From: an uncultured Candidatus Saccharibacteria bacterium
GTDB lineage: Bacteria > Patescibacteriota > Minisyncoccia > Phycocordibacterales > UBA9973
Assembly (NCBI GenBank): GCA_964348725.1
Contig: CAYGDG010000005.1
Span: 1-62,770, forward strand
DNA length: 62,770 bases
Direction of reading: 5' to 3'
Shown: one piece after another, positions 1 to 62,770 of the stretch
Layout of the letters: each line of letters opens with the position of its first letter
Position numbering within the stretch: the first letter of the stretch is position 1
Notes under the pieces: model-generated
The model's input: only the letters and a program-made list of their open reading frames with translations
What the model was told of the DNA's origin: nothing
The model's database searches: none
Made by a program: the position numbers and the translations under genes

Positions 1-525
<525 letters not shown>

Positions 526-808
526 AAGAAATTTACAAATCACAATTTACTTCCGGCATAATAGGCCGGAAGGTAAGTCCTCAAAAAAACTTTTAGTCGG
601 ACCGCTCCGACATCGAAGATTTTGAGAACTTGTTCTGTCTGGGTGAAAAGACCCTATGTCTATTCCCGACAGCCTTTAATTTTCAAGTTTCATTCCGTCC
701 TGATTTTACAAAACAAAAACCGCCTTTCGGGCGGTCCAACAGACAATAAACGTCCGTTAAACCCGCCGTTTTTGCTTGTTTCTTGTTATTGTCATACTGA
801 TAGGTTAG

Positions 809-837
809 ATACTATACGAAAGCGAAATCAATGTCAA
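809..837 (-). promoter_or_regulatory. sigma70 promoter for the 23S transcript
   Basis: TTGACA-17 bp-TAGTAT on the minus strand, ~285 nt upstream of the 23S 5' end. Confidence 0.8.
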
Positions 838-864
838 GCGGGAGCATATTTCACTTCTTTACGC

Positions 865-1221
865 TTAATTTCCAGGAGTGCATTGAGTCCATTCTGGTTT
901 TCCCGTCCATCCACATCCTCCATGCCACTGGCGTTCACATTTTGCATTTTTCATACACACCGTAGCATATATAGCGCACTGTGGAAAAGAACCACCTTTG
1001 CTAATGTCATAACAGCTACCAGTGCACATATCAATTCCACAACCACCACTTACGACACTCTCATCTTTTGAAACAACTTCGGGCTTTGTATCTTTCTGCT
1101 CTTGCTTTGGTGTTTCTTTTTTTTGAGTTCTCGCCTGCTTTTCCGCATACAGACCTATTCCGCCGACAGCAACGAGGATGAGGATTATTAGTATTGGTGC
1201 GAAGCCGCGGTTTATTTTCAT
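865..1221 (-). CDS. Membrane-anchored protein with prepilin-like leader and C-terminal eight-cysteine cluster
   Basis: MKINRG|FAPILIILILV hydrophobic N-terminus; 8 Cys in GGCGIDMC...KCERQ..GGCGW....QC. Confidence 0.75.
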   Translation of the reverse strand: MKINRGFAPILIILILVAVGGIGLYAEKQARTQKKETPKQEQKDTKPEVVSKDESVVSGGCGIDMCTGSCYDISKGGSFPQCAIYATVCMKNAKCERQWHGGCGWTGKPEWTQCTPGN

Positions 1222-1237
1222 ATGCGATAATTATACC

Positions 1238-1513
1238 CTATTTCCTTTTCTTTTTATATGCCTTACTCCGGTGGTCAATGTAACGGATGATGAGCATATA
1301 TTTCTCCCATGCAACATTGTAAAAAATCCTATAATCTCCTACCCGGAGCTTGAAATAATTCCTATATTCCCCCGTCAGAAAAGTCGGAAAAATTCCGCTG
1401 AAATTTTCCGAGAACCATTCCAATTTTTCTAAGATTCTGCGCCGAGCGGACTTTTCCAAAGAAGCAAAATCTTTTTCAGCCTCAGTCGTAAATTCTACGC
1501 GCCATTTTTGCAT
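1238..1513 (-). CDS. RelE/ParE family toxin
   Basis: WRVEFTTEAEKDF...FKLRVGDYRIFY motif, 91 aa. Confidence 0.9.
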   Translation of the reverse strand: MQKWRVEFTTEAEKDFASLEKSARRRILEKLEWFSENFSGIFPTFLTGEYRNYFKLRVGDYRIFYNVAWEKYMLIIRYIDHRSKAYKKKRK

Positions 1514-1516
1514 AGA

Positions 1517-1702
1517 TTAGATATATTTCCTTTTGAGCTGGCTAAGAGAAATGGTCTTCCCTGTTTTAGAAGCAGACAATCTTTTTTGTGCTTTAGATGT
1601 CAATTCAAGACCGAAATCAGGATCGCTGAAAACATCAGAAATAGCCCTTGAAACAAGAGCTTTCACTTGGGTATTTATTTTTTTTATTTCCAAAGTGGTC
1701 AT
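1517..1702 (-). CDS. Putative antitoxin paired with RelE
   Basis: 61 aa from MTTLEIKK, SDPDFGLEL motif, ends 3 bp before the toxin start; TATAAT 6 nt upstream of ATG. Confidence 0.7.
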   Translation of the reverse strand: MTTLEIKKINTQVKALVSRAISDVFSDPDFGLELTSKAQKRLSASKTGKTISLSQLKRKYI

Positions 1703-1709
1703 ATTTATA

Positions 1710-1892
1710 TTATAGCACAAAAAATAGGTTTTGTGTAAAGCAGCCCTGCAGATTCCAGCGAAGGCAATGCCTCCAATATAATTCCTGCGTGGCGGCATGG
1801 CCTTCCCGCGCCAGTTCAGGGTTCTTGATGGTTTCAATCACCAGCTGTTTATTTATTTTCCTTTGCACCAGCTTTGCCACCGCATACCCTAT
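1710..1892 (-). pseudogene. Probable remnant of a DUF4258-like small toxin gene
   Basis: Open frame YAVAKLVQRKINKQLVIETIKNPELAREG....ELY resembles the DUF4258 N-terminus; no proper start, and resemblance is lost after ~40 codons. Confidence 0.4.
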
Positions 1893-2980
1893 TCAAAAAC
1901 CACAGAATGTTTCTCCTTGTGAGTATTCAAATAATAATCAAGAGTGCTTGAGTCTCCATCCCATTTATAATCTATGCCGTAAGAAGTCAGAACTTTTTTC
2001 GTCTTATTCTCTTTGAAATCGTGAACATATAATTCTTGTTTGTAACTATGTGTGCCATATGGGATAAAAACATATCCCGCGTAAGCCATATATCTACCGT
2101 TACTACTAAACCTAGGGGAATCTGTTGTACCCTCCCCATAATAAAATTCATCGATTTTTTCTGTATTAATATCTACGATCAAAATACTGTTTCGTGGCTC
2201 ATCTTCGTCACGAGAGCCCGGATTAACATATAACTTTTGACCATCGGAAGAGGCGCTCATGATAAAAGAAAAATCTGAAAAATTAGAAGCATTATTTTTT
2301 ATTGTTTTGTATACGGAACCATCTCCTTTTTCAAGAGAAATAATCAGATTCGGATCTTGGAACTCTTGAGTCATAAATTCAGGGTCAGGCACCATTCGCG
2401 CCCTCAGATCGGTACCTGGAATTGAAACAGAGGGCTCATTTAAAGGACCTGGCGCTATATATATTTGTGAACGAAAAGAATTATAAGTGGCTGAATCTGC
2501 AGGGTAGACTTGAAGATACACGGAGGAATACATTTCATCTTTTTTCGGCTTACAATCTGCCTCCGCAATACCATGGCAAGCATATTTATAGTGAGAATTA
2601 ATTAATACATTTGCCAAAAACTTTTTATTGGTGAAGTACATAAGCGAATCCACCCAGATCTTTTCGCCTTCTACTTTATTAGAAGCCCAATTCTCTTTCT
2701 GGAAATACACGGTTATGATTTGAGAAATATCCGCTGTATCAGGAATATACGAATAGCCACGGAAGTCGCAATATATTTTCCCTGCATTAACATCCTTCAT
2801 GCTGTCCTTGCTTGGATTTTTTTCAAACGGAATATCTAAAATATTTTCAAAATCTTTGCGCATATTCTCACACACAACAGCAGGATCAGGATTGGCTGAT
2901 GCAGAATACATGGATGCCAAAGCCGCACTCAATAATAAAACTGCGGCAATTGCGATTGAAATCTTTGCACCTGTTTTCAT
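1889..2980 (-). CDS. Secreted/anchored protein with C-terminal TolB/PD40-like repeat
   Basis: N-terminal hydrophobic segment; SPRFSSNGRYMAY motif. Confidence 0.65.
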   Translation of the reverse strand: MKTGAKISIAIAAVLLLSAALASMYSASANPDPAVVCENMRKDFENILDIPFEKNPSKDSMKDVNAGKIYCDFRGYSYIPDTADISQIITVYFQKENWASNKVEGEKIWVDSLMYFTNKKFLANVLINSHYKYACHGIAEADCKPKKDEMYSSVYLQVYPADSATYNSFRSQIYIAPGPLNEPSVSIPGTDLRARMVPDPEFMTQEFQDPNLIISLEKGDGSVYKTIKNNASNFSDFSFIMSASSDGQKLYVNPGSRDEDEPRNSILIVDINTEKIDEFYYGEGTTDSPRFSSNGRYMAYAGYVFIPYGTHSYKQELYVHDFKENKTKKVLTSYGIDYKWDGDSSTLDYYLNTHKEKHSVVFE

Positions 2981-3026
2981 ATGCGATAATTATACCCTCC
3001 CCTGCGGGAAAGTCTACCTCTCCCCG

Positions 3027-3090
3027 CCCCGCCGAAGGCGGGGCTTCCCCTCTCCATTTCAATAAAATGGAGAGGGGTCAGGGGTGAGGT
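3027..3090. repeat. REP-like palindromes (GCCCCGCCGAAGGCGGGGC and CCCCTCTCC...GGAGAGGGG, family D)
   Basis: Hairpins seen directly; related copies at 8341, 15859, 16241, 16379, 16450, 17153, 17207, 21421, 27670. Confidence 0.8.
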
Positions 3091-3632
3091 TATTTCGTCC
3101 TAAATCCTATTCCCTTCTTAGGCTCGTTGCCTTTCATAATGAGCTGCTTCAATACATCAAATACTTGCCGGAGCTGAGTGTCATATTTCTTTTCCATCCG
3201 TTCTATTTTCTGGCGCAGCTTCGTGTTGGTCGCGAGCAGCTCGCGTATCTTCGTGAACGTGCGGATAATCTGGATATTCACCTGTATCGCCCGCTCGCTG
3301 TTCAAGACACTTGAAAGCATGGCTACGCCTTGCTCGGTGAAGACATATGGAAGATATTTAATATTTTTACCTTGTTTCAAGGTGCCAAATTGGTACCTTG
3401 AACTTGAGGTCACAGTTTGTGACATCAAGTTTTCAGATTCTGATTTTGTAAGTTGAAACATAAAATCTTTTGGGAAACGCGCGAGGTTCCTTTTCACCGC
3501 TCTGTTGAGTGCTTTAGTCTCCACCCCATACAGTTCCGCCAAATCCCTATCCAGCATAACCTTCTTCCCTCTTATTAATAAAATACCATTTACTATGCGC
3601 TCACTCGGAAACAATATAATTTCTTTTTCCAT
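3090..3632 (-). CDS. ORF6N domain DNA-binding protein
   Basis: IRGKKVMLDRDLAELYGVETKALNRAVKRN..RFPKDFMFQL and PYVFTEQGVAMLSSVL. Confidence 0.9.
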   Translation of the reverse strand: MEKEIILFPSERIVNGILLIRGKKVMLDRDLAELYGVETKALNRAVKRNLARFPKDFMFQLTKSESENLMSQTVTSSSRYQFGTLKQGKNIKYLPYVFTEQGVAMLSSVLNSERAIQVNIQIIRTFTKIRELLATNTKLRQKIERMEKKYDTQLRQVFDVLKQLIMKGNEPKKGIGFRTK

Positions 3633-3673
3633 GCAGAAATCATACTCATACCGGATAAAGATTTCCTAAAGAA

Positions 3674-4303
3674 TTACTCCTCCTTCTTATGAAACACCGT
3701 GAAGTAGCGCTCAAAGAGCATACTGCCGGCAAGGGCGAGGAAGAGGAGCGCGGCGTAGATGAGCAGGAACTCAGTCAGATTGAGGGAAAATTGCCGAAGA
3801 GCGCCGAGAATGAAGATGAAGTACCAACTCACGATAGATACGCCGCCAGAGGCGAAAGCGATGCGGTGCAGGCTGTGGAGCTCCCCTTTTTTGTGCACGT
3901 GCGGCAAATTGAAGGATATTTTTGAAAGGCGCGGCGAGATGTATGCGTTCAGCAGGATGCCATTTGCAATGAGCACGCCGATGGCGATGACTTTTGAAAT
4001 AAATTTTGCCGAATCACTCAGCCGTGCCGCCTCCGGCAGATAGAGCATAAAGCCGGAGAGGATGAGCGCGCCAAGCGCTATCCAGATGACATGTGAAAGC
4101 GCACGGGCGATGCCGGCTTCATCTTCTGATATTTTATAATCGCGCAGGAAGCGGAAAAAAAGCACGTCAGTAACCGTAGCAGCGCCCACACCCACGGCGG
4201 CGGCAAGCATGTGCGCGATGACGATGACGCTCCTGTGCTCTATTAAAAATTGCATTACTGATTCCACTATATCCATTAAATCATACTTCCCTTTCCCGCG
4301 CAA
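3674..4303 (-). CDS. Multi-pass membrane protein of unknown function (start uncertain)
   Basis: About 5 hydrophobic helices; HMLAAAVGVGAATVTD motif. Confidence 0.75.
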   Translation of the reverse strand: MRGKGKYDLMDIVESVMQFLIEHRSVIVIAHMLAAAVGVGAATVTDVLFFRFLRDYKISEDEAGIARALSHVIWIALGALILSGFMLYLPEAARLSDSAKFISKVIAIGVLIANGILLNAYISPRLSKISFNLPHVHKKGELHSLHRIAFASGGVSIVSWYFIFILGALRQFSLNLTEFLLIYAALLFLALAGSMLFERYFTVFHKKEE

Positions 4304-4357
4304 AAAACAAAAAGCGCCGAAGCGCTCTTTGTTTAAAATTCAGAAAATTATTTCTGA

Positions 4358-5053
4358 TTATTGGCGATGAGACATGTCTTCACCGAGCTTGCTGATGAAG
4401 CGGGACGCATGGTCCTTGCCGCCGAGGCCGAACGCCAAAGCGCCAGCTACTGCGAACATGCCGATGATACCTGCAAAGAGTATCTGCATATAAGCTGCAG
4501 CTACGCCGAGCTGGCCGAGAGCGATGATGAAAGCGAAAACCCACACAGCATACTTGGCGATAGTGCCGAGCATATTTGCAGAGCGGAGATTCATAGCTTT
4601 GCTACCCGCAGTCACCGCGCGAGAAAGCGCTTCAGCTACGATGGTAGCGATGATGAGGATGAGGGCTGCCACGATAACTCTCGGGAGGAAAATAAGTACA
4701 TCTTCGCGGAGGAAGGTGGACACATAGTTCAGGCCGACGAGAGAAAGGGATGGAAGAAGGAAAATAACGATAACGAACCACTTCACAATCTGCCCTATAA
4801 AGTAGCCGCTGTTCAAGTTCATACCGGCGCGGCGAAGGAGATCGTCCATGCCGATGCTCTGGAAGAGCTTGTCCACTTTGAGCGCGCTGACGACGTGCTC
4901 AAAAGCGCGAGCAACCAAATTACCCAATACCCAGCCGATGACGAAGAGCACGATAGCGAGGATAAGGCGCGGAGCAAACTGGATAAAGCCCCACCACAGT
5001 TCCTGGAGGGATGCGTTGAATACGTCGCCCCAAGTAATCCAAATATTATTCAT
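4358..5053 (-). CDS. MscS-associated TM-helix repeat protein (CmpX-like)
   Basis: FAPRLILAIVLFVIGW and FLPRVIVAALILI repeats; ALAFGLGG end. Confidence 0.8.
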   Translation of the reverse strand: MNNIWITWGDVFNASLQELWWGFIQFAPRLILAIVLFVIGWVLGNLVARAFEHVVSALKVDKLFQSIGMDDLLRRAGMNLNSGYFIGQIVKWFVIVIFLLPSLSLVGLNYVSTFLREDVLIFLPRVIVAALILIIATIVAEALSRAVTAGSKAMNLRSANMLGTIAKYAVWVFAFIIALGQLGVAAAYMQILFAGIIGMFAVAGALAFGLGGKDHASRFISKLGEDMSHRQ

Positions 5054-5123
5054 ATTTATTATTAAAAATTAAGCTAATTATTGATAAAAACTTTAAAGTT
5101 CGACCTTGTAAAGTTCTGGCATT

Positions 5124-5167
5124 ATTATATCAATTTCCTAGCTCTTTTTGAGGAGATGTGTGGATAA
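5124..5167 (-). promoter_or_regulatory. Promoter with DnaA-type box (TTATCCACA-29 bp-TATAAT)
   Basis: Box at 5159-5167 lies inside the upstream gene's 3' end; -10 at 5124-5129. Confidence 0.65.
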
Positions 5168-5719
5168 CTCTTTATGCTGTAATACCACTTCATGAGGAAA
5201 ATCCAATATATCCCGCACGAGCTTGTCGTACATATTGAGCCTATAAATGAAGTCTTTTGTCTCGAAATCCGCATAGGTCAGTTCCGCTCCTGTGTCAGCT
5301 TCCAGCTTCTTTATTCCCTCTTCGATCTTGCTCTTTTTCAGTCTATCTCCCACAATGAGAAGATCTACTCTGCTTTCCTTATTTTTGATGAATACGCCGG
5401 AAATAACCAGCAATTTTACCCGCCCGGCTTTTTTGAATACTTCGCTTATGCCCTCTTTGTTAAAAGCTTCGGTGTGAGTCAAGATCGCTTCGAATTCGGA
5501 TGCGTATTTGAAGGAAGGATTAAAAGCATGACCTTCACTGCGTTTCTTTATAAAGCCTGCGGCGGAAAGGATCTTGAGTTCCGCACGCGCGGCAGCGGAA
5601 GAAACTCGGCTGCGATTGGTCACTTCCTTGCCAGAGAAGACTTTGCTGCGATTCAGCATAAAGAGGCGCATTATCTTCACGCGCGCCGGCGAACCTAATA
5701 CTTTTCCCAAGATTTCCAT
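5138..5719 (-). CDS. Winged-helix protein with C-terminal nucleotidyltransferase-like domain
   Basis: GSPARVKIMRLF N-terminal HTH; SG.F......VDLLIVGD motif; start refined to MEILG. Confidence 0.7.
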   Translation of the reverse strand: MEILGKVLGSPARVKIMRLFMLNRSKVFSGKEVTNRSRVSSAAARAELKILSAAGFIKKRSEGHAFNPSFKYASEFEAILTHTEAFNKEGISEVFKKAGRVKLLVISGVFIKNKESRVDLLIVGDRLKKSKIEEGIKKLEADTGAELTYADFETKDFIYRLNMYDKLVRDILDFPHEVVLQHKELSTHLLKKS

Positions 5720-5752
5720 ATCGGGGCTATTATACAACAATTAAAATTGTAC

Positions 5753-5792
5753 GCAACAAAAAACCCCGACGTACGTCGGGGTTTTTTGTTGC
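5753..5792. terminator. Bidirectional intrinsic terminator downstream of rplL
   Basis: Perfect 40-bp palindrome GCAACAAAAAACCCCGACGT|ACGTCGGGGTTTTTTGTTGC. Confidence 0.85.
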
Positions 5793-5894
5793 GCAAGAAT
5801 ATTATTTCAATTCTACCTGGCCACACATAAATTTCTGCTGAAATTTTGCGCAGCCCCCGCCTCAGCGCCGTCGCGCTTCCGGCTCAAAGTTGAG

Positions 5895-6260
5895 CTATTT
5901 AAGCTCAACTTTGCCTCCTGCTTCTTCGATCTTCTTCTTCATTTCTTCAGCTTCGGCTTTCTTCATACCGTCCTTGAGTTTTACCGGAGCGCCGTCCACG
6001 AGGTCTTTCGCTTCCTTAAGTCCGAGAGCGAGCGCTTCCTTGATGACTTTCATCACCGCGATCTTCTGCTCACCAGCGGATGCGAGGTGCACTTCAAATG
6101 CATCCTTTTCCTCTGCCGCTGGGCCTGCTGCTGCAGGACCTGCTGCTGCGACTGCCGCAGCGGATACTCCGAACTTTTCTTCTATAGCCTTCACCAAGTC
6201 GTTGAGTTCAAGGACTGATGCGCTTTCCAAGTCTGCCATAAATGCGTCAAATTTTGCCAT
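5895..6260 (-). CDS. rplL: 50S ribosomal protein L7/L12
   Basis: [22 protein letters not shown]; [14 protein letters not shown]; GGKVELK. Confidence 0.98.
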
Positions 6261-6300
6261 AATAATTTATTGTTATTTTTATAAGTTAATAATTTTTCTT

Positions 6301-6780
6301 CTACTTCTTTTTTGATACTTCGGAAACTGCGATAGCCAAGCGCTGTATCGGGCTCTTGAGCAAGAATGCAATCTTGGACAAAAGAACTTCACGGCTCGGG
6401 ATGGTGGCGATTTCCATCATCTTTTCGCCTTGCACGAATTTTCCTTCAAAGATACCGCCGAGAATCTTGAGCATTCCCTTGTGGGTCTTCTCAAAATTAT
6501 AGACTTCTCTTGCTGGCGCGATCTCATCCGTGGAATACGCGATGGCTACTTCTCCGGAAAGATCCGGGATCTCACCTTCCGCTTTTCCTGCGAGCGCGCG
6601 CTTTAAGAGCGTCTTTCGGGACACGGTGTATGATACGCCGTTGTTACGAAGATCCCTCCGTAGATTCGTCGCTTCGCCTGCCGGCAAGCCGTGGAAATTT
6701 ACGAAGACCAAAGTCTCCGCTCCGTCCACTGCCTTGGACAGGTCTTTTACTATTTCTTCTTTTCTTGATTTTAATAGCAT
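6301..6780 (-). CDS. rplJ: 50S ribosomal protein L10
   Basis: FVNFHGL...LRRDLR...VSRKTLLKRAL; IPSREVLLSKI; adjacent to rplL; start refined to MLLKSRK. Confidence 0.95.
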   Translation of the reverse strand: MLLKSRKEEIVKDLSKAVDGAETLVFVNFHGLPAGEATNLRRDLRNNGVSYTVSRKTLLKRALAGKAEGEIPDLSGEVAIAYSTDEIAPAREVYNFEKTHKGMLKILGGIFEGKFVQGEKMMEIATIPSREVLLSKIAFLLKSPIQRLAIAVSEVSKKK

Positions 6781-6799
6781 GTTGTTTTGTTTAAAATAA

Positions 6800-6880
6800 A
6801 AAACGGCCTTGCAGCCGCAAAAATACCGTTCGACCACTGAGTAGGATTTAAAGGTATGCCCAACCTACTTTCTTTGCGGT
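6800..6880 (-). promoter_or_regulatory. L10 leader-like autoregulatory RNA with attenuator hairpin
   Basis: AAAGAAAGTAGG...TAAATCCTACTCAGTGG resembles the L10-binding kink-turn motif; followed by CGGC-TGCAA-GGCCG and a U tract; promoter TTGCAA-17-TATGAT upstream. Confidence 0.7.
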
Positions 6881-6898
6881 ATGTGTATCATAGCACGA

Positions 6899-7054
6899 TT
6901 ATTCTGTGCTTGCAACTGCTCCCTCCTGCGGACCCCAGATGAGGGATTGCGCATCGCTGTCATCAAAATACGAAGAGAGGAATATGCCGAGAAGCCCCAA
7001 CCCTATCATGATTGAAAATACTGTCAGAACTTTCCAAAAATGCTTCGTAACCAT
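6899..7054 (-). CDS. Small single-pass membrane protein (51 aa, below the ORF-track cutoff)
   Basis: MVTKHFWKVLTVFSIMIGLGLLGIFLSSYF...; TATAAT 7 nt upstream of ATG. Confidence 0.65.
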   Translation of the reverse strand: MVTKHFWKVLTVFSIMIGLGLLGIFLSSYFDDSDAQSLIWGPQEGAVASTE

Positions 7055-7107
7055 GTAAGTAATTATACCATACATTCATGCCACCCCGCGGAAGTGTTTT
7101 TAATAAC

Positions 7108-7155
7108 ATGCCAAGAACAAAAAATCCCCTTACGGGGATTTTTTGTTCTTGGCAT
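7108..7155. terminator. Intrinsic terminator T2 (copy a)
   Basis: 22-bp perfect arms around TTAC; core AAAAATCCCCTTACGGGGATTTTT repeated at 8376-8409. Confidence 0.85.
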
Positions 7156-7637
7156 TATTTCTGAATCAGAATCGTAGCCACATTCTGCGAGGAATCGCAG
7201 TCTATGAGCCATGTGGCCGGCACCGTAGAGCTTGAAAGCTTTACGATTTTGAAACCATAGCCCTTGATAGTGAATGTACTGCCGAGCTTCACAGTGCGAG
7301 TAACGGCAGAACGATTGTCTACCATGATGCTTGAGCCATTCTTGAAGGTCGCGGCATTCGGATGCGCTTGGCATACAGTATCCAACTGTATCCTTCTGTC
7401 CTTATACAATACCAAGGCCTCCTTGTAAGAAAGAAGCTTTGCAGGAGCAGTGGCGGCGGCTGGGGCGTTCACACTGCCTTCAGTCGTATCTTCCACGGAT
7501 TCCACTTCAGCCTGTTCTTCAGAGGATGGCTCACTTATTTTCGGTTCATCCTTCTTGTTAGCTGACCAGATTACAATTGCGAGTACAAGCACGAGGGCGG
7601 CTACGATGGCGATGACAGTGCTCTTATTTTTTTCCAT
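7155..7637 (-). CDS. Membrane-anchored hypothetical protein, beta-rich C-terminal domain
   Basis: TM helix at residues ~8-24, acidic linker. Confidence 0.75.
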   Translation of the reverse strand: MEKNKSTVIAIVAALVLVLAIVIWSANKKDEPKISEPSSEEQAEVESVEDTTEGSVNAPAAATAPAKLLSYKEALVLYKDRRIQLDTVCQAHPNAATFKNGSSIMVDNRSAVTRTVKLGSTFTIKGYGFKIVKLSSSTVPATWLIDCDSSQNVATILIQK

Positions 7638-7746
7638 ATATTTTTCTTTTTCCTCTTAGGGCATTTGGTTGATAATACTTAGTATAGCACACATACCAGG
7701 CAACAAATCAAAAACCACCCCTCATAGTCCATCGCTGATGATGGAC

Positions 7747-7783
7747 TTTTGGAAAGCTTTGACAGCTTTCAGGGTAGCATTGC
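7747..7783 (-). repeat. 37-bp fragment of a peptidoglycan-binding-domain coding sequence (copy 1)
   Basis: TTTTGGAAAGCTTTGACAGCTTTCAGGGTAGCATTGC identical within copies at 8438-8608 and 9315-9485. Confidence 0.9.
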
Positions 7784-7810
7784 TTCCGCGAGGACTGTCC
7801 TTGCGGAAGC
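7782..7810. repeat. REP-like palindrome family A (AGG-ACAGT-CCT core)
   Basis: GCTTCCGCGAGG-ACTGT-CCTTGCGGAAGC. Confidence 0.85.
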
Positions 7811-7921
7811 ACTTGCGAGAGTTGCGAGAACAGTTGACTTCTTTCCTTCTATTGCTGTACTAAAAATGTGCTTGTGGGGCGCCAGCCCTATTCGGCTAAT
7901 ACATAAGCCGAAGGCAAGCAT

Positions 7922-7957
7922 AAGAAAAAATCCGCCTTCTAAGGCGGATTTTTTCTT
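7922..7957. terminator. Intrinsic terminator T1 (copy a)
   Basis: AAAAAATCCGCCTT-CT-AAGGCGGATTTTTT; related copy at 9234-9260. Confidence 0.8.
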
Positions 7958-7990
7958 TAATCTTCTTCGGGATTACCTTTCATGGTAGAG

Positions 7991-8021
7991 TGCTTGCGCA
8001 AGGACAGTCCTTGCGCAAGCA
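7991..8021. repeat. REP-like palindrome family A
   Basis: TGCTTGCGCAAGG-ACAGT-CCTTGCGCAAGCA, 13-bp arms. Confidence 0.9.
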
Positions 8022-8022
8022 A

Positions 8023-8304
8023 TTAAACTACCAAAGGAACTCCAAAAACCTTTGTTTCTAAAGTTTCAATTCTTTTATCATGATTATCCATAACTACTTG
8101 GGTCAAATCATCTATTTTTCCATTAGTTTTATCAAAATTTTCCCGAGTTTCAAGCTTAAAATCCCGCAAATTAGTTTTGACTTGTTCTAAATCAACCTTG
8201 GTAGCCATAGTAGTATCTTCTACACGTGAAAGTCTTTCCTCCACACGGGTGAAACCATTATTTATGGCTTCTAAGAGTTCTATATTTGTTATTTCCTCTT
8301 TCAT
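8023..8304 (-). CDS. Coiled-coil hypothetical protein
   Basis: MKEEITNIELLEAINNGF...MATKVDL...HDKRIETLE; TATACT 7 nt upstream of ATG. Confidence 0.7.
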   Translation of the reverse strand: MKEEITNIELLEAINNGFTRVEERLSRVEDTTMATKVDLEQVKTNLRDFKLETRENFDKTNGKIDDLTQVVMDNHDKRIETLETKVFGVPLVV

Positions 8305-8375
8305 ATTTATAAGTATATCAAACTCTGTTTTCTTTGCAAACCTCACCCCTGCCCTCTCCTGAAAAGGAGAGGGTG

Positions 8376-8409
8376 AAAACAAAAATCCCCTTACGGGGAT
8401 TTTTGTTTT
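8376..8409. terminator. Intrinsic terminator T2 (copy b)
   Basis: Same core as 7108-7155. Confidence 0.8.
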
Positions 8410-8437
8410 TGTGGAATTACCACATGAGAGGACAGAT

Positions 8438-8647
8438 TTACATCCCCATCAGCTTCGCGCGGGATTTTGATCCGAAGATGCCGTCCGCCGTGAGGCCTTT
8501 TGCTTTTTGGAAAGCTTTGACAGCTTTCAGGGTAGCATTGCCGAAGATAGTGGTTTCCATGCCTGGAGATCCTGCTCCGCTTACGGAGACAGTAAATCCT
8601 GCGGCATTCAGCATCTTTTGCATGCATTTCACCTGCTCATTCTTCAC
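8438..8647 (-). pseudogene. Stand-alone peptidoglycan-binding domain (copy 2); small gene or fragment
   Basis: VKCMQKMLN..G......GSPGMET..FGNATLKAVKAFQK..GL.ADGIFG.KSRA, paralogous to the S-layer N-terminus; no signal peptide. Confidence 0.6.
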
Positions 8648-8683
8648 GCCTTCAGAGCATCCTGCGACAGAACATGCTTCAAG

Positions 8684-9007
8684 TTAAAACTTGTATAATT
8701 TATTCCAAACTGAAACTGTCTGCTTTTTATCGCCAATAGAAAGAACCCCAAGCTGTCTTTGTAAATCTGCTTTTCTTAAAGTGGCAACTTTTGCCAATCT
8801 CACCCACGAATCAAGCAATAATCCCGATTGTTTCCAATTTTTAATTTTAGTATCTCCTTTGCCAGTCCGCTCAGCGCTTGTTATCGGCGCAAGCACAATA
8901 TCATCATCTCCAATATCCAGAACGACAAGAGCTGGGCGTTTTTTCTTATTCCCGTCTGTTTGATGAAAAGTAGCGAAAACAATATCGCCAAATTTATATT
9001 TGGTCAT
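8684..9007 (-). CDS. PemK/MazF family toxin
   Basis: YKFGDIV...F.QTDG.KKKRPALVV...DIVLAPITS; start refined to MTKYKF. Confidence 0.9.
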   Translation of the reverse strand: MTKYKFGDIVFATFHQTDGNKKKRPALVVLDIGDDDIVLAPITSAERTGKGDTKIKNWKQSGLLLDSWVRLAKVATLRKADLQRQLGVLSIGDKKQTVSVWNKLYKF

Positions 9008-9185
9008 AAATTTCGTCAGATTTACTGTAAGATTTAAAAAACTTATCTTTAGCGGCTCTTTTCCATAAATGTTCGTCATCTTCAACCATCTTTAAGTGCT
9101 TCAAAAGACTCTCGTACTGCAAGCGAGGGACGAGCATGAGGTCTTTTTCTTTTATTAGATTGTGGGGAATTGTTATCGTGGTCAT
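8994..9185 (-). CDS. Putative antitoxin paired with PemK
   Basis: 63 aa, overlaps the toxin start by 14 nt; TATAAT 6 nt upstream of ATG. Confidence 0.7.
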   Translation of the reverse strand: MTTITIPHNLIKEKDLMLVPRLQYESLLKHLKMVEDDEHLWKRAAKDKFFKSYSKSDEIYDQI

Positions 9186-9233
9186 ACGTTCATTATACCA
9201 AACACTCTATTTTTCTGCAAATTCTAGAAGTAG

Positions 9234-9260
9234 CAAAAATCCGCCTTCCGGCGGATTTTG
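9234..9260. terminator. Intrinsic terminator T1 (copy b)
   Basis: AAAAATCCGCC-TTCC-GGCGGATTTT. Confidence 0.75.
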
Positions 9261-9314
9261 TGCTTTATTTGATTTTATTCCTAGCAACTAGAACCTAGCC
9301 GCTAGAAACTAATC

Positions 9315-9485
9315 TTACATCCCCATCAGCTTCGCGCGGGACTTTGATCCGAAGATGCCGTCCGCGGTGAGGCCTTTTGCTTTTTGGAAAGCTTTGACAG
9401 CTTTCAGGGTAGCATTGCCGAAGAGAGTGGTTTCCATGCCTGGAGATCCGGCTCCACTTACGGAGACAGTAAATCCTGCGGCATT
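9315..9485 (-). pseudogene. 5'-truncated peptidoglycan-binding-domain fragment (copy 3)
   Basis: 171 bp, 5 mismatches versus 8438-8608, no start codon, capped by a family A palindrome. Confidence 0.8.
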
Positions 9486-9515
9486 GCTTCCGCAAGGACA
9501 GTCCTTGCGGAAGCA
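9485..9515. repeat. REP-like palindrome family A
   Basis: TGCTTCCGCAAGG-ACAGT-CCTTGCGGAAGCA. Confidence 0.9.
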
Positions 9516-9526
9516 GGAAATTAAGA

Positions 9527-11056
9527 TTACATTTCCAGCATGACGTTCATCTTTGCGCGAGACTTTGCGCCGAAGATGCCGTCAGCTTTGAGGCCGTTCT
9601 CTTTCTGGAAGAGTTTGATAGCGGCTTCGGTCTTTCCACCCCACTTGCCGTCAACGACGAGCAGCTTAGAAAGCTTCATAGCAAGGACTTTATTCAAGGC
9701 CTCCTGCAAGTGCATGACATTCGCTTTTGAACTTTTCTTAGTGACAGTCATAGTGATTACAGATACTGAACCGTCTGAATCGATAACAGTGACAGTAGGA
9801 ATAGTCGGGGTACCAGTCACTACTAGCTGCGCCAATGCGTCAGCAGTAACAGGAATTGAATTGATCGTCAGACCCGGATTAGCAGTGGTAGTTGTTGTAT
9901 TTGTAGTAGTCGTAGTTACGGTAGTACCGGTAGTAGAAGCATCCTCCACTGGATTTGAACCTACAACTGGAGTTCCTATGGTAGTAAATGTCCAGGAAAA
10001 AGGCATGCCGTACAAGCTATTTAAACCAGCTGCTGCATCCGTAGCAGCTGAAATTGTCGCTGTATATGTCTCATGATGAGGGAATGAGCTGTGTGCTAAA
10101 CTTACGGTCTTATCACCATTTGACCATGTGGGAGTGTAAGTAACTACAGGACTTGTGGCGAATGTGAGCGAACCAGTCGTCATTGGTTCAGAGAAAATGA
10201 CAGAAAGCGCACTTGTCCTGCTTATTCCTTTCGCAGTATCTGTAGGGGTAAGCGTGACAGCTATCGGTAGAGCGGAGTCAGCCAACGTCAGAGAAGACTT
10301 TGTAGGCACATCATTCAATGCTCCGTCTTCCAAACCATTGCCAGGCTGGGTGTAGGTGACTACAGGCAATGTAGCACCACCGGTAGTGTTTACCGTACCT
10401 GGGGTAGCCAAAGTTATAGTAAATGTAGAGGTGCCGTTTGTGGCGCAAGAGTCAGATGCGTTACGAGCGATTACTACAGTACCTGCAGTGTTTACTGTCA
10501 TGTCCACGTTACCAGTATATGCTGTACAAACCATACCGGTATCAGCAGTAGTCGTATATATTATGCGGTCTACAGCACCGTTATTGTTGTTGTCAGTAAA
10601 TACTCCAGTGAGGATGACTGGGGCCGCTCCGTCTGTAATAGACTGAGAAGCTTTTGCAGTCATTACCCCAGAAGTCAAAGTAACGCTTCCTGCTGTTCCT
10701 ACGTTTGCATAACTAATGATTGGAGCAGTAGATCCTCCAGTTTCATTAGCATCAGCAGTGACTAGAATATCAAGGTTGGTATCAGAACCAGTGCAGCTGA
10801 GACCAGTAATAGCTACATTAATGGAGCCTGCTGTGTTTACGGTCCAGTCCCCTGCTTCATATGCACAAGCTGTGACATTTTCATCCATCACCCAGCGAAT
10901 TTTTTCAACAGTCCCGTTTGTGTTTGCATCCAAATATGCTTTAGTAACAATTGTGTTAGCTGCATGCACTTTGTTCACGGAAACTAAACCGAATGAAGCG
11001 AACGCCAAAGCGAAGACGAACGCTACTATGGAAACATTTTTGAAATATAATTTCAT
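9527..11056 (-). CDS. Secreted surface protein: two D-x-N-x-N-G repeats, Ig-like (Big_5-type) domain, Thr linker, C-terminal peptidoglycan-binding domain
   Basis: Signal peptide; DANTNG and DNNNNG repeats; FSEPM...FSWTFTT; DGKWGGKTEAAIKLFQKENGLKADGIFG. Confidence 0.8.
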   Translation of the reverse strand: MKLYFKNVSIVAFVFALAFASFGLVSVNKVHAANTIVTKAYLDANTNGTVEKIRWVMDENVTACAYEAGDWTVNTAGSINVAITGLSCTGSDTNLDILVTADANETGGSTAPIISYANVGTAGSVTLTSGVMTAKASQSITDGAAPVILTGVFTDNNNNGAVDRIIYTTTADTGMVCTAYTGNVDMTVNTAGTVVIARNASDSCATNGTSTFTITLATPGTVNTTGGATLPVVTYTQPGNGLEDGALNDVPTKSSLTLADSALPIAVTLTPTDTAKGISRTSALSVIFSEPMTTGSLTFATSPVVTYTPTWSNGDKTVSLAHSSFPHHETYTATISAATDAAAGLNSLYGMPFSWTFTTIGTPVVGSNPVEDASTTGTTVTTTTTNTTTTTANPGLTINSIPVTADALAQLVVTGTPTIPTVTVIDSDGSVSVITMTVTKKSSKANVMHLQEALNKVLAMKLSKLLVVDGKWGGKTEAAIKLFQKENGLKADGIFGAKSRAKMNVMLEM

Positions 11057-11116
11057 ATTTTATAATTAAAACTAATAAATAATAAGACCTTAAGCGCTTA
11101 TAGTAAGAGCATAGAT

Positions 11117-11160
11117 ATTATAACAAATACAGCACTGTAAGCCCACTTAATTGTGGATAA
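11117..11160 (-). promoter_or_regulatory. Promoter with DnaA-type box (TTATCCACA-29 bp-TATAAT)
   Basis: Box 11152-11160, -10 at 11117-11122. Confidence 0.7.
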
Positions 11161-11182
11161 CCCTGTACTGCGCCTTACAACA

Positions 11183-11212
11183 CAAAAACCACCCGAAAGG
11201 GGTGGTTTTTGT
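11183..11212. terminator. Terminator after the S-layer-like gene
   Basis: AAAAACCACCC-GAAA-GGGGTGGTTTTTG. Confidence 0.8.
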
Positions 11213-11254
11213 TGCGTTTTATAGTTCCGCTAAACTTAGCTCATTCTCTAAGAA

Positions 11255-14200
11255 TTAGAGAGCTGAGAAAGAAGCGTTGACTGGAAGACCGCTCGTAGGA
11301 AGACCAGTGATGGTATCCTGAGTGTCTCCGTCTACATTTCCGTCATAACCGAGATCAGTCTCAGCTACGCTGTAGTCTATATCACCCAAAGCGGCAACAC
11401 CGAACGCTACGTTGTCCCCAGTAGCAACTGTGCCAGCTGAGAGATAGACCGTAATGTACTTGTATGAACCGCCGGAGATGGTAAAGCTTGAATCAAGAGA
11501 ACCGAAGTCTACGACGTTTGCTGAGTTATCAGTTCCATCGTTGTCAACCAAGGTGCTCAAGTAAGTGTTACCGTTCTCGTTGGATGAGTAGAGATTGTAA
11601 GTCCAGTCTGTAGCGGTGTGTGCACCGTTATCAGAAAGCTTTACATCTGTGATCGTGACCGCAGCAGAGCCGTAGTTCATGATCTTGAAGCGTGCAAGCT
11701 GAGTACCAGCAGCAACTGTAAGAGATGTATCAGCAGTAGGATATGTTCCTACTACGTTTACATCAAACGGTACGATGTTGGTAACAACACCGTTGTTGTT
11801 TACGACTGCGCCAGCGTAAGCTGGAGCGGAAGCTGTGGTAACACCCTTAGCTATAAGGTCAGTACCGTCAGAGCTGAGGGTCATAGAGAAGCTATCACCA
11901 AGAGTAGCGATACCTGGGCTCTGAACATCAGCTTTTGTGTATACATTCACTGGAGTGTTTGGAGAAACCGTCATACCGGAAGGCAGGAGGTTGTCCGCGC
12001 TAGTCCAAGTGTAGGTGCATACGTTAGATGTGCAGCTTGCAAACTGCGGAGCAGTTGCAAAAAGCGTCATTGTGCCATTACCAGACTGAGCATAGAGCTC
12101 AATATTAGCGAGATCAGTTACCTTGAGAGTACCAGTTGCAACTACACCAGTAGTGGTAGAAGTTGAAGAGATATCACCCGTAGTGTTATCAGTGAAAGCA
12201 ACAGCAGCAGCAGCAACAGCGGCGTGCGTAGCGATCACATTAGCGCCAGTGCCAGAGAAAGCAATGTTTCCGTTAGCATCATTAGCGCCAGTGATAGCTC
12301 TCATCGCAGTAGCGATCAAAGCAGCAGTGTTGTTTGTTGTCCTATTGATTTCAGCAGCATCATCAGAGCAGTCTGAATCTTCAGAACCAGTTGTGGTTTC
12401 GAATTCGATTACACACTGGCCGATGGTTACATCTTCTTCGTCAGCAGGGACAGCGCCTACAGCAACAGTTCTAGTAGCGCGAATACCTGCGTTCGCGATA
12501 GCTTTCAAAGTCAAAGTAGTGACCTTCTGAGCCTCGTACTGTGAGTTAAGTCTGAAAGCAAAAGCAGTAACATCCTGAGAACCAATGTTTACGTTACGAG
12601 CTACAGAAGGGGTAGCATTTGTACCAGACAAGACTGAGCTTGTGAGGGTACCAGCAGCTACTACAGTCATAGCCTGTCCGGATCCAGTACCGACCTGGTT
12701 TGCCAGAGTGATGCTGTTTCCAGTATCCTTACCAGTCGCAGTAACATTCTCGTCAGCGATCTTGAAAGTGTGTGATACTCCTGTTGCGGAAATCACATCT
12801 CCATAGAGCTTGAGGGTTACTGGGGTGGTGCGGGTTACGTATACTGGGTTGCTCAAGTTGAAAGTAACAGTGTTTGCGTTAACAGATGTTGAAGAAGTAG
12901 TGGTAAGAACATTACCAGTTGCATCCTTCAATGTGAGGTTTGCAATACCAGAGTAGTCAACACCGGAACCGAGAGTGTCGGTTACAGTAATGCTAGAGAT
13001 GCGTACATCTTCACCAGAAGAAGTAGCGTCAAACTGGAAGTTTGCAAGCTCTACTCCGTTCGTGCCTGCAACTACAGAAGTAGCGACAGGGGTAGAAAGA
13101 GTAGTTACATTTATCTTAGCAGACTGTACAGCACGAGTGTATCCATCAATAGCACTGACTGAAGGGTCGGTGATATCGTTGGTAAGCAAGCGCTTTACAG
13201 AAGTGATGTCAAAATCATTTACGAAGTAAGAGTCGGAGCTGGTAGCAGAAGAGCTAACATCAGCGACTACTTCGATAGTGTTTTCAGCACCAGCGTTCAA
13301 GATCGGATATGAAGACAGTGAGCGGCTAGAAGCAGTACCAGCAGCTGGGAAGTTAGTGGTATTTGCTGCTGCGCTGAATACGATAGCGCCGTTCACCTTT
13401 ACATATACAGTACCAGTCAAGTTGACTGATCCTGCATTCTGATCAAGACCGAAAGAAATTGCACGGAGTTCCATGCTCTCTCCTATAGGCTTTGCGATGT
13501 ACTTCGCAAGCACAACGCCAGTTGCTCCTGGAGTTACTGCAGTTGAGGAAGAATCAGAAGCGCGAGTGAATACAAATGAACCGGAAGCAACAGTGACTTT
13601 GTTGTACACAGAAGTCGTGTCACCGATAGGGAACGTTGTATCAATTGCGCCAGCGGCAGTAGGGAGAAGTCCTGCGCTAGTGGTTACGCCACGAACATCA
13701 ATATCATAGTCATTGTAAACTACAAACTGGATCGTGCGAGATGCGCCAGCGACGATTTTAGCTCTGACCCAGAAATCCTTAGTCTGACCTTTTGTGATCG
13801 AGTAAGGAGCAGTGAGTACGAACTGTACGTTCTGGCCGTTTGGCTGTGCGGTTGCAAGGATATTGCCTGCTGAATCAACAAGTTGTACGTCCTTGTAATC
13901 GGTAGCGGAAGCATTTCCGTTGTTCCAAAGAGTCAAGCCGTAGAGCTTAACATCTTCGTTGCTGGAAGTTTCCTGGATGCGGAATTTTGAAATGTCCTGA
14001 GAAGCGTTTGCATCAGCATTCAAGCTTGCGCCTGTGGAGTTAACAGGAAGCACGTCTACAGTCACAGTAGCGACTGAGTTTGTTCCGTTAACTATGCTCA
14101 TCTGATTACCAACAATTGGGAAGCTGCTGGTAACAGTACCACCAGAAACCATAACATCGGTAGCAGAATTTACATTGAAGCCAACTGTTCCAGTGTCAGT

Positions 14201-14983
14201 ACCGCTGAGGTTAACTTTAACCCAAACAGTCTGAGTAGTACCAGCAGCAACCACGATAGGATCGGTGACAAAAGTCATCGTCGCTACACCGTTAGCTCCG
14301 AGGGAGGTAACAACGTTTCCATGGCGCACACCAGAACCGTCATATACGGAGACACCGGAAATATTGGTGTTTGCGTAATAGCCAGTCTTGGTGAGGTTAA
14401 GACCAGTGATGTTAACAGAACCAGTTGTGCCATTAGCAATGCTAAGAGCAAGAACAGGATTGTTAGCAGTCTTGGTAGCAACTACAGCTGAAGCTGGATT
14501 GGAAGAGCTTAAAGCTACGGTAACCATACCAGTTACTGGAACAGTCGTGCCGTTAGGAGCCATTGAGCAATTGCTTGCCAATGTCATACCGTTAGGGCAG
14601 AGGCTACCTGGGGTCGCTGGATTAGCGACTACAGTACCAGCAGCTACGAGAGCAGCGCGGGACTTTGCTCCAAAGATGCCGTCAGCAACGAGGCTGTTTG
14701 CAGCTTGGAAAGTCTTCACGGCAGCCAATGTTGCATTGCCGAAGTAAGTGGTCTCCTTACCAGCGGAGCCGGCACCAGTGCCGTCTACGTTGTAACCTTT
14801 TTCGTTAAGCATCTCTTGGAGACACTTAACTTCTGAATTCTTCATACCTTTTTTCAAGAAGGTCATGGAGAAAGATGCGCAGCTTGCAGCGTTAGCTGTA
14901 TTTGCGAGAGCGAAAGCTCCGACAAACATAACTGCGAGCATCATCACTCCAAGGAGGAATTTTGATGTAAATGAATTACTCAT
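11255..14983 (-). CDS. Large S-layer-like surface protein with N-terminal peptidoglycan-binding domain
   Basis: Signal peptide; EVKCLQEMLN...FGNATLAAVKTFQ...DGIFG; repeated Thr/Ser/Ala-rich beta-sandwich modules. Confidence 0.85.
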   Translation of the reverse strand: MSNSFTSKFLLGVMMLAVMFVGAFALANTANAASCASFSMTFLKKGMKNSEVKCLQEMLNEKGYNVDGTGAGSAGKETTYFGNATLAAVKTFQAANSLVADGIFGAKSRAALVAAGTVVANPATPGSLCPNGMTLASNCSMAPNGTTVPVTGMVTVALSSSNPASAVVATKTANNPVLALSIANGTTGSVNITGLNLTKTGYYANTNISGVSVYDGSGVRHGNVVTSLGANGVATMTFVTDPIVVAAGTTQTVWVKVNLSGTDTGTVGFNVNSATDVMVSGGTVTSSFPIVGNQMSIVNGTNSVATVTVDVLPVNSTGASLNADANASQDISKFRIQETSSNEDVKLYGLTLWNNGNASATDYKDVQLVDSAGNILATAQPNGQNVQFVLTAPYSITKGQTKDFWVRAKIVAGASRTIQFVVYNDYDIDVRGVTTSAGLLPTAAGAIDTTFPIGDTTSVYNKVTVASGSFVFTRASDSSSTAVTPGATGVVLAKYIAKPIGESMELRAISFGLDQNAGSVNLTGTVYVKVNGAIVFSAAANTTNFPAAGTASSRSLSSYPILNAGAENTIEVVADVSSSATSSDSYFVNDFDITSVKRLLTNDITDPSVSAIDGYTRAVQSAKINVTTLSTPVATSVVAGTNGVELANFQFDATSSGEDVRISSITVTDTLGSGVDYSGIANLTLKDATGNVLTTTSSTSVNANTVTFNLSNPVYVTRTTPVTLKLYGDVISATGVSHTFKIADENVTATGKDTGNSITLANQVGTGSGQAMTVVAAGTLTSSVLSGTNATPSVARNVNIGSQDVTAFAFRLNSQYEAQKVTTLTLKAIANAGIRATRTVAVGAVPADEEDVTIGQCVIEFETTTGSEDSDCSDDAAEINRTTNNTAALIATAMRAITGANDANGNIAFSGTGANVIATHAAVAAAAVAFTDNTTGDISSTSTTTGVVATGTLKVTDLANIELYAQSGNGTMTLFATAPQFASCTSNVCTYTWTSADNLLPSGMTVSPNTPVNVYTKADVQSPGIATLGDSFSMTLSSDGTDLIAKGVTTASAPAYAGAVVNNNGVVTNIVPFDVNVVGTYPTADTSLTVAAGTQLARFKIMNYGSAAVTITDVKLSDNGAHTATDWTYNLYSSNENGNTYLSTLVDNDGTDNSANVVDFGSLDSSFTISGGSYKYITVYLSAGTVATGDNVAFGVAALGDIDYSVAETDLGYDGNVDGDTQDTITGLPTSGLPVNASFSAL

Positions 14984-15231
14984 AATTATTATTAATTTGC
15001 ATGCGCGTTAATTTGTTAGTTTCGACGTGCGCCGGTTTGTAATCCGGTGCACAACTAAGTTGCGCATATTTTATCAATCATCCCCTTTTTAATAAGAGAT
15101 GATTAGATATCTAAAATCTACTAATCGTTGAACACAAAAAACTATTTTATTTTCAACGATCATGCCCGCCGAAGGCGGACAAGTGTACGGCGAAACGCGA
15201 AAAAAAATTCGCGCCTTCCGAACACAGCTCC

Positions 15232-15276
15232 ATTATAATATGCCTGTAAATAACAGGGCAAATATAATGTGGATAA
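15232..15276 (-). promoter_or_regulatory. Promoter with DnaA-type box (TTATCCACA-30 bp-TATAAT) and ~240-nt leader
   Basis: Box 15268-15276, -10 at 15232-15237. Confidence 0.7.
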
Positions 15277-15472
15277 CTCATGCTTTTCAGCACGATTTAC
15301 CTGAAGCCTATATTCGCATATTTCAGGCGCAAATGCAACCTGTACAAATAGGAAGACTTCACTATATATAACGTATCAAAAGGAGGTATATTTCAGGTTT
15401 TTTACCGCACCACAGATTGTCTACTTTGCCAAGAAATAGCGGCTCCCCGCCACAGGCGGGCAGGCACCGCTT

Positions 15473-16342
15473 CTACCTGTCCTTTATAAAATATTTACTC
15501 CATCTTTTTTCCCCAACTTTTTTTAATAAACCATTTTGCACCATGGAGGCCAGCTCGCGCTGGAGGGTTTTCTCCCCGCAATTCGCGAGCGTGCCCTCCG
15601 CGGCAAGGCGGATGTCTGATATGGTAGCGCTTTTCTTCCCCTCCACGGCGGGCGAGTCTTTTATGATTTTCAAGATTTCATTTCGGCGATCTTTCTTTAG
15701 GACATCAAAATCAGATGTCCGTGAGGCAAGACCTAGCATGCTAGGTCTTGCCTCACCTGTTTTGTCTTTTATTTTGTCCGAGATGGCTTTCATAAGTGTG
15801 CCGCCTCTTTGTACGCCGATGCGCATGTTTCCCTCTTCTGGGGTGGCTCGGTGAAGAACCTCACCCCTGCCCCTCTCCTTATTAAGGAGAGGGGGAAAAT
15901 CCTCCACCTCCCCCTTTGGGTACTCCTCAAGAGGAGAATTAAAATCCAAAAACCCCTCCAAAGAAAACTCATGTTTTGGCTGGATTAATTTTTCAAATTC
16001 ACACGCCAAGATAGTGCGATTCATGTCTGAAATCATGCCCATGGTGCCGGCTATGTCCAAGAGCGCGATGATCGCATGAAACTTGGAAGTTGGACTTCCA
16101 CTTGGAAGTCCAACTTCCAAGTTTGTGTCCGATAGGACATCCGTACCAAGAGAACGCAGTTTCAGCCTTATAGGTTCAGTATTGTCCATTATGTCCGTTA
16201 CCATGTAGAGCGCAGTTATAAGCTTTTTAAGCTTTTCGGACCCCTCCCTTCGCCCTCCCCTTACTAAGGGGAGGGTTGGGGTGGGGTACACATTGTCCGA
16301 GAGATTTTTTGCGTTGTGTTCGCCGTTATTCATGAAGTCCAT
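15473..16342 (-). CDS. Hypothetical protein with C-terminal winged helix, carrying several in-frame palindromic insertions
   Basis: KLKKLITALYMVTD N-terminal domain; RRNEILKII...EKTLQRELASMV..GLLKKVGEKRWSKY wHTH. Confidence 0.8.
   Translation of the reverse strand: MDFMNNGEHNAKNLSDNVYPTPTLPLVRGGRREGSEKLKKLITALYMVTDIMDNTEPIRLKLRSLGTDVLSDTNLEVGLPSGSPTSKFHAIIALLDIAGTMGMISDMNRTILACEFEKLIQPKHEFSLEGFLDFNSPLEEYPKGEVEDFPPLLNKERGRGEVLHRATPEEGNMRIGVQRGGTLMKAISDKIKDKTGEARPSMLGLASRTSDFDVLKKDRRNEILKIIKDSPAVEGKKSATISDIRLAAEGTLANCGEKTLQRELASMVQNGLLKKVGEKRWSKYFIKDR
15721..15756. repeat. REP-like palindrome family B (AGG-CAAGA-CCT dimer), in frame
   Basis: Perfect 36-bp palindrome GTGAGGCAAGACCTAGCA|TGCTAGGTCTTGCCTCAC. 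Confidence 0.9.
16079..16124. repeat. REP-like palindrome family C (GGAAG-TCCAA-CTTCC dimer), in frame
   Basis: 22-bp perfect arms with a 2-nt centre. Confidence 0.9.
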
Positions 16343-16378
16343 TATATATAGGACAGGTAAAATAGCAAGCTGAATTTT

Positions 16379-16500
16379 TTCCCCTCCTTGAGTAAGGAGG
16401 GGTGGCTTTTGTAATCAAAAGCCGGGGTGGTAATTCTGCATTCAAATCACCACCTCGCCCGACAAGTCGGGCACTCCTCCTCGGAAAGGAGGAGAGGAAA
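16379..16500. repeat. Inverted pair of family D composite elements between divergent genes
   Basis: CCCCTCCTT..AAGGAGGGG-TGGCTTTT..AAAAGCCGGGGTGGT and CACCACCTCGCCCGAC..GTCGGGCACTCCTCCT..AGGAGGAG. Confidence 0.75.
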
Positions 16501-16533
16501 ACGCATAACAAATTTTTATGATAAAATACTCCC

Positions 16534-18786
16534 ATGTCAAAGAAAGAAAAATCTTCTACAAAAGAATCTAAGCGAGATACAAAAAAACCAAGCAACCTGA
16601 AAACCGAAACAAAGCACGGCATCGCGGCCGTCATATTTTTCGTGCTCGCTTTATTCTTATTCATGGCGGCATTCGGCATAGCGGGAACGGGAGGAAAGTT
16701 CGTATATACAAATTTATATTTCTTGCTCGGCTGGGGTTATGTGCTCTTGCCGGTGCTGTGCATTTTGCTCGGCATTTCTTTTGTGAAAAGCGAGCGCCCG
16801 AATATCGGACTGACCCGCACGCTCTCCGGCGCACTGTTCCTTTTCTCCGGCCTCGGCATCATACAAATAGCATCCGGCTTTCCGGAAACATCCGGCGGCG
16901 CGGGCGGATTTCTCGGCGAAGTAGCCGCTTCGCCGCTCGTATATTTATTTGATATGTATGCCGGCATTATCCTACTCGGCGCGCTCCTCATTATCTCGCT
17001 CCTCGTCATGTTTGACGCAAAGCCAGCGCTCATTCCATTCTTCAAAAATCTCTGGGAAGGCGCGGCGGAAAATAAGAAAAAACTGGATGAAAAATTGGAA
17101 GCCCTCGGCGAAGAGGATGAATACGAAATAACAGGAGTGGAAACGGAGGGTGCTCCCCCTGCGAAGGGGGAGATGCCGAAGGCAGAGGGGGTGAAAGAAA
17201 CAAAAGCACCCCTCCGCTCCGGCAAGCCGGAGCACCTCCCCTTAGCAGGGGAGGAAACCGAAGAAATGCCGATAAAGAAGCGCAAGCACAAAGAAGGCGA
17301 TTATGTTCCCCCGCCGCTCAATTTACTTGAAGAAGATTCGGGTAAGCCGAATACTGGTGATGTGAAAGCGAATGCGAATATCATCAAGCGCACTTTGGCA
17401 AACTTCGGCATTGAAGTAGAAATGGATGAAATCACCGTCGGCCCTTCCATCACTCGCTATGCATTAAAGCCGGCCGAAGGCGTGAAGCTCTCCCGCATTG
17501 TGGGCTTACAAAGTGACCTCGCCCTCGCCCTCGCCGCTCATCCCCTCCGCATTGAAGCTCCTATCCCGGGCAAATCATTGGTAGGTATTGAAATTCCAAA
17601 TAAAACAAAATCAACCGTCGGCCTCGCTACGCTCCTCGGTGATCCAAACTTCCAGAATTCCCCGAATCCCCTTACCATCGCCCTCGGCCGCGGCATTTCC
17701 GGCAAAGCTTCCTTTGGTAACTTGGCTAAAATGCCGCACGCCCTCATCGCGGGAACGACAGGCTCCGGAAAATCCGTTACTATTCACTCTGTCATTACTT
17801 CCCTGCTCTATAGAAATGGTCCGGATGAGCTGAAATTTATCATGGTGGACCCGAAGCGCGTGGAACTTACGCTATATAACAAGATTCCACACCTTTTGAC
17901 CCCTGTCATTACTGAAGCAAAGAAAACTATCCTTGCTCTCAAATGGGCGGCAAAAGAAATGGATCGCCGCTATGATATCTTGCAGGAAGAATCCGTGCGC
18001 GATATCACTTCGTATCATGAAGTGATTGCAAAAGGAGGAAAGAAAATGAAAAAGAATGCCGACGGCACTGAGACTGAAGTAGAACCAGACCGCATGCCGT
18101 ATATCGTCATTATTATAGACGAGCTCGCTGACATCATGATCGCCTACCCGCGCGAACTGGAAAGCGCTATTGTACGCCTGGCTCAAATGTCCCGCGCTGT
18201 GGGCATACACCTTATATTGTCTACCCAGCGTCCGGAAGTGAATGTCATCACTGGCCTCATCAAGGCGAACGTGCCGGCTCGCGTCGCCCTGAAAGTATCT
18301 TCCCAAATAGATTCGCGCACTATATTAGATGCCGGCGGCGCAGAAAAATTGCTCGGTCAGGGAGACATGCTCTATTCTTCGGGCCAAGCCCAGCCGGAGC
18401 GCTTGCAGTCAGCCTACATTACAGAAACAGAAGTGAAGAAAGTCGTAAAATATCTTGCTGATGCGTACAGAGATGAAATTAGCGATGAGATAAATATGAC
18501 TGCCGGCGGCCTCTCGGCTGACAAGAGCATTTTTGAAAGCACATTGGATGATGAAGATGGTGAAGACGATGACGAAATGTATGAAGAAGCGAGGCAGACG
18601 GTCATAGAAGCCGGCAAAGCATCCACTTCATTCCTCCAGCGCAAATTAAAACTCGGCTATGCTCGTGCCGCTCGCCTGATGGATATCCTTGAAGAGCGCG
18701 GCGTCATCGGCCCCGGCGACGGCGCCAAGCCGCGTGAAGTATTGGAGCGAATTGACCGTACGGAAACCGGTGAAAATATAATGTAA
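16534..18786 (+). CDS. ftsK: DNA translocase FtsK/SpoIIIE
   Basis: N-terminal TM helices, IAGTTGSGKS Walker A, IIIDELAD, STQRP, gamma domain ASTSFLQRKLKLGYARAARLMD. Confidence 0.97.
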   Translation: MSKKEKSSTKESKRDTKKPSNLKTETKHGIAAVIFFVLALFLFMAAFGIAGTGGKFVYTNLYFLLGWGYVLLPVLCILLGISFVKSERPNIGLTRTLSGALFLFSGLGIIQIASGFPETSGGAGGFLGEVAASPLVYLFDMYAGIILLGALLIISLLVMFDAKPALIPFFKNLWEGAAENKKKLDEKLEALGEEDEYEITGVETEGAPPAKGEMPKAEGVKETKAPLRSGKPEHLPLAGEETEEMPIKKRKHKEGDYVPPPLNLLEEDSGKPNTGDVKANANIIKRTLANFGIEVEMDEITVGPSITRYALKPAEGVKLSRIVGLQSDLALALAAHPLRIEAPIPGKSLVGIEIPNKTKSTVGLATLLGDPNFQNSPNPLTIALGRGISGKASFGNLAKMPHALIAGTTGSGKSVTIHSVITSLLYRNGPDELKFIMVDPKRVELTLYNKIPHLLTPVITEAKKTILALKWAAKEMDRRYDILQEESVRDITSYHEVIAKGGKKMKKNADGTETEVEPDRMPYIVIIIDELADIMIAYPRELESAIVRLAQMSRAVGIHLILSTQRPEVNVITGLIKANVPARVALKVSSQIDSRTILDAGGAEKLLGQGDMLYSSGQAQPERLQSAYITETEVKKVVKYLADAYRDEISDEINMTAGGLSADKSIFESTLDDEDGEDDDEMYEEARQTVIEAGKASTSFLQRKLKLGYARAARLMDILEERGVIGPGDGAKPREVLERIDRTETGENIM

Positions 18787-18789
18787 CCA

Positions 18790-18826
18790 GAGGCAAGACC
18801 TCCCGTGTGAGGTCTTGCCTCACACA
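18790..18826. repeat. REP-like palindrome family B
   Basis: GAGGCAAGACCTC-CCGTGT-GAGGTCTTGCCTC immediately after the ftsK stop. Confidence 0.85.
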
Positions 18827-18829
18827 AAC

Positions 18830-19246
18830 ATGAATCAAGACGCAAAGAAAGCATTCAAAATAATCGGCGTAATCCTCCTTTTTCTGCTCATCGCTGTATA
18901 CGCTTTCTTCCGCTCGCGCGAGCTCATTTTCGGCGTACAAATCAAAGATGTGAATATTACGGACGGCGCCACATATACAGAAAGCATCGTGCATGTGACC
19001 GGCCGGGCCAAAAATGCTTTAAAATTAACCTTGGATGGACGAGAAATATCCATAGATCAAGAGGGAAATTTTGACGAGACAATCGCCCTGCTTTCAGGGT
19101 ATAATATCATAGCCATAGAAGCTCTCGATAAGTTCGGGCATGTCGATATTAAAAATTATCAGTTAATGTATGAAGCAGAAGTTAGTTTTCCGAACGGTCT
19201 GGCCCCGACTACTGTCGGGGAAAACCGAGGACCTGAGGAAAATTAA
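18830..19246 (+). CDS. Membrane-anchored Ig-like (glucodextranase domain B-like) protein
   Basis: TM helix then VTGRAKNA..LTLDGREISIDQEGNF.ETIALLSGYNII.IEA.DKFG; start refined to MNQDAKK. Confidence 0.75.
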   Translation: MNQDAKKAFKIIGVILLFLLIAVYAFFRSRELIFGVQIKDVNITDGATYTESIVHVTGRAKNALKLTLDGREISIDQEGNFDETIALLSGYNIIAIEALDKFGHVDIKNYQLMYEAEVSFPNGLAPTTVGENRGPEEN

Positions 19247-19261
19247 CTTCTGCGAAACAAT

Positions 19262-20317
19262 ATGAAAGCAAAAAAAGAAAAAGTATTAAAAAGCGTCGGC
19301 AATAAAGCGATAGAAGATACTATCCGCTCTATTCAGACGAAATTCGGCGAAGGCTCCATCATGAAGCTCGGCGATTCACCGAAAGTTGATATCAACGTCA
19401 TCCCCACCGGCTCCATCGGTTTGGATATGGCACTCGGCGTCGGCGGCCTTCCCCGCGGACGCGTCATAGAAATATTCGGCCCTGAATCTTCAGGAAAAAC
19501 GACGCTCACCCTACACGTCATCGCTGAAGCGCAGAAAAAAGGCGGCATCTGCGCCTTCATAGATGCCGAACATGCCATGGATCCCGAATACGCCAAAAAA
19601 CTCGGCGTGAAAATAGAAGACTTGCTCATCTCCCAGCCGGACACCGGCGAGCAGGGGCTTGAAATCTGTGACTCCCTCGTGCGCTCGGGAAAAATTGACG
19701 TCATCGTCATAGACTCCGTGGCCGCCCTCACTCCGAAAGACGAAATAGAAGGCGACATGGGCGCGCACCATGTGGGCAAACAGGCTCGCCTCATGAGCCA
19801 GGCGCTCAGGAAGCTCACTGCCATCGTCGCCCGCACCAAGACCGTCGTCATTTTCATAAACCAGATCCGCATGCAGATCGGCGTGATGTTCGGCAATCCG
19901 GAAACGACAACCGGCGGCAAGGCGCTGAAATTTTACACCTCCGTGCGCTTGGACATCCGCCGCATCGCGTCCATCAAGAAAGGCGAAGAGACCGTCGGCG
20001 CGCGCACCCGCGTGAAAGTGGTAAAGAACAAAGTGGCCTCCCCTTTCAAGCAGACGGAATTTGATATCATCTACGGCGAAGGTATTTCCCGCGAAGGCGA
20101 GCTCATGGCTCTCGGCGAGAAGCTCGGCCTGGTAGAAAAATCCGGCGCGTCGTATTCATACAAAGGCAAAGACGGCAAAGTACCGATGGGCCGCGGCTAT
20201 GACGCCACCCGCACTTGGCTTCGCGAGAACTCAAAGGTCTCCAAAGAAATAGAAAAAGAAGTCCGTAAAAGCTTCGGCTCCATCCAGCCCGCCGCTCCGG
20301 TGAATGAAGAGGAATAA
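19262..20317 (+). CDS. recA: Recombinase RecA
   Basis: [31 protein letters not shown]. Confidence 0.99.
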
Positions 20318-20327
20318 ATAAGTCTTG

Positions 20328-20356
20328 AAAAATCCTGCTTAAAGCAGGATTTTTCT
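20328..20356. terminator. Terminator after recA
   Basis: AAAATCCTGCTT-A-AAGCAGGATTTT. Confidence 0.75.
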
Positions 20357-20417
20357 TACTCTTATGGATTTTATTAAGAAAAAATGATATAGTGATAAAA
20401 ACTAATATATATCTGCC

Positions 20418-20768
20418 ATGGAACACAAACCGGAAAATAGAACTGAAAAACAGCAAGTGGTAGATTTTATTATAGACCACTTGAAAAAGAACAGCAGTAA
20501 AAACATTCAGGAAGAAAAAGTGGTATTTGCCGCCGATCCTGAAAGAACTTTTGATGCGTACCTCGTTGTTGATAAATATCCTAAAGGAATGGTATTAGTT
20601 GAAAACAGGGATATTAAATCTTATAAGAACGTGGAGGAACTTTTCACTCCCCAGGAACTTAAAAATGCGATGCTCGCGGCAGAAGAAAAGTTTGGTCAAT
20701 TTACTGTCAAAAAAAATGTTTTGGGATTTCCTGAGATTTTGAACGGGGGGAAACAAAACTTAAATTAA
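20418..20768 (+). CDS. Hypothetical protein
   Basis: 116-aa ORF filling an otherwise AT-rich gap. Confidence 0.55.
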   Translation: MEHKPENRTEKQQVVDFIIDHLKKNSSKNIQEEKVVFAADPERTFDAYLVVDKYPKGMVLVENRDIKSYKNVEELFTPQELKNAMLAAEEKFGQFTVKKNVLGFPEILNGGKQNLN

Positions 20769-20838
20769 TCCTGTACTGATAGCAAGGTACGGGATTTTTA
20801 TTTGCCTAAAAACGATTTTCTGCTAATATATAGGAATT

Positions 20839-21420
20839 ATGGCACAATTAGAATACAGCGAAATACGAGGCGGAAAAATTATCATTCATGGCGACGAGCC
20901 TTGCGAGGTTGTAGACAGCCACGTGGCGAGAACCCAGCAGAGGAAGCCGCAAAACCAGGTAAAGCTCAAGAGCCTCATCTCCGGCAAGGTCTTCCCCGCC
21001 ACCTATCACGTCTCCGACAAGGCGGACGAAGCGGATATCTCCAAGCGCGAAGTAAAATTTCTTTTCCATAATAAAGGCGAGTATTGGTTCTGCTCCCCTA
21101 CCGATCCTGCAGACAGATTCAAGCTTGACGAAGCACTCCTCGGCAACACCGTAAAATTTCTGAAAGCGAACGAGGTAGTCTCCGCCCTCATCTGGACGGA
21201 CGATGAAGACGAAGAAAAAACCATCGGCCTGAAGCTTCCAATCAAGATGCAATTTAAAGTAAAAGAAGCTCCTCCAGCCGTCCGCGGCGACACCTCCAAA
21301 GGCGGAAACAAACTCATCGTCCTTGAAAACGGCGCGACTATCACCACTCCGATGTTCATCAACGAAGGTGATACTGTGATCATTAATACTGAGACGAATG
21401 AATACGTAGAGAGAGCGTAA
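20839..21420 (+). CDS. efp: Elongation factor P
   Basis: FLFHNKGEYWF, LPIKMQFKVKEAPPAVRGDT, PMFINEGDTVIINTETNEYVER. Confidence 0.93.
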   Translation: MAQLEYSEIRGGKIIIHGDEPCEVVDSHVARTQQRKPQNQVKLKSLISGKVFPATYHVSDKADEADISKREVKFLFHNKGEYWFCSPTDPADRFKLDEALLGNTVKFLKANEVVSALIWTDDEDEEKTIGLKLPIKMQFKVKEAPPAVRGDTSKGGNKLIVLENGATITTPMFINEGDTVIINTETNEYVERA

Positions 21421-21471
21421 CGCCCCACCCCTGACCCCTCCCCATTTTTTATAAAAATAGAGAGGGGAAAT

Positions 21472-21507
21472 AAAAAAAAATCCCCGAACTTACCGTTCGG
21501 GGATTTT
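21472..21507. terminator. Bidirectional terminator between efp and the collagen gene
   Basis: AAAAAAAAATCCCCGAAC-TTACC-GTTCGGGGATTTT. Confidence 0.8.
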
Positions 21508-21523
21508 ACATTTGGAGATTTTT

Positions 21524-24500
21524 TTACTTTCTCTTAAGCTCTTCAATCTCCTTTTGAAGTGCTTCGATCATCTTCTGCTGTTCCTGCATGGCTTTCACCA
21601 TCGGCACAACAAATTCCGCGTAGCGCAATCCGTAGAAATCATTCTCATTCTTCGGAGCATCTACTCCGCTAAAATCATAACCGATTTCTTTGGCTGTTTG
21701 TTCTACCTCCTGCGCGATGAATCCGGATTGAAGGATTGCTCCTTTCAATTTTTCCGAATCTTTCAAGCGCAAGCTGTCCGGCGTACCCAGCTCCCTCGCA
21801 ATGGCATCCATATCAAGGTGATATGTCACCGGTCGTAGTTTCGTGATGAATTCCAAACCTGGCACTTCTGCTTTGATGTCCTTTTTAAAACGAACATCAG
21901 AAACATTCGTCCAGTTTGCGAATCCTCCGATTGAGGAAACAGATGCATCGCCCAAACGAATTTGGTCGCTGGCTGTGATATCAGTGTAGGCACCAAGAGC
22001 AGTGGAGTTGGAATAATTAGTCCCAAAAGGAAATGCCGAAGTTCCTAACGCTGTGTTAAATAAACCAGTCGTATTATTCTGAAGCGCAGCCCATCCGATT
22101 CCGGTGTTGTAACTACCAGTAGTATTACTAGATAAAGCATCATAACCAGAGGCAGTATTTCCATCTCCTGATAAATTACTACTCAATGAATTAAATCCAT
22201 TAGCGGTATTATTTGAACCAGTTGTATTTGAAAACATTGCCAAACATCCATTAACAGAATTAGTCTGTCCGCTTGTATTATTATACAAAGCAGAAGTTCC
22301 AACACCAATGTTGAAACCCCCATCAATATTTTGCCACAAAGAATATGCTCCATTAGCAACATTTCCGCCACCGGTTGTGTTGGAATTAAGTGCTAGATAT
22401 CCAGCCGATACATTAAATGTTCCGTCTGTGTTAGATCCCAGAGCAGCAAAACCTGTGGCAGTATTAAAGTTTCCAATAGTATTAGATACCAATGCTGAAA
22501 CCCCCAAAGCAGTGTTGCAAAATCCAGTAGTATTACTCATAAGTGCTTGATTACCCACTGCTGTATTAGAAGCACCGGTAGTGTTCGCAAATAGTGCAGT
22601 AGAACCAACAGCGGTATTCCAGTTTCCCGTTGTGTTTGAATAAATTGCTTTCCATCCAATACCTGTATTATAACCACCTGTGGTATTTGAATAAAGCGCT
22701 TCATTTCCAAAACCAGAATTGGCATTTCCACTTGTATTGGAATAAAGTGATCCGGAACCAAATGCAGATTCTCCGCTTCCATCTATATTAGAATAGAGTG
22801 AAAGAAACCCAACAGAAACATTATTAGCCCCTATTGTATTTGAAGCCGAAGATCCACTTCCTAGTGCAGTATTCTGACTGCCTGTACTGTTTTGATTAAG
22901 AGCATTACTTCCTATTGCGGTATTTTCAAACCCTGTAGTGTTGTTCATAAGAGACCAACGACCAACAGCTGTATTCCCCCAACCAGAAGTATTTTGCATT
23001 CCAGCAAGAGCACCAATAAAAACACTGGTACCACCATTAGAAGGATTCTCATTTTCACCAGCAAGTGCGCCGATGTAAATAGCGTCGTTACTATTGGTAG
23101 GAACAAATTGTCCTTTAGTCGTAATACTCCAACGAACAGAATTATTAGTTCGGAAATCAATCGGTTGATTGTCTATCGTTCCAATGAAGTTCGTACCTGA
23201 AGTCGTTCCAGAATTTCCAAAAAGTCCCCAGGCATTTTCTGCTCCATCGGCACCAGTTGCACCAGTTTGACCTGTTGCACCGTTTGCGCCATCTAGTCCA
23301 TCAATGCCATCGACACCATCAGTTCCATTAATACCAGCTAAACCCGTATTTCCTGTAGAACCAGTTGGGCCCGTCGCACCGTTTATTCCAGCAGAACCTG
23401 TGGCTCCAGTATTTCCTTGCGCGCCTGTTGAACCATCAAGACCGTTGGTTCCGTTTACACCAGTTGCACCAGTATTACCCGTTGCACCAGTGACGCCGTT
23501 TGTGCCATTTGTCCCAGGAGTTCCCGTCGCGCCGGTGTTACCATTCACTCCGTTAATTCCGTCAGTTCCGTTCACGCCCGCAATTCCTTGCGCGCCTGTT
23601 GAACCAGTGGAACCATTCAGACCATCAACGCCATTCGTACCGTCCATTCCCGGAATTCCAGTCGCTCCAGTGTTACCCGTCGCTCCGTCTATTCCAGCAG
23701 AACCAGTCGGACCAGTAGCTCCGACAGAACCTGTAGCTCCAGTTTCACCTGTGCTTCCATTTGCTCCATCTGAACCATTGATTCCATTGTTGCCAGTTGC
23801 ACCAGTAATACCATCTAGTCCATTAGTACCATTTAATCCAGCCACACCATCAGTACCATTTGTTCCGTCAGTCCCCGAAGGTCCGGTCGGTCCCATTGCG
23901 CCGTTCGTGCCGTTCAATCCATCAATGCCATTTAATCCTGCGGTACCTGTAGCTCCGGTATTACCCATCGCTCCGTTTAATCCAGCAGAACCAGTTACAC
24001 CAGTATTTCCTGTTGCACCATTTATACCAGCAAGACCATCTGAACCATTCAGTCCATTTGCTCCTGTCGGTCCAATGCCACCGTTTGTACCATTCATACC
24101 ATTATTGCCAGTCGGACCTTGCGATCCATTTACACCAGCTACTCCGGTATTTCCTGTAGCGCCAGTTGTGCCATTAGTCCCGTTAATGCCCGCAATTCCT
24201 GTTAATCCAATTGGACCAACATTTCCTTGCAAACCAATTGCGCCTTGCGAACCAGTTGCACCAGTATTTCCATTTATACCATTGACGCCATTTGCGCCGG
24301 TTGGACCTGTAACACCAGTAGAACCATTTACTCCATTCACACCATTTGAACCAGTCGGTCCGGGTGTTCCGGGAGTTCCTGAACTTTCAGCATACAAAGC
24401 ATATGGAACAGAAACAAACTGAACAATTCCTAAAAGGAAATAACTTCCAGTGCCGAAAAAATCGATTTCAACTTGAAACCATTTTTCTCCCTGACTCCAT

Positions 24501-24784
24501 ACAATAGAAGAAAAATCTCCAGTAACTGGAGATCCCATTCCTATTTGTACAGTAAATAATCCGTACTGATTTGTGACTACACTGTGTTTTTCTGAATATA
24601 TGATATTTCCCGAAGGAGATACATCTCTTATACTCATCAAAATTTCAACAGTTTGATAATAAAACACTGTGCCGGAAGATGTTCTAGCGACAGCTTGATA
24701 ATTGATAGCCTGTGGTGCTTGCGCCTGTACAGAATTGATAACGATGCAAAGCATCAATGCGAGAGAAGAGATGATTGTTTTCAT
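21524..24784 (-). CDS. Collagen-like surface protein with NTAxG repeats and C-terminal peptidase S74 (intramolecular chaperone) domain
   Basis: APQAINYQAVAR...SVPYALYA head; ~125 GXY triplets (23240-24379); NTAVG..AL..NTTG repeats; SDVRFKKDI...GFIAQEV...LRYAEFVVPMVKAMQE. Confidence 0.9.
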   Translation of the reverse strand: MKTIISSLALMLCIVINSVQAQAPQAINYQAVARTSSGTVFYYQTVEILMSIRDVSPSGNIIYSEKHSVVTNQYGLFTVQIGMGSPVTGDFSSIVWSQGEKWFQVEIDFFGTGSYFLLGIVQFVSVPYALYAESSGTPGTPGPTGSNGVNGVNGSTGVTGPTGANGVNGINGNTGATGSQGAIGLQGNVGPIGLTGIAGINGTNGTTGATGNTGVAGVNGSQGPTGNNGMNGTNGGIGPTGANGLNGSDGLAGINGATGNTGVTGSAGLNGAMGNTGATGTAGLNGIDGLNGTNGAMGPTGPSGTDGTNGTDGVAGLNGTNGLDGITGATGNNGINGSDGANGSTGETGATGSVGATGPTGSAGIDGATGNTGATGIPGMDGTNGVDGLNGSTGSTGAQGIAGVNGTDGINGVNGNTGATGTPGTNGTNGVTGATGNTGATGVNGTNGLDGSTGAQGNTGATGSAGINGATGPTGSTGNTGLAGINGTDGVDGIDGLDGANGATGQTGATGADGAENAWGLFGNSGTTSGTNFIGTIDNQPIDFRTNNSVRWSITTKGQFVPTNSNDAIYIGALAGENENPSNGGTSVFIGALAGMQNTSGWGNTAVGRWSLMNNTTGFENTAIGSNALNQNSTGSQNTALGSGSSASNTIGANNVSVGFLSLYSNIDGSGESAFGSGSLYSNTSGNANSGFGNEALYSNTTGGYNTGIGWKAIYSNTTGNWNTAVGSTALFANTTGASNTAVGNQALMSNTTGFCNTALGVSALVSNTIGNFNTATGFAALGSNTDGTFNVSAGYLALNSNTTGGGNVANGAYSLWQNIDGGFNIGVGTSALYNNTSGQTNSVNGCLAMFSNTTGSNNTANGFNSLSSNLSGDGNTASGYDALSSNTTGSYNTGIGWAALQNNTTGLFNTALGTSAFPFGTNYSNSTALGAYTDITASDQIRLGDASVSSIGGFANWTNVSDVRFKKDIKAEVPGLEFITKLRPVTYHLDMDAIARELGTPDSLRLKDSEKLKGAILQSGFIAQEVEQTAKEIGYDFSGVDAPKNENDFYGLRYAEFVVPMVKAMQEQQKMIEALQKEIEELKRK

Positions 24785-24948
24785 GTGTATTGAGTTTAGT
24801 GGTTTTTGTAAAGTTAGTTATCCCACATTTCCATGCGTTGGAAATTAAAGATAACTAACCTTATGCAAGCCAAAAAACCCTTATTTCAATGAGCAAAATA
24901 CGCCTAAAATACTATCACAAAAAGTGATTTGTGTCAAATTTTTTAAAA

Positions 24949-26262
24949 TTAGATTGAGACCGGCTGAGAGCCCAGGAAATTCGAGAAATTCTTTGTGAAA
25001 TATGCCCAGTCGGATGCGAGGAATTTGCTTACAGCTTCGTTTACAGCCGCGCGATTGTCTTCAGGATTATTTTTCATATATGCTTCCATTTCGCCGTTTT
25101 TAGAAGACATGTACAGCATGCCGTATACTCCCTCCCCACCGGATTCGCCGTTTATGATGAGGACCTTTTCTTCTACCTGGCTCAAGAGTGAAACGATGAC
25201 GTTCTTATCAAGTTCAGCCTTTACGGAAGCGGCAGTGGCTTCGCCTTTTGGCATTGTGCCATCCTTGGTCTCAACCAGAAGCATAGCTGACTCAAAAGGC
25301 ATCATACGCGCATCACCATTTACAGCCGCGCTTTCTCCATCTTCAGTCTGAACATTCTGCTGTGATTGCTGAAGTGCATCCATTCCTTTTTGGCGAGCGA
25401 CACTCAAAGATGTCAGCACAATGCCGGCCAGAATTCCGATCGGGATAAGAGTAATAAAAGCGATAATAAGCCACTTTAACCAGCCATTTAATTTCATTTT
25501 GAAATTACCAAAATTGTCTTTCATCGCAACATACATTGTCGTAAGGAAAGTAAGCAAGAACAACCATATAGGAGCATTAAGCACATATTGGACGAGCTGA
25601 TAAGAAAGATTTTCATCATTGAGATCAACACCAAAAATGAAGACACTTGCAAGTAGAATCGGTATAGAGATAAGTGCCGGTATAAGCGCCGCACCCATAA
25701 AGTAGAAAAATACTTTCCATTTGTTGCCGTAAGTCAGCTCCCAGCTCCTTTTCAAAGCACTCATGCCTTTTTTGTCTTCAAAGAAGAGCGTTTGTAGAGA
25801 AAAAACCCAGCCATACATATATTTATACAGGGCGATGAACCCGATAAACATAAAGGGAATTATAAAAAGCCCTATAATATCTATTTTTACACCTGCAAGG
25901 GTAAGAATTCCCAAAATGATAAGCGGTATGCCTACCCACTTTAACATCTGCCATAAAAGCATGCCGATGAATACCAGCCCAACCCACATCATCTGCCAGA
26001 ATTTGCTGAAATATATTTTGAAAGATCCAGCAAATGGATTGCTTTCTCCTTTCAGTTTCCTGCCAGCCACTATCACGACATACGAAAAAGCAAATGCATT
26101 AATAAGAGGTATCGCTAACGCTATTAAAAGCAAAATAGTAGAAAGTACTTGGTCTTTAAACAAAGACTTTATTACTCCCCAGCTTTGCGACAAAACAGAA
26201 CGAAAAGTGATAAGCTTCTCCGTTCCAGCACCTGATTCTTGTATATTTTCCATAGGCTTCAT
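24949..26262 (-). CDS. Multi-pass membrane protein with internal pilin-like helix and soluble C-terminal domain (start uncertain)
   Basis: About 7 TM segments, then IGILAGIVLTSLSVARQKG. Confidence 0.7.
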   Translation of the reverse strand: MKPMENIQESGAGTEKLITFRSVLSQSWGVIKSLFKDQVLSTILLLIALAIPLINAFAFSYVVIVAGRKLKGESNPFAGSFKIYFSKFWQMMWVGLVFIGMLLWQMLKWVGIPLIILGILTLAGVKIDIIGLFIIPFMFIGFIALYKYMYGWVFSLQTLFFEDKKGMSALKRSWELTYGNKWKVFFYFMGAALIPALISIPILLASVFIFGVDLNDENLSYQLVQYVLNAPIWLFLLTFLTTMYVAMKDNFGNFKMKLNGWLKWLIIAFITLIPIGILAGIVLTSLSVARQKGMDALQQSQQNVQTEDGESAAVNGDARMMPFESAMLLVETKDGTMPKGEATAASVKAELDKNVIVSLLSQVEEKVLIINGESGGEGVYGMLYMSSKNGEMEAYMKNNPEDNRAAVNEAVSKFLASDWAYFTKNFSNFLGSQPVSI

Positions 26263-26325
26263 TGTATTTGATTTACCTAAAAAAGGCAACAAAAAAACCT
26301 CCCGAAGGAGGCTTTTTTATATGGC

Positions 26326-26526
26326 TTATTTAGCTACGAAAGGCAGAAGTCCAAAGAAACGGGCGCGCTTGACCGCGAGGGTGAGCTGGCGCTGATTCTT
26401 GGAAGTGGTGCCGGAGCGCTTGTGGCTCACGATCTTGCCGCTCTGGTTCAAAAACTTCTTCAGGATTTCTACATCCTTATAGTCTATGTGTTTTATGTTG
26501 TTTGCTGAAAAGTAATCTTGTTTCAT
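26326..26526 (-). CDS. rpsR: 30S ribosomal protein S18
   Basis: [17 protein letters not shown]...SGT..KNQR....AVKRARF.GLLP. Confidence 0.97.
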
Positions 26527-26546
26527 ATATTTTTAATTAATGGCGA

Positions 26547-27005
26547 TTAAAACGGAATGTCTTCTGGGTTGATGTCTTCTTCCGGATACTCTATGCTATC
26601 TACTTCTTCGAGGCTCTGCGGGCTGTTTGCTGTGCCGTTTGATGCAGGCGCTCCTCCTGTTCCTGCACCTGTTCCCGTACCTCTTGGTCCAAATTGCGTG
26701 CGGTCGGCGACTATCTCGGTGCGGTATTTTTTATTGCCGTCCTTATCATCCCAGCTCCTTGTCTGCATCCGACCTTCCACCAGCATGGATGAGCCCTTTT
26801 TCATATACTGGGCGACTGTTTCCGCTTGGCGTCCGAACACCACGACATTGTGGTAGTCCGCGCTCTCCTGCTTTGCACCGTTCTTGTCTTTCCAGACGCG
26901 ATTGGTAGCGAGAGAGAACGAACACACCTTGATTCCCGAAGGAAGGGCGCGCAGTTCAGGGTCGCGGGTGAGGTTTCCTATTACAATTGCTTTGTTTAGA
27001 TACAT
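26547..27005 (-). CDS. ssb: Single-stranded DNA-binding protein
   Basis: NKAIVIGNLTRDPE, VEGRMQTRSW, acidic tail EDIPF. Confidence 0.98.
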   Translation of the reverse strand: MYLNKAIVIGNLTRDPELRALPSGIKVCSFSLATNRVWKDKNGAKQESADYHNVVVFGRQAETVAQYMKKGSSMLVEGRMQTRSWDDKDGNKKYRTEIVADRTQFGPRGTGTGAGTGGAPASNGTANSPQSLEEVDSIEYPEEDINPEDIPF

Positions 27006-27052
27006 GTTTTATTTTTTGGGGGCTGATTTCGCGAACCTCAATTATTTTTAAT

Positions 27053-27547
27053 TTAAGCTGCCACCATCGCTTCTATTTCCTGGTCTATCTCTTCTTTGTT
27101 TATCGGGGCTTCCGGAGCATCGCCTTCTTTCTTGGCGCTTGGAGAACGGCGGCGCATGTCAGGGCGGGTAAAGCGCTTGGTAGCCACGGTGTTCTCCTTC
27201 ACGGTCTTCATAGTGAGGAAGCGGAGCACCTCTGGATCAAGATCAAGCTTCTTCTTAATCTCGCCCACTTTTGCCGGATCCATCTCAAATTTCATCCAGC
27301 CAAAGTATGCCGTCTCAAATGTGTGGCGCACGTTCTGGAGCACTTTAACCATCGGATAGGCGAGGCCCATCATGTGAGGCATCTCGTCCGAGATAGCCGT
27401 GCCGCCGAGAGAGGCTACGAGTTCTTTCATATTGCCGTATACAGCCGGGAGATTTTCCTCGGTTACGGTCGGAAGGAGAAGATAGCCGACTTCGTATATT
27501 CTCGGTTCTGCTCCCTCTATGTCTACATTATTTTCTTCGTTTTGCAT
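27053..27547 (-). CDS. rpsF: 30S ribosomal protein S6
   Basis: YEVGYLL.P, LAYPM, AYFGWMKF, EVLRFL; rpsF-ssb-rpsR order. Confidence 0.93.
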   Translation of the reverse strand: MQNEENNVDIEGAEPRIYEVGYLLLPTVTEENLPAVYGNMKELVASLGGTAISDEMPHMMGLAYPMVKVLQNVRHTFETAYFGWMKFEMDPAKVGEIKKKLDLDPEVLRFLTMKTVKENTVATKRFTRPDMRRRSPSAKKEGDAPEAPINKEEIDQEIEAMVAA

Positions 27548-27720
27548 TTTTTTGCTTAAAAACCCTTATATTTCTTTATAAAATCTCATTATGGACCTGT
27601 GTGAACCGGAGTCAGAGCCGGCTCAAATGAGATGTTTTGATAGTAGCAAAAATAGGCGGGGATGTAAACCCCTACCCGTCCTCCCCCTTACTAAGGGGGA
27701 GGTGCCGAAGGCGGAGGGGG

Positions 27721-28560
27721 TCAGATTCCGAAAACTCGGCGCGCATTGGCGATGATTGCCGCCGCCACTTCCTCTTCGGGCAAATTCTTTATCTCGGCGA
27801 TTTTTTTCACCACTTCCCGCACATATGCCGGCTCGTTTCGCTTGCCGCGATATGGCACAGGCGTAATATACGGCGAATCAGTTTCGCTCATGATCATATG
27901 CAGGGGCGTCTGTCGTACTACTTCATCATAGTCGTGCGTGAACGTAATGACGCCAGTGAAAGAAAGCGTGAAGCCAAAATCAATGAAGCATTTCGCATCT
28001 TCCAGTGTACCGGCAAAGAAATGCACATCGCCTTTTACTTTTGCGTGAGTTTTTAAAATTTCTAAAGAATCTGTGTATGCGTTTGATTCTTTATTCTCGG
28101 GATTATTTCTTATGTGCAACATGAGGGGCTTCCCTGCTTCATTCGCAATTTCTATTTGCTCAATAAAAGCCTGCTTTTGCTTTTCTATAGATTCCGGTTC
28201 AAGGCGATAATAGTCCAAACCGCATTCGCCGATGCCGACTACTTTTGGATCGCGAAGCATTTCCCTGTATTTTTCCTTATCAAAAATTTCCCCTCGAGAA
28301 GTAAATTCCGCTCCGCCTTCGCCGAGTTCTTTTGTGTCATGGTACGATGCGCCAGTATGTATCGGGTGCAGGCCTACGATGGCGTACACGCCTTCCGGAT
28401 ATTTGTGCGCCAAGTCTATCGCCGCATGCGAAGTGTCCGCCTGCGTGCCCACATTGATGACCCAGGTATCATTCTCCAGCGCACGCGCAACCACCGCTTC
28501 CCGATCCTCGTCAAAAGCTTTGAAATTCACATGGCTGTGTATGTCTATGTATTTAGGCAT
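27721..28560 (-). CDS. tatD: TatD family DNase
   Basis: IDIHSH, VGIGECGLDYY, HFFAG, SETDSPY, RGKRNEP. Confidence 0.95.
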   Translation of the reverse strand: MPKYIDIHSHVNFKAFDEDREAVVARALENDTWVINVGTQADTSHAAIDLAHKYPEGVYAIVGLHPIHTGASYHDTKELGEGGAEFTSRGEIFDKEKYREMLRDPKVVGIGECGLDYYRLEPESIEKQKQAFIEQIEIANEAGKPLMLHIRNNPENKESNAYTDSLEILKTHAKVKGDVHFFAGTLEDAKCFIDFGFTLSFTGVITFTHDYDEVVRQTPLHMIMSETDSPYITPVPYRGKRNEPAYVREVVKKIAEIKNLPEEEVAAAIIANARRVFGI

Positions 28561-30011
28561 TAGTCTTTTCGCAAAAACAGCGCCTCTTCCGGCTTTTTAT
28601 TTGATTTTGCAATGGCCATCATTTTTCGGCTCGTTTCTGGTAAGGCGGGTGCGAGCATTTGGCCGATATTGTGGAGTTTGATGACGAGGTCTTTAATAAT
28701 TTCTTTCGCGGCGACAGAATCGGTCTTAACGAGCTTGAATGGTTCTTTCTTTTGGATAAGTTCGTCGAGTTCTGTGACGTGCTGAAAAACTAGAGTCATT
28801 GCTTCTTGAATATTGAAATTTTCCATCGCTACAAGTGCCGGCGCCCAGTCTTCAGTCAAAGTCATATCCGGAATTTCCACTGCCTGCTCGAGATTCGTCT
28901 CGGCCATTTTCATGATACGGCTGGTGAGATTACCGAGCCCGTTTGCTAATTTAGCATTATATGATTCCTTGAAGCGTTCGAGTGTAAACGGCGAGTCTTC
29001 AAAAGAAGACACTTCGGAAAGCAGGAAAAAGCGCAGAGCTTCTGTGCCGTATTCAGCCACGACATCATAGGGATTTATGACATTGCCGATGGACTTGGAC
29101 ATCTTGATGCCGCCTTCACCGGTGATGAAACCATTTATGATAATCTGCTGAGAATTCGGCAAGCCAGCAGCCAGGAGCATCGCCTGCCACATAGCAGACT
29201 GCTGCCGCAAATTATCCTTGCCGCAGTATTGCGTCGGCGTGCCGTGTATCCAGAACTTTTCAAAGTTCTCGTTATTTTCCGGCCAGCCGAGAGTGGAAAT
29301 ATAATTTACCAAAGCATCAAACCATACATACATCACATGCTCGGCATCATCCGGCACGGGCACACCCCAAGACATTTTGGATTTCAAACGGGAAATGGAA
29401 AAATCTTCAAGTCCCGAAGAAACGAATGACTTTATTTCATTGAAGCGGAAATCCGGAATTACAAAAGAAGGATTTTTTTCATATACGTCGAGCAGCGGCT
29501 GCTGGAAAGCGGAGAATTTAAAAAAATAATTCTCTTCGTCGATGAGTTCGAGCGCTCGGCCGGGATGGATGGGGCACTCCCCTTGTTCATCGAGTTCGGA
29601 ATCGGTCTTATTCAGTTCGCAACCGACGCAATATTTGGATTGATATGTTTTTTTATAGATATAACCGTTCTCTTTGCAGCGCTTCCAAAATTCCTGCGCT
29701 GCGCGAAGGTGATGCTCGTCCGTCGTGCGGATAAAATGCACATCATCCGATATGCCGAGCAGATCTTTCAAGCCGCGGAATTTTTCCGCATATGCGTCCA
29801 CATATGCCTGTACATCTTTGTCTTCTTTTGCTGCCGCGTCGAAAAGCTTTTGTCCGTGCTCATCCGTACCGGTATTGAAAAAAACTTCATAGCCCTGCAG
29901 TTTCTTGGCACGCGCGATCACATCCGCACGGATTATTTCCATAGCAAAGCCTACATGTGGCTCGGCATTTACATACGGCAACGTGGTAGTGATGTAAAAA
30001 TTCTTTTTCAT
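28560..30011 (-). CDS. metG: Methionine-tRNA ligase (short form)
   Basis: YVNAEPHVGF, TGTDEHGQK, YVWFDAL, KMSKS. Confidence 0.97.
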   Translation of the reverse strand: MKKNFYITTTLPYVNAEPHVGFAMEIIRADVIARAKKLQGYEVFFNTGTDEHGQKLFDAAAKEDKDVQAYVDAYAEKFRGLKDLLGISDDVHFIRTTDEHHLRAAQEFWKRCKENGYIYKKTYQSKYCVGCELNKTDSELDEQGECPIHPGRALELIDEENYFFKFSAFQQPLLDVYEKNPSFVIPDFRFNEIKSFVSSGLEDFSISRLKSKMSWGVPVPDDAEHVMYVWFDALVNYISTLGWPENNENFEKFWIHGTPTQYCGKDNLRQQSAMWQAMLLAAGLPNSQQIIINGFITGEGGIKMSKSIGNVINPYDVVAEYGTEALRFFLLSEVSSFEDSPFTLERFKESYNAKLANGLGNLTSRIMKMAETNLEQAVEIPDMTLTEDWAPALVAMENFNIQEAMTLVFQHVTELDELIQKKEPFKLVKTDSVAAKEIIKDLVIKLHNIGQMLAPALPETSRKMMAIAKSNKKPEEALFLRKD

Positions 30012-30023
30012 TTACGTATGCAT

Positions 30024-31091
30024 TTATTTATTACCGCGGGCAAAGATCTTATCTTTCTCGAGGTCATTGATAAATTCCATGATGGCGACAGCACCCGGCA
30101 CGGCGAGGATGAGTCCCCATACGCCGGCCAGCTCCGCGCCTACCAGCACGGCCAGGATGACAACAAGCGGTGAGAGGCCCACCACGCGCTTCACGATAAG
30201 CGGATTCAAGAGATACACTTCAAATTGATGGATGATGACATACGCGCCGAAGACCATGAGCGAATCCGAGAGACCGCCAGAAAGATACGCAAAGGCCACT
30301 GCCGGCACCATAGCGATGACCACACCGTATGGCACTATTTCAAGCAGGCCGGTGATGATCGCGAGGAGCAATGCGTACTGGATGCCGAGGAGCGAAAGCG
30401 TAAGGTATGTAAGGATAGCGACGAGAAGGCCCACGAGCATCTGCCCTTTTATCCAAAGGGCGATCTTGCGGCGGGAACGCTCCCACAGGGATACGGCATA
30501 GTCCTCGTGCTTCTGTGGCAAAATAATGCGTAGGAAATTTTCGATGCCGCGCTCCTGGATGGAAAGGTAGAAAGAAATGATGACGATCATCATCACATTA
30601 AAGAGCGAGCCGAAAGCGGCGGACAGCGTCTGGAAGAATCCGCCGGAAAGGTTCGCGATGAATGCTTTGGAAGTGGCCAGGAGTTCTGGAATTGAAAATC
30701 CGTGGGCCAAGCTGTTTACGATATCTTTGGCACCGGAGAAGGCATCGCTCTGAAAATAATTCAGGAAGCCGGCATCCGGAAAATACGTGGAAATGGCAGC
30801 AGAGAAATTATAGACTTCCGTGATGAGAAGCGGCGCGAAGAGATAAAATAGTCCGGCCAGGACGGAGAGCGAGATGAAATACATCAGCACCACGGCCATC
30901 ACTCGACCAATACCTATTTTCTTCAGGCGAGTGACTGCTGATTCGATGAAGGAGGCAATAACGATAGAAGTCAAAATAACCAATACTAGATCACGCAATA
31001 CCCAGACGAGAAAAATTCCCAGACCGACGAGAAATGTCCGGAATATCGTGCCGGTCGTTATGGAAATGGAAGTTATGGACTTTTCAGGCAT
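30024..31091 (-). CDS. AI-2E family transporter
   Basis: Multi-TM; EIVPY.G, HQFE..LLNPLIV....GLSP, GLILAVP. Confidence 0.9.
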   Translation of the reverse strand: MPEKSITSISITTGTIFRTFLVGLGIFLVWVLRDLVLVILTSIVIASFIESAVTRLKKIGIGRVMAVVLMYFISLSVLAGLFYLFAPLLITEVYNFSAAISTYFPDAGFLNYFQSDAFSGAKDIVNSLAHGFSIPELLATSKAFIANLSGGFFQTLSAAFGSLFNVMMIVIISFYLSIQERGIENFLRIILPQKHEDYAVSLWERSRRKIALWIKGQMLVGLLVAILTYLTLSLLGIQYALLLAIITGLLEIVPYGVVIAMVPAVAFAYLSGGLSDSLMVFGAYVIIHQFEVYLLNPLIVKRVVGLSPLVVILAVLVGAELAGVWGLILAVPGAVAIMEFINDLEKDKIFARGNK

Positions 31092-31118
31092 ACCGAGAGT
31101 ATATCAATAAAAGCCTTT

Positions 31119-32390
31119 TTATTCCAGCTTTAAAATAGGCAAGAATTCTTCTTTTTTCTTAAATGGGCCGATCAGGGAAAGATTCAGCTTGCCGTCTTGA
31201 AAGATCTCTGCGGCGATTTTTTGTATATCTTTAGCTTTAATCTTGCGGATATTCTCGGCTTTCTTTTCCGGCGTCGTGATCTTCTCGCGCAGTACCGCCT
31301 GTCCCCCGTAAAAATTCGCCACATCGTCCGTAGCCTCCAGACCCATCTTCATATTGCCGATGATGAGTTCTTTCACTTTATTGAGTTCTTTTTCCGGCAC
31401 CGCTTCGTCAACGAGGCGTTTGCATTCTTTCAAAATTGCGGTGATGACTTCCTTTACGCGCTTATTATCAACGCCGGAAGATATCTGCAGGAATCCATGA
31501 TCAGTATAGGAATCCGGCGCGGAGCGCACGTAATAGCACACACCCATTTCTTCGCGCAGCTTATGGAAAAGTCTGGAGCTCATTCCAGCGCCGAGCACAG
31601 CTGCCAACACCGTAAGCGCGCCATTCCTTTTGTCATGCACATCATACGCGCGGAAACCGAGGACGAAATGCGTCTGATCCGTCTTTTTAAATTTAATAAG
31701 GGCCGCGGGGGCGGACTGCTTGTCGATGGTCTTTTTCTTGCCGGCTTTCTTGGCTTTCTTGGTCTTGGCAAAAGTTTTATTCACTTCGCGCATCACTTCC
31801 CCTGCGCTCACCGGGCCTGCCACCACCACAATCGTCGCTTCTGGAACATAGTGCGCTTTTTTGTAATCGATAAAATCCTTGCGCTCCATCTTTCGAATAT
31901 TCTCGCGCGGACCGGCAATGTTCCAACCGGCCGGCTGATCTCCGTAGAGTAATTCCATCATCAAATCCTGCACATGGCGCGGCGGCGTGTCTTCATACAT
32001 ATTTATTTCTTCGATGATGACGCCTTTTTCTTTGTGCATTTCAAGCTCCGGGAAAGTGGAATTTAAATAAATATCAGAGACGACATCAAATATCTTTTTG
32101 AAATGCTTCGCGTCTGATTTCGCGTAATAACCCGTGTATTCCTGCCCGGTAAAAGCATTGTATTGCGCGCCGAGGCCGTCCAGCTCGCCGGAAATATCCC
32201 CCGCCGTCGGGCGCTTTACGGTGCCTTTGAAGCACATATGCTCCAAGAAATGCGAGAGGCCATTTATCTTTTTCGTCTCATATTTCGAACCGGTTTCCAC
32301 CAGCACCAAGACGGTCGCCGTCGGATTGCCTTTCATCGGGATATGGATAACACGCAAACCATTCTTCAGTTTTTTCTGAGTAAATTGCAT
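31119..32390 (-). CDS. M16 family zinc peptidase
   Basis: GLSHFLEHMCFKGT (HXXEH); NAFTGQEYT; SSRLFHKLRE. Confidence 0.95.
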   Translation of the reverse strand: MQFTQKKLKNGLRVIHIPMKGNPTATVLVLVETGSKYETKKINGLSHFLEHMCFKGTVKRPTAGDISGELDGLGAQYNAFTGQEYTGYYAKSDAKHFKKIFDVVSDIYLNSTFPELEMHKEKGVIIEEINMYEDTPPRHVQDLMMELLYGDQPAGWNIAGPRENIRKMERKDFIDYKKAHYVPEATIVVVAGPVSAGEVMREVNKTFAKTKKAKKAGKKKTIDKQSAPAALIKFKKTDQTHFVLGFRAYDVHDKRNGALTVLAAVLGAGMSSRLFHKLREEMGVCYYVRSAPDSYTDHGFLQISSGVDNKRVKEVITAILKECKRLVDEAVPEKELNKVKELIIGNMKMGLEATDDVANFYGGQAVLREKITTPEKKAENIRKIKAKDIQKIAAEIFQDGKLNLSLIGPFKKKEEFLPILKLE

Positions 32391-32410
32391 ATTTTTTAGT
32401 ATATCATTTT

Positions 32411-33739
32411 TTAGCTCATTCGGCTGTGGATGTAGTCGGAGAGTGCGGAGAGCTTTACTCTCTCTTGTGCGCCAGTGTCACGATCGCGCACGGTAACGGT
32501 ATCTAAAAGCTCAGGCTTCTCACCGAGGGTGTCGAAATCAACTACGATACAAAATGGCGTGCCTATTTCGTCCTGGCGGCGGTAGCGTTTGCCAATGTTG
32601 CCATTGTCATCATACGCGATATTACCGAATTCTTTTTTCAGCGCAGCGAAAATTTCCTCTGCTTTCGCGACGAGTTCGTGCTTATTCTTCAGGAGTGGTG
32701 ATACGCAAGCAAGTACGGGCGCGATATTCGGCTTCAGTTTGAGGAATGCGCGTACTTCACCTCCCGCCTCGGCGGGTAAATCTTCAGAGTAGGCGGACAG
32801 AAGCACTGCCAGGAAGGCGCGGTCTGCACCAAATGATGGCTCGATGACGTGCGGAGTCATTTTTGTTTTTGCTTCTTCATCTACATATTCGAGCTTGTGA
32901 TTTTTAAGATCAAAATCTCCACGGTAAGCCAATCCGAAAAGTTCCTTGCGTCCAAATGGGAATTCAAATTCAAAATCCACCGTACGCTTGGAGTAATGCG
33001 CCAGGTCTTCGGGTGCGATGTCCACGGCATGCACTTTTTTCATGTCGATGCCGACACTTTCCATCCATTCGCTCATCTCTTGCTGCCAGAACTCAAATGT
33101 CTTTTCCCATTCTTCCGGGCGGATGAAATATTCTATTTCCATCTGCTCGAATTCACGGGAACGGAAAATAAAATCGCGCGGCGTGATTTCATTCCTGAAT
33201 GCCTTGCCTATCTGCGCCATACCGAATGGGAGCTTTGGATGGTATGCGTCCACCGTATTTTTAAAATTCACAAATATGCCCTGTGCCGTCTCCGGGCGGA
33301 GATATGAAATAGCGGAAGAATCTTCCGAAGCGCCCACTTTCGTCTGGAACATCATGTTGAATTGCTGCGCTGCAGAAAGTTTACCGCCGCAATCAGCGCA
33401 TTTCGTTTTGTCTTCCAGCTGATCAGCGCGAAAACGATGCTTACACTTCTCGCATTCCACCATCGGATCGGCGAAATTTTCCACATGTCCGGCTGCCTGC
33501 CATACTTCCTGCCTCATGAGAATTGCCGCGCGGATGGCATACATATCGGTGCGCTCGGAGACGAAGCGCTTCCACCACGAATTTTTGATGTTATGCAGGA
33601 GCTCCCCGCCCAAGTGGCCGTAGTCGAATGTACCTGCCAAACCGCCGTAAATTTCCGAACCTTGAAATACAAAGCCGCGGCGCTTGCAGAGCGACACTAT
33701 TTTTTCCATTAAATTATCTTCTGTTTTTTCTTTTGACAT
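32411..33739 (-). CDS. glyQS: Glycine-tRNA ligase, alpha2 (GlyQS) type
   Basis: YLRPETAQGIF, GKAFRNEITPR, REFEQMEIEYF, IGKRYRRQDEIGTP. Confidence 0.97.
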   Translation of the reverse strand: MSKEKTEDNLMEKIVSLCKRRGFVFQGSEIYGGLAGTFDYGHLGGELLHNIKNSWWKRFVSERTDMYAIRAAILMRQEVWQAAGHVENFADPMVECEKCKHRFRADQLEDKTKCADCGGKLSAAQQFNMMFQTKVGASEDSSAISYLRPETAQGIFVNFKNTVDAYHPKLPFGMAQIGKAFRNEITPRDFIFRSREFEQMEIEYFIRPEEWEKTFEFWQQEMSEWMESVGIDMKKVHAVDIAPEDLAHYSKRTVDFEFEFPFGRKELFGLAYRGDFDLKNHKLEYVDEEAKTKMTPHVIEPSFGADRAFLAVLLSAYSEDLPAEAGGEVRAFLKLKPNIAPVLACVSPLLKNKHELVAKAEEIFAALKKEFGNIAYDDNGNIGKRYRRQDEIGTPFCIVVDFDTLGEKPELLDTVTVRDRDTGAQERVKLSALSDYIHSRMS

Positions 33740-33745
33740 AGATTC

Positions 33746-35695
33746 TTATTCAGCCACGCGCTCCCCTGTGCCTAAGGGGAAGGCCGGATCGCTCGAGAGC
33801 CTGGTGCTCAAAGAGGTCTTATTGACCCGTACATTCACATTAGCAAAATCATCGTGTCCGGTCAAAACGGCATCATTGATGATGACCGGCGCCGAACCGA
33901 GCTGCGAGAGGGACGGCTTGAATGCTATCTGGAAAGAAACTTCTCTGTCCGCGCCGGAAAGTCCGGTGCCTTTCGGAATACCGCCCACCTTCCAGGTTAT
34001 TTCCTTTGTGGAAGAATTATAGGTTAGGTCTTCCTGCGGCGGCGAGATAGGGCCGACGAAGCGCATCCATGGCGGCAATGTCGCGCGGACCTGTGCGTTG
34101 GATACATTGTTCGCCGTATTTGAAAGTGTCCAAGTCACCGTGTACGTGGTTTCCTGCTCTACTTTCGGCGGGATGGGTCCGGTATTCGCGAACGGTCCGG
34201 AATAGTACAGAGCTTTGGCGGCCAAGCCGAGCTCAGAAATAATACGGATGATCTTTGTTTCGGAATTCGTCAGTTTCTTGACCGAGTTGCCTTCGAGCGG
34301 CTCCGCGCCTTCTATGGATACTTCTATGCCGATAGCCGGAGTTTCCAACAGACCGGAAGATGAGAAGAGCGCGTTTGGAGAAAGAGAGAATCCCACAGAG
34401 CCGGCATCTCCCGGTTCTATTTCCATAAAAGCCGGATTGCTGTTCTTGTCCCAGATGAGCGTGTTTTCGTTTGAATTATAGAAACCTTGTTCTGCTTGTA
34501 TGGATTTCCGATTCACGGCATTGCCGGAAATTTTCGCGCGGATGACCACGTTTGATAGCTTGGTATTGAGATTGTTTGCCCAGCGTATCTCGCCCTGAAT
34601 CGGCGTGCGGGTATCACTGGCATATTCGCGGGCATACTGTCCGTTTATATATAATTTAGCTTCAATGAAGGGCTTCTGGATCACCACGGTATGCGAGAGC
34701 GAGTTGAATACGACACCGATGGAAGACTTGTCGTTGTCTGACTGCGTGCCGCTCCAGATGTGAAAAGTTTTTTCTTCGCCGTCGGAAACATCCACCATCT
34801 TACCGATCACAGAAATGGTACGCTCGGCACCAGGAACGAGGTCACCCAGGTTCCAGACATTGTTCCCGAGCGACGGTGACGGCTTGGCCGAGACAAATTG
34901 AAAGCCCACCGGATAATCCACTTTCAGTAATATTTTTGAAGCTGCCTTTGTGGCATTCAGGGAAGTCTTGATATCAAAAGCGATTTCCTGATTCGGGCTT
35001 GCCTCCGTCGGCGCATTGACGGAAATATTTATCGGCGCGGAACTGATAGTCACTTGGTAAGCTTTTTCTTTTACGAAGATCGCATTCGAGCCTTCCACGC
35101 GATATTCGAGGGTGATGCGGATGGGCCGGATACTGCCTTGCTCGCCGAAAAGAGTGATCTTCATGTTTTCATTGCGTACGCCGCCGGACGGAATGGATCC
35201 GAGCGATTCGCGAAAACGCTCCGTCTCATTCGAGAGATCGCCCGAAGAGCTCTTCGGGTATTCGATGACCAGGTCAGCTAGCTCGAGAGCGGAATTGTTC
35301 CTGTTCGTTATTTCTACTTGCAGCGGCAGCTCTTCCCCGCCGGCCGTGAAGGCGTTGCCGAGGACGGCGATGTCGATATTGTCATTCGAAACGGTATTGC
35401 CGCCCGCGAAGAACATATATGCGGCGAATGCGAGCGCCAAGGCAAAAAAAACTATCGAGAATATAAAAAATTTCTTGAACATCGAAGTCTTCATGTAAAA
35501 TTTCTCTTCCGTATTTACCTTTTCTTCTTTCTGCCAGGCGGTCGGGACATTTTTTTTCACGAAATGAGTGAAGCCTTCTCTGCGAACTCCGCCGCTGGCG
35601 AAAGTCTTACTGGAAAGCTTCGTCTTCATCTGATCAAGACCCGTCAATTTCTCCCGCTCCATCTCTTTTTCAATATCTTTTTCTTCCGAAGCCAT
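33746..35695 (-). CDS. Membrane-anchored protein with multiple Ig-like/DUF11-like domains
   Basis: Single TM near the N-terminus, beta-rich body, TGPIPPKVEQETTYTVTW motif. Confidence 0.7.
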   Translation of the reverse strand: MASEEKDIEKEMEREKLTGLDQMKTKLSSKTFASGGVRREGFTHFVKKNVPTAWQKEEKVNTEEKFYMKTSMFKKFFIFSIVFFALALAFAAYMFFAGGNTVSNDNIDIAVLGNAFTAGGEELPLQVEITNRNNSALELADLVIEYPKSSSGDLSNETERFRESLGSIPSGGVRNENMKITLFGEQGSIRPIRITLEYRVEGSNAIFVKEKAYQVTISSAPINISVNAPTEASPNQEIAFDIKTSLNATKAASKILLKVDYPVGFQFVSAKPSPSLGNNVWNLGDLVPGAERTISVIGKMVDVSDGEEKTFHIWSGTQSDNDKSSIGVVFNSLSHTVVIQKPFIEAKLYINGQYAREYASDTRTPIQGEIRWANNLNTKLSNVVIRAKISGNAVNRKSIQAEQGFYNSNENTLIWDKNSNPAFMEIEPGDAGSVGFSLSPNALFSSSGLLETPAIGIEVSIEGAEPLEGNSVKKLTNSETKIIRIISELGLAAKALYYSGPFANTGPIPPKVEQETTYTVTWTLSNTANNVSNAQVRATLPPWMRFVGPISPPQEDLTYNSSTKEITWKVGGIPKGTGLSGADREVSFQIAFKPSLSQLGSAPVIINDAVLTGHDDFANVNVRVNKTSLSTRLSSDPAFPLGTGERVAE

Positions 35696-35713
35696 GTATC
35701 GATTATATCACAT

Positions 35714-36298
35714 TTACAGGTTCGTTTCGCGGAGCGCGCGGTTTATTTCCGTCAGCATTTTTGCCCGATGTTCTCCCGCCTCTATCAAGAGCTCGCCGGA
35801 GAGCGGTGAGCGCACAAGGCTGCTCAAAGCTTCGCTTTCACCCACATAGCCGAGGTGATTGAGGATGCGCAGCACGATGACAGCTTCCGCATTCGATAGA
35901 TTCTGCTTCTCTTCAGCAGTTTTTTCTAATACAGCAAAACCTTCCTTCACCGCATCAAAAAGTTCCGGATTCGCCTCTTCACCCGCCAGAAGCCGGCGAA
36001 GCAATCGTGAAATGCCAGAAACTATCGGCAGAAGTGCGAAATTCCTCACTAAACCATCGAGCTCGCTGGTCTTGCTCGCGCTCGTCAGCCGCCAGAAATC
36101 CTTGCCGCGCACCAAGTCCGCCCGAATATATGAATAGTCCTGCAGCACGAAGCGCAACTTGCTCTGCATCTTGCGCACGCCCTGCGCACTGGCCGCGATC
36201 ATCCCCAGCTCGCGCGTGAAAATGAAATAATACTTCCCCGCCTCGCCGAAATTATTGCTGCCCAATATAATCCCTTCGGTGTGATAAATGTGGTGCAT
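35714..36298 (-). CDS. recO: DNA repair protein RecO (short form)
   Basis: TEGIIL, FTRELGMI.A.AQGVRK..SKLR. Confidence 0.85.
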   Translation of the reverse strand: MHHIYHTEGIILGSNNFGEAGKYYFIFTRELGMIAASAQGVRKMQSKLRFVLQDYSYIRADLVRGKDFWRLTSASKTSELDGLVRNFALLPIVSGISRLLRRLLAGEEANPELFDAVKEGFAVLEKTAEEKQNLSNAEAVIVLRILNHLGYVGESEALSSLVRSPLSGELLIEAGEHRAKMLTEINRALRETNL

Positions 36299-36864
36299 TA
36301 TATTATCGCTTCTTCCAAAAGTTCCGGAAATTTATCCGTTTTCATATCTTCATAGCAGAAATGTCCGTAATCTTTGAATTCGTTTATTTTCAAATCTTTG
36401 ATTTTATTTTTTAGGATTTCTACTGTATCTTGCACTTCTTGCATATCATTTGTAGATACGAACATCGTAACACCTGCGGTTTTAGCTGCTAAATCACTAT
36501 CAATTTCAAAATCAAACATTCCTGTGTTCAAAGATTTATCGGGGTCTATCCACGGTGCGACTAAAACTACCTTGCCGACTTTGATATTATGTTCGCTCAA
36601 ATATCGCACGATAAAACCTGCACCACACGAGTGGCCGATGAGGATAGTTTCCTCATCTAAAGGAAATCTTTCAAAAGTTCCTTTCCACGCCTCATATTCC
36701 GGCTCGTATGGCACGGGCATTTCCGGCGTCTGCGCGAGAATATCTTTTAGCAACAATTGCTTTTGTATCCACGGCAGCCAATGGAAATTAGAAGAAGCCG
36801 GTCGGACCGGATCATAGTATTCATCCTTTGTCGGCATTCCGTGGATAATTATCGCTGTTTTCAT
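36298..36864 (-). CDS. RBBP9/YdeN family alpha/beta hydrolase
   Basis: IIHG, GHSCG nucleophile elbow, GHF. Confidence 0.88.
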   Translation of the reverse strand: MKTAIIIHGMPTKDEYYDPVRPASSNFHWLPWIQKQLLLKDILAQTPEMPVPYEPEYEAWKGTFERFPLDEETILIGHSCGAGFIVRYLSEHNIKVGKVVLVAPWIDPDKSLNTGMFDFEIDSDLAAKTAGVTMFVSTNDMQEVQDTVEILKNKIKDLKINEFKDYGHFCYEDMKTDKFPELLEEAII

Positions 36865-36868
36865 TCCC

Positions 36869-37513
36869 CTATTTTAGCACGAAGTTCTGGAGCTCTGAAA
36901 TTATTGGTTGTATTGTCTCGTCAGTGATATCTTCCGGCTGTATTTTACATTTACTAAATATCTGCTTTTCAATTTGGGTAAAAAGATTGTAAGAATTTTC
37001 CGCATACTCTTCGCTTATTCTCTTGTCTCTGTTTTTCCACTCAGTCACCCGTTCTCGTAATCCGAGGACGCCTTTAGGGCCTACACGGAAGTCCACGTAT
37101 TTGCAAATTAAAATATCAGCATTCAGGCTAGAATCGCTTTTCTCTATCATTTTAGTAGTAATCGCTTCCACAAGCTCAAAAGTTTTACCATCAATTCCTA
37201 ATTCTTTCACTATCGCAAAAGTTGCCAAGTGGTCATCTGTACCGTATTTTTCGATAAATTCTTTCTGGATGCCTTGCCAGTATTCGAATCCTTGCTGTGC
37301 AAAAAATTCAGGGAAGTAATTTTTTGTATATTCCAAGTCGAACTTCACTATATTGCCCATGTCGTGCAACAAGCATGCTTCTATAATATTTTCTTTCGGT
37401 AAAGGTTCGTCAAAATTATCACAGACCGTAGCAGCTACGGCAGCTACGCGCAGCATATGCTCGCGGAGCTGGGGCATTATTTTATATGTATCATATATTT
37501 CTTGAATTTTCAT
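36869..37513 (-). CDS. HD domain protein
   Basis: HMLRVA, LLHDMG, YVDFRV. Confidence 0.85.
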   Translation of the reverse strand: MKIQEIYDTYKIMPQLREHMLRVAAVAATVCDNFDEPLPKENIIEACLLHDMGNIVKFDLEYTKNYFPEFFAQQGFEYWQGIQKEFIEKYGTDDHLATFAIVKELGIDGKTFELVEAITTKMIEKSDSSLNADILICKYVDFRVGPKGVLGLRERVTEWKNRDKRISEEYAENSYNLFTQIEKQIFSKCKIQPEDITDETIQPIISELQNFVLK

Positions 37514-40500
37514 TATTTTTCTATCTTTATTTCTTCGCCATCCGCGTAAGCGATCCCGGAGATTCCGGCGGATTTTTTGAAATCGTTTTCAAATTTTGAA
37601 ATGATGTCTTTCATTTTTGTCGGAATGGTAATTTTTACGACATCTCCCGGATTGAGCCCTTCTGTCTTTCGTAAATCCTGCACTGTGCGTACGAATTCAC
37701 GATATTCGCCTTCTTCTTTGAGTTCGGGGGTAAGGGTGGTATCGAGCAATACTTCAGCTTCTATGCCCGCATCTTCGGAGACAGTTTTCACATTCAGCTC
37801 GTCTTTCAATATTTCGGAATATTCGCCGGAAAGCTGCCAGCTCTTCACCTTCAATCCGGCGAGCGGCTGGCGCACGGGGATGCCCGCTTTCTGTCTTTCT
37901 TTCAATGCGGCGGAAACAGTCTCGCGCGTCATTCTCATATTCTCAAGAATGTCGGAATGTTCTTTTACCTCTATCTGCATCCAATCGGAAAGATGCACGC
38001 TCTGGGCATCGCCTTCGTGGCATAGACGCAGCCAGATATCTTCAGCGGAAAATGGGGCAAAGGGGGCGAGGAGTTTTGAAATATTTTTCAGCACGAAATA
38101 TAAAGTTTGTTTTGCATCGGCATCGCCGTCTTTGATTCTCTCGCGGCTGCGGCGCAAATACCAGGTGGAAAGATCGCCGATGAGGTCACGAATAGCGCGA
38201 GCGGGTTCAAGCGGCTTGTATTCATCTAAATTTTTTTCAGTGAAGGTGACGGTCTCTTCCAATCTCGCCAAGATCCACGCGTCCAGCACATTTTTTGATG
38301 CCGGTCGGTCATTATTTTCCAGATTCTTGTCGCGGTACAGCTCATAGAATGCGAGCACATTGTACAGCAAGCCGAATACTTGGCGATGCAGTTCAAGTAC
38401 AGTTTTTTCATCAAAATTTTTAGACTCACCCGGCTGGTTTACGGAATACATCCAAAGACGAATTGTGTCCGCGCCATATTTTTCAAACATCATCCAAGGG
38501 TCTACTACATTACCTTTTGATTTACTCATTTTTTGCCCTTTCTCATCTAAAATATGCCCGAGGCAAATGACATTTTTATATGCGAAATTCGCTTTGTCGG
38601 AAAGCAGATTCGCTACCGCGTGCAGAGTATAAAACCAGCCACGCGTCTGATCTATCGCCTCAGAAATATAATCTGCTTTAGCTGGAGAAAAATCCATTGT
38701 CTCGCCAAGCATATGATCTTGCGCATACGGCATAGCACCCGAATCAAACCACACATCCATCACCTCGCTCGTGCGCGTCATTTTTTCTCCATTATCTTCC
38801 AACTCCACCGTATCGATATATGGCTTGTGAAAATCCAATTCAAAATTTTTATTGTGCGGAAGTGGTGTAAAATCTAATTCTTTTATTTCTGCATTTTTGA
38901 AATAATGATAATCTTTTTTATCACGAATTAAATTCAAGGATTCTTCGGCTGTAAAACCCGCAGCTCCGGTAAACAAAAGCCATGCTGGTCCGCCATGAGT
39001 GACAAATAAAATATTTTTATCTTTATATTTTTCTTCTATTTCATACAAAAATGCTGTCATGCGATTTTTAACATCTTGATATGATTCATCTTTTTCTATA
39101 TGTTTATTAAAATTCTCTACCGTCTTTGTGTGGTACGCATGATACTCTTCCCAGCTTTTACCGTCAAAAGAATACGCGCCCATCTCTCGCAATCTTTCAT
39201 CTATGATTACACTGTCTTTGGCTAAACCGATTTTTTCTCGTACAATTTCAGCAGTCTCTTGGGTGCGAGTAAAATCAGAAACAAAAATCAAATCTATTTT
39301 TTTATCTTTCAAACTTTCAGCAGAATTTTCTACTTGTTTTTTTCCTTCTTCATCCAAATGCCATTTACCAGAAGGAAGCGAGCAAATAATATTTTTTACA
39401 TTGGCTTCTGTTTCTCCATGTCGCATCACAAAATACTTATTTCTAGACTTTTTGGTATATTTTTTCAAATCTGAAAGTGATGCAATTACTTTGTGTTCGC
39501 CATTTTCTTTTTGCCATACTGGAAGCGGAGTTCCCCAATATCTATCTCGGGAAATCGCCCAGTCTTTGATACCATCCAACCATTCTCCAAAACGACCATC
39601 TTTTATATGTTCTGGCTCCCAGTTTATTTCTTTATTTCCAGCGAGAAGTTGTTCACGAAGCGCGCTCATGCGGAAATACCATGATGTGCGAGCGTAATAA
39701 ATAAGCGGTGTATCACAACGCCAACAATGCGGATAGCTATGCAGATAATTTTCTTTCTTACACAGAAGCCCGCGTTTTGTAAGATCATCTACTATATCCA
39801 CTGCCAAAGTCGGCTTGCCATTTTCGTCCACTTCTTTCACATATCGCCCTTCCAAAAAGTCTGTGCCTGCAACAAATTTCCCCTCTTCGCTCACAGTATG
39901 AAATTTTGGTAAACCAATTTTTGTACCGAGCTCAAAGTCATCCGCACCGTACATCACCGCCGTGTGCACGATGCCCGTGCCGTCCGTCGTATTCACAAAA
40001 TCCGCCACATACACTTTATATGCTTTTTCGAGGTCGCCTGTATAATTTTCTTTCAAGAATGGGTACAGCGGTTCATATTGCATACCTACCATTTCCGAAC
40101 CTTTGTGTGTAGCGATGATCTCGTACTCTCCTTCGATGACCGAAAGCCGATCTTTCGCCAGCACTAATATTTCACTTCCCATTTTTATTTCCACATATTC
40201 TATATCCGCCCCTACCGCCAAAGCCACATTGCCCGGCAACGTCCACGGCGTGGTCGTCCACGCAAGGAAATAGGCGTCAGGAAAACCGACAATCTTAAAT
40301 TTCACATATACCGACAAATCTTTTACATCTTTGTATGCACCGGGCTGAGAAAGTTCGTGCGAGGACAATGCTGTGCCGCAACGCGTGCACCAAGGAAGCA
40401 CTTTGAAATCTTTATATAAATGCCCGCGTTCATTCGCTTTACCGATCACTCCCCAAAGTGCTTCGATATATTTATTTTCATAAGTGATATACGCATTATC

Positions 40501-40941
40501 CATATCCGTCCAATATCCCATCCTCTTGCGCATCTTCATCCACTCTTCTTTGTATTTCCAAACGCTCTCCTTGCATTTCTGATTAAAAAGCTCCACGCCG
40601 TATGTCTCAATATCTTTTTTTGATTTCAAGCCAAGTTCTTTTTCCACCTGAAGTTCCACCGGCAAACCGTGCGTATCCCAACCGGCTTTGCGGGGCACGT
40701 GAAAACCCTGCATTGTCTTATAGCGAGGAATCGCGTCTTTGAAAGATTGCGGCTCTACGTGATGCAAACCAGGCATACCGTTCGCCGTCGGCGGACCATC
40801 ATAAAAAATAAAATCTTTTTTACCTTTATTTTTAGCGAGGGATTTCTCAAAAATTTTATTCTCCTTCCAAAATTCCAGAACCCGCTCTTCGCGCAGAGCG
40901 CTTTCACTTTTTATTTCTTTTTTTTCTGTATTATCTTCCAT
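37513..40941 (-). CDS. ileS: Isoleucine-tRNA ligase (type 2) with inserted histidine-phosphatase domain
   Basis: DGPPTANGMPGLHH, GWDTHGLPVE, KMSKS; insert RHGE...DFTRTQET...THGG at ~38870-39445. Confidence 0.96.
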   Translation of the reverse strand: MEDNTEKKEIKSESALREERVLEFWKENKIFEKSLAKNKGKKDFIFYDGPPTANGMPGLHHVEPQSFKDAIPRYKTMQGFHVPRKAGWDTHGLPVELQVEKELGLKSKKDIETYGVELFNQKCKESVWKYKEEWMKMRKRMGYWTDMDNAYITYENKYIEALWGVIGKANERGHLYKDFKVLPWCTRCGTALSSHELSQPGAYKDVKDLSVYVKFKIVGFPDAYFLAWTTTPWTLPGNVALAVGADIEYVEIKMGSEILVLAKDRLSVIEGEYEIIATHKGSEMVGMQYEPLYPFLKENYTGDLEKAYKVYVADFVNTTDGTGIVHTAVMYGADDFELGTKIGLPKFHTVSEEGKFVAGTDFLEGRYVKEVDENGKPTLAVDIVDDLTKRGLLCKKENYLHSYPHCWRCDTPLIYYARTSWYFRMSALREQLLAGNKEINWEPEHIKDGRFGEWLDGIKDWAISRDRYWGTPLPVWQKENGEHKVIASLSDLKKYTKKSRNKYFVMRHGETEANVKNIICSLPSGKWHLDEEGKKQVENSAESLKDKKIDLIFVSDFTRTQETAEIVREKIGLAKDSVIIDERLREMGAYSFDGKSWEEYHAYHTKTVENFNKHIEKDESYQDVKNRMTAFLYEIEEKYKDKNILFVTHGGPAWLLFTGAAGFTAEESLNLIRDKKDYHYFKNAEIKELDFTPLPHNKNFELDFHKPYIDTVELEDNGEKMTRTSEVMDVWFDSGAMPYAQDHMLGETMDFSPAKADYISEAIDQTRGWFYTLHAVANLLSDKANFAYKNVICLGHILDEKGQKMSKSKGNVVDPWMMFEKYGADTIRLWMYSVNQPGESKNFDEKTVLELHRQVFGLLYNVLAFYELYRDKNLENNDRPASKNVLDAWILARLEETVTFTEKNLDEYKPLEPARAIRDLIGDLSTWYLRRSRERIKDGDADAKQTLYFVLKNISKLLAPFAPFSAEDIWLRLCHEGDAQSVHLSDWMQIEVKEHSDILENMRMTRETVSAALKERQKAGIPVRQPLAGLKVKSWQLSGEYSEILKDELNVKTVSEDAGIEAEVLLDTTLTPELKEEGEYREFVRTVQDLRKTEGLNPGDVVKITIPTKMKDIISKFENDFKKSAGISGIAYADGEEIKIEK

Positions 40942-40961
40942 AATTTTTATTATCTACTATA

Positions 40962-41140
40962 TAAAATAAAAAACCCGTCCCCGTAAAACAATTAAATAAT
41001 TGCTCTACAAGGACGAGTTTCCCCGTGGTACCACCTTGCTTTTTACCCGCCTGTGGCGGGACTTCTCATTTACTGGGCTCTACTTCCCTTTCGGGTTTCT
41101 TCCCAAAGCTCCGGGGTGATAGCCCCTTCATCGCTTATGT
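40962..41140 (-). promoter_or_regulatory. T-box riboswitch (Ile, AUC specifier) with intrinsic terminator
   Basis: GGGGCT-ATC-ACCCCG stem I; GGAAGAA/AGTAGAGCCCAGTA stem II/IIA; T-box AAGGTGGTACCACGG (41021-41037); 21-bp terminator stem plus U tract. Confidence 0.88.
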
Positions 41141-41219
41141 TCATATTACTAAAATCTTCAAAATTAGGCAAATGAAATCCCCGGACCGAAATCCGGGGAT
41201 TTTTTCTCTAATTAAGTAA

Positions 41220-41936
41220 TTACAAAGCCTGAACAGTACTCCATTCAATGCGGCCTGCAGAAACTTCCTGAACAGCTTCTCCTCGGCGAAAGATTCTTGC
41301 ACCACCTTTACCTATTAAGGTAACTTGGGACGATTCTTTCCTGACCAAAAGACTTGTCCCTTCCCGCAAAGCAATTATCGGGGTCCAGTTCTCCTGATGA
41401 AATTCATTGAGGCGTTGCTCCCGTGTCTCTCCTTTGTGGGTTGATTTAGGGTCCGGGTCCTGGTAATGCGGATTAATTTGAAATGGGACTAGGGACAGCG
41501 CGCGAAAACCCTGAGGGGGTACCATGATAGGCATATCGTTTGTAGTCATGATAGTCGGACCCGCAATATTGGTACCCGCGCTTGAGCCGATGTATTTCGT
41601 TCCACTGGCCACTAATTCCTGAATCATTCCAAAATAGTCTCCTTGTTGTAAGTTTGTCAGAAGCCGGAAAGTATTGCCGCCTCCGACAAATATTGCCTTT
41701 TCACCATAAGGAATCCTGTCTGCTCTATGCAATCCAATTACCTGGATGTTAAGTGAGGCAAAAAAGGTTTGGACTTGCTCAGTGTAAGAATCCCATTCGC
41801 TTTTCTCTTTTGCAAATGGGACAAAGGTTATTTTTTCAATGCCATCAAGAAAGGACTTAAGTGTTCCTTTCATGTGTTCAAGATACCCGCTTCCGTGCAC
41901 GAAGGAGCTGGAGATAAGGAGGATGTTTTCTTTCAT
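41220..41936 (-). CDS. pepE: Dipeptidase E (peptidase S51)
   Basis: VGGGNTFRLL, IGSSAG, PFQINPHY, GETREQRL.EF. Confidence 0.95.
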   Translation of the reverse strand: MKENILLISSSFVHGSGYLEHMKGTLKSFLDGIEKITFVPFAKEKSEWDSYTEQVQTFFASLNIQVIGLHRADRIPYGEKAIFVGGGNTFRLLTNLQQGDYFGMIQELVASGTKYIGSSAGTNIAGPTIMTTNDMPIMVPPQGFRALSLVPFQINPHYQDPDPKSTHKGETREQRLNEFHQENWTPIIALREGTSLLVRKESSQVTLIGKGGARIFRRGEAVQEVSAGRIEWSTVQAL

Positions 41937-42014
41937 CTTTGTTAGTTTAAGTATTGTTTTGAAAAAGATTTTTACAGCAAAACAATACCACGAAGAGGGA
42001 GAATCTGCAACAGG

Positions 42015-43745
42015 CTACATTCTCTCCGGCATTTTGATGCCGAGGAGGTGAAGACCGGACTGCATCCTGCGAAGAAATGCTTCGGTGAGCGCGAGGTAAT
42101 ACGCAGAAGATTTTTCTTCGCTGATTATTTGGGTGTTACCGTAAAAGGAATTGAATTCGGACGCGAGGGCGGTGAGGTATGTGGTGATATGATGCGGCTC
42201 AAGTTCTTCGTATGCGTGAAGGACGACTTCCGGGAAGCGGTACAGGATTTTTTCTAAATTAGAAACAGTTTCCGGCACTTCGGAAATTTCTTTTTTCGCT
42301 CCGGCTTTGGCGAGCACAGATTTCGCGCGGGTGGCGGAGTATTGGAGATACGGACCGGAATCCCCTTCAAAGGAAATAGACTTCTCAAAATCAAATACAA
42401 TATCCGAACCCATCGCCGATCGGAGGATGGAATATTTGAGGGCGGCTACACCGACAGCTTCAGACACTTCTTTCTTTTGTGCGTCAGAAAAATCTCTGTC
42501 TTTTATTTTCTCCTGGATCATCTCCATAGAATCGCGGAGGAGTGACTCTCCGGTGACGACATTCCCCTTTCGGGAAGACATCTTACCAGAGGCGAGGCGC
42601 ATCATACCGTGCGTGATATGCTTCATCCGGCTTTCGTATTCGGGGTGGATGAGCGAAAGCGCCTTGGCGACCACTTTCATATATTCCGCCTGCTCCACGG
42701 CGGTAGTGACGATGGAGATATCTGGATTTTCTTTTTCAAATTTCGTGACGGTAAGCCCGATTTCTTTCGTCTCATATGTCGGCAAGCCCTGGGAATTGAT
42801 GAATACGCGGGTGTGCAATTTTGGATCATACTTCTCTCCTCTAAAAATTATCGCGGCGCCTGCCCCGTAGGAAGTACTCTTTCCTTCGGGGTCTGATTCT
42901 TCAAATACTTTACCTAAATTCTCGCGTACTATCTTTTCGCCGATAGGTGCCATCACACTTTCAAAGAAATAGTGATCAAATTTTGTGCCGAGGAGCGCAT
43001 AGATTTCTTCAAAGGCTTCCAGCGTCGCCTTTTTGCCCCAGTCATAAATCTGATTCACCATCGCATCACTCCGGTCATATATTTTTTTATTGAAAGCTTC
43101 TATTTCCTTTTTTGCTTCCGGGTCATTATCATATGCGTCCGAGCCTTTCGCATAGCACTCACCAATATATTGCGCAATGACGGATGCAGATGCGCTTTCG
43201 TCTGCCGGAGCGCCGGCTTTGTACATACCGTACATCGCCTTTGCCACGTGCGGGCCGACATCGCCCTGATAATTCGCGCGCACGGTTTTTGCCCCAGAGA
43301 ATTCCACGATCCTGGAAATGGATTCGCCGATGGCATTGCTCATCAGGTGGCCGATGTGGAATGGCTTGAAAGGGTTCGGCTGGGTGTATTCCACCATCAC
43401 CTTTTTTCCGGCAAGCATTTCATTCTTGCCCCAGTTGTCGCCTTTATTTAAAATGTCTTTAACAGATTCTGCGAAAAATTCTCGTGTTAAGTAGAAATTT
43501 ATAAAGCCTGCCCCGGCGACTTCTATTTTCATTATTTCCTGTGCAGAATTTTTTTGTAATTCATTCACCATCTTCTCCGCCAGTTCTTTCGGATTCATTT
43601 TCTCGCGCTTGGCGAGCACCATAGCCACATTCGTGGAATAGTCCCCATTCTTCAAATCCTCCGGATGCTCCACAGTAAAATTCGCCTCGGCGATACCGAG
43701 ATTTTTGAGTGCTTCGTTAATTAAAATTTTTATTTTTTGTTCCAT
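42015..43745 (-). CDS. argS: Arginine-tRNA ligase
   Basis: VEYTQPNPFKPFHIGHL, KMSSRKG, FEGDSGPYLQY; start refined to MEQKIK. Confidence 0.97.
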   Translation of the reverse strand: MEQKIKILINEALKNLGIAEANFTVEHPEDLKNGDYSTNVAMVLAKREKMNPKELAEKMVNELQKNSAQEIMKIEVAGAGFINFYLTREFFAESVKDILNKGDNWGKNEMLAGKKVMVEYTQPNPFKPFHIGHLMSNAIGESISRIVEFSGAKTVRANYQGDVGPHVAKAMYGMYKAGAPADESASASVIAQYIGECYAKGSDAYDNDPEAKKEIEAFNKKIYDRSDAMVNQIYDWGKKATLEAFEEIYALLGTKFDHYFFESVMAPIGEKIVRENLGKVFEESDPEGKSTSYGAGAAIIFRGEKYDPKLHTRVFINSQGLPTYETKEIGLTVTKFEKENPDISIVTTAVEQAEYMKVVAKALSLIHPEYESRMKHITHGMMRLASGKMSSRKGNVVTGESLLRDSMEMIQEKIKDRDFSDAQKKEVSEAVGVAALKYSILRSAMGSDIVFDFEKSISFEGDSGPYLQYSATRAKSVLAKAGAKKEISEVPETVSNLEKILYRFPEVVLHAYEELEPHHITTYLTALASEFNSFYGNTQIISEEKSSAYYLALTEAFLRRMQSGLHLLGIKMPERM

Positions 43746-43746
43746 A

Positions 43747-44172
43747 TTACTTATGCCCCGTGCTTCCTTCTCTGCCTGCACCGCGAACCGTATCAGAAAG
43801 CTCGTCTGCTTCTACAATATCACAATGCTCAAACTTTTGTATGAGCATCTGCGCGACCTTGTGCCCTTTTTCTATCACAAAATCTTTATCCGACAAATTT
43901 TTTAAAGTTATGACTATTTCACCCCGATAGCACGCATCATATACTCCGCCCATTACTTTCAAGCCATTTTTGCAAGCAATACTGCTCTTGTCCCACAAAA
44001 GTCCGGCATATCCTTCCGGAATTTCTATCGCCACACCAGTACATACTTGGGCCTGCATACCTACCGTAAAATGTACGGTCTCATTCGCATAAAAATCCAT
44101 CCCCGCATCGCCCGGATGCCCGTGCGTCGGCAGCTTTGCGTCTTCGTGCAGTTTTTTAACTTTGAGTTTCAT
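43747..44172 (-). CDS. dut: dUTP diphosphatase
   Basis: GDAGMDF, GGVYDACYRGE, AQMLIQ, RG.G..GSTG; start refined to MKLKVKK overlapping the tmk stop. Confidence 0.93.
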   Translation of the reverse strand: MKLKVKKLHEDAKLPTHGHPGDAGMDFYANETVHFTVGMQAQVCTGVAIEIPEGYAGLLWDKSSIACKNGLKVMGGVYDACYRGEIVITLKNLSDKDFVIEKGHKVAQMLIQKFEHCDIVEADELSDTVRGAGREGSTGHK

Positions 44173-44861
44173 TATTTTAAAATCTTTTTTACTTGTGTAT
44201 ACACTTCTGTATGAATATCTTCGCGCGTGCGCAGAGCATTCTTCTCTACGCATTCTATCTTCACCCAGTTCTTCTGCGTCTTCGCGAGCCAGAGGGCGGA
44301 CTTGCGCGCATTTTCCAGATGCGACTTATCTTTTTCGTGCACATCTTTTTTCTTGCCGAGGTAGCCGCGTGCCTGGTTCTTGTTCCGTTCATTGATGAGC
44401 TTCAGCACCATCGACGTCGGCACAGAGAGGAAAAATACTGCATCCGGCTTCGGGATCTTGAACACTTCATATTCCATTTCGGCGAGCCATTTCATAAATT
44501 CCTCGCGCTTCTTTGTATTCGCTATCTTGCCGCCCTGATGAATCTGATTCGCGCTGGCGTAGCGGTTCGCGATGACTATCGTGCCGGCATTCAGCCATCC
44601 TTGCATCTTTTTGCTTGATTCAAATCTATCTGCCGCGTACAAAACTGAAGCAATCTTCGGATGCACTTTCACGAAATTATAATATTGCTCCGAAAGGCAA
44701 TGCCCGATAAATTTACCGAAGAAGTTTTCATAATATTCGGGAAAGTCCACGACTTTCACTTTCTTGCCGTCTTTCTTCAATCTCTTTATCAGCAAATCCA
44801 CCTGGGTAGCCTTTCCGCTGCCATCCGTGCCGTCTATTACGATGAGTTTGCCTTTTTTCAT
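44172..44861 (-). CDS. tmk: Thymidylate kinase
   Basis: IDGTDGSGKATQ, YAADR, ANRY..AN..HQG, DVHE. Confidence 0.9.
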   Translation of the reverse strand: MKKGKLIVIDGTDGSGKATQVDLLIKRLKKDGKKVKVVDFPEYYENFFGKFIGHCLSEQYYNFVKVHPKIASVLYAADRFESSKKMQGWLNAGTIVIANRYASANQIHQGGKIANTKKREEFMKWLAEMEYEVFKIPKPDAVFFLSVPTSMVLKLINERNKNQARGYLGKKKDVHEKDKSHLENARKSALWLAKTQKNWVKIECVEKNALRTREDIHTEVYTQVKKILK

Positions 44862-44862
44862 A

Positions 44863-45402
44863 TTATATAAATTTATTTAGATATTCAGTAAGTATTTTTT
44901 CATAATTATCTTCCGGACGTATAGTAATATCTGCATACTTTTTGACTTCTTCTATTTCTTTTTCTGTCCCGTGGTGGTTTACTTTGAGAAATTCTTCAAA
45001 ACTTTTTACTTCATCGCCTTCCTTGTGCCTCTGATAATACCTATCATAAAGTATCTTATCTTCAACGTCCATATAAATCAAAATACTTTTTTCACTTATC
45101 TCTTTTATAAAATCGATTCCCGCAAGGTGACGAATGCTGTCAAAAATAATATAATCCTGTTCCCCTTGAGAGAAGGCAATATTCTGAAAAAATAATTGTG
45201 GATCTTTGTCGACAAATTTCTGCCCTAAGTCCTGCAAGCTGATCCTGTCTGCAGGTAAGTTATTTGATGCGCAATATTTCCGCAGGAAATCCCCCGATGA
45301 AACATAGGGAATTTTATACTTATCAGCGATAAAATGCGCAATTGTTGATTTTCCTGAACTTATTTTACCTGAAACTCCTATAAAAAGCTTGATTTTCTTC
45401 AT
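44863..45402 (-). CDS. P-loop nucleoside/nucleotide kinase-like protein
   Basis: GKISSGKSTIA, SSGDFLR, DSIRH; start 2 nt after the ASCH stop. Confidence 0.8.
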   Translation of the reverse strand: MKKIKLFIGVSGKISSGKSTIAHFIADKYKIPYVSSGDFLRKYCASNNLPADRISLQDLGQKFVDKDPQLFFQNIAFSQGEQDYIIFDSIRHLAGIDFIKEISEKSILIYMDVEDKILYDRYYQRHKEGDEVKSFEEFLKVNHHGTEKEIEEVKKYADITIRPEDNYEKILTEYLNKFI

Positions 45403-45404
45403 AA

Positions 45405-45812
45405 TTATTTTAATACTCTCCACCCACTACGGCCAGGAGCAGATCTGACAATAGGATTTTTATGGCTAATTTCCCCTATCCATATAAATGTAGCATATTT
45501 TGCAGAAACTCTTTTCTTCCAAAAATCGGGGTTGACATCCGCGCAAATAAGGCGGGAATATTTCTTTTTCAATTCTTCTAAAATTATCTTATTTTTTATT
45601 TCAACAAATCGGACTTTTTGTACGATAAATGATCCTATGATTTTCCCTCCGGAGCGCTTTATGAGAACTAAATCATTCTTTACCACTTTGCCATATGGAG
45701 CGATCCTATTTTTTGAAAATCTGGAATCTACTTTCTTTTTTCCATTCAAGACAAGGGTTAGGAAAGGTTCAGAAAAAATTGCAAGGTGAACTTTTGATGT
45801 TGGAATGCTCAT
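45405..45812 (-). CDS. ASCH domain protein
   Basis: HLAIF.EPFL.LVLNGKKKVDSRF....PYGKV...D.VLIK. Confidence 0.8.
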   Translation of the reverse strand: MSIPTSKVHLAIFSEPFLTLVLNGKKKVDSRFSKNRIAPYGKVVKNDLVLIKRSGGKIIGSFIVQKVRFVEIKNKIILEELKKKYSRLICADVNPDFWKKRVSAKYATFIWIGEISHKNPIVRSAPGRSGWRVLK

Positions 45813-45829
45813 TGATTGTTGATTAGATA

Positions 45830-46249
45830 TTATTTTTCGATCTTCAAAAGTTCCTCAAAAATTGCTGGCAATTCTTCTGCTATTTTATAATTTATGACTT
45901 TAAGATTTTTGTTTCCCGCTATCATTGCCGAGTTTCTATGAGATGCTCCTTCCCGATACAAACAAAATATTTTTTTACCTATCGCCTCAGCATAGCCTAT
46001 TTCATAACCAACACCGATACTCGGTGTGCTTACTTCCGCCACAATATAATCGGCACTCTTAAGCCAATCCATGTCTCGTTCGAAAATATATTCTTCAGTC
46101 GGGCCATCATCACCCAGAGCGCTTAATGTTTTATCTCCAATGTGCTCGGTAAGAACCTGCCCATGTTTACCTAGCATTTGTATAATTTCAAAATACAATT
46201 CTTTGTCATCTCTTCCTCCCCGTATTGATCCCGCAAAGTAGATTTTCAT
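45830..46249 (-). CDS. Nucleoside 2-deoxyribosyltransferase / DNPH1(Rcl)-like N-glycosidase
   Basis: KIYFAGSIRGGR, IFERD..WL, AEVSTPSIGVGYEIG, SAMIAG. Confidence 0.9.
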   Translation of the reverse strand: MKIYFAGSIRGGRDDKELYFEIIQMLGKHGQVLTEHIGDKTLSALGDDGPTEEYIFERDMDWLKSADYIVAEVSTPSIGVGYEIGYAEAIGKKIFCLYREGASHRNSAMIAGNKNLKVINYKIAEELPAIFEELLKIEK

Positions 46250-46251
46250 AG

Positions 46252-46842
46252 TTATTTCATTTTTAACTCCTTCTTGTTTTCACCACCAAAAATCTGCTTA
46301 TAAATTTCCGGTCTCATTTTTTCCAAATATGCGACCGGCTTAAGAGGCAATTTCACTTCTTGCATACCGAATGTATTGATGAAATCTAAAATCTTTTTAT
46401 TTGCTTCCGGAATTTGGTCCCTTTCAGAAACTTGTAACTCAATATCGAGTTTTTTCATGCCGAAATCAGTTTCATCGAAATCGAGGATGAACCCCTCTTT
46501 ATGATATTTTTTCCGATCAGTTAAGATCTTGCCCAGAATTTGAAGTTCTTGAGAAGAAAAATCTTGAAAATTTTGGTAAGTTTCATATCCCAAGGATTTT
46601 AATATCTGATTTTCATCGACAATTTCTTCAGCAGCTTCATCGTCCCCCGAGGAAGGCAGGTATATTTTTAATTCCCAGCTATTATCGCGATTTCGCAAGT
46701 ACATACCTTTCTTAGCGAACTCAAAAGAAGGGGTATCGTAATAAACATCCACAACTTCTTTATGAGAAATTAAAGTTGCGCCTTCAAGAAGTTTTTTATT
46801 CTGTTCTTCTGTCGGCTGAAATTTTTTTTCTACTTCAATCAT
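46252..46842 (-). CDS. CYTH domain protein
   Basis: IEVEKKF (EXEXK), D.YYD, YLR.R, ELK. Confidence 0.88.
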   Translation of the reverse strand: MIEVEKKFQPTEEQNKKLLEGATLISHKEVVDVYYDTPSFEFAKKGMYLRNRDNSWELKIYLPSSGDDEAAEEIVDENQILKSLGYETYQNFQDFSSQELQILGKILTDRKKYHKEGFILDFDETDFGMKKLDIELQVSERDQIPEANKKILDFINTFGMQEVKLPLKPVAYLEKMRPEIYKQIFGGENKKELKMK

Positions 46843-46851
46843 AAATTTATT

Positions 46852-47340
46852 TTAGGAAGATAATTCCTTAAGGGCATTTTTTGCATAAAAAAGTATAGAC
46901 TCCGAAATACCATAATCATTCTTATCAAGTTCCTCATTGGTAAACCATTTCCATTCATTTGAAATATCCGATGCATCTTCCGGCATGACGGCATCGCTAT
47001 CCGAAGTGGCAAAATATATCAAGCTTATATGCTTATGCGTATCGTTTATCCTATGAATATTGCTGTACCACGGCGGAACAAGCTCAGTATATTCATTTTC
47101 CGGATTATTAGATGTTGGCATTTTTCGCGATGGAATGAGCACTACCTCCAATCCGACTTCTTCTTTCACTTCCCTCAATGCTGCTTGATCCGGGGTTTCA
47201 TCAAGTTCAATATGCCCGCCAACAGCGAGCCATTTATGATACTTTTCATGCTTACGAATAAGCACTTTGTTTTTGTGGACAATAAATACATCTACTGTGA
47301 AATCAATTTTTTCGTGTATGTGGGGCATTTCTTTATACAA
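46852..47340 (-). CDS. NUDIX hydrolase
   Basis: GGHIELDETPDQAALREVKEEVG Nudix box. Confidence 0.93.
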   Translation of the reverse strand: MYKEMPHIHEKIDFTVDVFIVHKNKVLIRKHEKYHKWLAVGGHIELDETPDQAALREVKEEVGLEVVLIPSRKMPTSNNPENEYTELVPPWYSNIHRINDTHKHISLIYFATSDSDAVMPEDASDISNEWKWFTNEELDKNDYGISESILFYAKNALKELSS

Positions 47341-48577
47341 ACTCTTCTGGTATCGGAAACTTCGCCGCGAGGGATTTTATTTTTTCTTTTATTTCGGCTT
47401 TCTTTGCGACATCGTCTTTATTCTTTAAAGTTTCCACCAGGAGCTCGGCGACGAGGGCGCAGTCGGCTTCTTTGAATCCGCGCGTGGTGATGGCCGGCGT
47501 GCCGAAGCGGATGCCGGAGGGATCTAATGGTTTGCGAGTGTCATTTGCGATGGAATTCATATTAAGGGTGATGCCCACTTCGTCCAGCACCGTCTGCGCT
47601 TCTTTGCCAGGAACTCCCAGAGAGCCGAAGACATCGGCAAGTATCAAGTGATTATCCGTACCGCCGCCGATCATGCGGATATTGTGCTTGTGCATCACTT
47701 CTTCCATCGCTTTGGCATTTTTCAAAATCTGCGTGGCGTACTCTTTATATTGCGGTGTCATCGCTTCGCCGAAAGCGACTGCTTTCGCCGCGATAGTGTG
47801 CATGTGCGGGCCGCCTTGAATGCCGGGGAAAATCGCTTTGTCTATTTTCTTCGCAATTTCTTCGCTTTCGCGAGTCAAAATCATTCCACCGCGCGGACCG
47901 CGTAAGGTCTTGTGTGTCGTCGTTGTAATAATATCAAAGCCGTCATCAAACGGATTGCGCGCTACTCCGGCCGCAATGAGCCCGGCGATGTGCGCCATGT
48001 CCGCCATCGTAATGGCGCCCACTTCTTTGGCGATGTCTACGAATTTTTTGTAATCAAGTGTACGCGAATATGCAGAAAATCCTGCCAAAATTATTTTCGG
48101 TTTGTGTTCGAGGGCCATCGCGCGCAAATTTTCATAATCTATCTCCCCCGTCTCTGGGTCTTTCATCTTATAGGTGACGAATTTGTAAATTTTCGCCGGC
48201 AAGGTCATCGGGTGGCCATGCGTGAGGTGCCCGCCGTGAGAGAGGTCCATGCCGAGCACGGTTTCGCCGGGCTGGAGCAGTGCGGCATACACGGCGAGGT
48301 TTGCCGGCGCACCGGAGTGCGGCTGGACATTGGCAAATTTTGCTTTGAAAAGTTCACAAGCGCGAGATATTGCGAGGCGTTCTACTTCATCCGTAAATTC
48401 CTGCCCGCCATAATAGCGGCGACCGGGATAGCCCTCGGAGTATTTGTTCGTAAATATAGAGCCGTTCGCTTCCAGCACGCTGGCCGAGACATAGTTTTCT
48501 GAAGGAATGAGTTCCAATCCTTCTGCTTGGCGCTTTGCTTCCGCTCTGATAAGTTCAGCTATTTTTTGGTCTTGCAT
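47333..48577 (-). CDS. glyA: Serine hydroxymethyltransferase
   Basis: LIPSENY, NKYSEGYPG.RYYGG, TTTHKTLRGPRGG. Confidence 0.98.
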   Translation of the reverse strand: MQDQKIAELIRAEAKRQAEGLELIPSENYVSASVLEANGSIFTNKYSEGYPGRRYYGGQEFTDEVERLAISRACELFKAKFANVQPHSGAPANLAVYAALLQPGETVLGMDLSHGGHLTHGHPMTLPAKIYKFVTYKMKDPETGEIDYENLRAMALEHKPKIILAGFSAYSRTLDYKKFVDIAKEVGAITMADMAHIAGLIAAGVARNPFDDGFDIITTTTHKTLRGPRGGMILTRESEEIAKKIDKAIFPGIQGGPHMHTIAAKAVAFGEAMTPQYKEYATQILKNAKAMEEVMHKHNIRMIGGGTDNHLILADVFGSLGVPGKEAQTVLDEVGITLNMNSIANDTRKPLDPSGIRFGTPAITTRGFKEADCALVAELLVETLKNKDDVAKKAEIKEKIKSLAAKFPIPEEFV

Positions 48578-48602
48578 TCGCCTATTTTAACACATACAGT
48601 AT

Positions 48603-49472
48603 TTAGCGCAAAAAGCGGAATGTCTCGGCCCGCCCGTCAGATTTCATAATGATCGTGCCAAGCAGATCCGTCCGAAACATCTGCGCACCGGCAGTTTTTA
48701 AAGTATCTAAAGTTTCTTTGTGCGGATGCCCGTATGAATTGTCTTTGCCAAGGGAGATAGCGGCAAATTCCGGCGCCACGGCTTTCACAAATTCCGGCGA
48801 GGACGATGTGCGCGAGCCGTGATGCCCGACTTTCAAAATATCACTCCGCAATTTTTCCGGCGCATTCTCCGCGAGCACGATTTTTTCTGTAATGCTGGTC
48901 GTATCGCCGGCGAGCATCACGCTTGTCTCCCCGTACACCAGGCGCATCATCACCGAGCCGTCATTTGTACTCCAGTCGCCGACATTCCTATCTGGAAATA
49001 ATATTTCAATATATGCGCCGCCGCCGAGGTCAATCTTCATTCCCCTTCTTGCCAGCAAGTTCGGAATATTTTTGCGCGTGATTTCTTTTTTCAGATCCGT
49101 AAATACAGACGAATCATTCCATGTGCCCGGCTCAATAACTGCGCCGACTTTGTAATTTTTAAAGACATCCAAAAATCCCGCCATATGGTCGGCATCGGGA
49201 TTCGTAATGATTACCATATCAATCTTCCGGTCATAAAAAGGCATCAGGCGTGGCAGTTGGCTTAAAACTTTTTTCGCCGGGCCGCCATCCACCAATATTT
49301 GCGTGCCCGTGGGCGACTCTATGAAAAGCGCATCCCCTTGCCCCACATCCAGCACGGCGAATGTCAGCCGGCGATGGGAATTTTGCCAGTCCTGCCGGAT
49401 AATAAAAACAGTGCAGATAAGCAACACGAGCGAGAGAATGAGTAGATAATTTTTCCGCCACCTGTTCGGCAT
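48603..49472 (-). CDS. ComEC/Rec2 metallo-beta-lactamase domain protein
   Basis: LDVGQGDA, TNPDADH, KVGHHGS, NSYGHPH. Confidence 0.92.
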   Translation of the reverse strand: MPNRWRKNYLLILSLVLLICTVFIIRQDWQNSHRRLTFAVLDVGQGDALFIESPTGTQILVDGGPAKKVLSQLPRLMPFYDRKIDMVIITNPDADHMAGFLDVFKNYKVGAVIEPGTWNDSSVFTDLKKEITRKNIPNLLARRGMKIDLGGGAYIEILFPDRNVGDWSTNDGSVMMRLVYGETSVMLAGDTTSITEKIVLAENAPEKLRSDILKVGHHGSRTSSSPEFVKAVAPEFAAISLGKDNSYGHPHKETLDTLKTAGAQMFRTDLLGTIIMKSDGRAETFRFLR

Positions 49473-49486
49473 GCTATAATAGTAGC

Positions 49487-50077
49487 ATGAACAAGTTTGA
49501 AGAAAAGAAATTCAATATCCCTGAATTACAGGGTATTTCAAAGAAAAATATAGAAGAACACCTAAAGCTCTATGCGGGCTATGTAAAAAATGTAAATCTT
49601 ATCATAGAAAAAATGGCTGTTTTAGATAGTGAAAAAGACGCATATATCGTGGGTGAGCTTTTCCGCCGTTTTTCTTTTGAATACAACGGCATGCGAAATC
49701 ATGAAATTTATTTTTCTAGTTTAGAAAATGGAGCAAAAGCATTTAATGGAGAAAGTGAGCTCGGTAAAAGACTTTTGGAATTGTTTGGAACTTTTGAAAA
49801 ATTTATTTCGGAATTTACAAATCTCGCACTCACTCGCGGCGTCGGCTGGGCAGTATTGTGGTATGACAAAAAAGAAAAAAGATTTTTGGCATCGTGGGTG
49901 GACGAACAGCACCTCGGCCAATTAAACGGTTGCGAAATGATCCTCGCTCTTGATATGTGGGAGCATGCTTTCGTCTATGACTATCCTACTTCTGAAAAGA
50001 AAAAATACGTAAAAAGTTTTTTTGAAAATCTAAACTGGGAGAAAATAGAAGAAAATTTTATTGAAACTATAAAGTAA
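49487..50077 (+). CDS. Fe/Mn superoxide dismutase family protein
   Basis: EEH..LY.GYV, NHEIYF, GWAVL, DMWEHA. Confidence 0.88.
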   Translation: MNKFEEKKFNIPELQGISKKNIEEHLKLYAGYVKNVNLIIEKMAVLDSEKDAYIVGELFRRFSFEYNGMRNHEIYFSSLENGAKAFNGESELGKRLLELFGTFEKFISEFTNLALTRGVGWAVLWYDKKEKRFLASWVDEQHLGQLNGCEMILALDMWEHAFVYDYPTSEKKKYVKSFFENLNWEKIEENFIETIK

Positions 50078-50120
50078 AAAACGGAGTGATCAACTCCGTT
50101 TTCTTTAAATAAGCAATTCT

Positions 50121-50342
50121 TCAATCCAATAGCAAGGGTCGTGTATAGAGTAATTGCTGAGACCTTCTCAGCTTTATTTTTGCTGCAATATCCAAAGGTT
50201 TTAATTCCTTATAAATTTGCGCAAAGGTTTTCCTTGTTTCTTCTTTTGAGAAACATTGCATCTTCCCTTGTTTATTCAATTCGTTAAGTTGATCTTTGTA
50301 TTCTTGTTCGGATCTTTGAAGATTCTTTAGATTTGAAGCCAT
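50121..50342 (-). CDS. Hypothetical protein
   Basis: 73 aa with strong AGGAGG ribosome-binding site. Confidence 0.55.
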   Translation of the reverse strand: MASNLKNLQRSEQEYKDQLNELNKQGKMQCFSKEETRKTFAQIYKELKPLDIAAKIKLRRSQQLLYTRPLLLD

Positions 50343-50556
50343 GTTTTTTCCTCCTATTATTTATGAAATTTAAAAAACAAAATTTAACTAATCAAATAAT
50401 ATCATTATTTGATTCCAAAATCAATTTGGAAAAACTTCGGACTAGCTAGCCATAGACGCTTTTTTGAGAATGTGAACTGGGGTGTTGCTGAAGAGAATTT
50501 TCTACAAGCAAAAAAATAAAAAACCCACATCGGGGTTTTTTATTTTTTTGCTTCTT

Positions 50557-50871
50557 TTAGAAAGCTCCAATATTCTTCAACAGAAGAATGAAGAACTCAG
50601 AAATGTCCGCCTTTGGATCATTGATAGTGGAATTATTCTTTGGAACAATATCTTTATCAAGAGTTGCTGCCGCAACATCGCAAGTCTTATCTATATACCA
50701 GCCGTTATTTCCGCAGCGTAGACCCTGCAGGCAAGATCCCGAAGCATACCATGTTTCATTTGGAGTACCGGCATATGCTACACAGTATTGCATCGCTTTT
50801 GCTTCACTAAAGAAACCACAGAAAGCGACAAAGACAAATAAGGTAGCAAACACATAAGATATTTTTTTCAT
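50557..50871 (-). CDS. Small secreted Cys-containing hypothetical protein
   Basis: Signal peptide from MKKISY; 4 Cys in the mature region. Confidence 0.6.
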   Translation of the reverse strand: MKKISYVFATLFVFVAFCGFFSEAKAMQYCVAYAGTPNETWYASGSCLQGLRCGNNGWYIDKTCDVAAATLDKDIVPKNNSTINDPKADISEFFILLLKNIGAF

Positions 50872-50993
50872 AAATTTAGTCCTCTTATAATAATTGATAA
50901 TTGGAACTCTTACTAGAAACCATATCATGTGGCGGAGAAATGGCAAGTTGACTTTTACGACAAAAGTGATAATATAAAAATAAAAAATAGCAA

Positions 50994-51470
50994 ATGAAAA
51001 CTTTGAAAACCTTATTGTTCGCTTTCCTTGCTGTATGCGGGATGGCGAGCGCCCAGACCTCTGGGTACGACATTAAAGACCTGAGCGATGAAATAGAGAT
51101 CTTCATCCCTCAAGGAACTTCAATCCAGAGCGTACTGGCTCTGGATGAAAATGAGAAAATTCTCATAGACACAGTCTATGTGGATGGTGAATTTTTTGGA
51201 GTGCTTTGGCCGTTCGGGGCAGAAATATTTTCTGAAAAAACAACAGAGGATAGATGGATGCGTTTACCAGCATCCCTGACCGAGGAGACCAAGTTTGAAT
51301 TCATAAATATATTCTATGCTTTGGTGTTTTATTATAAGACCACCGGCATAAAGCTTTATGAATCTCAGAAGATTAACACGATCTTCTGGACAAACAAAGG
51401 TGAGCAACATGCAAAGCTCTATTTTCCCCCAGATAACGAAAGCTTGCTGTGCATCGGAAAACTGGATTAA
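50994..51470 (+). CDS. Secreted hypothetical protein
   Basis: Signal peptide MKTLKTLLFAFLAVCGMASA|Q. Confidence 0.65.
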   Translation: MKTLKTLLFAFLAVCGMASAQTSGYDIKDLSDEIEIFIPQGTSIQSVLALDENEKILIDTVYVDGEFFGVLWPFGAEIFSEKTTEDRWMRLPASLTEETKFEFINIFYALVFYYKTTGIKLYESQKINTIFWTNKGEQHAKLYFPPDNESLLCIGKLD

Positions 51471-51631
51471 AAATCCAGTGATTAGAAATAAAACGGAACA
51501 CCGAGTTCCGTTTTTTTATTTTCCTAAAATCAACTTACTTCTGAAAAGAAAAAATATATAGGAGCATTTTTTGAAAAATAAAAATCCCTCATATCTCAGA
51601 GGGATTTTTTTGATTGCACAATAGTTACTTA

Positions 51632-52129
51632 TTACTTCTGCAAACGCAATACGGTACGAGGACCTTTACGTTTACCTGGATCGCTGCAAATATAATGCCA
51701 TTCTTCAGTAATAAAATGATAGTGGACACTTACTGAACGCACAATACCATCATAACATCTAAGGTAGCCAATAGTGGTATTGTTGCCATCCCTTCTTGCT
51801 GTTTTGTTGGGAATTGGAGGGTCAGTAAGATTGATAGCTACCCAGAGAATTTCCTCTTTCGTCATGTTGCCACGCAAAGGATCAATGCTGAGTTTCAACA
51901 TTATATCTTTATCTTCAGTATCATCGGAATACAAATGCTGTTCAAAAGACATCTTGGGCACTCCAGCAAAAGGTTCAGTGATATCCAGTAAATACTTCTT
52001 GAAATTCAGACGAGTTGGAACCTTTTCCAAAAACCTTAGTTCTTCGTTTGAAAAATTCTTCAAGGGGTAGAAACTTTCTGTTAGCTCTTTTACGACAACT
52101 AACGAACTTGAAATCTGTTTAGTGGGCAT
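51632..52129 (-). CDS. Hypothetical protein
   Basis: 165 aa with AGGAGG ribosome-binding site and a downstream terminator. Confidence 0.6.
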   Translation of the reverse strand: MPTKQISSSLVVVKELTESFYPLKNFSNEELRFLEKVPTRLNFKKYLLDITEPFAGVPKMSFEQHLYSDDTEDKDIMLKLSIDPLRGNMTKEEILWVAINLTDPPIPNKTARRDGNNTTIGYLRCYDGIVRSVSVHYHFITEEWHYICSDPGKRKGPRTVLRLQK

Positions 52130-52186
52130 ATTATCCTCCTTTTTTTATGAAGTTTACAAAAATTTGATTACTTAATTTATACTATA

Positions 52187-53656
52187 TCATTCCGGAAAAA
52201 TCAACTTTTTAATACTGTCTCCGAACAGCTTATACACAAACCACACATAGATACCGAGCGTCAGCATCAGCGGGAAATTTGGTATGGCGAATGCCGCAAA
52301 GGGTAGGCCGGAGAAGAAATCAATGGCGAATAATTCGTAATGGAGCAGGAGGAACGAAATCTTGCCGAGGAGGAGGGAAAGGAAAGAAGAAACGAAGCCA
52401 GCGAAGCCTGAAAGAAAGCCGAATATCATCGTGAGTGGGATAAATGGCAGGACGGCGATGTTTGCGGGCAAGGCGACGAGCGAGAGATTCCCCATTTTGT
52501 ACAAAATAAATGGCAGGACAAAAATGTATGCGGCGAAAGTGACAGAAATAATGTCCCGCAGGAAATGCCATTTGATAAATTGAAAATATTTTTCCGTGCG
52601 CGGCGCGAGGTATATGACGGCGACAGTAGCGATGAATGACAACTGGAAAGACACATCAAATGCCAACACAAACGGATTGAAAATAATCATCACGATACCC
52701 GCGAGGAGTAATGCCCTGCCCACATCATAATTCCTGCCCGTTTGCCGAGCTATTAAGGCGAGTGTCGCCATTATCCCTGCCCGGACTGCGGTAGATTGCC
52801 CACCAGCCATAATCACAAAAAGAAAAATTCCCACAATTCCCGCCCAAATTCCCATATTGCGAGGAAGCCAAGAAAATAATTTCATTATCCACTCGGCGAT
52901 GATGGTGACATTGTAGCCAGAGAGCGCCACGATGTGTATCGTACCCGTGTCTATGAATTTCTGCCGCATCTCCTGACTGAATGATGCCCGCTCGCCGAGG
53001 ATCAGCCCACCCATGAGCAAGCTCTCCGGCTCGGGAATGGCGAAGTTTACCTTGTCCATAAATTTGTTTTTGGCAAAAAAGAGGGCGCGCTTTATGGGAT
53101 TGCCATTGCCGCGCGAAATGATTTCAATATCCGGATAGCTCGCGATATATCTAATACCGTCCTTCCGCAGATAGTTCACATAATCAAATTCCTTACCGGT
53201 ATCGGTCAAAAAGTTCTCCGGCTTTTCAAGTTTTCCGGAAAATTTTATTTCATCGCCATATTTATATTCCCTGCCGAGGGCTACCGTCGCCAACACTTCT
53301 GTTTTTTCTTTACCCGCACGGATTTCAATATTTAATTTCTGATTATTTTCTCTCCTGTCCGGTTCATCCACCAACATGCCAGTAAATTCTGTTTTCTGCC
53401 CGACTTTTGATTCAAAAACTTGTGGCGCCGGTTTGTCCGCAAGATGAAATCGGAAAATTCCGAGTGATAATGCCAGCACCGCGCAGGAAAGAATGATACC
53501 CCATTTGTTTTTTGAAATCAGTGCAAAGAAAAATAATAAGAAAAAAGAAATAGCGCCCAGAGCAAGCGCCGTGAAGATATCTATGGAGAAAAATGAGCGC
53601 AACAATACGCCGAGCGCGAAACCAAAGCAAGAAAAATAAAAAATCCTATCCCGCAT
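52187..53656 (-). CDS. comEC: ComEC competence channel (DUF4131/OB plus Competence domain)
   Basis: GTIHIVALSGYNV, SAVRAGIM, SFQLSF.AT, ANI.VLP. Confidence 0.93.
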   Translation of the reverse strand: MRDRIFYFSCFGFALGVLLRSFFSIDIFTALALGAISFFLLFFFALISKNKWGIILSCAVLALSLGIFRFHLADKPAPQVFESKVGQKTEFTGMLVDEPDRRENNQKLNIEIRAGKEKTEVLATVALGREYKYGDEIKFSGKLEKPENFLTDTGKEFDYVNYLRKDGIRYIASYPDIEIISRGNGNPIKRALFFAKNKFMDKVNFAIPEPESLLMGGLILGERASFSQEMRQKFIDTGTIHIVALSGYNVTIIAEWIMKLFSWLPRNMGIWAGIVGIFLFVIMAGGQSTAVRAGIMATLALIARQTGRNYDVGRALLLAGIVMIIFNPFVLAFDVSFQLSFIATVAVIYLAPRTEKYFQFIKWHFLRDIISVTFAAYIFVLPFILYKMGNLSLVALPANIAVLPFIPLTMIFGFLSGFAGFVSSFLSLLLGKISFLLLHYELFAIDFFSGLPFAAFAIPNFPLMLTLGIYVWFVYKLFGDSIKKLIFPE

Positions 53657-54128
53657 AGCTCGCGAGCTCTGCCGGCATATTGTCGGCGAAGCTCGTGGCT
53701 ATCTGGTCTGCTCGTTCATTATGAATAATTCCTGAATGCCCTGCTACATAAGTCCACTTCGGCTTCAATTCTTGAGTTAAGGCGTGCAGTTCTTCCCATA
53801 GTTCCTTATTCACCACCGGCTTCTTCGCCGCATTCCGCCAGCCATTTTTCATCCAGCCGTGGATCCATTCCGTAATTCCAATAATCACATATTTTGAATC
53901 GCTGAAAATCTCCACCTGCGTTAGGTCTTGCCTAACGCACTTCTGCTGAAGGTATTTCAAAGCACCGATAGGCGCAGAAAGCTCCATCTGATTATTCGTC
54001 GCCTTTTCCGCCCCGCCGCCTATCTCCTGCACCTTCCCCTCGCCGAAAATAATGACCGCGCCCCATCCCGCCGGACCCGGATTCCCCCTCGCCGCCCCGT
54101 CGGTATAAATGATTATCTTTTCTGACAT
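53646..54128 (-). CDS. rnhA: Ribonuclease HI
   Basis: YTDGAARGNPGPAGWG, TNNQMEL, SDSKYV, AGHSG...NERAD. Confidence 0.96.
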   Translation of the reverse strand: MSEKIIIYTDGAARGNPGPAGWGAVIIFGEGKVQEIGGGAEKATNNQMELSAPIGALKYLQQKCVRQDLTQVEIFSDSKYVIIGITEWIHGWMKNGWRNAAKKPVVNKELWEELHALTQELKPKWTYVAGHSGIIHNERADQIATSFADNMPAELASYAG

Positions 54129-54174
54129 CCGAGCATTATATCAGAAAAGCCAGCCATATAAAAAAGCAGCCTCG

Positions 54175-54777
54175 TTATTCACGAGGCTGTAATGTTTTAC
54201 GAAAGAAAAATATAATTCCCCCGTCCAGAACTATTGCTCCAAAAATATCCAGCAAATAATGCTGCTTTGTGGTCAGTGTGGAAATAATTATCGCCAACGA
54301 CCAGAGCCAGACCAGAATGACAGATGCTCTACTTGCACCTTTGACACCAAGTTGATAGCAGGTGCCGAAGAGCAGCGCTACCGCCACATGAAGCGAAGGC
54401 AGGCAATTCGCAGGCGTATCCAGCGTCCGGAACATATCCATCAATATATTTTGTTCTGAATAACATTCCCTCGGATATGCCGTCGGGAACGAAATAAAAA
54501 ACATAATATGCAACGACACGATGATTCCTAGTATTGAAAAGATACTCGGAAAAATAGAGCGGTGCACTTTAGAAAAAAGGAACGTCCCTTGCATGAATAC
54601 AGACAGATAAATTAAAATCGTCCATGGTAGGAAAGGAATGTTCTCTTCTCCAAAAATAAATGGGAGAGTGGTATGCATTGCGGAAATATGATTTACCGCC
54701 AAGTACGGCAGGTAGAAAATTACGAGGATGCTTATCATTAGCACCCATCTTTCGGATTGAGTGATAATTTTTCGCAT
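54175..54777 (-). CDS. PAP2/AUR1-like membrane phosphoesterase or lipid phosphotransferase
   Basis: PTAYPR, CLPSLHV, TKQHYLLD. Confidence 0.8.
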   Translation of the reverse strand: MRKIITQSERWVLMISILVIFYLPYLAVNHISAMHTTLPFIFGEENIPFLPWTILIYLSVFMQGTFLFSKVHRSIFPSIFSILGIIVSLHIMFFISFPTAYPRECYSEQNILMDMFRTLDTPANCLPSLHVAVALLFGTCYQLGVKGASRASVILVWLWSLAIIISTLTTKQHYLLDIFGAIVLDGGIIFFFRKTLQPRE

Positions 54778-54851
54778 GTTGTATATTTTAGAAGTAGTTT
54801 TTAAATGAAAGGATTTCTAAAAGAATAGCACTTTTATAAGTAAAAGTCAAG

Positions 54852-56519
54852 TTAGACTACATCCGTTATTCGCAATCGCAATTCCACCCTGCCGGCAAAA
54901 CGGGAAAGGTCAAAGGTGGCAAGGAGATTTATAGGAAGACCTTCGGCAATCGGAGCGGAAAAGGATTCCGGACCGGCGAAGAATGAAACGGCCTTGCCTT
55001 TACCGGTGGCATCCGAAAGCAGGAGTTCAATGTGCTCAGTGGCTTTGCCGAATTTTTTTATTTTTTCTACCTTTACGCCTTCAAAGAGGAAGACGGGCTT
55101 CGGGTTGCCTTCGCCGAAGGGGGCGAGCTTTTCCAGCTCGCTGTAATTCCGCAAGTTCACATCCGCCAGATTTATTTTCGCATCATAGGCGGCATTTTTT
55201 TCTTTCACTTTCTTCTCGGCTTTCATAAATGAGGCGGACAAGGCATCTTCAAGGAAATGTATCTTGTCATTATGCACAGAAAATCCGCCCGCGCCTTCGT
55301 GCCCGCCGAATGCGGAAAAGTGCTCACTGCTCGCGGTCATGAGTTCCACTACGGACACTGTGCCATCCGAGCGACACGAGCCTTTGATGATGTCATTCTC
55401 ATCCCTGCCCCACACGAAAGCGGGCTTTTTGTATGTGTCGGTGATTTTGCCGGCGACCAATCCCAAGACGCCGATGCGCCACGCGGGATTGCCAATGACG
55501 ATAACTTCGCGCATTTCCTCCACCGGACTACTGCTAAATTTTTTATTCACTTCGCGCATAATACCTGCCACCATCAGCTTGCGCTCGTCATTGATGTCTG
55601 ACAGATGCTCCGCCAATGCTCCCGCTTCACTATCTTCTTTTGCAGACAAGAGCTCAAATGCGCGGCGCGGATCGCTCATCCGTGAAGCGGCATTGAGCCG
55701 CGGGGTGAGCATATAGCCGATATCATCCTCGGAAAGGAATTTCTGGTCTATCTTTGCTTTGGCGAGAAGTTTCTGAAGGCCGGGACGCGGTGATTTGCGG
55801 AGTACCTTCATTCCAAAGTGCGCGATGGCACGATTCTCGCCAAGGAGCGGCACCATATCCGAAAGTGTAGCAAGCCCTGCCATATCCAAGAGCCACTTTT
55901 CCGCGCCTTCTTTTATCTTGAAATATTCTCCGTATTTTTTGATAAAGCCCTGCGCTAATTTAAATGCCACGCCCGCACCACAGAGCATCTTCTCCACATA
56001 TTCATCGCACTTGGGATTCAAAATAGCATACGCGCGCGGCAATATTGCCGGCGGGAGGTGATGGTCTGTAATGATGACATCCATCCCGAGCACTTCCGCC
56101 TGCGCCACTTCGGCAACAGCGGTAATTCCCAAATCAATAGTGATGATGAGTTTCACATCATTTTTCGCAAATTCTTGTATGGCCGCGAGGTTCAAGCCGT
56201 ACCCTTCGGAATTCCTTTGCGGAATGTATACTTCAACTTGCCCGCCGTGGAGGGAATTTTCATAGCCGCAGAGCTTGAATAAGTCCGACAGAATGACCGC
56301 GCCCGGAATACCATCACAGTCATAGTCAGCAAAAATCAGTATTTTTTCTTTGGCTTCCATCGCCTCAAAAATCCGTACGCAGGATTTTTCCATATCGCGC
56401 ATGAGGAATGGGTCATGAAAATCGCGCTCATAGCTCGGCACGAGGAATGCTTCACGCATATCGGCGGAAATTCCCCTCTTTTCCAGCAAATTATTCAATA
56501 AATCCGAGCTATTTCCCAT
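54852..56519 (-). CDS. recJ: Single-stranded DNA exonuclease RecJ
   Basis: DYDCDG, ITDHH, DMVPL, PRLNAASR, GGHEGAGG, PFGEGNP. Confidence 0.95.
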   Translation of the reverse strand: MGNSSDLLNNLLEKRGISADMREAFLVPSYERDFHDPFLMRDMEKSCVRIFEAMEAKEKILIFADYDCDGIPGAVILSDLFKLCGYENSLHGGQVEVYIPQRNSEGYGLNLAAIQEFAKNDVKLIITIDLGITAVAEVAQAEVLGMDVIITDHHLPPAILPRAYAILNPKCDEYVEKMLCGAGVAFKLAQGFIKKYGEYFKIKEGAEKWLLDMAGLATLSDMVPLLGENRAIAHFGMKVLRKSPRPGLQKLLAKAKIDQKFLSEDDIGYMLTPRLNAASRMSDPRRAFELLSAKEDSEAGALAEHLSDINDERKLMVAGIMREVNKKFSSSPVEEMREVIVIGNPAWRIGVLGLVAGKITDTYKKPAFVWGRDENDIIKGSCRSDGTVSVVELMTASSEHFSAFGGHEGAGGFSVHNDKIHFLEDALSASFMKAEKKVKEKNAAYDAKINLADVNLRNYSELEKLAPFGEGNPKPVFLFEGVKVEKIKKFGKATEHIELLLSDATGKGKAVSFFAGPESFSAPIAEGLPINLLATFDLSRFAGRVELRLRITDVV

Positions 56520-56554
56520 AAAGCAGATTCTAACATATATGCTAGAATATAAAT

Positions 56555-56986
56555 ATGAATGAAAGCACCCAGCCAGGCGATTGTATTTTCTGTAAGATTA
56601 TAAAAGGCGAACTGCCCTCTTCAAAAATCTACGAGGACGAAAAAACCCTCGCATTCCTGGACATCGCTCCGGTAAATCAAGGACACGCATTGATAATACC
56701 CAAAGAGCATTTCCCAAATATCTATGAAACGCCGGACGAAGTCATCGCCGAGATGATGAAAGTAGCCAAAAAAGTTTCCCACGCAGTAAAAGACGCCGTA
56801 CGCGCCGATGGCGTGAATGTGACGATGAATAACAACCACGCCGCCGGACAAATCGTCTTCCACGCGCACATCCATGTCATCCCCCGCTTCACAAATGACG
56901 GCTTTGAACTCTGGTATGGTAAGCATCCTTATAAGGATGGAGAAAAAGATACTATGGCGGAGAAAATAAAAACTGAGATTAAATAG
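56555..56986 (+). CDS. HIT family nucleotide hydrolase
   Basis: CIFCKII, HAHIHVIPR. Confidence 0.95.
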   Translation: MNESTQPGDCIFCKIIKGELPSSKIYEDEKTLAFLDIAPVNQGHALIIPKEHFPNIYETPDEVIAEMMKVAKKVSHAVKDAVRADGVNVTMNNNHAAGQIVFHAHIHVIPRFTNDGFELWYGKHPYKDGEKDTMAEKIKTEIK

Positions 56987-57051
56987 ACATATTTAAAAAA
57001 ATGAACCTTTGACTTAAAAAATCAAAGGTTCTAAATTACAGTCCAAACCAC

Positions 57052-57408
57052 TTAGGATGCATGCCCGAAGAATCTATCGTATGCATTTAAATCAGGACGG
57101 TAGGTGGGCCTGCCATACACTCCGCCGCTGTTAATGGATAAGTCTGCTGCAGAAGTTGAATAATCAATAATTAAGAAAGAAAGGTGCGCATTTGATGCAG
57201 GCATCTTATTTTCCTGTAAATCATTCTTCAATTCCTCAAGGTTTATTCTCAAAAAGTTTTTTGCTTCTACTTCAGGAATCGGGTCTTTGATTCTTTGTAA
57301 ATAGTGTTCAATTTTTCTCATCCATCTTGTCTTTAAAAGACTTTCAGGGGTTTTTGGGGTTTTTGCTTCAAAATCGGGGTTCTGATTTTTGTTTTTTGAT
57401 GAGCTCAT
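57052..57408 (-). CDS. Hypothetical protein
   Basis: 118-aa ORF converging on HIT with a shared terminator at ~57003-57031. Confidence 0.5.
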   Translation of the reverse strand: MSSSKNKNQNPDFEAKTPKTPESLLKTRWMRKIEHYLQRIKDPIPEVEAKNFLRINLEELKNDLQENKMPASNAHLSFLIIDYSTSAADLSINSGGVYGRPTYRPDLNAYDRFFGHAS

Positions 57409-57485
57409 AATTGCAGGTTTTAATTTTATTGTATTTTAACACAAAAAAAACAATAAAGCAACATATCATGTACTGAGGCTAATAT

Positions 57486-58568
57486 TTATTTCAGCGCTTT
57501 AATCCCCGGCAAAGTACCGTTCGCAAGAAAATCCAGCGTCGCACCGCCGCCGGTGGAGACGAAGGTGAATTTTTTTTCCATTTTCATTTCGGAGATGAGC
57601 GCCACGGTGTCTCCCCCACCGATAATGCTTTCGGCTTTTGATTTTGCTATCAATTTTAATACTTCTTTCGTCGCTCCTCCGCCTCCTGATTCATATTTCC
57701 CAAGCGGACCGTTCCAAAGGATGAGCTTCGCTTTCTTGATATATTCGGCGAGCAGTTTTATTGATATTTTACCGACATCCAAAATCATTTCATCTTTAGT
57801 AACTTGGTCTGCCCCTTTTGTTAGGAATTCTGCTATCGCTGAGTTTTTAGCGTTTTCATTTTTTACTACTACATCTGTCGGCAAAATAAGTTTTTTATTC
57901 TTAATTATTTTTTCTATACCGTAATTATTGCCGTCTACGAGCGATTTGCCTACTTCATATCCTTTAGCTTTGAGGAAATCATTCAGGAGTGCGCCGCCGA
58001 TGAAAACATTATCGGCAGTTTTCAAATATTTCTTGATGAGCGGCATCTTGGTGGAGAATTTCGCTCCGCCGAGGATGAAGAGGAATGGATGTTTTGGTTT
58101 CAGCGCCTTGGAAAGGTTCTTGATTTCTTCCGCTAGCTGGAAGCCTGCATAGCTCGGCAGGTATTTCGGTATGCCCACGACTGATGCGTGTGCGCGGTGT
58201 GATACGGAAAAAGCGTCATTCACGTAGATGTCGCCAAGTCTGGCTAATTCTTTTGCAAAAGCCGGGTCATTTTTTTCTTCGCCCGGAAATTTCCGGATAT
58301 TTTCGTAAAAAGTGATATCTGACTTCTTATATTTTGAAATTTTAAAGAAGCGTTCTATCACAGGCTGTAGACTGGCACTGCCGTCTTTGCCTAAATGCGC
58401 GAGCAGAATGATCTTCGCGCCTTTTTTGTGCAAAAAATCTATCGTTTGCATTCCGGCGCGGATGCGGAAGTCATCTTCAACCTTGCCGTCTTTAATAGGC
58501 ACATTGAAATCCACGCGGATAAGCGCAGTTTTGCCTTTTATGTTTTTGATTTCTTTTATGCCGCGCAT
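57486..58568 (-). CDS. pgk: Phosphoglycerate kinase
   Basis: RVDFNVP, NDAFSVSHRAH, GGAKF, WNGPLG, STGGGA. Confidence 0.96.
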   Translation of the reverse strand: MRGIKEIKNIKGKTALIRVDFNVPIKDGKVEDDFRIRAGMQTIDFLHKKGAKIILLAHLGKDGSASLQPVIERFFKISKYKKSDITFYENIRKFPGEEKNDPAFAKELARLGDIYVNDAFSVSHRAHASVVGIPKYLPSYAGFQLAEEIKNLSKALKPKHPFLFILGGAKFSTKMPLIKKYLKTADNVFIGGALLNDFLKAKGYEVGKSLVDGNNYGIEKIIKNKKLILPTDVVVKNENAKNSAIAEFLTKGADQVTKDEMILDVGKISIKLLAEYIKKAKLILWNGPLGKYESGGGGATKEVLKLIAKSKAESIIGGGDTVALISEMKMEKKFTFVSTGGGATLDFLANGTLPGIKALK

Positions 58569-59281
58569 AGGTCGTAAATTTTTGAAAACTTTTTCGGGTC
58601 AAGCGATGCCCTGCCGAGAAGGAAACCGTCCGCTCCGGCGGCGAGGAAACCTGCATCATTCTTTTCGTCCACCGATGCTCCATAGATTACTTTCACTTCT
58701 TTTGTTTCTTTGATGCTGAATTTATCTGCCAATACTTTGCGGATGAAAATACTCATTTCACGAAATTCCTCAGCCGTAGCCGCACGAGGAGCGTCCTTGC
58801 CGATAGCCCACACAGGCTCATATGCGATGATGATTTTTGAAATGGAATTTTTGGAAACGCTGGCAAGGCATTCTTCTATCTGCTTTTTCACCACGCCGAG
58901 GTATTCGTGATTCTCATCACGCACTTCTTCGCCGACGCATAAAATAGGAGCAAGTCCGGCTACGAGCGAGGCACGGACTTTTTTATTTACGATTTCATTA
59001 CTGTCATTTTTGGAACGCTTCTCGGAATGCCCTAAAATTACATATTTTGCGCCGATGTTTGCGAGCATTTCAGCGGACACTTCCCCGGTATATGCGCCGC
59101 TCTGTTCAAAGTACGCATCCTGCGCACCGAGCTTGGCTTTCTTTATACTCTTTTTGACAGCAGAGAGATATGTAAAAGGCACACACAAAATCACGCCCTT
59201 CTGATCAGTGGCCTTTGCGAGCTTCACCGCTTCTTTCTCGGAAAGCGGATTCATTTTCCAGTTTGCAATAATTATGTTCAT
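58556..59281 (-). CDS. tpiA: Triosephosphate isomerase
   Basis: ANWKMN, GHSEKR, AYEPVWAIG. Confidence 0.96.
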   Translation of the reverse strand: MNIIIANWKMNPLSEKEAVKLAKATDQKGVILCVPFTYLSAVKKSIKKAKLGAQDAYFEQSGAYTGEVSAEMLANIGAKYVILGHSEKRSKNDSNEIVNKKVRASLVAGLAPILCVGEEVRDENHEYLGVVKKQIEECLASVSKNSISKIIIAYEPVWAIGKDAPRAATAEEFREMSIFIRKVLADKFSIKETKEVKVIYGASVDEKNDAGFLAAGADGFLLGRASLDPKKFSKIYDLCAA

Positions 59282-59377
59282 ATTCCTCAGAATTACTTTT
59301 GCTCAGTCGCTCGGTTCTCCTCGCCTTCGGCTCGGCCACTCCTTCTCAAAAGCAAATTCCTCGGAATATTATACGCT

Positions 59378-60616
59378 TTATCGTATTTCTTTCCAAGTTT
59401 TCACATTCCATCCGCCGGAAGGTCCGGAGGAGAATGACGTATTCGCCAAGCCGGAGAGATAGTTCACTTCGGCGCTGTTATCTATGATGATGGTCTTGCC
59501 CACGACTTCATTGAGCTCGGCGTTGTTGTTTAAGTGCACCGTGCCGTTCTGAGCATTGATGATGACGGCGCCAACATTGTTATCCACTTCCACCGCATTC
59601 GGCGAACCAGCGCATCCTGTGGGGCAGGTGCTGGTGACTACTACCATGACAAAGCTATTCGCACTGCCCGAGCCGGTGAAGTCCGCATTGTTTGAAAAGT
59701 CCGCCGTGCCGTCTATGATGATGATGCCACCGCTCGTGCCATATGACGGGCTCAAAGAAACATGTACACCATTTGAAGTAGTAACATTACCTGTCACATG
59801 TATCGTGCCGGTAATCGTCATATTTGAATTTATCGTGAGGTTGCCATTTATTTTTTTTGGACCAAACGAGCCGCCGCCGGTAAAAGTATAATTACCGGAA
59901 ATTGTGCCGCCAAGTGCGGCGTCCGCTTTCCAATTCGTGATCATCTCATCGGTGAGCGGCATACCGACAGCCGGCGCATCACCTTGCGAAGTGTTGCAAG
60001 ATTTATTGTTACCCGAACCGGTCTGACAATAGAGCGTGCCTTGTATTGTGGAATTCGTGACCGTGCGCGCCCAGGCATTGCCGGTGCCGCTCTGCCCAAT
60101 ATCTATATTATTTATCGTGCCTGCGCCCGCGGCAAATGCCGAGCCGGTAATTTCCGCGCCGTTTGAGCCGGTAATGTTGCCATTTGAATATACATTACCC
60201 ACGACAGTGGCATTGCCGAGCTGAAATCCTCCCGTACCCGCTTGGATGCCGTAGCTAAAAGCGATGCCCGTGCCAGTGGAAAGGACGAGCTGATTTTTTC
60301 GCTGGCGGCTCGCAACATCACCAGAGGAAGAAATTGTTTTTTCATTGTAGCCCGAATCCGTAATGGTGGTAGTAGCCGTGGAGCCATTCAAAGTGATGTT
60401 GGTAGATGCACCGATGGGTTTGGCATTGCTCAATCTATAGTATGCGTCCTCCACGCCGGATTCAGCGAGGAAAAAACTCTGGCGCGAACGCACCAAGTCG
60501 CCGGAAATCTTGAATTCACGCACGGATGGACCGACGAGCCCAGCGATGATGGCGAGCGAAATGAACAAAAAGAAAACGACGGAGATGAGCATGGCCGCGC
60601 CGGTATTTGTTTTCAT
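59378..60616 (-). CDS. PilX-like minor pilin / pilus tip protein
   Basis: G|AAMLISVVFF, QSFFLAESGVEDA..RL; beta-rich C-terminus; start refined to MKTNTG. Confidence 0.8.
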   Translation of the reverse strand: MKTNTGAAMLISVVFFLFISLAIIAGLVGPSVREFKISGDLVRSRQSFFLAESGVEDAYYRLSNAKPIGASTNITLNGSTATTTITDSGYNEKTISSSGDVASRQRKNQLVLSTGTGIAFSYGIQAGTGGFQLGNATVVGNVYSNGNITGSNGAEITGSAFAAGAGTINNIDIGQSGTGNAWARTVTNSTIQGTLYCQTGSGNNKSCNTSQGDAPAVGMPLTDEMITNWKADAALGGTISGNYTFTGGGSFGPKKINGNLTINSNMTITGTIHVTGNVTTSNGVHVSLSPSYGTSGGIIIIDGTADFSNNADFTGSGSANSFVMVVVTSTCPTGCAGSPNAVEVDNNVGAVIINAQNGTVHLNNNAELNEVVGKTIIIDNSAEVNYLSGLANTSFSSGPSGGWNVKTWKEIR

Positions 60617-60644
60617 CTTATGTTTTCTAAAATAATTTTGCATA

Positions 60645-61151
60645 TTAAATTCCGTAATCACCCCTCAAGACGACAGTGTCATAAAAGCTCTCCGTGCGAG
60701 TGATGCCGCCACGGGAATTCTGCGCTGTGAAGGAAACTTTCACGGCCTTGCCTTTGGCAGTGGTGATTTCAGTAAATAACAATGCGGTGATGGGTGAATT
60801 CGGCGTATTCATATTGCCCACCAGGGCGTCATTGTCATACAGCTCTATATTCGTGCCAGAGAGGGTGAAGCGGATGGTCTTGGCCGTGCCGGCTTCGTCC
60901 TTTGTATCCAGCTTCAAGCTCGTGGCGCTGATAGTGTTAATAGCATTCGCCTGGCGTATCTCGCGGCTCATGCGCTCCATGATGGCAGAATTCTGCATGA
61001 GCTCGGCGCTGGCCGCCGCAGTGCTATATGATTTCCCCATGGCGACAATGGCACTGATGACGGCCATGGAAAGGATGGCGAAAAGAGCGATGTAAAAAAT
61101 TGTCTCCAGTACTGCATAACCGCCCTGTTTGTTTTTAGTAAATTTTTTCAT
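60645..61151 (-). CDS. PilW/PulJ-like minor pilin
   Basis: GG|YAVLETIFY, MERMSREIR.A; start refined to MKKFTK. Confidence 0.8.
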   Translation of the reverse strand: MKKFTKNKQGGYAVLETIFYIALFAILSMAVISAIVAMGKSYSTAAASAELMQNSAIMERMSREIRQANAINTISATSLKLDTKDEAGTAKTIRFTLSGTNIELYDNDALVGNMNTPNSPITALLFTEITTAKGKAVKVSFTAQNSRGGITRTESFYDTVVLRGDYGI

Positions 61152-61239
61152 CCCGTTAGAAATAGGAAATGCTTTGCATTTCCGTCCGTTTAATTTTGTA
61201 AATTTATTATTCATAACTTTTTGATTTCTAACGGGATCA

Positions 61240-61716
61240 TTAAAAAATATCAGTTATATAAAAAGATAAAGTTTTTGAATGTGCCGTACCGCCCTCCGTC
61301 CAAGACACCGTGACTGTCGCCAGGCGCGTGCCGGCATCATTTGAACCGGAGCCCACATCCCCTGTCGTCGCATTCCGATTCACAGCAGAAAGGACGACTG
61401 TACGGGTGAAAATGCCGACTTGGTTTGCCGTAGCCGAGAGCGTCCAGGTGCCGCCGGTGAAAAGCGGATAGTATGTCGTGCCAGCGGTGAGGCCGGAAAT
61501 GTTCGTCCAATTATTATCGCGTAATATGCGCACCGCTTCGGCACCTTCTTCCAGGAGAAATGCCGCCTGTGAGGTGTGTAATGATTGCCGAGAAACAGAA
61601 ATAGATTTCTGGGTTACTGCCATGGCTGCTAAAACAGACGCAGTGATGATAGATGCCGCGACGAGTACTTCTACCATCAGGAAGCCCGCATTTTGTTTTT
61701 TAAAAAATTTAAACAT
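61240..61716 (-). CDS. PilV-like minor pilin
   Basis: G|FLMVEVLVA, QAAFLLEEG.EAVR, VTVSW. Confidence 0.85.
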   Translation of the reverse strand: MFKFFKKQNAGFLMVEVLVAASIITASVLAAMAVTQKSISVSRQSLHTSQAAFLLEEGAEAVRILRDNNWTNISGLTAGTTYYPLFTGGTWTLSATANQVGIFTRTVVLSAVNRNATTGDVGSGSNDAGTRLATVTVSWTEGGTAHSKTLSFYITDIF

Positions 61717-61729
61717 ATTAATTCATTCT

Positions 61730-62176
61730 TTAATTCATACTTGCCGCGCCGGTGGCATTTATAGTAACAGTCTTCGTAACAGAAGAAACGCTGACGACGA
61801 CCGTACCCGTCTTATTCGGCGCACCAGTCAGGCGATTGAAATACACATCGCTTCCGCCACCGGAAAGGGTGATGGTGGAAATAGTAGCCGGCGAAGCAAT
61901 TAAAATATTTTCATTGTTCGCATCCACGGCAGAATATACTGTGCCCTTAAAAATTACTACTTTGTCCGACTGAAAATGCACGCCGTATTCGGAAGAATTC
62001 ACGGAAGCCAAAGTCTGCGAGCGGGCTTTATCCAACGCCGACAGCACATCACTCGTGGCACTCTTCAACACCGCCCGCTGACGCATCGTAGAAAAAGAAG
62101 GCATAACGACGAGCGCGATAATGCCTATCACAGCAATGACGACGAGCATTTCTATTAAAGTGAACCCCTTTTGCAT
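61730..62176 (-). CDS. FimT/GspH-like minor pilin
   Basis: KG|FTLIEMLVVIAVIG prepilin N-methylation motif; ARSQTL. Confidence 0.9.
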   Translation of the reverse strand: MQKGFTLIEMLVVIAVIGIIALVVMPSFSTMRQRAVLKSATSDVLSALDKARSQTLASVNSSEYGVHFQSDKVVIFKGTVYSAVDANNENILIASPATISTITLSGGGSDVYFNRLTGAPNKTGTVVVSVSSVTKTVTINATGAASMN

Positions 62177-62218
62177 TGGTTATATTTTAGCACAAAAAAA
62201 GAACACCAGGCCCTTTAT

Positions 62219-62305
62219 TTGACTTCAACTGGCGTTTTGCTATAATTAAAGTACACAGTGGCTTCGGCCTCCGAGAAAGCCCCCGCAAGGGGGCTTTCGA
62301 TTTTT
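62219..62305 (+). ncRNA. Candidate ~55-nt small RNA with its own promoter and terminator
   Basis: TTGACT-16-TATAAT (extended TG), GGC-TTCG-GCC hairpin, 10-bp GAAAGCCCCC-GCAA-GGGGGCTTTC stem and T5; no ORF between promoter and terminator. Confidence 0.5.
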
Positions 62306-62687
62306 ATAGAAGATCTTTCAATTTCTTTCTCAAGATATCAAATTCCTCCTGCTTCACCATTCCTATTTTTCTCAATAATCTTTTCTTATCCAATACTTTT
62401 ATTTGGTCAAGCAGGGCATATCCTGAAACGGCTTCATGAACTATGAGCGATTGGAATTTGTCCATCCTTTTTTTAGTACTCAAAGGAACTGCCAGAAAAG
62501 TATCGCTGCTCAGTACGGAATACACCACTATCGGCCTTTCAAAATTATCGCCTCTGCCATCCTGCTCGCGGCCTATGTTCACGCCAAAAGCCGCCCACCA
62601 GATTTCTCTGTCGTGGCATAATTTCCTCGTATCATCAGCGTTAGTGATTTTTTTCTTTTCGTTCCATCTATCAAAATCCTTTTGCAT
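62304..62687 (-). CDS. PemK/MazF-like toxin
   Basis: KDFDRWNEKK, REIWW..FGVNIG.EQDG...FERP..V, VPLST, LDQIKVLDKKRL; start refined. Confidence 0.85.
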   Translation of the reverse strand: MQKDFDRWNEKKKITNADDTRKLCHDREIWWAAFGVNIGREQDGRGDNFERPIVVYSVLSSDTFLAVPLSTKKRMDKFQSLIVHEAVSGYALLDQIKVLDKKRLLRKIGMVKQEEFDILRKKLKDLL

Positions 62688-62770
62688 AAGCATCAGGACA
62701 TCGGAGCGTCTCGGTATTAGTATTTTATAACATTCAGGACACATGTCCAACACCGGAATACACCCCACCC

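What the first reader, a model, noticed from the sequence alone, without database searches (positions are those of the whole stretch)
5124..15276. Three envelope-gene promoters have a perfect DnaA-type box at a fixed distance from the -10 element
On the minus strand TTATCCACA is followed by TATAAT after 29 bp (5167 to 5124, MscS-like gene), 29 bp (11160 to 11117, 509-aa surface protein) and 30 bp (15276 to 15232, S-layer-like protein). All have the same orientation, lack a clear TTGACA, and drive leadered transcripts, unlike most genes here. These were the only perfect boxes I noticed. TTATCCACA is the established DnaA-box consensus, and a site just upstream of -35 is a typical activator position. 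Inference: a promoter class coupling cell-surface synthesis to DnaA or to another factor with the same motif.
Basis: partly seen in the sequence, partly recalled or inferred. Interest (0 to 1): 0.75.

Follow-up and report, generated by a model that had tools for sequence, protein, structure and literature searches.

The report
DnaA-box promoter class in a CPR bacterium
A perfect binding site for the replication initiator DnaA sits just upstream of the core promoter of about ten conserved genes (surface proteins, cell division, secretion, SOS, RNA polymerase) in this ultra-small bacterium and its relatives, so DnaA probably doubles as a transcription factor there, though no binding or transcript data exist.

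Summary
The window holds three perfect TTATCCACA boxes, all on the minus strand, followed by TATAAT after 29, 29 and 30 nt (0 of 100 shuffles match this).

The element is real and conserved:
- The extended 10-mer GTTATCCACA is about 12 times commoner than its backwards control across 31 genomes of the genus.
- In this genome 10 of 16 boxes lie in the 10% of DNA that is intergenic.
- The pattern box-N20-36-TATAAT occurs 85 times, against 1 control, in 41 related genomes.
- Orthologous promoters keep the box while their flanks diverge.

The class is not specific to the envelope. It also covers mraZ, a lexA operon, secA, rpoB and dnaA, with one-mismatch boxes at ftsA and ribonucleotide reductase.

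The spacing is a window of 28-33 nt rather than a fixed value. That puts the box 5-10 nt upstream of the -35. Secondary classes lie about 10 and 21 nt further out, which suggests one helix face.

DnaA is the best candidate reader. Its base-contacting residues are conserved and the same boxes mark dnaA promoters. A domain-IV-only paralogue exists in this genome alone.

The boxes are single, unlike the paired sites bound in E. coli. Activation is inferred, not shown. I rate this a new variant of known DnaA transcriptional control.

The parts
15268..15277 (-). Box 3, GTTATCCACA, upstream of the 1242-aa PG-binding surface-protein gene
   Evidence: The box is invariant in all 11 aligned genus promoters while the upstream flank is not conserved.
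15256..15261 (-). -35-like hexamer TTGCCC, 6 nt after box 3 and 18 nt before the -10
   Evidence: TTGCCC-18-TATAAT, 10 of 12 matches. ATTG is conserved.
15232..15237 (-). -10 hexamer TATAAT, 30 nt after box 3
   Evidence: It is invariant.
14984..15225 (-). Long 5' leader (about 240 nt) of the 1242-aa gene, with blocks conserved across the genus
   Evidence: One search shows conserved blocks, for example GGTCATTGAAAA and AAATACGC-TTTTAGTT. Hairpins are visible. The transcription start is inferred, not mapped.
11255..14983 (-).
   Evidence: Orthologues of 1115-1247 aa sit behind the same promoter in G007, G329 and G013.
11183..11210 (-). Intrinsic terminator of the 1242-aa gene, 23 nt upstream of box 2
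   Evidence: 13-bp stem and a T run.
11152..11161 (-). Box 2, GTTATCCACA, upstream of the 509-aa gene
   Evidence: A box sits at the syntenic position in G007, G329 and G013.
11117..11125 (-). Extended -10 TGTTATAAT, with TATAAT 29 nt after box 2
9527..11056 (-). Gene for a 509-aa Big_5 + PG_binding_1 protein
5159..5168 (-). Box 1, GTTATCCACA, upstream of the MS-channel-like gene and inside the last codons of ORF 5138-5740
   Evidence: It is kept in 8 of 14 genus genomes searched. The codons TTA TCC ACA do not vary at synonymous sites although neighbouring codons do (rows for G003, G005, G012, G019, G020, G021, G022, G024).
5124..5132 (-). Extended -10 TGATATAAT, with TATAAT 29 nt after box 1
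   Evidence: The same TGn-TATAAT lies at 28-29 nt in relatives.
4358..5053 (-). Gene for a 231-aa mechanosensitive-channel-like membrane protein
   Evidence: MS_channel_1st_1, 52 bits; NCBIfam 'msc', 79 bits, below its cut-off.
5138..5740 (-). Upstream 200-aa ORF of unknown family whose 3' end contains box 1
   Evidence: No Pfam match.

Best explanation
GTTATCCACA is a cis-regulatory element of a conserved promoter class. I propose that one monomer of the replication initiator DnaA binds it through domain IV. The box ends 28-33 nt upstream of the -10 hexamer, which is 5-10 nt upstream of the -35. It therefore covers roughly -44 to -53 and always points towards the promoter. In a few promoters it sits one or two helical turns further upstream.

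From that position DnaA would touch RNA polymerase (alpha C-terminal domain or sigma region 4) and most likely help recruit it. This would link a small regulon to the amount or state of DnaA, that is to the replication cycle. The regulon comprises two peptidoglycan-binding surface proteins, an MS-channel-like protein, mraZ and the division cluster, lexA, secA, rpoB and probably ftsA and ribonucleotide reductase.

At dnaA itself in this genome the perfect box is inverted and lies in the -35/-10 spacer, which is the classical layout for autorepression.

Shown: the motif, its enrichment, its position and orientation, its conservation, and the conservation of DnaA's DNA-contact residues. Inferred: that DnaA is the binder, that the TATAAT hexamers are the promoters in use, and that the effect is activation.
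For: (1) Enrichment.
- The window has 3 boxes, each with TATAAT 29-30 nt downstream; 0 of 100 shuffles give any.
- The genome has 16 perfect boxes, and 10 lie in the 10.4% that is intergenic. Four hundred 9-mers of the same composition give a mean of 0.75 and a maximum of 7; binomial P = 6e-7.
- GTTATCCACA occurs 249 times against 20 backwards controls in 31 genus genomes.
- Box-N20-36-TATAAT occurs 85 times against 1 control in 41 relatives.

(2) Conservation in orthologous promoters.
- The box is kept at lexA in 10 of 14 genomes, secA in 9, the MS-channel gene in 8 and mraZ in 7.
- In the surface-protein promoter, the box, -35 and -10 are invariant in 11 genomes while the upstream flank is not.
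- The three boxed promoters of the window are syntenic in G007, G329 and G013.
- Box 1 does not vary at synonymous codon positions.

(3) Geometry.
- In the genus the spacing peaks at 28-29, 31-33 and 39-41 nt.
- The tandem boxes at dnaA lie 42 and 53 nt from the -10.
- In 298 genomes of other genera of the phylum there are 3.8 hits per position at 26-34 nt, 1.06 at 36-66 nt and 0.35 in the control.
- Where a canonical TTGACA is present (lexA, rpoB), the box lies 6-10 nt upstream of it. The box is therefore neither the -35 nor an operator overlapping it.

- The genome has one dnaA.
- In the alignment to the E. coli domain IV-DNA complex 1J1V, the RQ, P and DHTTxxH positions are conserved.
- The same boxes sit in dnaA promoters and in dnaA-dnaN spacers of the genus, including pairs 2 bp apart as at sites bound in E. 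coli (PMC11317965).
- The flank gag-TTATCCACA-g matches the in-vivo-bound E. coli sites listed in PMC11317965.
- The only other protein with a DnaA domain IV is absent from 40 relatives that keep the promoter class.

(5) Regulon content. It resembles known DnaA regulons (dnaA, nrd, ftsZ, SOS/repair genes), as reviewed in PMC8203912.
Against:
- The class boxes are single. No second box lies 2-3 bp upstream or downstream. In E. coli almost all sites bound in vivo are pairs, and only 13 of 32 consensus single boxes lie in bound regions.
- A 28-33 nt spread is about half a helical turn, which is loose for an activator that depends strictly on helix face.
- Some boxes do not fit the layout. They are inverted, directly abut a tRNA gene, or have no promoter downstream, as at C11:34951.
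- A consensus box should be occupied at all DnaA levels, which weakens the idea that it senses the cell cycle.
- The surface-protein gene also has a conserved promoter-like site upstream of the box (TTGCAT-17-GAATAT). The box could act there as a roadblock.
- My gene calls are crude longest-ORF calls.
Confidence: 0.6

Rival explanations
1. Something other than DnaA reads the motif. It could be an unidentified transcription factor, or part of RNA polymerase itself, as a sequence-specific equivalent of an UP element contacted by the alpha C-terminal domain. The identity with the DnaA box would then be coincidence or mimicry.
For: - The box occupies the place of the proximal UP-element subsite and precedes strongly expressed genes such as rpoB, secA, a major surface protein and tRNA regions.
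- The boxes are single, unlike E. coli's in-vivo DnaA sites.
- This genome does hold a second protein with a DnaA domain IV, of 211 aa.
Against: - The paralogue is absent from all 40 relatives that keep the class.
- The motif matches the universal DnaA box at 9 of 9 positions and also in its flanks.
- It marks dnaA promoters and the dnaA-dnaN spacers.
- UP elements are A/T tracts read in the minor groove, not a CCACA core.
- No candidate factor gene carries the box except dnaA, and lexA and mraZ, whose own operators are different and are also present.
Confidence: 0.18
2. The boxes serve mainly as a chromosomal reservoir of high-affinity DnaA sites that buffers free DnaA for replication control, like datA and other titration boxes. 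Their place next to promoters would be secondary, for example because intergenic DNA tolerates them.
For: - Perfect consensus boxes are the type bound whatever the nucleotide state.
- Titration by chromosomal boxes is proposed for E. coli (abstract of PMC12371093, seen).
- There are about 8 to 20 such boxes per genome of 0.6-0.9 Mb.
Against: - Titration needs no fixed orientation or distance to the -10, yet both are constrained in the genus and across the phylum.
- The same orthologous promoters keep the box.
- The box is even kept inside a coding 3' end at the correct distance from the next promoter.
Confidence: 0.1
3. DnaA binds the box but represses or dampens these promoters instead of activating them. 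It could exclude the alpha C-terminal domain, nucleate an ATP-DnaA oligomer over the promoter, or block transcription from promoters further upstream.
For: - DnaA is a repressor at many known targets: dnaA, and nrdAB at high ATP-DnaA.
- lexA and rpoB have near-consensus core promoters that need no activator.
- There is a conserved promoter-like site upstream of the box in the surface-protein region.
Against: - The box lies outside the -35 to +1 core in the class. At dnaA in this genome, where repression is expected, it lies inside the spacer and is inverted.
- Two of the window's promoters lack any -35 match, which is typical of promoters that depend on an activator.
- No weaker boxes extend from the strong box over the promoter.
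Confidence: 0.25

Closest known systems
DnaA-regulated promoters of E. coli (dnaA, nrdAB, polA, purH, mioC, uvrB/DARS1; ChIP-seq regulon, PMC11317965)
   Same: - The same 9-mer with the same flanks (g-TTATCCACA-g).
- The sites lie upstream of target genes.
- Targets include dnaA, ribonucleotide reductase and a gene co-regulated with LexA.
- The dnaA promoters of genus relatives carry pairs of boxes 2 bp apart, as in E. coli.
   Different: - The class boxes here are single, whereas E. coli binding in vivo needs pairs.
- Here the box has one orientation and a narrow distance to the -10.
- The targets extend to surface proteins, mraZ, secA and rpoB.
Caulobacter crescentus and Bacillus subtilis DnaA regulons (gcrA, ftsZ, mipZ, nrd; sda, dnaA-dnaN and others; reviewed in PMC8203912)
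   Same: DnaA links replication to cell-division and cell-cycle genes. Here mraZ and the division cluster, and ftsA, carry boxes.
   Different: B. subtilis targets are clusters of several boxes (PMC4447404). No stereotyped single box at about -47 is described for those systems. Nothing here has been tested experimentally.
Monomeric activators with asymmetric sites whose orientation depends on distance from the -35 (MarA/SoxS/Rob marbox promoters)
   Same: As recalled from my own knowledge, a single asymmetric site sits next to or just upstream of the -35, with fixed orientation and limited spacing, and acts with weak -35 elements.
   Different: The protein family and motif are unrelated. This is an analogy of mechanism only and was not tested.
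UP element (alpha C-terminal domain site, -40 to -60)
   Same: It occupies the same position relative to the core promoter and is associated with strong promoters.
   Different: UP elements are A/T-rich tracts. This is a specific motif with a C-rich core, identical to the DnaA box.

Membership tests
DnaA box (binding site of DnaA domain IV) | Matches the 9-mer consensus TTATCCACA (TTATNCACA) | tested here: met
   Three 9-of-9 matches in the window and 16 in the genome. The 5' G and 3' purine or C flanks match E. coli bound sites.
DnaA box (binding site of DnaA domain IV) | The organism encodes DnaA with intact base-contacting residues in domain IV | tested here: met
   There is one dnaA. The alignment to 1J1V keeps the R-Q, P and D-H-T-T-x-x-H positions. 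Which residues contact bases is recalled from the 1J1V literature.
DnaA box (binding site of DnaA domain IV) | The same motif occurs at oriC or the dnaA promoter of the same lineage | tested here: met
   Boxes flank dnaA in G000. They also sit in dnaA promoters and dnaA-dnaN spacers of 8 of 11 relatives inspected. The oriC boxes of G000 are degenerate (TTATCCCCA).
DnaA box (binding site of DnaA domain IV) | Demonstrated DnaA binding (EMSA, footprint, ChIP) | not testable with these tools
   No experimental data exist for this uncultured lineage.
DnaA-regulated promoter (DnaA regulon member) | The box lies in the promoter region and is conserved in orthologous promoters | tested here: met
DnaA-regulated promoter (DnaA regulon member) | Paired boxes 2-3 bp apart (the rule for in-vivo binding in E. 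coli, PMC11317965) | tested here: not met
   No second box at a 2-3 bp gap on either side of the class boxes. The rule is met only at dnaA promoters of relatives.
DnaA-regulated promoter (DnaA regulon member) | Transcription changes when DnaA level or state changes | not testable with these tools
UP element | A/T-rich tract at -40 to -60 contacted by the alpha C-terminal domain | tested here: not met
   The position fits, but the sequence is a specific CCACA-core motif rather than an A/T tract.
Activator-dependent promoter (class I/II type) | Poor -35 element compensated by a factor bound upstream | tested here: inconclusive
   This holds for the three window promoters. The lexA and rpoB members have TTGACA or TTGACT.

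The most novel reading that the evidence does not exclude
In Patescibacteria, and most strongly in this Paceibacteria-type genus, DnaA may have been recruited as a global, RNA-polymerase-contacting activator. It would act through single R1/R4-type boxes placed on one helix face, ending about 30, 41 or 52 nt upstream of the -10, in one orientation. This would tie division (mraZ, ftsA), secretion (secA), SOS control (lexA), RNA polymerase (rpoB) and the main cell-surface proteins to replication-initiation potential. In effect one protein would run a cell-cycle transcription programme in genomes with very few regulators.
Probability: 0.3. Interest if true: 0.75.

Novelty: new variant of a known kind. 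Interest (0 to 1): 0.58.

Why it matters
Gene regulation in the Candidate Phyla Radiation is almost unknown, because these bacteria are uncultured and encode few transcription factors. This promoter class gives a concrete hypothesis that can be tested: the replication initiator also sets expression of division, secretion, SOS and surface-protein genes.

It also gives a defined cis-element and a defined geometry. Both can be tested with recombinant DnaA, DAP-seq and in vitro transcription, without culturing the organism.

The class challenges the rule, derived from E. coli, that DnaA needs paired boxes in vivo. Here contact with RNA polymerase might replace the second DnaA molecule.

I found no published description of this in the paper library.

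Tried and rejected
G000 C9:13537-14169 encodes a 211-aa DnaA-domain-IV protein (PF08299, 53 bits). I rejected it as the general reader because it is absent from all 40 relatives, where only full-length DnaA matches. It has no match among solved structures.
- **Paired boxes as in E. coli.** No second box lies at a 2-3 bp gap downstream or upstream.
- **One duplicated promoter cassette.** Rejected: the three regions share only the box and the -10.
- **Box as -35 or as an operator overlapping it.** Rejected: lexA and rpoB have a separate TTGACA 6-10 nt downstream of the box.
- **Covarying 'palindrome' between box and -10 in the MS-channel promoter.** It is largely the coding 3' end of the upstream ORF (and reading).
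- **Shared leader motif AGGTCG.** It is not enriched in intergenic DNA of the genome: 27 hits against a mean of 28 for permuted 6-mers, and many hits are tRNA T-arms.
- **rRNA promoter.** It could not be examined because the rRNA operon is broken across contig ends.
- **Perfect box at C13:11066.** It encodes the conserved C-terminus of an OmpR-type regulator (LIHTVPGVGY). I set it aside as a probable coding coincidence.
Full report
**Observation.** The window contains exactly three perfect TTATCCACA 9-mers, at 5159-5167, 11152-11160 and 15268-15276, all on the minus strand. Each is followed by TATAAT after 29, 29 and 30 nt. No dinucleotide-preserving shuffle out of 100 produced even one such composite.

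Each box is preceded by G. Each points towards a gene:
- a 231-aa protein like a mechanosensitive channel (4358-5053);
- a 509-aa Big_5 + PG_binding_1 protein (9527-11056);
- a 1242-aa PG_binding_1 protein (11255-14983).

The -35 regions are poor: CTCAAA and TGGGCT, both with extended TGn-TATAAT, and TTGCCC with an 18-nt spacer. The predicted leaders are about 63, 53 and 241 nt. Outside the box and the -10 the three regions are unrelated.

**More than chance, and not only here.** The window is contig C5 of a 957-kb, 26-contig genome.
- The genome has 16 perfect boxes. By a crude longest-ORF gene call, 10 lie in the 10.4% that is intergenic. Four hundred 9-mers of the same composition average 0.75 intergenic hits with a maximum of 7; binomial P = 6e-7.
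- In 31 genomes of the same genus, GTTATCCACA occurs 249 times against 20 for the motif read backwards.
- GTTATCCACA-N20-36-TATAAT occurs 85 times against 1 control in 41 relatives. Fourteen of these hits are in 16 other families of the order.
- Across 301 genomes of the phylum, the pattern with N26-34 and TAHAAT occurs 80 times against 5 controls. Sixty-four of those hits lie outside the genus.

**Which genes.** In this genome the box with a downstream -10 precedes the following:
- mraZ, where MraZ-type GTGGG repeats flank the -10;
- a 65-aa ORF followed by a LexA-like S24 peptidase, with TTGACA, a GTGAAC-N4-GTTCAC LexA-type operator and TATACT;
- rpoB (TTGACT, then 16 nt, then TATACT);
- secA.

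One-mismatch boxes precede ftsA and the large subunit of ribonucleotide reductase.

At dnaA the perfect box is inverted. It lies between the -35 and -10 of a promoter whose -10 is 8 nt from the ATG, and a one-mismatch forward box lies 52 nt upstream of that -10. The class is therefore not an envelope class. It mixes surface, division, secretion, SOS, transcription and replication genes, which resembles published DnaA regulons (PMC8203912; PMC11317965).

**Conservation.** Among 14 genus genomes listed in full, the box is kept at the lexA operon in 10, secA in 9, the MS-channel gene in 8 and mraZ in 7.

In an alignment of 11 surface-protein promoters, the 11 columns GTTATCCACAT, the ATTG of the -35 and TATTATAAT are invariant, while the DNA upstream of the box does not align.

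The three boxed promoters of the window occur in the same order and at similar distances in G007, G329 and G013.

Box 1 lies in the last codons of the upstream ORF (…K-E-L-S-T…). In at least eight relatives the codons TTA-TCC-ACA never change at synonymous sites, although neighbouring codons do.

**Geometry.** In the genus, -10-like hexamers downstream of the box pile up at 28-29, 31-33 and 39-41 nt. By promoter family the spacings are:

| Promoter | Box-to-(-10) spacing (nt) |
|---|---|
| MS-channel gene | 28-29 |
| 509-aa gene | 28-29 |
| rpoB | 30 |
| surface-protein gene | 30-33 |
| lexA | 31-33 |
| mraZ | 31-32 |
| secA | 40-41 |

In relatives the tandem boxes at dnaA lie 42 and 53 nt from the -10.

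In 298 genomes of other genera there are 3.8 exact-TATAAT hits per position at 26-34 nt, with a maximum at 32. There are 1.06 per position at 36-66 nt, with a small rise at 40, and 0.35 in the control. Position 35 was not searched.

The spacing is therefore non-random but is a window, not a fixed number. The classes at roughly 30, 41 and 52 nt suggest one helix face. Orthologous families dominate the genus counts, so I treat the periodicity as suggestive only. Where a canonical -35 exists, the box ends 5-10 nt upstream of it. That puts the box at about -44 to -53.

**Who reads it.**
- The genome has one dnaA.
- In the alignment to the E. coli domain IV-DNA complex 1J1V, its C-terminal domain keeps the R-Q, P and D-H-T-T-x-x-H positions.
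- TTATCCACA-type boxes mark dnaA promoters and dnaA-dnaN spacers in the genus. They include pairs 2 bp apart, the arrangement that E. coli DnaA binds in vivo.
- The flanks (gag-TTATCCACA-g) match the E. coli bound sites tabulated in PMC11317965.

A second protein with a DnaA domain IV, 211 aa long, exists in this genome. It has no counterpart in 40 relatives that keep the promoter class, so it cannot be the general reader. DnaA is the most economical candidate.

**Caveats.**
- The class boxes are single. In E. coli single consensus boxes are often unbound in vivo.
- Some boxes are inverted, abut tRNA genes or lack a downstream promoter.
- A consensus box should be occupied at most DnaA levels.
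- The surface-protein region also has a conserved upstream promoter-like site, TTGCAT-17-GAATAT.

**Mechanism proposed.** A DnaA monomer on the box, oriented towards the promoter and next to the -35, contacts RNA polymerase and most likely helps recruit it. That contact would supply the cooperativity which a second DnaA provides in E. coli. Activation is favoured for two reasons. The site lies outside the core promoter, and two of the window's promoters lack any -35 match. In contrast, the dnaA promoter of this genome has the box inside the spacer, the layout of a repressor. This is inference. Repression or damping, another reader, and a titration role remain open.

**Novelty.** DnaA acting as a transcription factor is well known. 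What I did not find in the paper library is this combination:
- a stereotyped single-box architecture with fixed orientation at about -47;
- conservation across a CPR genus with traces across the phylum;
- a regulon that includes mraZ, lexA, secA, rpoB and the major surface proteins.

Earlier notes of this scan report similar modules in other Patescibacteria. I used them as leads only. My own phylum-wide search supports the spread. I class the finding as a new variant of a known kind.

Noticed in passing
G000 contig C9:13537-14169 (locus L033 1297-1932, + strand): A 211-aa protein that consists essentially of a DnaA domain IV helix-turn-helix (PF08299, 53 bits). It keeps R, D-H and H but has A in place of the first T of DHTT. 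It is present only in this genome among 41 relatives. It may be a strain-specific or mobile-element factor that reads or competes for DnaA boxes.
   Followed up: partly
window 14984-15225 (- strand) and loci L012, L018, L019, L021, L024, L027, L028, L046-L048: The 1242-aa surface-protein gene has a 240-330-nt 5' leader. Several blocks are conserved across the genus (GATTTCGTCGAAAAAATC, GGTCATTGAAAA, AAAATACGCTTTTAGTTTTGTCGAAACTAATTAA) and it contains hairpins. It may be a stabilising or regulatory leader, as known for S-layer mRNAs.
   Followed up: partly
window 15238-15267 (- strand) and genus orthologues: Between box and -10 of the surface-protein promoter lies an inverted repeat (ATATATTGC-loop-GCTATATAT) that spans the -35 and reaches the -10. 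Its inner bases covary between genomes: GCC/GGC, GTTC/GAAC, GCTCA/TGAGC, CCTGT/ACAGG. It could be the operator of a second regulator or a hairpin in transcripts from an upstream promoter. This is unexplained.
   Followed up: no
window about 15300-15340 (- strand); same position in L048, L018, L027, L028: A conserved promoter-like site (TTGCAT or TTGCTT, 17 nt, then GAATAT, GATACT or TAATAT) lies 40-70 nt upstream of box 3 on the same strand. The surface-protein gene may therefore have tandem promoters with the DnaA box between them.
   Followed up: no
window about 5095 and 11085 (- strand); G000 C3:24262, C12:27429, C8:29337; relatives: Leaders of several leadered genes carry (A)AGGTCG(A/G) 25-50 nt after the -10. 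The hexamer is not enriched in intergenic DNA overall, so this may be chance.
   Followed up: partly
G043:C4:12472-18631; G006:C16 and C20: In some relatives the box is immediately preceded by one and the same GC-rich hairpin, repeated before several neighbouring genes. Examples are CCAAGGGATGCCCTTGGATA-GTTATCCACA five times within 6 kb, and GAAGGCCTTGCCTTCTCCA-GTTATCCACA three times. This looks like a spreading terminator-plus-box cassette.
   Followed up: no
L046 (G007:C3) about 276-355 and L024 (G018:C6), upstream of the surface-protein box: A long hairpin (CGCACACTTAGTTTTACGA…TCGTAAAACTAAGTGTGCG) is flanked on both sides by GGGTTATCC. It looks like the insertion of a palindromic element with duplication of part of the box.
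   Followed up: no
G000 C3 (locus L001 747-981 and 2332-2603): The gene order is rnpA-yidD-yidC, then divergent dnaA, then dnaN. The dnaA-dnaN spacer has four degenerate boxes (TTATCCCCA twice, TTACCCACA, TTGTCCACA) around an AT-rich stretch and is a candidate oriC. The perfect boxes lie on the other side of dnaA, in its promoter.
   Followed up: partly
G000 C4:28707 and downstream 316-aa ORF: A one-mismatch box (GTTATCCACC) lies 33 nt before a TATAAT, ahead of a secreted protein. The C-terminus of that protein looks like a T9SS/Por sorting tail, as recalled from memory. That would be unexpected in a CPR genome, and the contig may be foreign or chimeric.
   Followed up: no

Follow-up and report, generated by a model that had tools for sequence, protein, structure and literature searches.

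A probable accessory island accreted behind a surface-protein gene in an ultra-small Patescibacteria genome

The window examined here, i.e. the whole analysed stretch of 62,770 nucleotides, comes from an ultra-small genome of the Parcubacteria/Nomurabacteria type (957 kb in 26 contigs). The interval 7640-9526, about 1.9 kb between the gene of a 509-aa surface protein with a PG domain (PG_binding_1) and the gene of a 160-aa anchored protein, is probably an accessory island. It would have accreted between two genes that adjoin each other in related species, by recombination at the PG-domain 3' end and with later arrival of REP-like palindromes. The island holds three cargo units, namely a PemK/MazF-type toxin–antitoxin (TA) pair, a coiled-coil gene and a gene for a small structured RNA (sRNA), and each has its own promoter. 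The boundary that recurs is the PG-domain 3' end, present as direct repeats together with palindrome A: the TA pair is flanked by PG repeats of 171 nt, and the sRNA unit by repeats of about 48 nt composed of a PG remnant and palindrome A. The features are listed in Table 1.

Table 1. Features of the island and of the genes on either side, in positions of the window
Feature	Position	Strand	Description
509-aa surface protein gene	9527..11056	-	signal peptide, Big_5, C-terminal PG_binding_1 = PG0 (Pfam); conserved upstream neighbour
Palindrome A copy 0	9485..9515		11 nt past surface gene stop; joined to PG1 at A/ATGC (slash, junction)
PG1	9315..9485	-	3' 171 nt of PG_binding_1, 56 codons + stop, without 5' part; Pfam 2.7e-9
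T1	9235..9259		hairpin terminator, 55 nt past PG1 stop
TA promoter and 63-aa antitoxin gene	8994..9221	-	promoter 9221-9192, 10/12 matches with TG; gene 9185..8994
PemK/MazF-type toxin gene	8684..9007	-	107 aa; PF02452 3.7e-12, 46.9 bits, cut-off 23.1
PG2	8438..8683	-	complete PG_binding_1 + stop, after truncated linker, without gene body; 69-aa ORF, Pfam 1.4e-14
T2'	8376..8409		terminator; 24-nt core same as T2
D element	8342..8376		member of a dispersed family of CCCTCTCC...GGAGAGGG palindromes
Coiled-coil promoter and 93-aa protein gene	8023..8340	-	promoter 8340-8312; phrog_5225 1.3e-5
Palindrome A copy 1	7989..8023		overlaps coiled-coil gene stop codon
Degenerate PG remnant	7974..7990	-	about 17 nt, aligned CCTTTCATGGTAG versus GCTTTCAGGGTAG
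T1b	7922..7957		bidirectional terminator, 16-bp stem; ends sRNA (+) and coiled-coil gene (-)
Promoter and sRNA	7836..7921	+	TTGACT-18-TACTAA; three-way-junction sRNA of about 56 nt, 7866-7921
Palindrome A copy 2	7781..7811		centre base T; A in other copies
PG3	7747..7780	-	34-nt internal PG fragment (GNATLKAVKAFQK), joined to palindrome A at GCA/ATGC
160-aa anchored-protein gene	7155..7637	-	N-terminally anchored; conserved downstream neighbour
T2	7108..7155		bidirectional terminator, 22-bp stem; ends anchored-protein gene

Structure of the island

The initial annotation counted three PG coding segments. Copies of 171 nt, at least 210 nt and 34 nt are indeed present, and a fourth remnant of about 17 nt had been overlooked. 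The TA unit has PG1 as its upstream and PG2 as its downstream direct repeat. Over 171 nt (9315-9485 versus 8438-8608) they share 97% identity, and four of their five differences are synonymous third-position changes, the remaining one being an I/L replacement. This bias, calculated from only five changes (p about 0.05), fits two once-functional alleles and not neutral decay after duplication in place. Both copies are only about 79% similar to PG0, the PG domain of the present surface gene, so that a simple crossover with the current gene is insufficient and at least one gene-end replacement is needed. At the amino-acid level, PG2 is 66% identical to the PG domain at the N-terminus of a 1242-aa protein. 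PG3 has no stop codon and is therefore not an att-like 3' end. The shortest remnant abuts the middle palindrome A at the same junction as that between PG3 and its palindrome, and forms with palindrome A copy 1 one of the direct repeats around the sRNA unit.

The former call of an antitoxin–PemK pair was borne out. A predicted type II TA module is formed by an above-threshold PemK domain (PF02452) and the adjacent upstream small ORF, which overlaps the PemK start by 14 nt. The 63-aa antitoxin matched no Pfam or NCBIfam family. The same pair is located between rnc and smc in the related genome G005, where the 64-aa antitoxin homologue also lies upstream of PemK and the PemK gene shows 71% DNA identity to the one studied here; this cargo is therefore portable. 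Homologues of the coiled-coil protein were detected only at the same locus in the related genome G007 (35-40% identity). Exact-product look-ups in the public gene index gave no entry for PemK, tried with two different starts, nor for the antitoxin or the coiled-coil protein.

Terminators T1 and T2 had been described as occurring twice each and as possible breakpoints. T2 (AAAAATCCCCTTACGGGGATTTTT) occurs at 7120-7143 and again, without any change, at 8381-8404. T1 and T1b have both stem arms in common (AAAAATCCGCC / GGCGGATTTT) and different loops, and are thus similar, not identical. No evidence for breakpoints at T1 or T2 was found in the island; they look like ordinary terminators that moved with gene 3' ends. 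The element of family D, listed earlier as a single part of the mosaic, is one of at least 25 copies that its palindrome family has in this genome; congeners carry the family too.

Comparison with related genomes

In genomes G002 and G006, the surface-PG gene is followed directly by the gene of the 160-aa anchored protein, and the 1.9 kb found here are accordingly an insertion. Both loci resemble an empty site. The gap measures 187 nt in G006, with a T1-like terminator about as far 3' of the surface gene as T1 is from the PG1 stop here. In G002, it measures 97 nt and rplJ comes next; rplJ also comes after the anchored-protein gene of our genome. Homologues of the anchored protein were identified in G001, G002, G006, G008, and G014. 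The 509-aa gene has a 507-aa orthologue in G007 and functional equivalents in G006 and G002, and two surface genes of this PG-domain type still stand in tandem at the locus.

The same locus in G007, a genome of six contigs, is occupied by a 5.6-kb array with different cargo. This array includes five 3'-end copies of the PG domain of its own 507-aa gene. Their 5' extents are nested, the stop codon is common to all, and one such copy is present at every cassette boundary. The downstream sequence is also common to four of the five copies, and one pair is 100% identical over about 300 nt. The cargo in between consists of [Y1_Tnp + coiled-coil], [NYN], [Y1_Tnp + coiled-coil], and [PemK]. The initial annotation had read the region as a recombination hotspot, to be checked by comparison among relatives. 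The locus is not invariant, as seen from G002, G006, and G007, so that this part of the reading holds; the role of boundaries given there to T1 and T2 does not. A metagenome scan with the anchored protein yielded relatives of at most 55% identity and no strain-level relative; gain and loss are thus seen between species only.

Palindromes and Y1 transposases

Palindrome A is a perfect hairpin of 31-35 nt (arms of 15-17 bp and a 1-nt centre), which is located at some of the island boundaries only. With up to four mismatches, the three island copies, all of them recognized earlier, are the only ones in the 957-kb genome, and none is expected from shuffles. Palindromes of A type, with core GCAAGGACNGTCCTYGC and TTCCGC/GCGGAA arms, are distributed among contigs C5 (three copies), C14 (three to four), C1, and C4. 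They also occur within ORFs elsewhere in the genome, which means that the family does insert into coding DNA. The core TTCCGCAAGGACNGTCCTTGCGGAA was found in just one other species genome, that of Nomurabacteria G325. It is present there twice, one copy being positioned 20 nt ahead of the start codon of a Y1_Tnp (IS200/RAYT-like) gene. In G007, the flanks of the identical Y1_Tnp genes contain palindromes with the same GCnAGnACAGTnCTnGC architecture. The Y1 proteins of G325 and G007 are 65% identical; the latter scores 28.8 bits on Pfam Y1_Tnp (above the cut-off) and 35.5 bits on REP_Tyr_transpos, for which the cut-off is 80. Judging from these sequences, palindrome A belongs to a REP-like family that flanks Y1 (RAYT/IS200-like) genes in relatives.

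Profile searches revealed neither an integrase nor a Y1 transposase on contig C5, in agreement with the earlier remark that no integrase is visible. The only PF00589 tyrosine recombinases of the genome are two Xer-like genes on other contigs (C3:70658-71209 and C2:124135-124641). A candidate enzyme class does exist, namely the putative Y1 enzymes whose genes are flanked by the palindrome A family in relatives. Three Y1_Tnp genes are encoded in this genome (one on C12, two on C3), each with its own, non-A palindrome type. In REPtrons, each palindrome type flanks its own Y1 gene (PMC6006769). Palindrome A may thus be immobile in this genome, the Y1 genes here having different palindromes.

All three PG truncation points lie at A/ATGC and each is accompanied by palindrome A, which suggests insertions associated with the palindrome and later deletion between its copies. 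Two of the three island palindromes have a GTAG at a distance of 2-3 nt, where it is part of the PG coding sequence; this guide tetranucleotide is absent at the copies of C14, C1, and G325 and does not seem to be conserved in the family. A REPIN reading of the sRNA unit, with its palindromes in inverted orientation, is not adopted: the left flanks align as direct repeats, and the perfect palindrome hides its orientation. The centre bases (T versus A) and the 2-nt flanks are compatible with a REPIN.

A family of small structured RNAs

About 110 bp of the island had been left unexplained in the initial annotation. They correspond to a plus-strand sRNA gene with promoter and terminator, which represents an unclassified, covariation-supported RNA family. 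The fold has a z-score of -3.7. Of 301 genomes examined in the order, 23 have matches to model R1; in the alignment, 94.8% of the cells are paired and 13 of 18 pairs are compensatory. The family spans at least 21 genera, and the copy in G031 is 95% identical to ours, with the same promoter/terminator layout.

The usual neighbour of this sRNA is a protein of about 160 aa (ORF~160), for which no Pfam, NCBIfam, PADLOC or PHROG family was found and which is absent from the genome studied here. A cassette of ORF~160 and sRNA is located between direct repeats of about 70 nt in G270. A riboswitch was considered as well: two copies of the sRNA stand in tandem ahead of a DgkA-like gene in G012, and outside G012 the sRNA ends at a terminator of its own and is followed by no gene. 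Model R1 detected no sRNA in the G007 array or at other rplJ loci. An Rfam search (cmscan, E-value mode) of positions 6700-9700 gave sub-threshold, terminator-driven matches only, and none for palindrome A, T1, T2, D or the sRNA.

Origin of the island

We infer the following course of events. DNA bearing a copy of the PG 3' end would recombine with the resident PG 3' end, either through a single crossover of a circle or through gene-end replacement. With each such event, the older gene end would be moved downstream together with its terminator, and a series of orphan stubs, each of PG plus terminator and separated by cargo, would result. The same PG repeats could delete or excise cargo later. 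On top of this accretion, REP-like palindromes (palindrome A and also family D) would colonize the spacers; palindrome A would have been involved in an insertion at PG, with deletion between its copies afterwards.

An alternative, which we regard as unlikely, is the decay of a tandem gene family. Several paralogous surface genes would have lost their bodies, partly by deletion between palindromes, leaving PG stubs, and the cargo would be independent insertions; this view includes neither cassette-type integration at the PG end nor current exchange. Two such surface genes are still in tandem, the 1242-aa protein has in its N-terminal PG domain a closer match to PG1 and PG2 (66%) than PG0 is, PG2 retains a linker stretch upstream of the domain, PG3 is an internal scrap, and palindrome A is found exactly at the three truncation points. 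However, deletions alone do not make the direct repeats that surround both the TA and the sRNA unit. The 100%-identical PG ends of G007, with their nested 5' extents and common stop, are typical of repeated events at one site, and no extra paralogue is present between the surface and anchored genes in G002 and G006. It is very unlikely that the mosaic is an artefact of this metagenome-assembled genome, in which variants of different strains would have been merged or sequences joined wrongly at short repeats. The assembly consists of 26 contigs, and short-read assemblers can be misled by repeats of this length (31-171 nt). Logan unitigs break within a PG 31-mer shared among the copies: look-ups with the anchored and 509-aa proteins gave short unitigs ending in it. 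Also, the TA and coiled-coil products are missing from the public gene index. Nevertheless, independent Logan unitigs from two samples confirm the two outer junctions of the island, to which their support extends: L051 contains the junction of surface gene, palindrome A and PG1, and L050, which starts inside PG3, that of PG3 and the anchored-protein gene. The flanks are also contained in Logan unitigs of run ERR3094292. The 171-nt copies differ at five positions and were therefore neither collapsed nor cloned by the assembler, promoter, gene and terminator are coherent in every unit, and the same kind of array is present in the six-contig genome G007.

A dedicated site-specific system, in which units of PG end and palindrome would serve as attC-like sites for an unrecognized recombinase or for the RNA–protein cassette of the sRNA, is hardly plausible. 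The arrays in our genome (G000) and in G007 are integron-cassette-like, with a gene and a recurring 3' site, and the ORF~160–sRNA cassette of G270 has flanking target duplications. Yet the repeat boundaries share no common core position, ORF~160 is missing from this genome, the array of G007 lacks the sRNA, and the only tyrosine recombinases are the two Xer-like genes mentioned above. We consider a broader proposal quite improbable. Rows of orphan gene ends would be the footprints of integrase-less Patescibacteria mini-cassettes, which insert at gene 3' ends and regenerate them. One such cassette would consist of the protein of about 160 aa and the 56-nt RNA with its rRNA-like conservation; the two would form a ribonucleoprotein with a directing or assisting role in insertion, and the sRNA found here would be a stranded half of such an element.

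To our knowledge, recognizable mobile-element enzymes are few and cultured genetics is lacking in Patescibacteria (Candidate Phyla Radiation, CPR), whose genomes are tiny; the gain of accessory genes in CPR is therefore poorly known. The locus described here and its counterpart in G007 display a repeatable pattern, in which promoter-bearing small units pile up behind a cell-surface gene, bounded by the wall-binding 3' end of this gene and with Y1-linked REP-like palindromes at the scars. The model offered, homology-driven accretion and loss at a conserved domain, aided by selfish palindromes, is testable, and the locus is a place to seek strain-level variation in metagenomes.

Comparison with known systems

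REP and REPIN-RAYT systems (Bertels and Rainey, 2011, PMC3116915; Quentin et al., 2018, PMC6006769) share with our genome short, GC-rich, dispersed palindromes, multiple families of which coexist in one genome. Palindrome A represents one such dispersed multi-copy type. Each palindrome type flanks its own Y1 HUH gene, as is the case for the three genes here and for the A type in G325 and G007. Unlike in these systems, a Y1 gene cognate to palindrome A is missing from our genome. The palindrome is present in few copies (about 8-10) with near-perfect arms of 15-17 bp, does not seem to have a conserved 5' GT[AG]G, and is located at gene-fragment junctions and within ORFs. The Y1 proteins also remain below the NCBIfam RAYT cut-off (35.5 versus 80 bits). 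The TA unit agrees with type II modules of the PemK/MazF type in its small antitoxin ORF overlapping a PemK-domain toxin gene, its own promoter and its second locus in a congener, but differs in that the antitoxin matches no Pfam or NCBIfam family.

Integron arrays resemble the island in that small units, mostly of a single gene, are lined up behind a fixed anchor, each followed by a recurring site that is palindromic in part. There is, however, no IntI-type recombinase beside the array, no attI and no attC structure. Every cargo unit brings a promoter of its own, and what recurs is a piece of the adjacent gene's coding sequence, the boundary being a PG fragment plus terminator.

Genomic islands and prophages integrate into the 3' end of a gene, regenerate this end and leave a partial duplicate, as e14 and phage 21 do at icd, and may accrete in tandem at one att site. 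As in those cases, direct repeats of the target 3' end bracket the inserts here (171 nt for the TA pair, about 48 nt for the sRNA), and repeated events would lead to rows of partial ends with cargo. In contrast to them, the island encodes no integrase, its units are tiny (0.2-0.9 kb), one stub has no stop codon, and the repeats are long and of variable extent, homology-like and without a fixed core. Arrays of orphan C-terminal and immunity genes behind cdiA and rhs arise as displaced gene ends pile up downstream, where homology permits recombination back. The island shares with them this accumulation of displaced gene ends, with their retained homology, downstream of a main gene, but the repeat here is a conserved wall-binding domain instead of a variable toxin tip, and the intervening genes are unrelated cargo.

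Structure of the mosaic

The genome comprises 957 kb in 26 contigs (47% GC), and all protein-coding genes of the region considered here, on contig C5, lie on the minus strand. The initial annotation had described the sequence behind the surface-protein genes as a mosaic of reused parts, which was confirmed and extended. Palindrome A, TGCTTCCGCAAGGACAGTCCTTGCGGAAGCA, occurs three times in the mosaic, where shuffled sequences give an expectation of zero; no other copy was found genome-wide at up to four mismatches. The three copies of the PG_binding_1 coding segment (PG1, PG2, and PG3) were all recovered and a fourth remnant was added. Both copies of terminator T2 are identical, while the two copies of terminator T1 (T1 and T1b) have common stem arms but different loops.

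Features of the mosaic and its surroundings (window positions)
Feature	Position	Strand	Remarks
Surface protein, 1242 aa		-	N-terminal PG_binding_1
Surface protein, 509 aa	11056..9527	-	Big_5 and C-terminal PG_binding_1
Mosaic			between the 509-aa surface gene and the anchored-protein gene
PG1	9315-9485
PG2	8438-8647		whole domain, Pfam 1.4e-14
Fourth PG remnant	7974-7990		abuts middle palindrome A; junction same as that of PG3
RNA promoter, TTGACT-18-TACTAA	within 7836-7957	+
RNA, ~56 nt	7866-7921	+	predicted fold
T1b			bidirectional terminator, ends the RNA unit
PG3	7747-7780
N-terminally anchored protein, 160 aa	7637..7155	-
Small membrane ORF, then rplJ and rplL		-	beyond the anchored-protein gene

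The palindrome of the 'family D element' is present, though as one member of a family, CCCTCTCC...GGAGAGGG. At least 25 copies of this palindrome, CCCCTCTCCTTAnTAAGGAGAGGGG, are spread over the genome (e.g., window 3047, 15868, 16253, and 27680), often adjoining terminator hairpins; congeners carry the family too. The antitoxin-PemK pair is preceded by a promoter-like site (10 of 12 matches, with TG), as is the coiled-coil gene.

Both clear junctions between palindrome A and PG sequence fall at A|ATGC, yet they are 60 nt apart within the domain, and no 5' part of PG was found across the palindrome from the PG piece. The simplest reading is that insertion of palindromes within PG sequence or next to it was followed by deletions between the copies. 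PG1, a 55-nt spacer, and T1 mirror the order of gene end, spacer, and terminator in the related genome G006; PG1 itself was probably the end of a gene once and has since been displaced. Five sites distinguish PG1 from PG2: four are third codon positions with synonymous changes, and the fifth is an I/L exchange. This small sample would fit two once-functional alleles joined by recombination. Near rplL, a second in-frame GQVELK* occurs ~75 nt beyond the stop of this gene (GKVELK*) with differing codons (window 5802-5916) and may, like the PG stubs, represent a gene end displaced long ago.

The same locus in related genomes

Comparison of the locus among relatives, anchored on rplJ, revealed that it varies. 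In G006, a 674-aa surface-PG gene and a T1-like terminator are followed, 187 nt on, by the anchored-protein gene and further on by a Y1_Tnp-like gene (Y1 HUH transposase), two other genes, and rplJ. G002 displays the order Y1_Tnp, 826-aa surface-PG gene, 97 nt, anchored gene, and rplJ. Both lack the insert. G007 possesses 1247-aa and 507-aa orthologues but no anchored-protein gene at the locus; its 5.6-kb array holds other cargo, namely Y1_Tnp with a coiled-coil gene, NYN, a second Y1_Tnp, identical to the first, with a coiled-coil paralogue, and PemK; a GIY-YIG gene and rplJ come next. The cargo units are separated by five copies of the PG 3' end of the 507-aa gene, with nested 5' extents, a common stop codon, and downstream sequence common to four of the five; in one copy, identity reaches 100% over ~300 nt. 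Judging from these layouts, the 1.9 kb here was inserted between two conserved adjacent genes. In G007, another species, an array of this kind arose independently at that same position. The cargo units are portable: in G005, the antitoxin-PemK pair sits between rnc and smc, and homologues of the coiled-coil gene occur nowhere but in the G007 array.

In congeners, successive genes of the locus are followed by hairpin repeats, each species having its own: GTGGATAACCGCCCCTAAGCTGGGCTTAGG in G006 (L011 6605-6660, 7438-7493, and 8114-8169) and CTGAGGAAGGATTATCCTTCCTCAG in G008 (L015 361-5691).

Relatives of palindrome A

Among 185,579 species genomes, the 25-nt core of palindrome A was detected in one other, a Candidatus Nomurabacteria MAG, and the genome studied here is accordingly taken to belong to a CPR bacterium of the Parcubacteria/Nomurabacteria type. 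One of its two copies lies 20 nt 5' of a Y1_Tnp start codon, and the Y1 protein is 65% identical to that of G007, where both identical Y1_Tnp genes are flanked by palindromes built alike, ACTAGCTAGAACAGTTCTCGCTAGT. The genome studied here contains three Y1_Tnp genes over the Pfam cut-off, none of them on C5 and each flanked by its own palindrome type. Taken together, these associations mark palindrome A as a REP-like element that lacks its cognate enzyme in this genome.

One of these genes (C3:49608-50335) is flanked on both sides by TGTCCAGGCCCGGCCTGGACA, with one extra copy inside the gene and a further one 1.2 kb away (C3:51557), an arrangement that is REPtron-like. A second (C3:77517-78177) is flanked by inverted repeats GTTAGCGCTTTAGACCCTAAC and contains a related palindrome.

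A looser core search of the genome yielded three to four relatives of palindrome A on C14, where they surround orphan genes close to a further PG-domain gene, one at C4:67367, one at C1:34830-34856 within a 300-aa ORF, and a doublet at C1:109460-109504 within a 223-aa ORF; the hairpins in the two ORFs appear to be translated through. At C14:2389-3333, hairpins of this type, GGTTCCGCAAGGACAGTCCTCRCGGAACC, enclose an orphan gene (115 aa) together with a stretch containing few ORFs; the cluster adjoins a cold-shock gene and a PG_binding_1 gene with a T2-like terminator.

A structured RNA family

The ~110 bp formerly left unexplained encode, on the plus strand, a promoter, an RNA, and terminator T1b. 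The RNA shares 95% identity and the promoter with a copy in G031 (another family), which has its own terminator. Its predicted fold, a closing helix with two hairpins, has a z-score of -3.7. Three copies served to build a covariance model, which detected the RNA in 23 genomes (21 genera) among 301 of the order. In the alignment of 32 sequences, 94.8% of cells pair, versus at most 51% with partners slid, and 13 of 18 pairs display compensatory changes. No match was found in Rfam. The family, an unclassified, predicted three-way-junction RNA, shows strong covariation and is a worthwhile side result.

The usual neighbour of the RNA (loci L021-L049) is a ~160-aa protein ending in ..PDED, convergent with it in G200, G189, G270, and G031, and unassigned to any family of Pfam, NCBIfam, PADLOC, or PHROGs. 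In G270 the pair lies between ~70-nt direct repeats. The protein is absent from the genome studied here, where direct repeats of ~48 nt, each combining a PG remnant with palindrome A, flank the RNA. Since the partner occurs elsewhere, within direct repeats in G270, the RNA here would be the stranded part of a mobile cassette.

In G012:C7 (L005 1426-1562), two tandem RNA motifs lie directly 5' of a DgkA-like gene (diacylglycerol/undecaprenol kinase family), the second overlapping its start codon, which hints at a possible cis-regulatory role of the motif.

Origin of the array

An assembly chimera would reduce the duplications to artefacts. Evidence against it comes from the five differences between repeats, from the parallel in G007, and from independent Logan unitigs from two samples, which confirm two junctions: from the 509-aa gene stop through palindrome A to PG1, and from PG3 through the anchored gene to rplJ. 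Both unitigs end in a 31-mer common to PG1, PG2, and PG3, the expected outcome of a real multi-context repeat. Pure decay of tandem paralogues accounts for the PG stubs but leaves both the flanking direct repeats and the G007 pattern unexplained.

We infer instead that the PG end already in place recombined with DNA that carried a PG end and cargo. The older PG end and its terminator would be left downstream each time, direct repeats would permit later cargo loss, and REP-like palindromes would afterwards colonise and trim the spacers. For a further rival, a site-specific system of unrecognised kind, no enzyme is visible and the junctions have no common crossover core. In agreement with the initial annotation, no integrase was seen; the only two tyrosine recombinases in the genome are both off C5. 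The proposed recombination hotspot is supported in part, as variation between species. T1 and T2 appear to be ordinary terminators carried along, with no sign of breakpoints at either.

The components are known: REP/RAYT elements, insertions regenerating gene ends, and toxin-antitoxin cargo. Palindrome A resembles the REP/RAYT elements but occurs without a cognate Y1 gene in this genome, and the insertion is of the known gene-end-regenerating kind but recurs without an integrase. Their combination at the same locus in two species, in a CPR genome, is new.

Follow-up and report, generated by a model that had tools for sequence, protein, structure and literature searches.

Why does the reading frame of one conserved gene hold palindromic repeats from several families, and how could they have come to lie there? 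The gene in question stands in a 62,770-nt stretch of DNA (the window), in which a first-pass annotation made from the letters had named six palindromic sequences within this single reading frame. All six were recovered at their positions, and the gene contains five strong repeat elements and a weak one, all in frame. The host gene, the elements inside it and those beside it are:

15473-16342, minus strand: host gene, an ORF of 289 aa.
16381-16437, plus strand: intergenic D-variant just upstream of the gene, with hairpin CCCCTCCTTGAGTAAGGAGGGG, nested hairpin GGCTTTTGTAATCAAAAGCC and tail GGGGTGGT.
16241-16287, plus strand: D2, with hairpin CCCTCCCCTTA-C-TAAGGGGAGGG at 16253-16275 and mirror GT tail GGGTGGGGT.
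16079-16124, no strand assigned: C, a perfect 46-bp palindrome with 22+22 bp arms and a 2-nt loop.
15900-15944, minus strand: E-left, TTTTAATTCTCCTCTTGAGGAGTACCCAAAGGGGGAGGTGGAGGA, with hairpin CTCCTC-TT-GAGGAG, a spacer and a G-rich tail with GAGGTG.
15858-15896, plus strand: D1, with tail AACCTCACCCC, then TG, then hairpin CCCCTCTCCTTA-T-TAAGGAGAGGGG.
15828-15846, minus strand: E-right remnant, GCCACCCCAGAAGAGGGAA, coding ATPEEG.
15721-15756, no strand assigned: B, a perfect 36-bp palindrome, GTG-AGGCAAGACCT-AGCATGCT-AGGTCTTGCCT-CAC, 18+18 with no loop.
15639-15656, plus strand: F, CCCTCCACGGCGGGCGAG, 18 nt, coding SPAVEG in linker 4.
15441-15472, plus strand: F-family hairpin, CCCGCC-ACA-GGCGGG with flanks, directly after the stop codon.

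Homology and structure prediction indicated the host to be an ordinary conserved Parcubacteria-type gene with a product of predicted DNA-binding type. It is single-copy and divergent from ftsK, and ftsK and a giant PG-binding protein are its neighbours in relatives as well (conserved synteny). A protein search returned 579 homologues at E<=0.001, and 2541 representative clusters matched at the same threshold (1025 of them at E<=1e-10), while single-copy orthologues were found in 22/24 congeners. In a comparison with 5.8 billion proteins, the best-matching homologue reached 49-50% identity, and the figure among congeners is similar (about 50%). In the AlphaFold model a four-helix bundle at the N-terminus is connected through long linkers to a winged helix at the C-terminus; pLDDT is >90 in the folded domains, and linker makes up ~40% of the protein. 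Fold searches matched 2gsc/2rld/4dwl and Fur/PerR/ArsR winged helices, i.e. only the generic categories of a four-helix bundle (Avd/S23-family-like) and a winged helix, and profile searches gave no match in Pfam or NCBIfam. As the first-pass annotation had noted, the frame stays open and the conserved-looking blocks resume after each repeat; the protein keeps 30/30 residues that are invariant in a 119-sequence alignment. The true start is probably at M4, giving a product of 286 aa. The public gene call (P0001) comprises 243 aa and begins only at M47, 46 codons too late, apparently owing to the N-terminal repeat. Because there is no start codon between residues 19 and 47, D2 is translated if helix 1 is.

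The elements differ in build and in the part of the protein that they encode, the predicted repeat-coded peptides being TLPLVRGG, LEVGLPSGSPTSK, SPLEEYPK, PPLLNKER and EARPSMLGLASR. Residues ~20-34 (PTPTLPLVRGGRREG), within the N-terminal tail, derive from D2; this region has pLDDT <50 in the AlphaFold model. The D2 hairpin is perfect (11+11 bp arms, loop 1) and its mirror tail agrees with expectation at 9/9 positions. C, whose annotated palindrome proved perfect as did that of B, is formed by two copies of the REP ACTTGGAAGTCC(A/G)ACTTCCAAGT that overlap in inverted orientation, and codes TNLEVGLPSGSPTSKF (residues 73-88) in the loop between helices 2 and 3; further in-frame copies lie on contigs C3 (14648-14697) and C6 (15278-15298) of this genome (G000). 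Linker 2 opens with FNSPLEEYPKGEVED, the peptide of E-left. The palindrome of E-left spans just 6 bp (CTCCTC AA GAGGAG, 15924-15937), yet it is a true repeat: its 38-45 nt recur at an intergenic site of a congener (G007:C2:47075-47115) and in three orthologues, and PLEEY stands at the E position in 15/248 homologues. D1, with a perfect hairpin at 15870-15894 (12+12 bp, loop 1) and a mirror tail agreeing at 8/9, contributes PPLLNKERGRGEV and lies embedded at the centre of an E composite, occupying in the linker-2 DNA alignment the site where orthologues L037, L039 and L033 have TCCACCCCGG. The E-right remnant is a decayed, frame-shifted form of the orthologues' AGCCACCCCTCAAGAGGGGAA (SHPSRGE) arm. 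B pairs two copies of the RAYT-1 REP core in a REPIN-like doublet. In linker 3 it contributes GEARPSMLGLASR, and by our own reading of the sequence it is stop-free in only one of its three frames, the one in use. F is a weak palindrome (5/6 stem pairs) and a degenerate member of a CCCGCC-ACGG-CGGG small-hairpin family, with a 17/18 copy at 56237-56254 of the window and a related copy at C11 43618; as its site is a confidently modelled turn, F is the least certain of the six. The intergenic D-variant upstream is built like the element flanking a DUF559 gene at C10 20688-20745.

With four of the 30 intragenic hairpins genome-wide that have stems >=11 bp (~0.03 expected; Poisson P ~4e-8, or ~4e-5 after correction for 992 genes), the host gene ranks first in the genome as a hairpin hotspot. 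It holds five hairpins with stems >=10 bp, as compared to 0.0065 in codon shuffles of the gene, where the maximum across 2000 shuffles was one. The motif peptides are absent from 209/248 homologues, the five classes occur together only in the host protein, and 19/22 congener orthologues have no such hairpin within the coding region (own count from the listing). Mapped onto the AlphaFold model, D2, C, E, D1 and B sit in segments with pLDDT ~40-68, F being the element in the confident turn. Relatives elsewhere in the genome, which the first-pass annotation had seen for most motifs, exist for every family, both intergenically and in frame in other genes. Its description of the gene as a sink is thus borne out: this is the genome's strongest accumulation point, and the repeats lie in variable, tolerant segments.

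The same annotation had read the palindromes as in-frame insertions, to be recognised in orthologue alignments as indels in multiples of three. They are in frame, but they are not net insertions. Lengths of the five variable segments compare with the family medians as 36/36, 21/21, 57/57, 26/24 and 17/12 aa; in hairpin-free congeners these segments are equally long, and carriers of a given element are just 1-9 aa longer than non-carriers. Comparison with orthologues gave no clean indels, alignment within the linkers not being meaningful and the linker lengths being median. Only F matches a length excess, of ~5-6 aa (linker 4 measures 17 aa as against a family median of 12). Therefore, the repeats replace linker sequence, or deletions offset them.

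For B and C, copies around transposase genes point to a possible mover. The 12-mer of B occurs ten times in this genome (~0.1 expected), with two copies flanking a Y1_Tnp gene; this RAYT gene (C12:23421-24074) has the B core on both sides in inverted orientation (23379-23400 and 24068-24092), and the core also flanks RAYT-1 orthologues in six congeners (G014, G008, G007, G001, G003, G022). Across the genus, the 11-mer core of B reaches up to 21 copies per genome, where the reversed control gives 0-1 in most genomes and 3 at most. The C core has five copies here and ten in G015, and the inner hairpin of C (16100-16122) matches at 22/23 positions a REP flanking and inside a RAYT gene of that congener (G015:C5:26313-26753). 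RAYT genes with family-C flanks were seen in congeners G015 and G023 only, and none in this assembly. The RAYT-like proteins pass Pfam Y1_Tnp (36, 32 and 34 bits vs a cut-off of 23) and contain the HUH motif (NHFH) and the YxxxN(P) tyrosine; NF047646, the curated model for REP-associated tyrosine transposases, is their best and only NCBIfam match, at 47, 40 and 26 bits vs a cut-off of 80. Judged from these sequences, B is likely the cognate hairpin of the RAYT-like Y1 (HUH) transposase on contig C12, and C that of a RAYT clade now represented in congeners alone, and RAYT may be what moves both.

Inverted doublets are frequent in the genus, at core offsets of 19-24 nt. In those of other genomes the 11-nt core is conserved, and spacer and outer flanks vary yet are perfectly palindromic; the spacers AACATGTT and AGCATGCT recur at unrelated loci and genomes. 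Units of B start with GTGAGG, CGAGG or AAGG and those of C with ACTTGG, without a GTAG or CGTC tag, and neither a shared target sequence nor a target-site duplication was found around B doublets. In-frame copies of B or C lie in the host gene, in genes on contigs C1, C3, C6 and C11, and at 53919-53939 of the window.

The three hairpins that had been grouped as family D are real repeats, but not the simple palindromes they were taken for: each is a hairpin plus mirror tail, of triplex type. A mirror GT tail matching at >=8/9 positions on one side accompanies 28/37 pyrimidine-first hairpins, as against 0.4% of controls, and in E the tail mirrors GAGGAG as GAGGTG. Of 32 hairpins of this triplex build, 24 lie within ORFs of >=120 codons. 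D1, D2 and E share the 'intrastrand triplex' build of TM_ECO; compared by eye, each block of D1 agrees with the published TM_ECO consensus (CCCTCNCCC / GGGNGAGGG / GGGNGAGGG) at ~8/9 positions. In Rfam, no family was matched at gathering score, and the hairpins gave only sub-threshold chance matches. Readings of D as a DNA-uptake sequence or as an anti-SD/SD mimic were dropped, as the mirror-tail build accounts for the conserved flank. Both DUF559 nuclease genes of the genome are bracketed by D elements, an association from which a role of DUF559 in D might be surmised. Triplex-type repeats (TM_ECO/BoxC) have been described as confined to intergenic DNA and as lacking a known mover.

Distant orthologues hold identical element DNA, at times in other linkers or frames. 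The NSPLEEY codons are identical in four organisms, while elsewhere the codon is shared in 26/87 same-residue columns; EKTLQREL, unlike NSPLEEY, shows no identical codons across organisms. The L032 orthologue carries B in a different linker, its N-terminal tail, with identity at 32/32 nt, and L038 has a near-identical D1 in its N-terminal tail in another frame (39/41 bases by our own count by eye). Orthologues with the same peptides but lacking palindromic DNA would have spoken against the first-pass interpretation; L032 and L033 do carry the palindromic DNA. E always follows directly on the EF(L/F)N helix end, and B lies in linker 3 of four proteins. On a FastTree phylogeny of conserved columns only, the 15 carriers of E require 13 changes (shuffled mean 14.7) and the five carriers of B require five; part of this scatter may be tree error, since the tree, built on 190 columns, is weakly resolved. 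Random insertion plus tolerance accounts only in part for this recurrence at the same positions, which may point to targeting or function.

Taken together, we favour a reading in which the linkers of a conserved gene have been occupied by short hairpin repeats spreading at the DNA level, with a probability of roughly 0.78. The variable, low-confidence segments that join and precede the two folded domains would have been overrun by repeats of at least two kinds, namely REP/REPIN-type doublets (B, C) and hairpins with a mirror GT tail (D1, D2, E), with F a probable decayed copy from an 18-nt GC hairpin family. Copies arriving in coding DNA would persist only at sites where any sequence is acceptable to the protein and the frame is stop-free; with ~40% of its length in linkers, this protein would therefore have become the genome's main accumulation point. 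As linker lengths have been held constant, the repeats would replace older linker DNA and, in part, older repeats, D1 presumably sitting within an older E composite. We infer that the repeat-coded peptides themselves have no function. The elements are presumably mobile; the term 'mobile' in the first-pass annotation fits the distribution, from which mobility is deduced, and overreaches as a description of demonstrated movement.

Were the hairpins instead working parts of the gene, they might be mRNA or DNA structures that tune expression (by pausing, stability or attenuation), operator palindromes for the winged helix, or functional linear motifs (PLLxKERG, SPLEEYP, EARPxMLGLAS). Such roles would suit the identical elements and codons at the same linker positions of distant orthologues, the stems that are perfect at 18-22 bp and the related elements flanking the gene on both sides. 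We nevertheless consider them quite improbable: the elements are missing from those 209/248 homologues and from most congeners, are also found intergenically and within the frame of unrelated genes such as rsmA and ftsK, are read in different frames or linkers from one orthologue to another, and have carriers scattered on the tree. That the palindromes built up in a pseudogene undergoing decay, or were created by errors of assembly, is extremely improbable. The genome is a 26-contig metagenome assembly and the database call starts late, both of which would allow for this; yet 289 codons are open, the family-invariant residues are all present, the domains are modelled confidently, and orthologues and synteny mark a real coding gene. 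Moreover, the palindromes lie mid-contig and identical elements appear in independent assemblies from other samples.

A further explanation has the palindromes made in place, from a short hairpin already present (through template switching or snap-back synthesis), in lieu of inserted doublets: only a single-REP core arrived, after which one arm was copied onto the other and neighbouring linker DNA was overwritten. All linkers being length-neutral, C consisting of two overlapping REP copies, and doublets of other genomes keeping only the 11-nt core amid varying but perfectly palindromic spacers and flanks all agree with it. It leaves unexplained how the cores arrived, as well as the non-palindromic tailed D and E elements, and the recurrence of the AACATGTT and AGCATGCT spacers at unrelated loci and genomes is as for a copied unit. 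As a replacement for the occupation of linkers by spreading repeats we hold it improbable; it is compatible with that reading as a second step and hence not a true alternative. A stronger version of linker occupation, rather unlikely in our estimate, is that repeats are copied into set linker positions by structure- or sequence-guided replacement with length unchanged and do not land at random, e.g. through hairpin-primed template switching or repair of gaps nicked by RAYT or DUF559. Guided replacement would explain the same-spot, identical-codon recurrence in scattered Parcubacteria, the constant linker length and the perfect palindromes around the core. If true, selfish DNA would perform a dedicated rewriting of disordered protein segments in these genomes, and the gene family would offer a natural assay for the movement of REP-type and triplex-type repeats, a matter open since the 1990s.

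On the favoured reading of linkers occupied by spreading repeats, RAYT-type REP doublets and triplex-type elements coexist in one gene, both predicted to be translated. Most of the low-confidence linker sequence consists of these repeats, with no gain in length, and distant orthologues show the same units at equivalent positions. With >1000 orthologue clusters, this is a compact, alignable system for studying repeat site choice and the turnover of disordered segments in very small genomes. Annotators may also take a warning from the public start call: it misses the first 46 codons, and the N-terminal repeat is apparently to blame. Rickettsia (RPEs) and isolated REP cases already provide examples of intragenic palindromic repeats; we found none described for the candidate phyla radiation, nor any literature linking RAYT or REPIN with Parcubacteria-type (CPR) genomes.

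How does the locus compare with known systems? Features in common with the REP/REPIN-RAYT system (Bertels & Rainey 2011, PMC3116915; Di Nocera et al. 2013, PMC3733652) are repeat units that are short and palindromic, doublets in inverted arrangement that yield long hairpins, and a Y1/HUH transposase gene flanked by its own hairpins (B here; B and C in congeners). Unlike in that system, GTAG/CGTC tags are absent, the RAYT-like proteins fall under the NCBIfam cut-off, occupancy is length-neutral and the host is a Parcubacteria-type (CPR) genome; REPs are mainly extragenic, whereas here a large share of copies is in frame in genes. Intragenic REPs are known, with two to four REP inserts in uvrA genes and REP clusters coding 43-82 aa (PMC3733652). 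The claim of several families at once therefore stands for this gene, and it is not unique in kind.

TM_ECO, BoxC and PIT are intrastrand triplex motifs of E. coli and other Proteobacteria, TM_ECO being 'always located intergenically' in E. coli K-12 (PMC4666352). D and E resemble TM_ECO in having a C-rich arm, a loop, a G-rich arm, a short loop and a second G-rich block mirroring the first; by eye, CCCTCTCC..GGAGAGGG..GGGGTGAGG here compares with CCCTCNCCC N3-6 GGGNGAGGG N3 GGGNGAGGG, and the E composite with inverted TM_ECO pairs. They differ in lying in frame inside genes and bracketing DUF559 genes, and their triplex is predicted from sequence.

The RPEs of Rickettsia, to which the gene had first been compared, are ~100-150 bp long, code their own conserved peptide and sit in frame in many unrelated genes (PMC10969869, PMC3733652). 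The likeness is that of selfish palindromes in frame in a reduced genome, at tolerant sites, as extra peptide segments and in several families. In contrast to RPEs, the elements here measure 18-46 bp and the linkers are not lengthened; only the orthologues' E composite (~90 nt) nears RPE size. RPEs would be a functional analogue only, being 100-150 bp and presumably unrelated in sequence. Intragenic REPs/REPINs together with TM_ECO/BoxC-type motifs seem the better, closer comparison, and no other gene of this genome shows so strongly what is already known elsewhere, namely selfish palindromes within genes.

Neither Pfam nor NCBIfam returned a match to the product of the gene that hosts the hairpin repeats, which lies on contig C5 of a 957-kb, 26-contig assembly. 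A word-indexed search retrieved 579 family matches, and an exhaustive one 2541 representative clusters at E ≤ 0.001 (1025 of these at E ≤ 1e-10), the named members being Paceibacteria/Parcubacteria-type 'hypothetical' proteins of 260-330 aa. Single-copy and found in 22 of 24 same-genus genomes, the gene keeps a constant context in the fetched orthologous loci, with ftsK divergent and a giant PG-binding protein downstream. Alignment of 119 members separated conserved blocks from five variable segments, the N-terminal tail plus four linkers, with all 30 invariant residues retained in the window's protein. The AlphaFold model built on this alignment contains a four-helix bundle (33-120) and a winged helix (204-286), both confident, with pLDDT <50 at residues 1-30 and 125-174 and ~55-68 in the loops 76-84 and 193-203; the closest solved folds are Avd/'S23-family' four-helix bundles and Fur/PerR/ArsR-type winged helices. 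Thus, given its conserved family, synteny, invariant residues and confident fold, the host gene is real and not a pseudogene.

A promoter-like TTGCTA-16 nt-TATAAT (16331-16379, minus strand) overlaps the first ATG of the ORF, and TATAAT also precedes many orthologues, appearing there as the pseudo-translation 'LYIMDxM'. Translation probably begins instead at the second ATG, M4, a residue nearly invariant across family members, on a leaderless mRNA. The public gene call P0001 (243 aa, 15473-16204) begins at M47, so that helix 1 (K37-Y46), which is invariant, is missing; between residues 19 and 47 there is no further start codon.

The first-pass annotation had proposed six in-frame palindromic repeats in this one gene. 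Their presence was borne out, although only four contain perfect inverted repeats, the other two being weaker palindromes yet genuine repeats.

Host gene and its repeat elements (letters denote repeat families)
15473-16342, minus strand: host ORF, 289 aa
15639-15656: element F, poor hairpin with one stem mismatch
15721-15756: element B, perfect inverted repeat of 18+18 bp, GTG-AGGCAAGACCT-AGCATGCT-AGGTCTTGCCT-CAC
15858-15896: element D1, hairpin with mirror tail
15870-15894: perfect inverted repeat in D1, 12+12 bp
15900-15944: element E, tailed hairpin CTCCTC-TT-GAGGAG ... GAGGTG, related to D
16079-16124: element C, perfect inverted repeat of 22+22 bp, two overlapping inverted copies of ACTTGGAAGTCC(A/G)ACTTCCAAGT
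16241-16287: element D2, hairpin with mirror tail
16253-16275: perfect inverted repeat in D2, 11+11 bp

This load is far above that of codon shuffles (five hairpins with a stem of at least 10 bp versus 0.0065). In genome-wide counts, which rest on a rough ORF model of our own (992 genes, 88% coding), 4 of the 30 intragenic hairpins whose stem reaches 11 bp or more fall in this gene, which ranks first at every stem threshold of at least 9 bp (Poisson P ~4e-8; ~4e-5 corrected for gene number). By our own count, such hairpins are missing from the coding region in 19 of 22 congener orthologues. The motif peptides are all absent from 209 of 248 homologues, and the five peptide classes occur together in the window's protein only.

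The repeats had also been read as net insertions, which was not borne out. Together the six elements amount to ~78 aa, and simple addition would predict a protein of ~360 aa, whereas the variable segments stay near their family medians.

Lengths of the variable segments
N-terminal tail: 36 aa here, family median 36
Linker 1: 21 aa here, family median 21
Linker 2: 57 aa here, family median 57
Linker 3: 26 aa here, family median 24
Linker 4: 17 aa here, family median 12

Segments of hairpin-free congeners have the same lengths (total 289 aa here, median 282 there), and across the family the linker in question is only 1-9 aa longer in carriers than in non-carriers, and the whole protein 8 aa longer. 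Linker 2 measures 138 nt despite its nested D1, compared with 135, 117 and 132 nt in three E-carrying orthologues, and the real excess of 5-6 aa coincides with element F only. Therefore, the repeats occupy linker positions instead of extending them, either as insertions offset by deletions under length selection or through copying that replaces DNA.

The assembly's small contigs C15-C26 (also C2 and C7) have 55-68% G+C (C22 39%) versus ~45% for the main contigs, and such deviant contigs may be bin contamination; those with RAYT-like (IS200-type Y1 transposase) and DUF559 genes (C3, C10, C12) share the main composition. The 12-mer of element B, GAGGCAAGACCT, has 10 genome copies against ~0.1 expected, two of them forming hairpins GTGTGAGG-CAAGA-CCTCACAC on either side of gene C12:23421-24074. 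The 217-aa product of this gene passes Pfam Y1_Tnp, and its sole NCBIfam match, 'REP-associated tyrosine transposase', falls below the curated cut-off. Among the 40 nearest genomes, those of the genus hold an excess of the 11-mer core of B (up to 21 copies per genome) relative to its reversed control (0-1 in most, at most 3), and the core flanks the closest orthologues of the transposase in G014, G008, G007, G001, G003 and G022. These flanking copies, here and in congeners, identify B by sequence as a REPIN-like doublet, i.e. an inverted doublet of the REP cognate to that transposase. In G015, a RAYT-like gene has the 23-mer of element C (22/23 identical) ahead of it, within it, and again at its end or just beyond, and a variant flanks another such gene in G023; the unit is absent from all three RAYT-like genes of this genome. 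Smaller in-frame C copies sit in two other genes (C3 14648-14697, C6 15278-15298).

Two of those three RAYT-like genes (C3:49641-50300 and C3:77517-78179) hold their own flanking hairpin in frame (TGTCCAGGCCCGGCCTGGAC at 50119-50137; TAGTTAGGGCTTTAGACCCTAAC at 77683-77710), as the G015 gene does with a family-C REP. A REP-B doublet (18790-18829) directly follows the ftsK stop codon, as it also does in the distant relative GCA_039732005.1 (L031 557-588), reflecting either an old, retained terminator-like copy or repeated arrival at the same site. The ftsK linker contains two in-frame tailless GC hairpins, CTCCCCCTGCGAAGGGGGAG (17153-17172) and CCTCCCCTTAGCAGGGGAGG (17235-17254), encoding APPAKGE and LPLAGE, from a subfamily of which three copies lie on C1, C10 and C13. 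In genome G017 (C1:377-395 kb; C2:126-130 kb; L084-L086), the B core forms direct repeats ~35-40 nt to 1 kb apart with covarying flanks, e.g. CCCCAG-AGGCAAGACCT-CTGGGG, an arrangement unlike the inverted doublets.

D1 and D2 belong to the commonest repeat family of the genome, an oriented unit rather than a plain palindrome: a pyrimidine arm, loop, purine arm and 1-3 nt precede a GT-rich tail, the mirror image of the purine arm, with G facing G and T or A facing A. A mirror tail of at least 8/9 on one side accompanies 28 of 37 D-type hairpins versus 0.4% of control positions (D1 8/9, D2 9/9), and D-type elements bracket both DUF559 genes of the genome (C12:1039-1338, C10:20314-20625). Element E occurs once in this genome; 38-45 nt of it recur intergenically in congener G007 and at the matching place in orthologues L033, L037 and L039, where it forms the left half of a ~90-nt inverted pair ending ...CACCCCTCAAGAGGGGAA (SHPSRGE). 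In the host gene the right half (15828-15846) is decayed and frame-shifted, still recognisable, and D1 lies at the centre of the pair, at the position taken by TCCACCCCGG in the orthologues. Element F, a member of the CCCGCC-ACGG-CGGG family, has a 17/18 identical copy at 56237-56254, and another family copy lies directly 3' of the host-gene stop codon.

Repeats within repeats were also seen in linker 2 of L037 and L033, where an extra mini-hairpin, CCGATTCCAAGTCGG or CCGACTTTAGTCGG (PDSKS, SDFSR), is nested in the E spacer. Gene C3:48830-49657, beside the RAYT-like C3:49641-50300, contains an in-frame family-D element (SPLLDKERGQGV) and an N-terminal RAYT-2 REP (VQAGPGH); its KSLGQNFL motif is presumably like that of rsmA/ksgA.

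Among the 248 homologues, the repeat-coded peptides PLEEY, HPS(R/K)GE, PLLxKE-type and ARPxMLGL occur in 15, 13, 20 and 5 (the latter including P0001), coded by the same palindromes wherever orthologue DNA was fetched. Two B doublets are present at locus L032, in the N-terminal tail and linker 2 instead of linker 3, and one of them matches the host gene's copy at 32/32 positions; L033 has one and L031 a decayed one, both in linker 3. The N-terminal tail of L038 carries a unit near-identical to D1 (39/41 bases, counted by eye), its tail part read in another frame. All seven codons of NSPLEEY are identical across four organisms in which codons agree at only 26 of 87 same-residue columns and nowhere in the invariant EKTLQREL block. 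In these sequences, the likeness of the repeat-coded segments between orthologues is at the DNA rather than the protein level. On a conserved-column tree, E (15 carriers) required 13 changes versus a shuffled mean of 14.7, D (23 carriers) 17 versus 22, and B (5 carriers) 5. Carriers thus scatter about like shuffled labels, a result suggestive rather than firm because the tree, from 190 well-filled columns only, is quick and weakly resolved.

We propose that these hairpins spread as DNA-level repeats. REP/REPIN-RAYT systems (PMC3116915, PMC3337134) offer an analogy for B, which would likely be moved by the RAYT-like Y1 transposase; C would have a mover whose gene this assembly lacks, and as to D and E, the association with DUF559 genes offers no more than a lead. 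Copies in coding DNA would persist only in stop-free frames (by our reading, one of three for B, used in every carrier, and two of three for D) and where the protein tolerates any sequence. The host protein, ~40% low-confidence linker, would therefore collect more copies than any other gene. Perfect palindromes here, while congeners lack them, argue for recent events in this lineage. Spread and tolerance do not fully explain why distant orthologues share one unit at a given linker position, and on this recurrence a bolder reading is based, in which copying into linker positions would be guided.

Among the papers listed by a full-text literature search, none mentioned RAYT or REPIN together with the candidate phyla radiation, Patescibacteria or Parcubacteria. 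Published precedents exist for Rickettsia palindromic elements and for REPs within genes, some genes having several inserts (PMC3733652, PMC10969869). Family D (D1, D2) has the same build as the TM_ECO/BoxC/PIT 'intrastrand triplex motifs' of E. coli (consensus CCCTCNCCC N3-6 GGGNGAGGG N3 GGGNGAGGG; PMC4666352); those are described as always intergenic, whereas D1 and D2 lie inside a coding gene. Against this background, what stands out in the host gene is how many and how varied the elements of a single small gene are, along with their length-neutral occupancy and the recurrence of sites.
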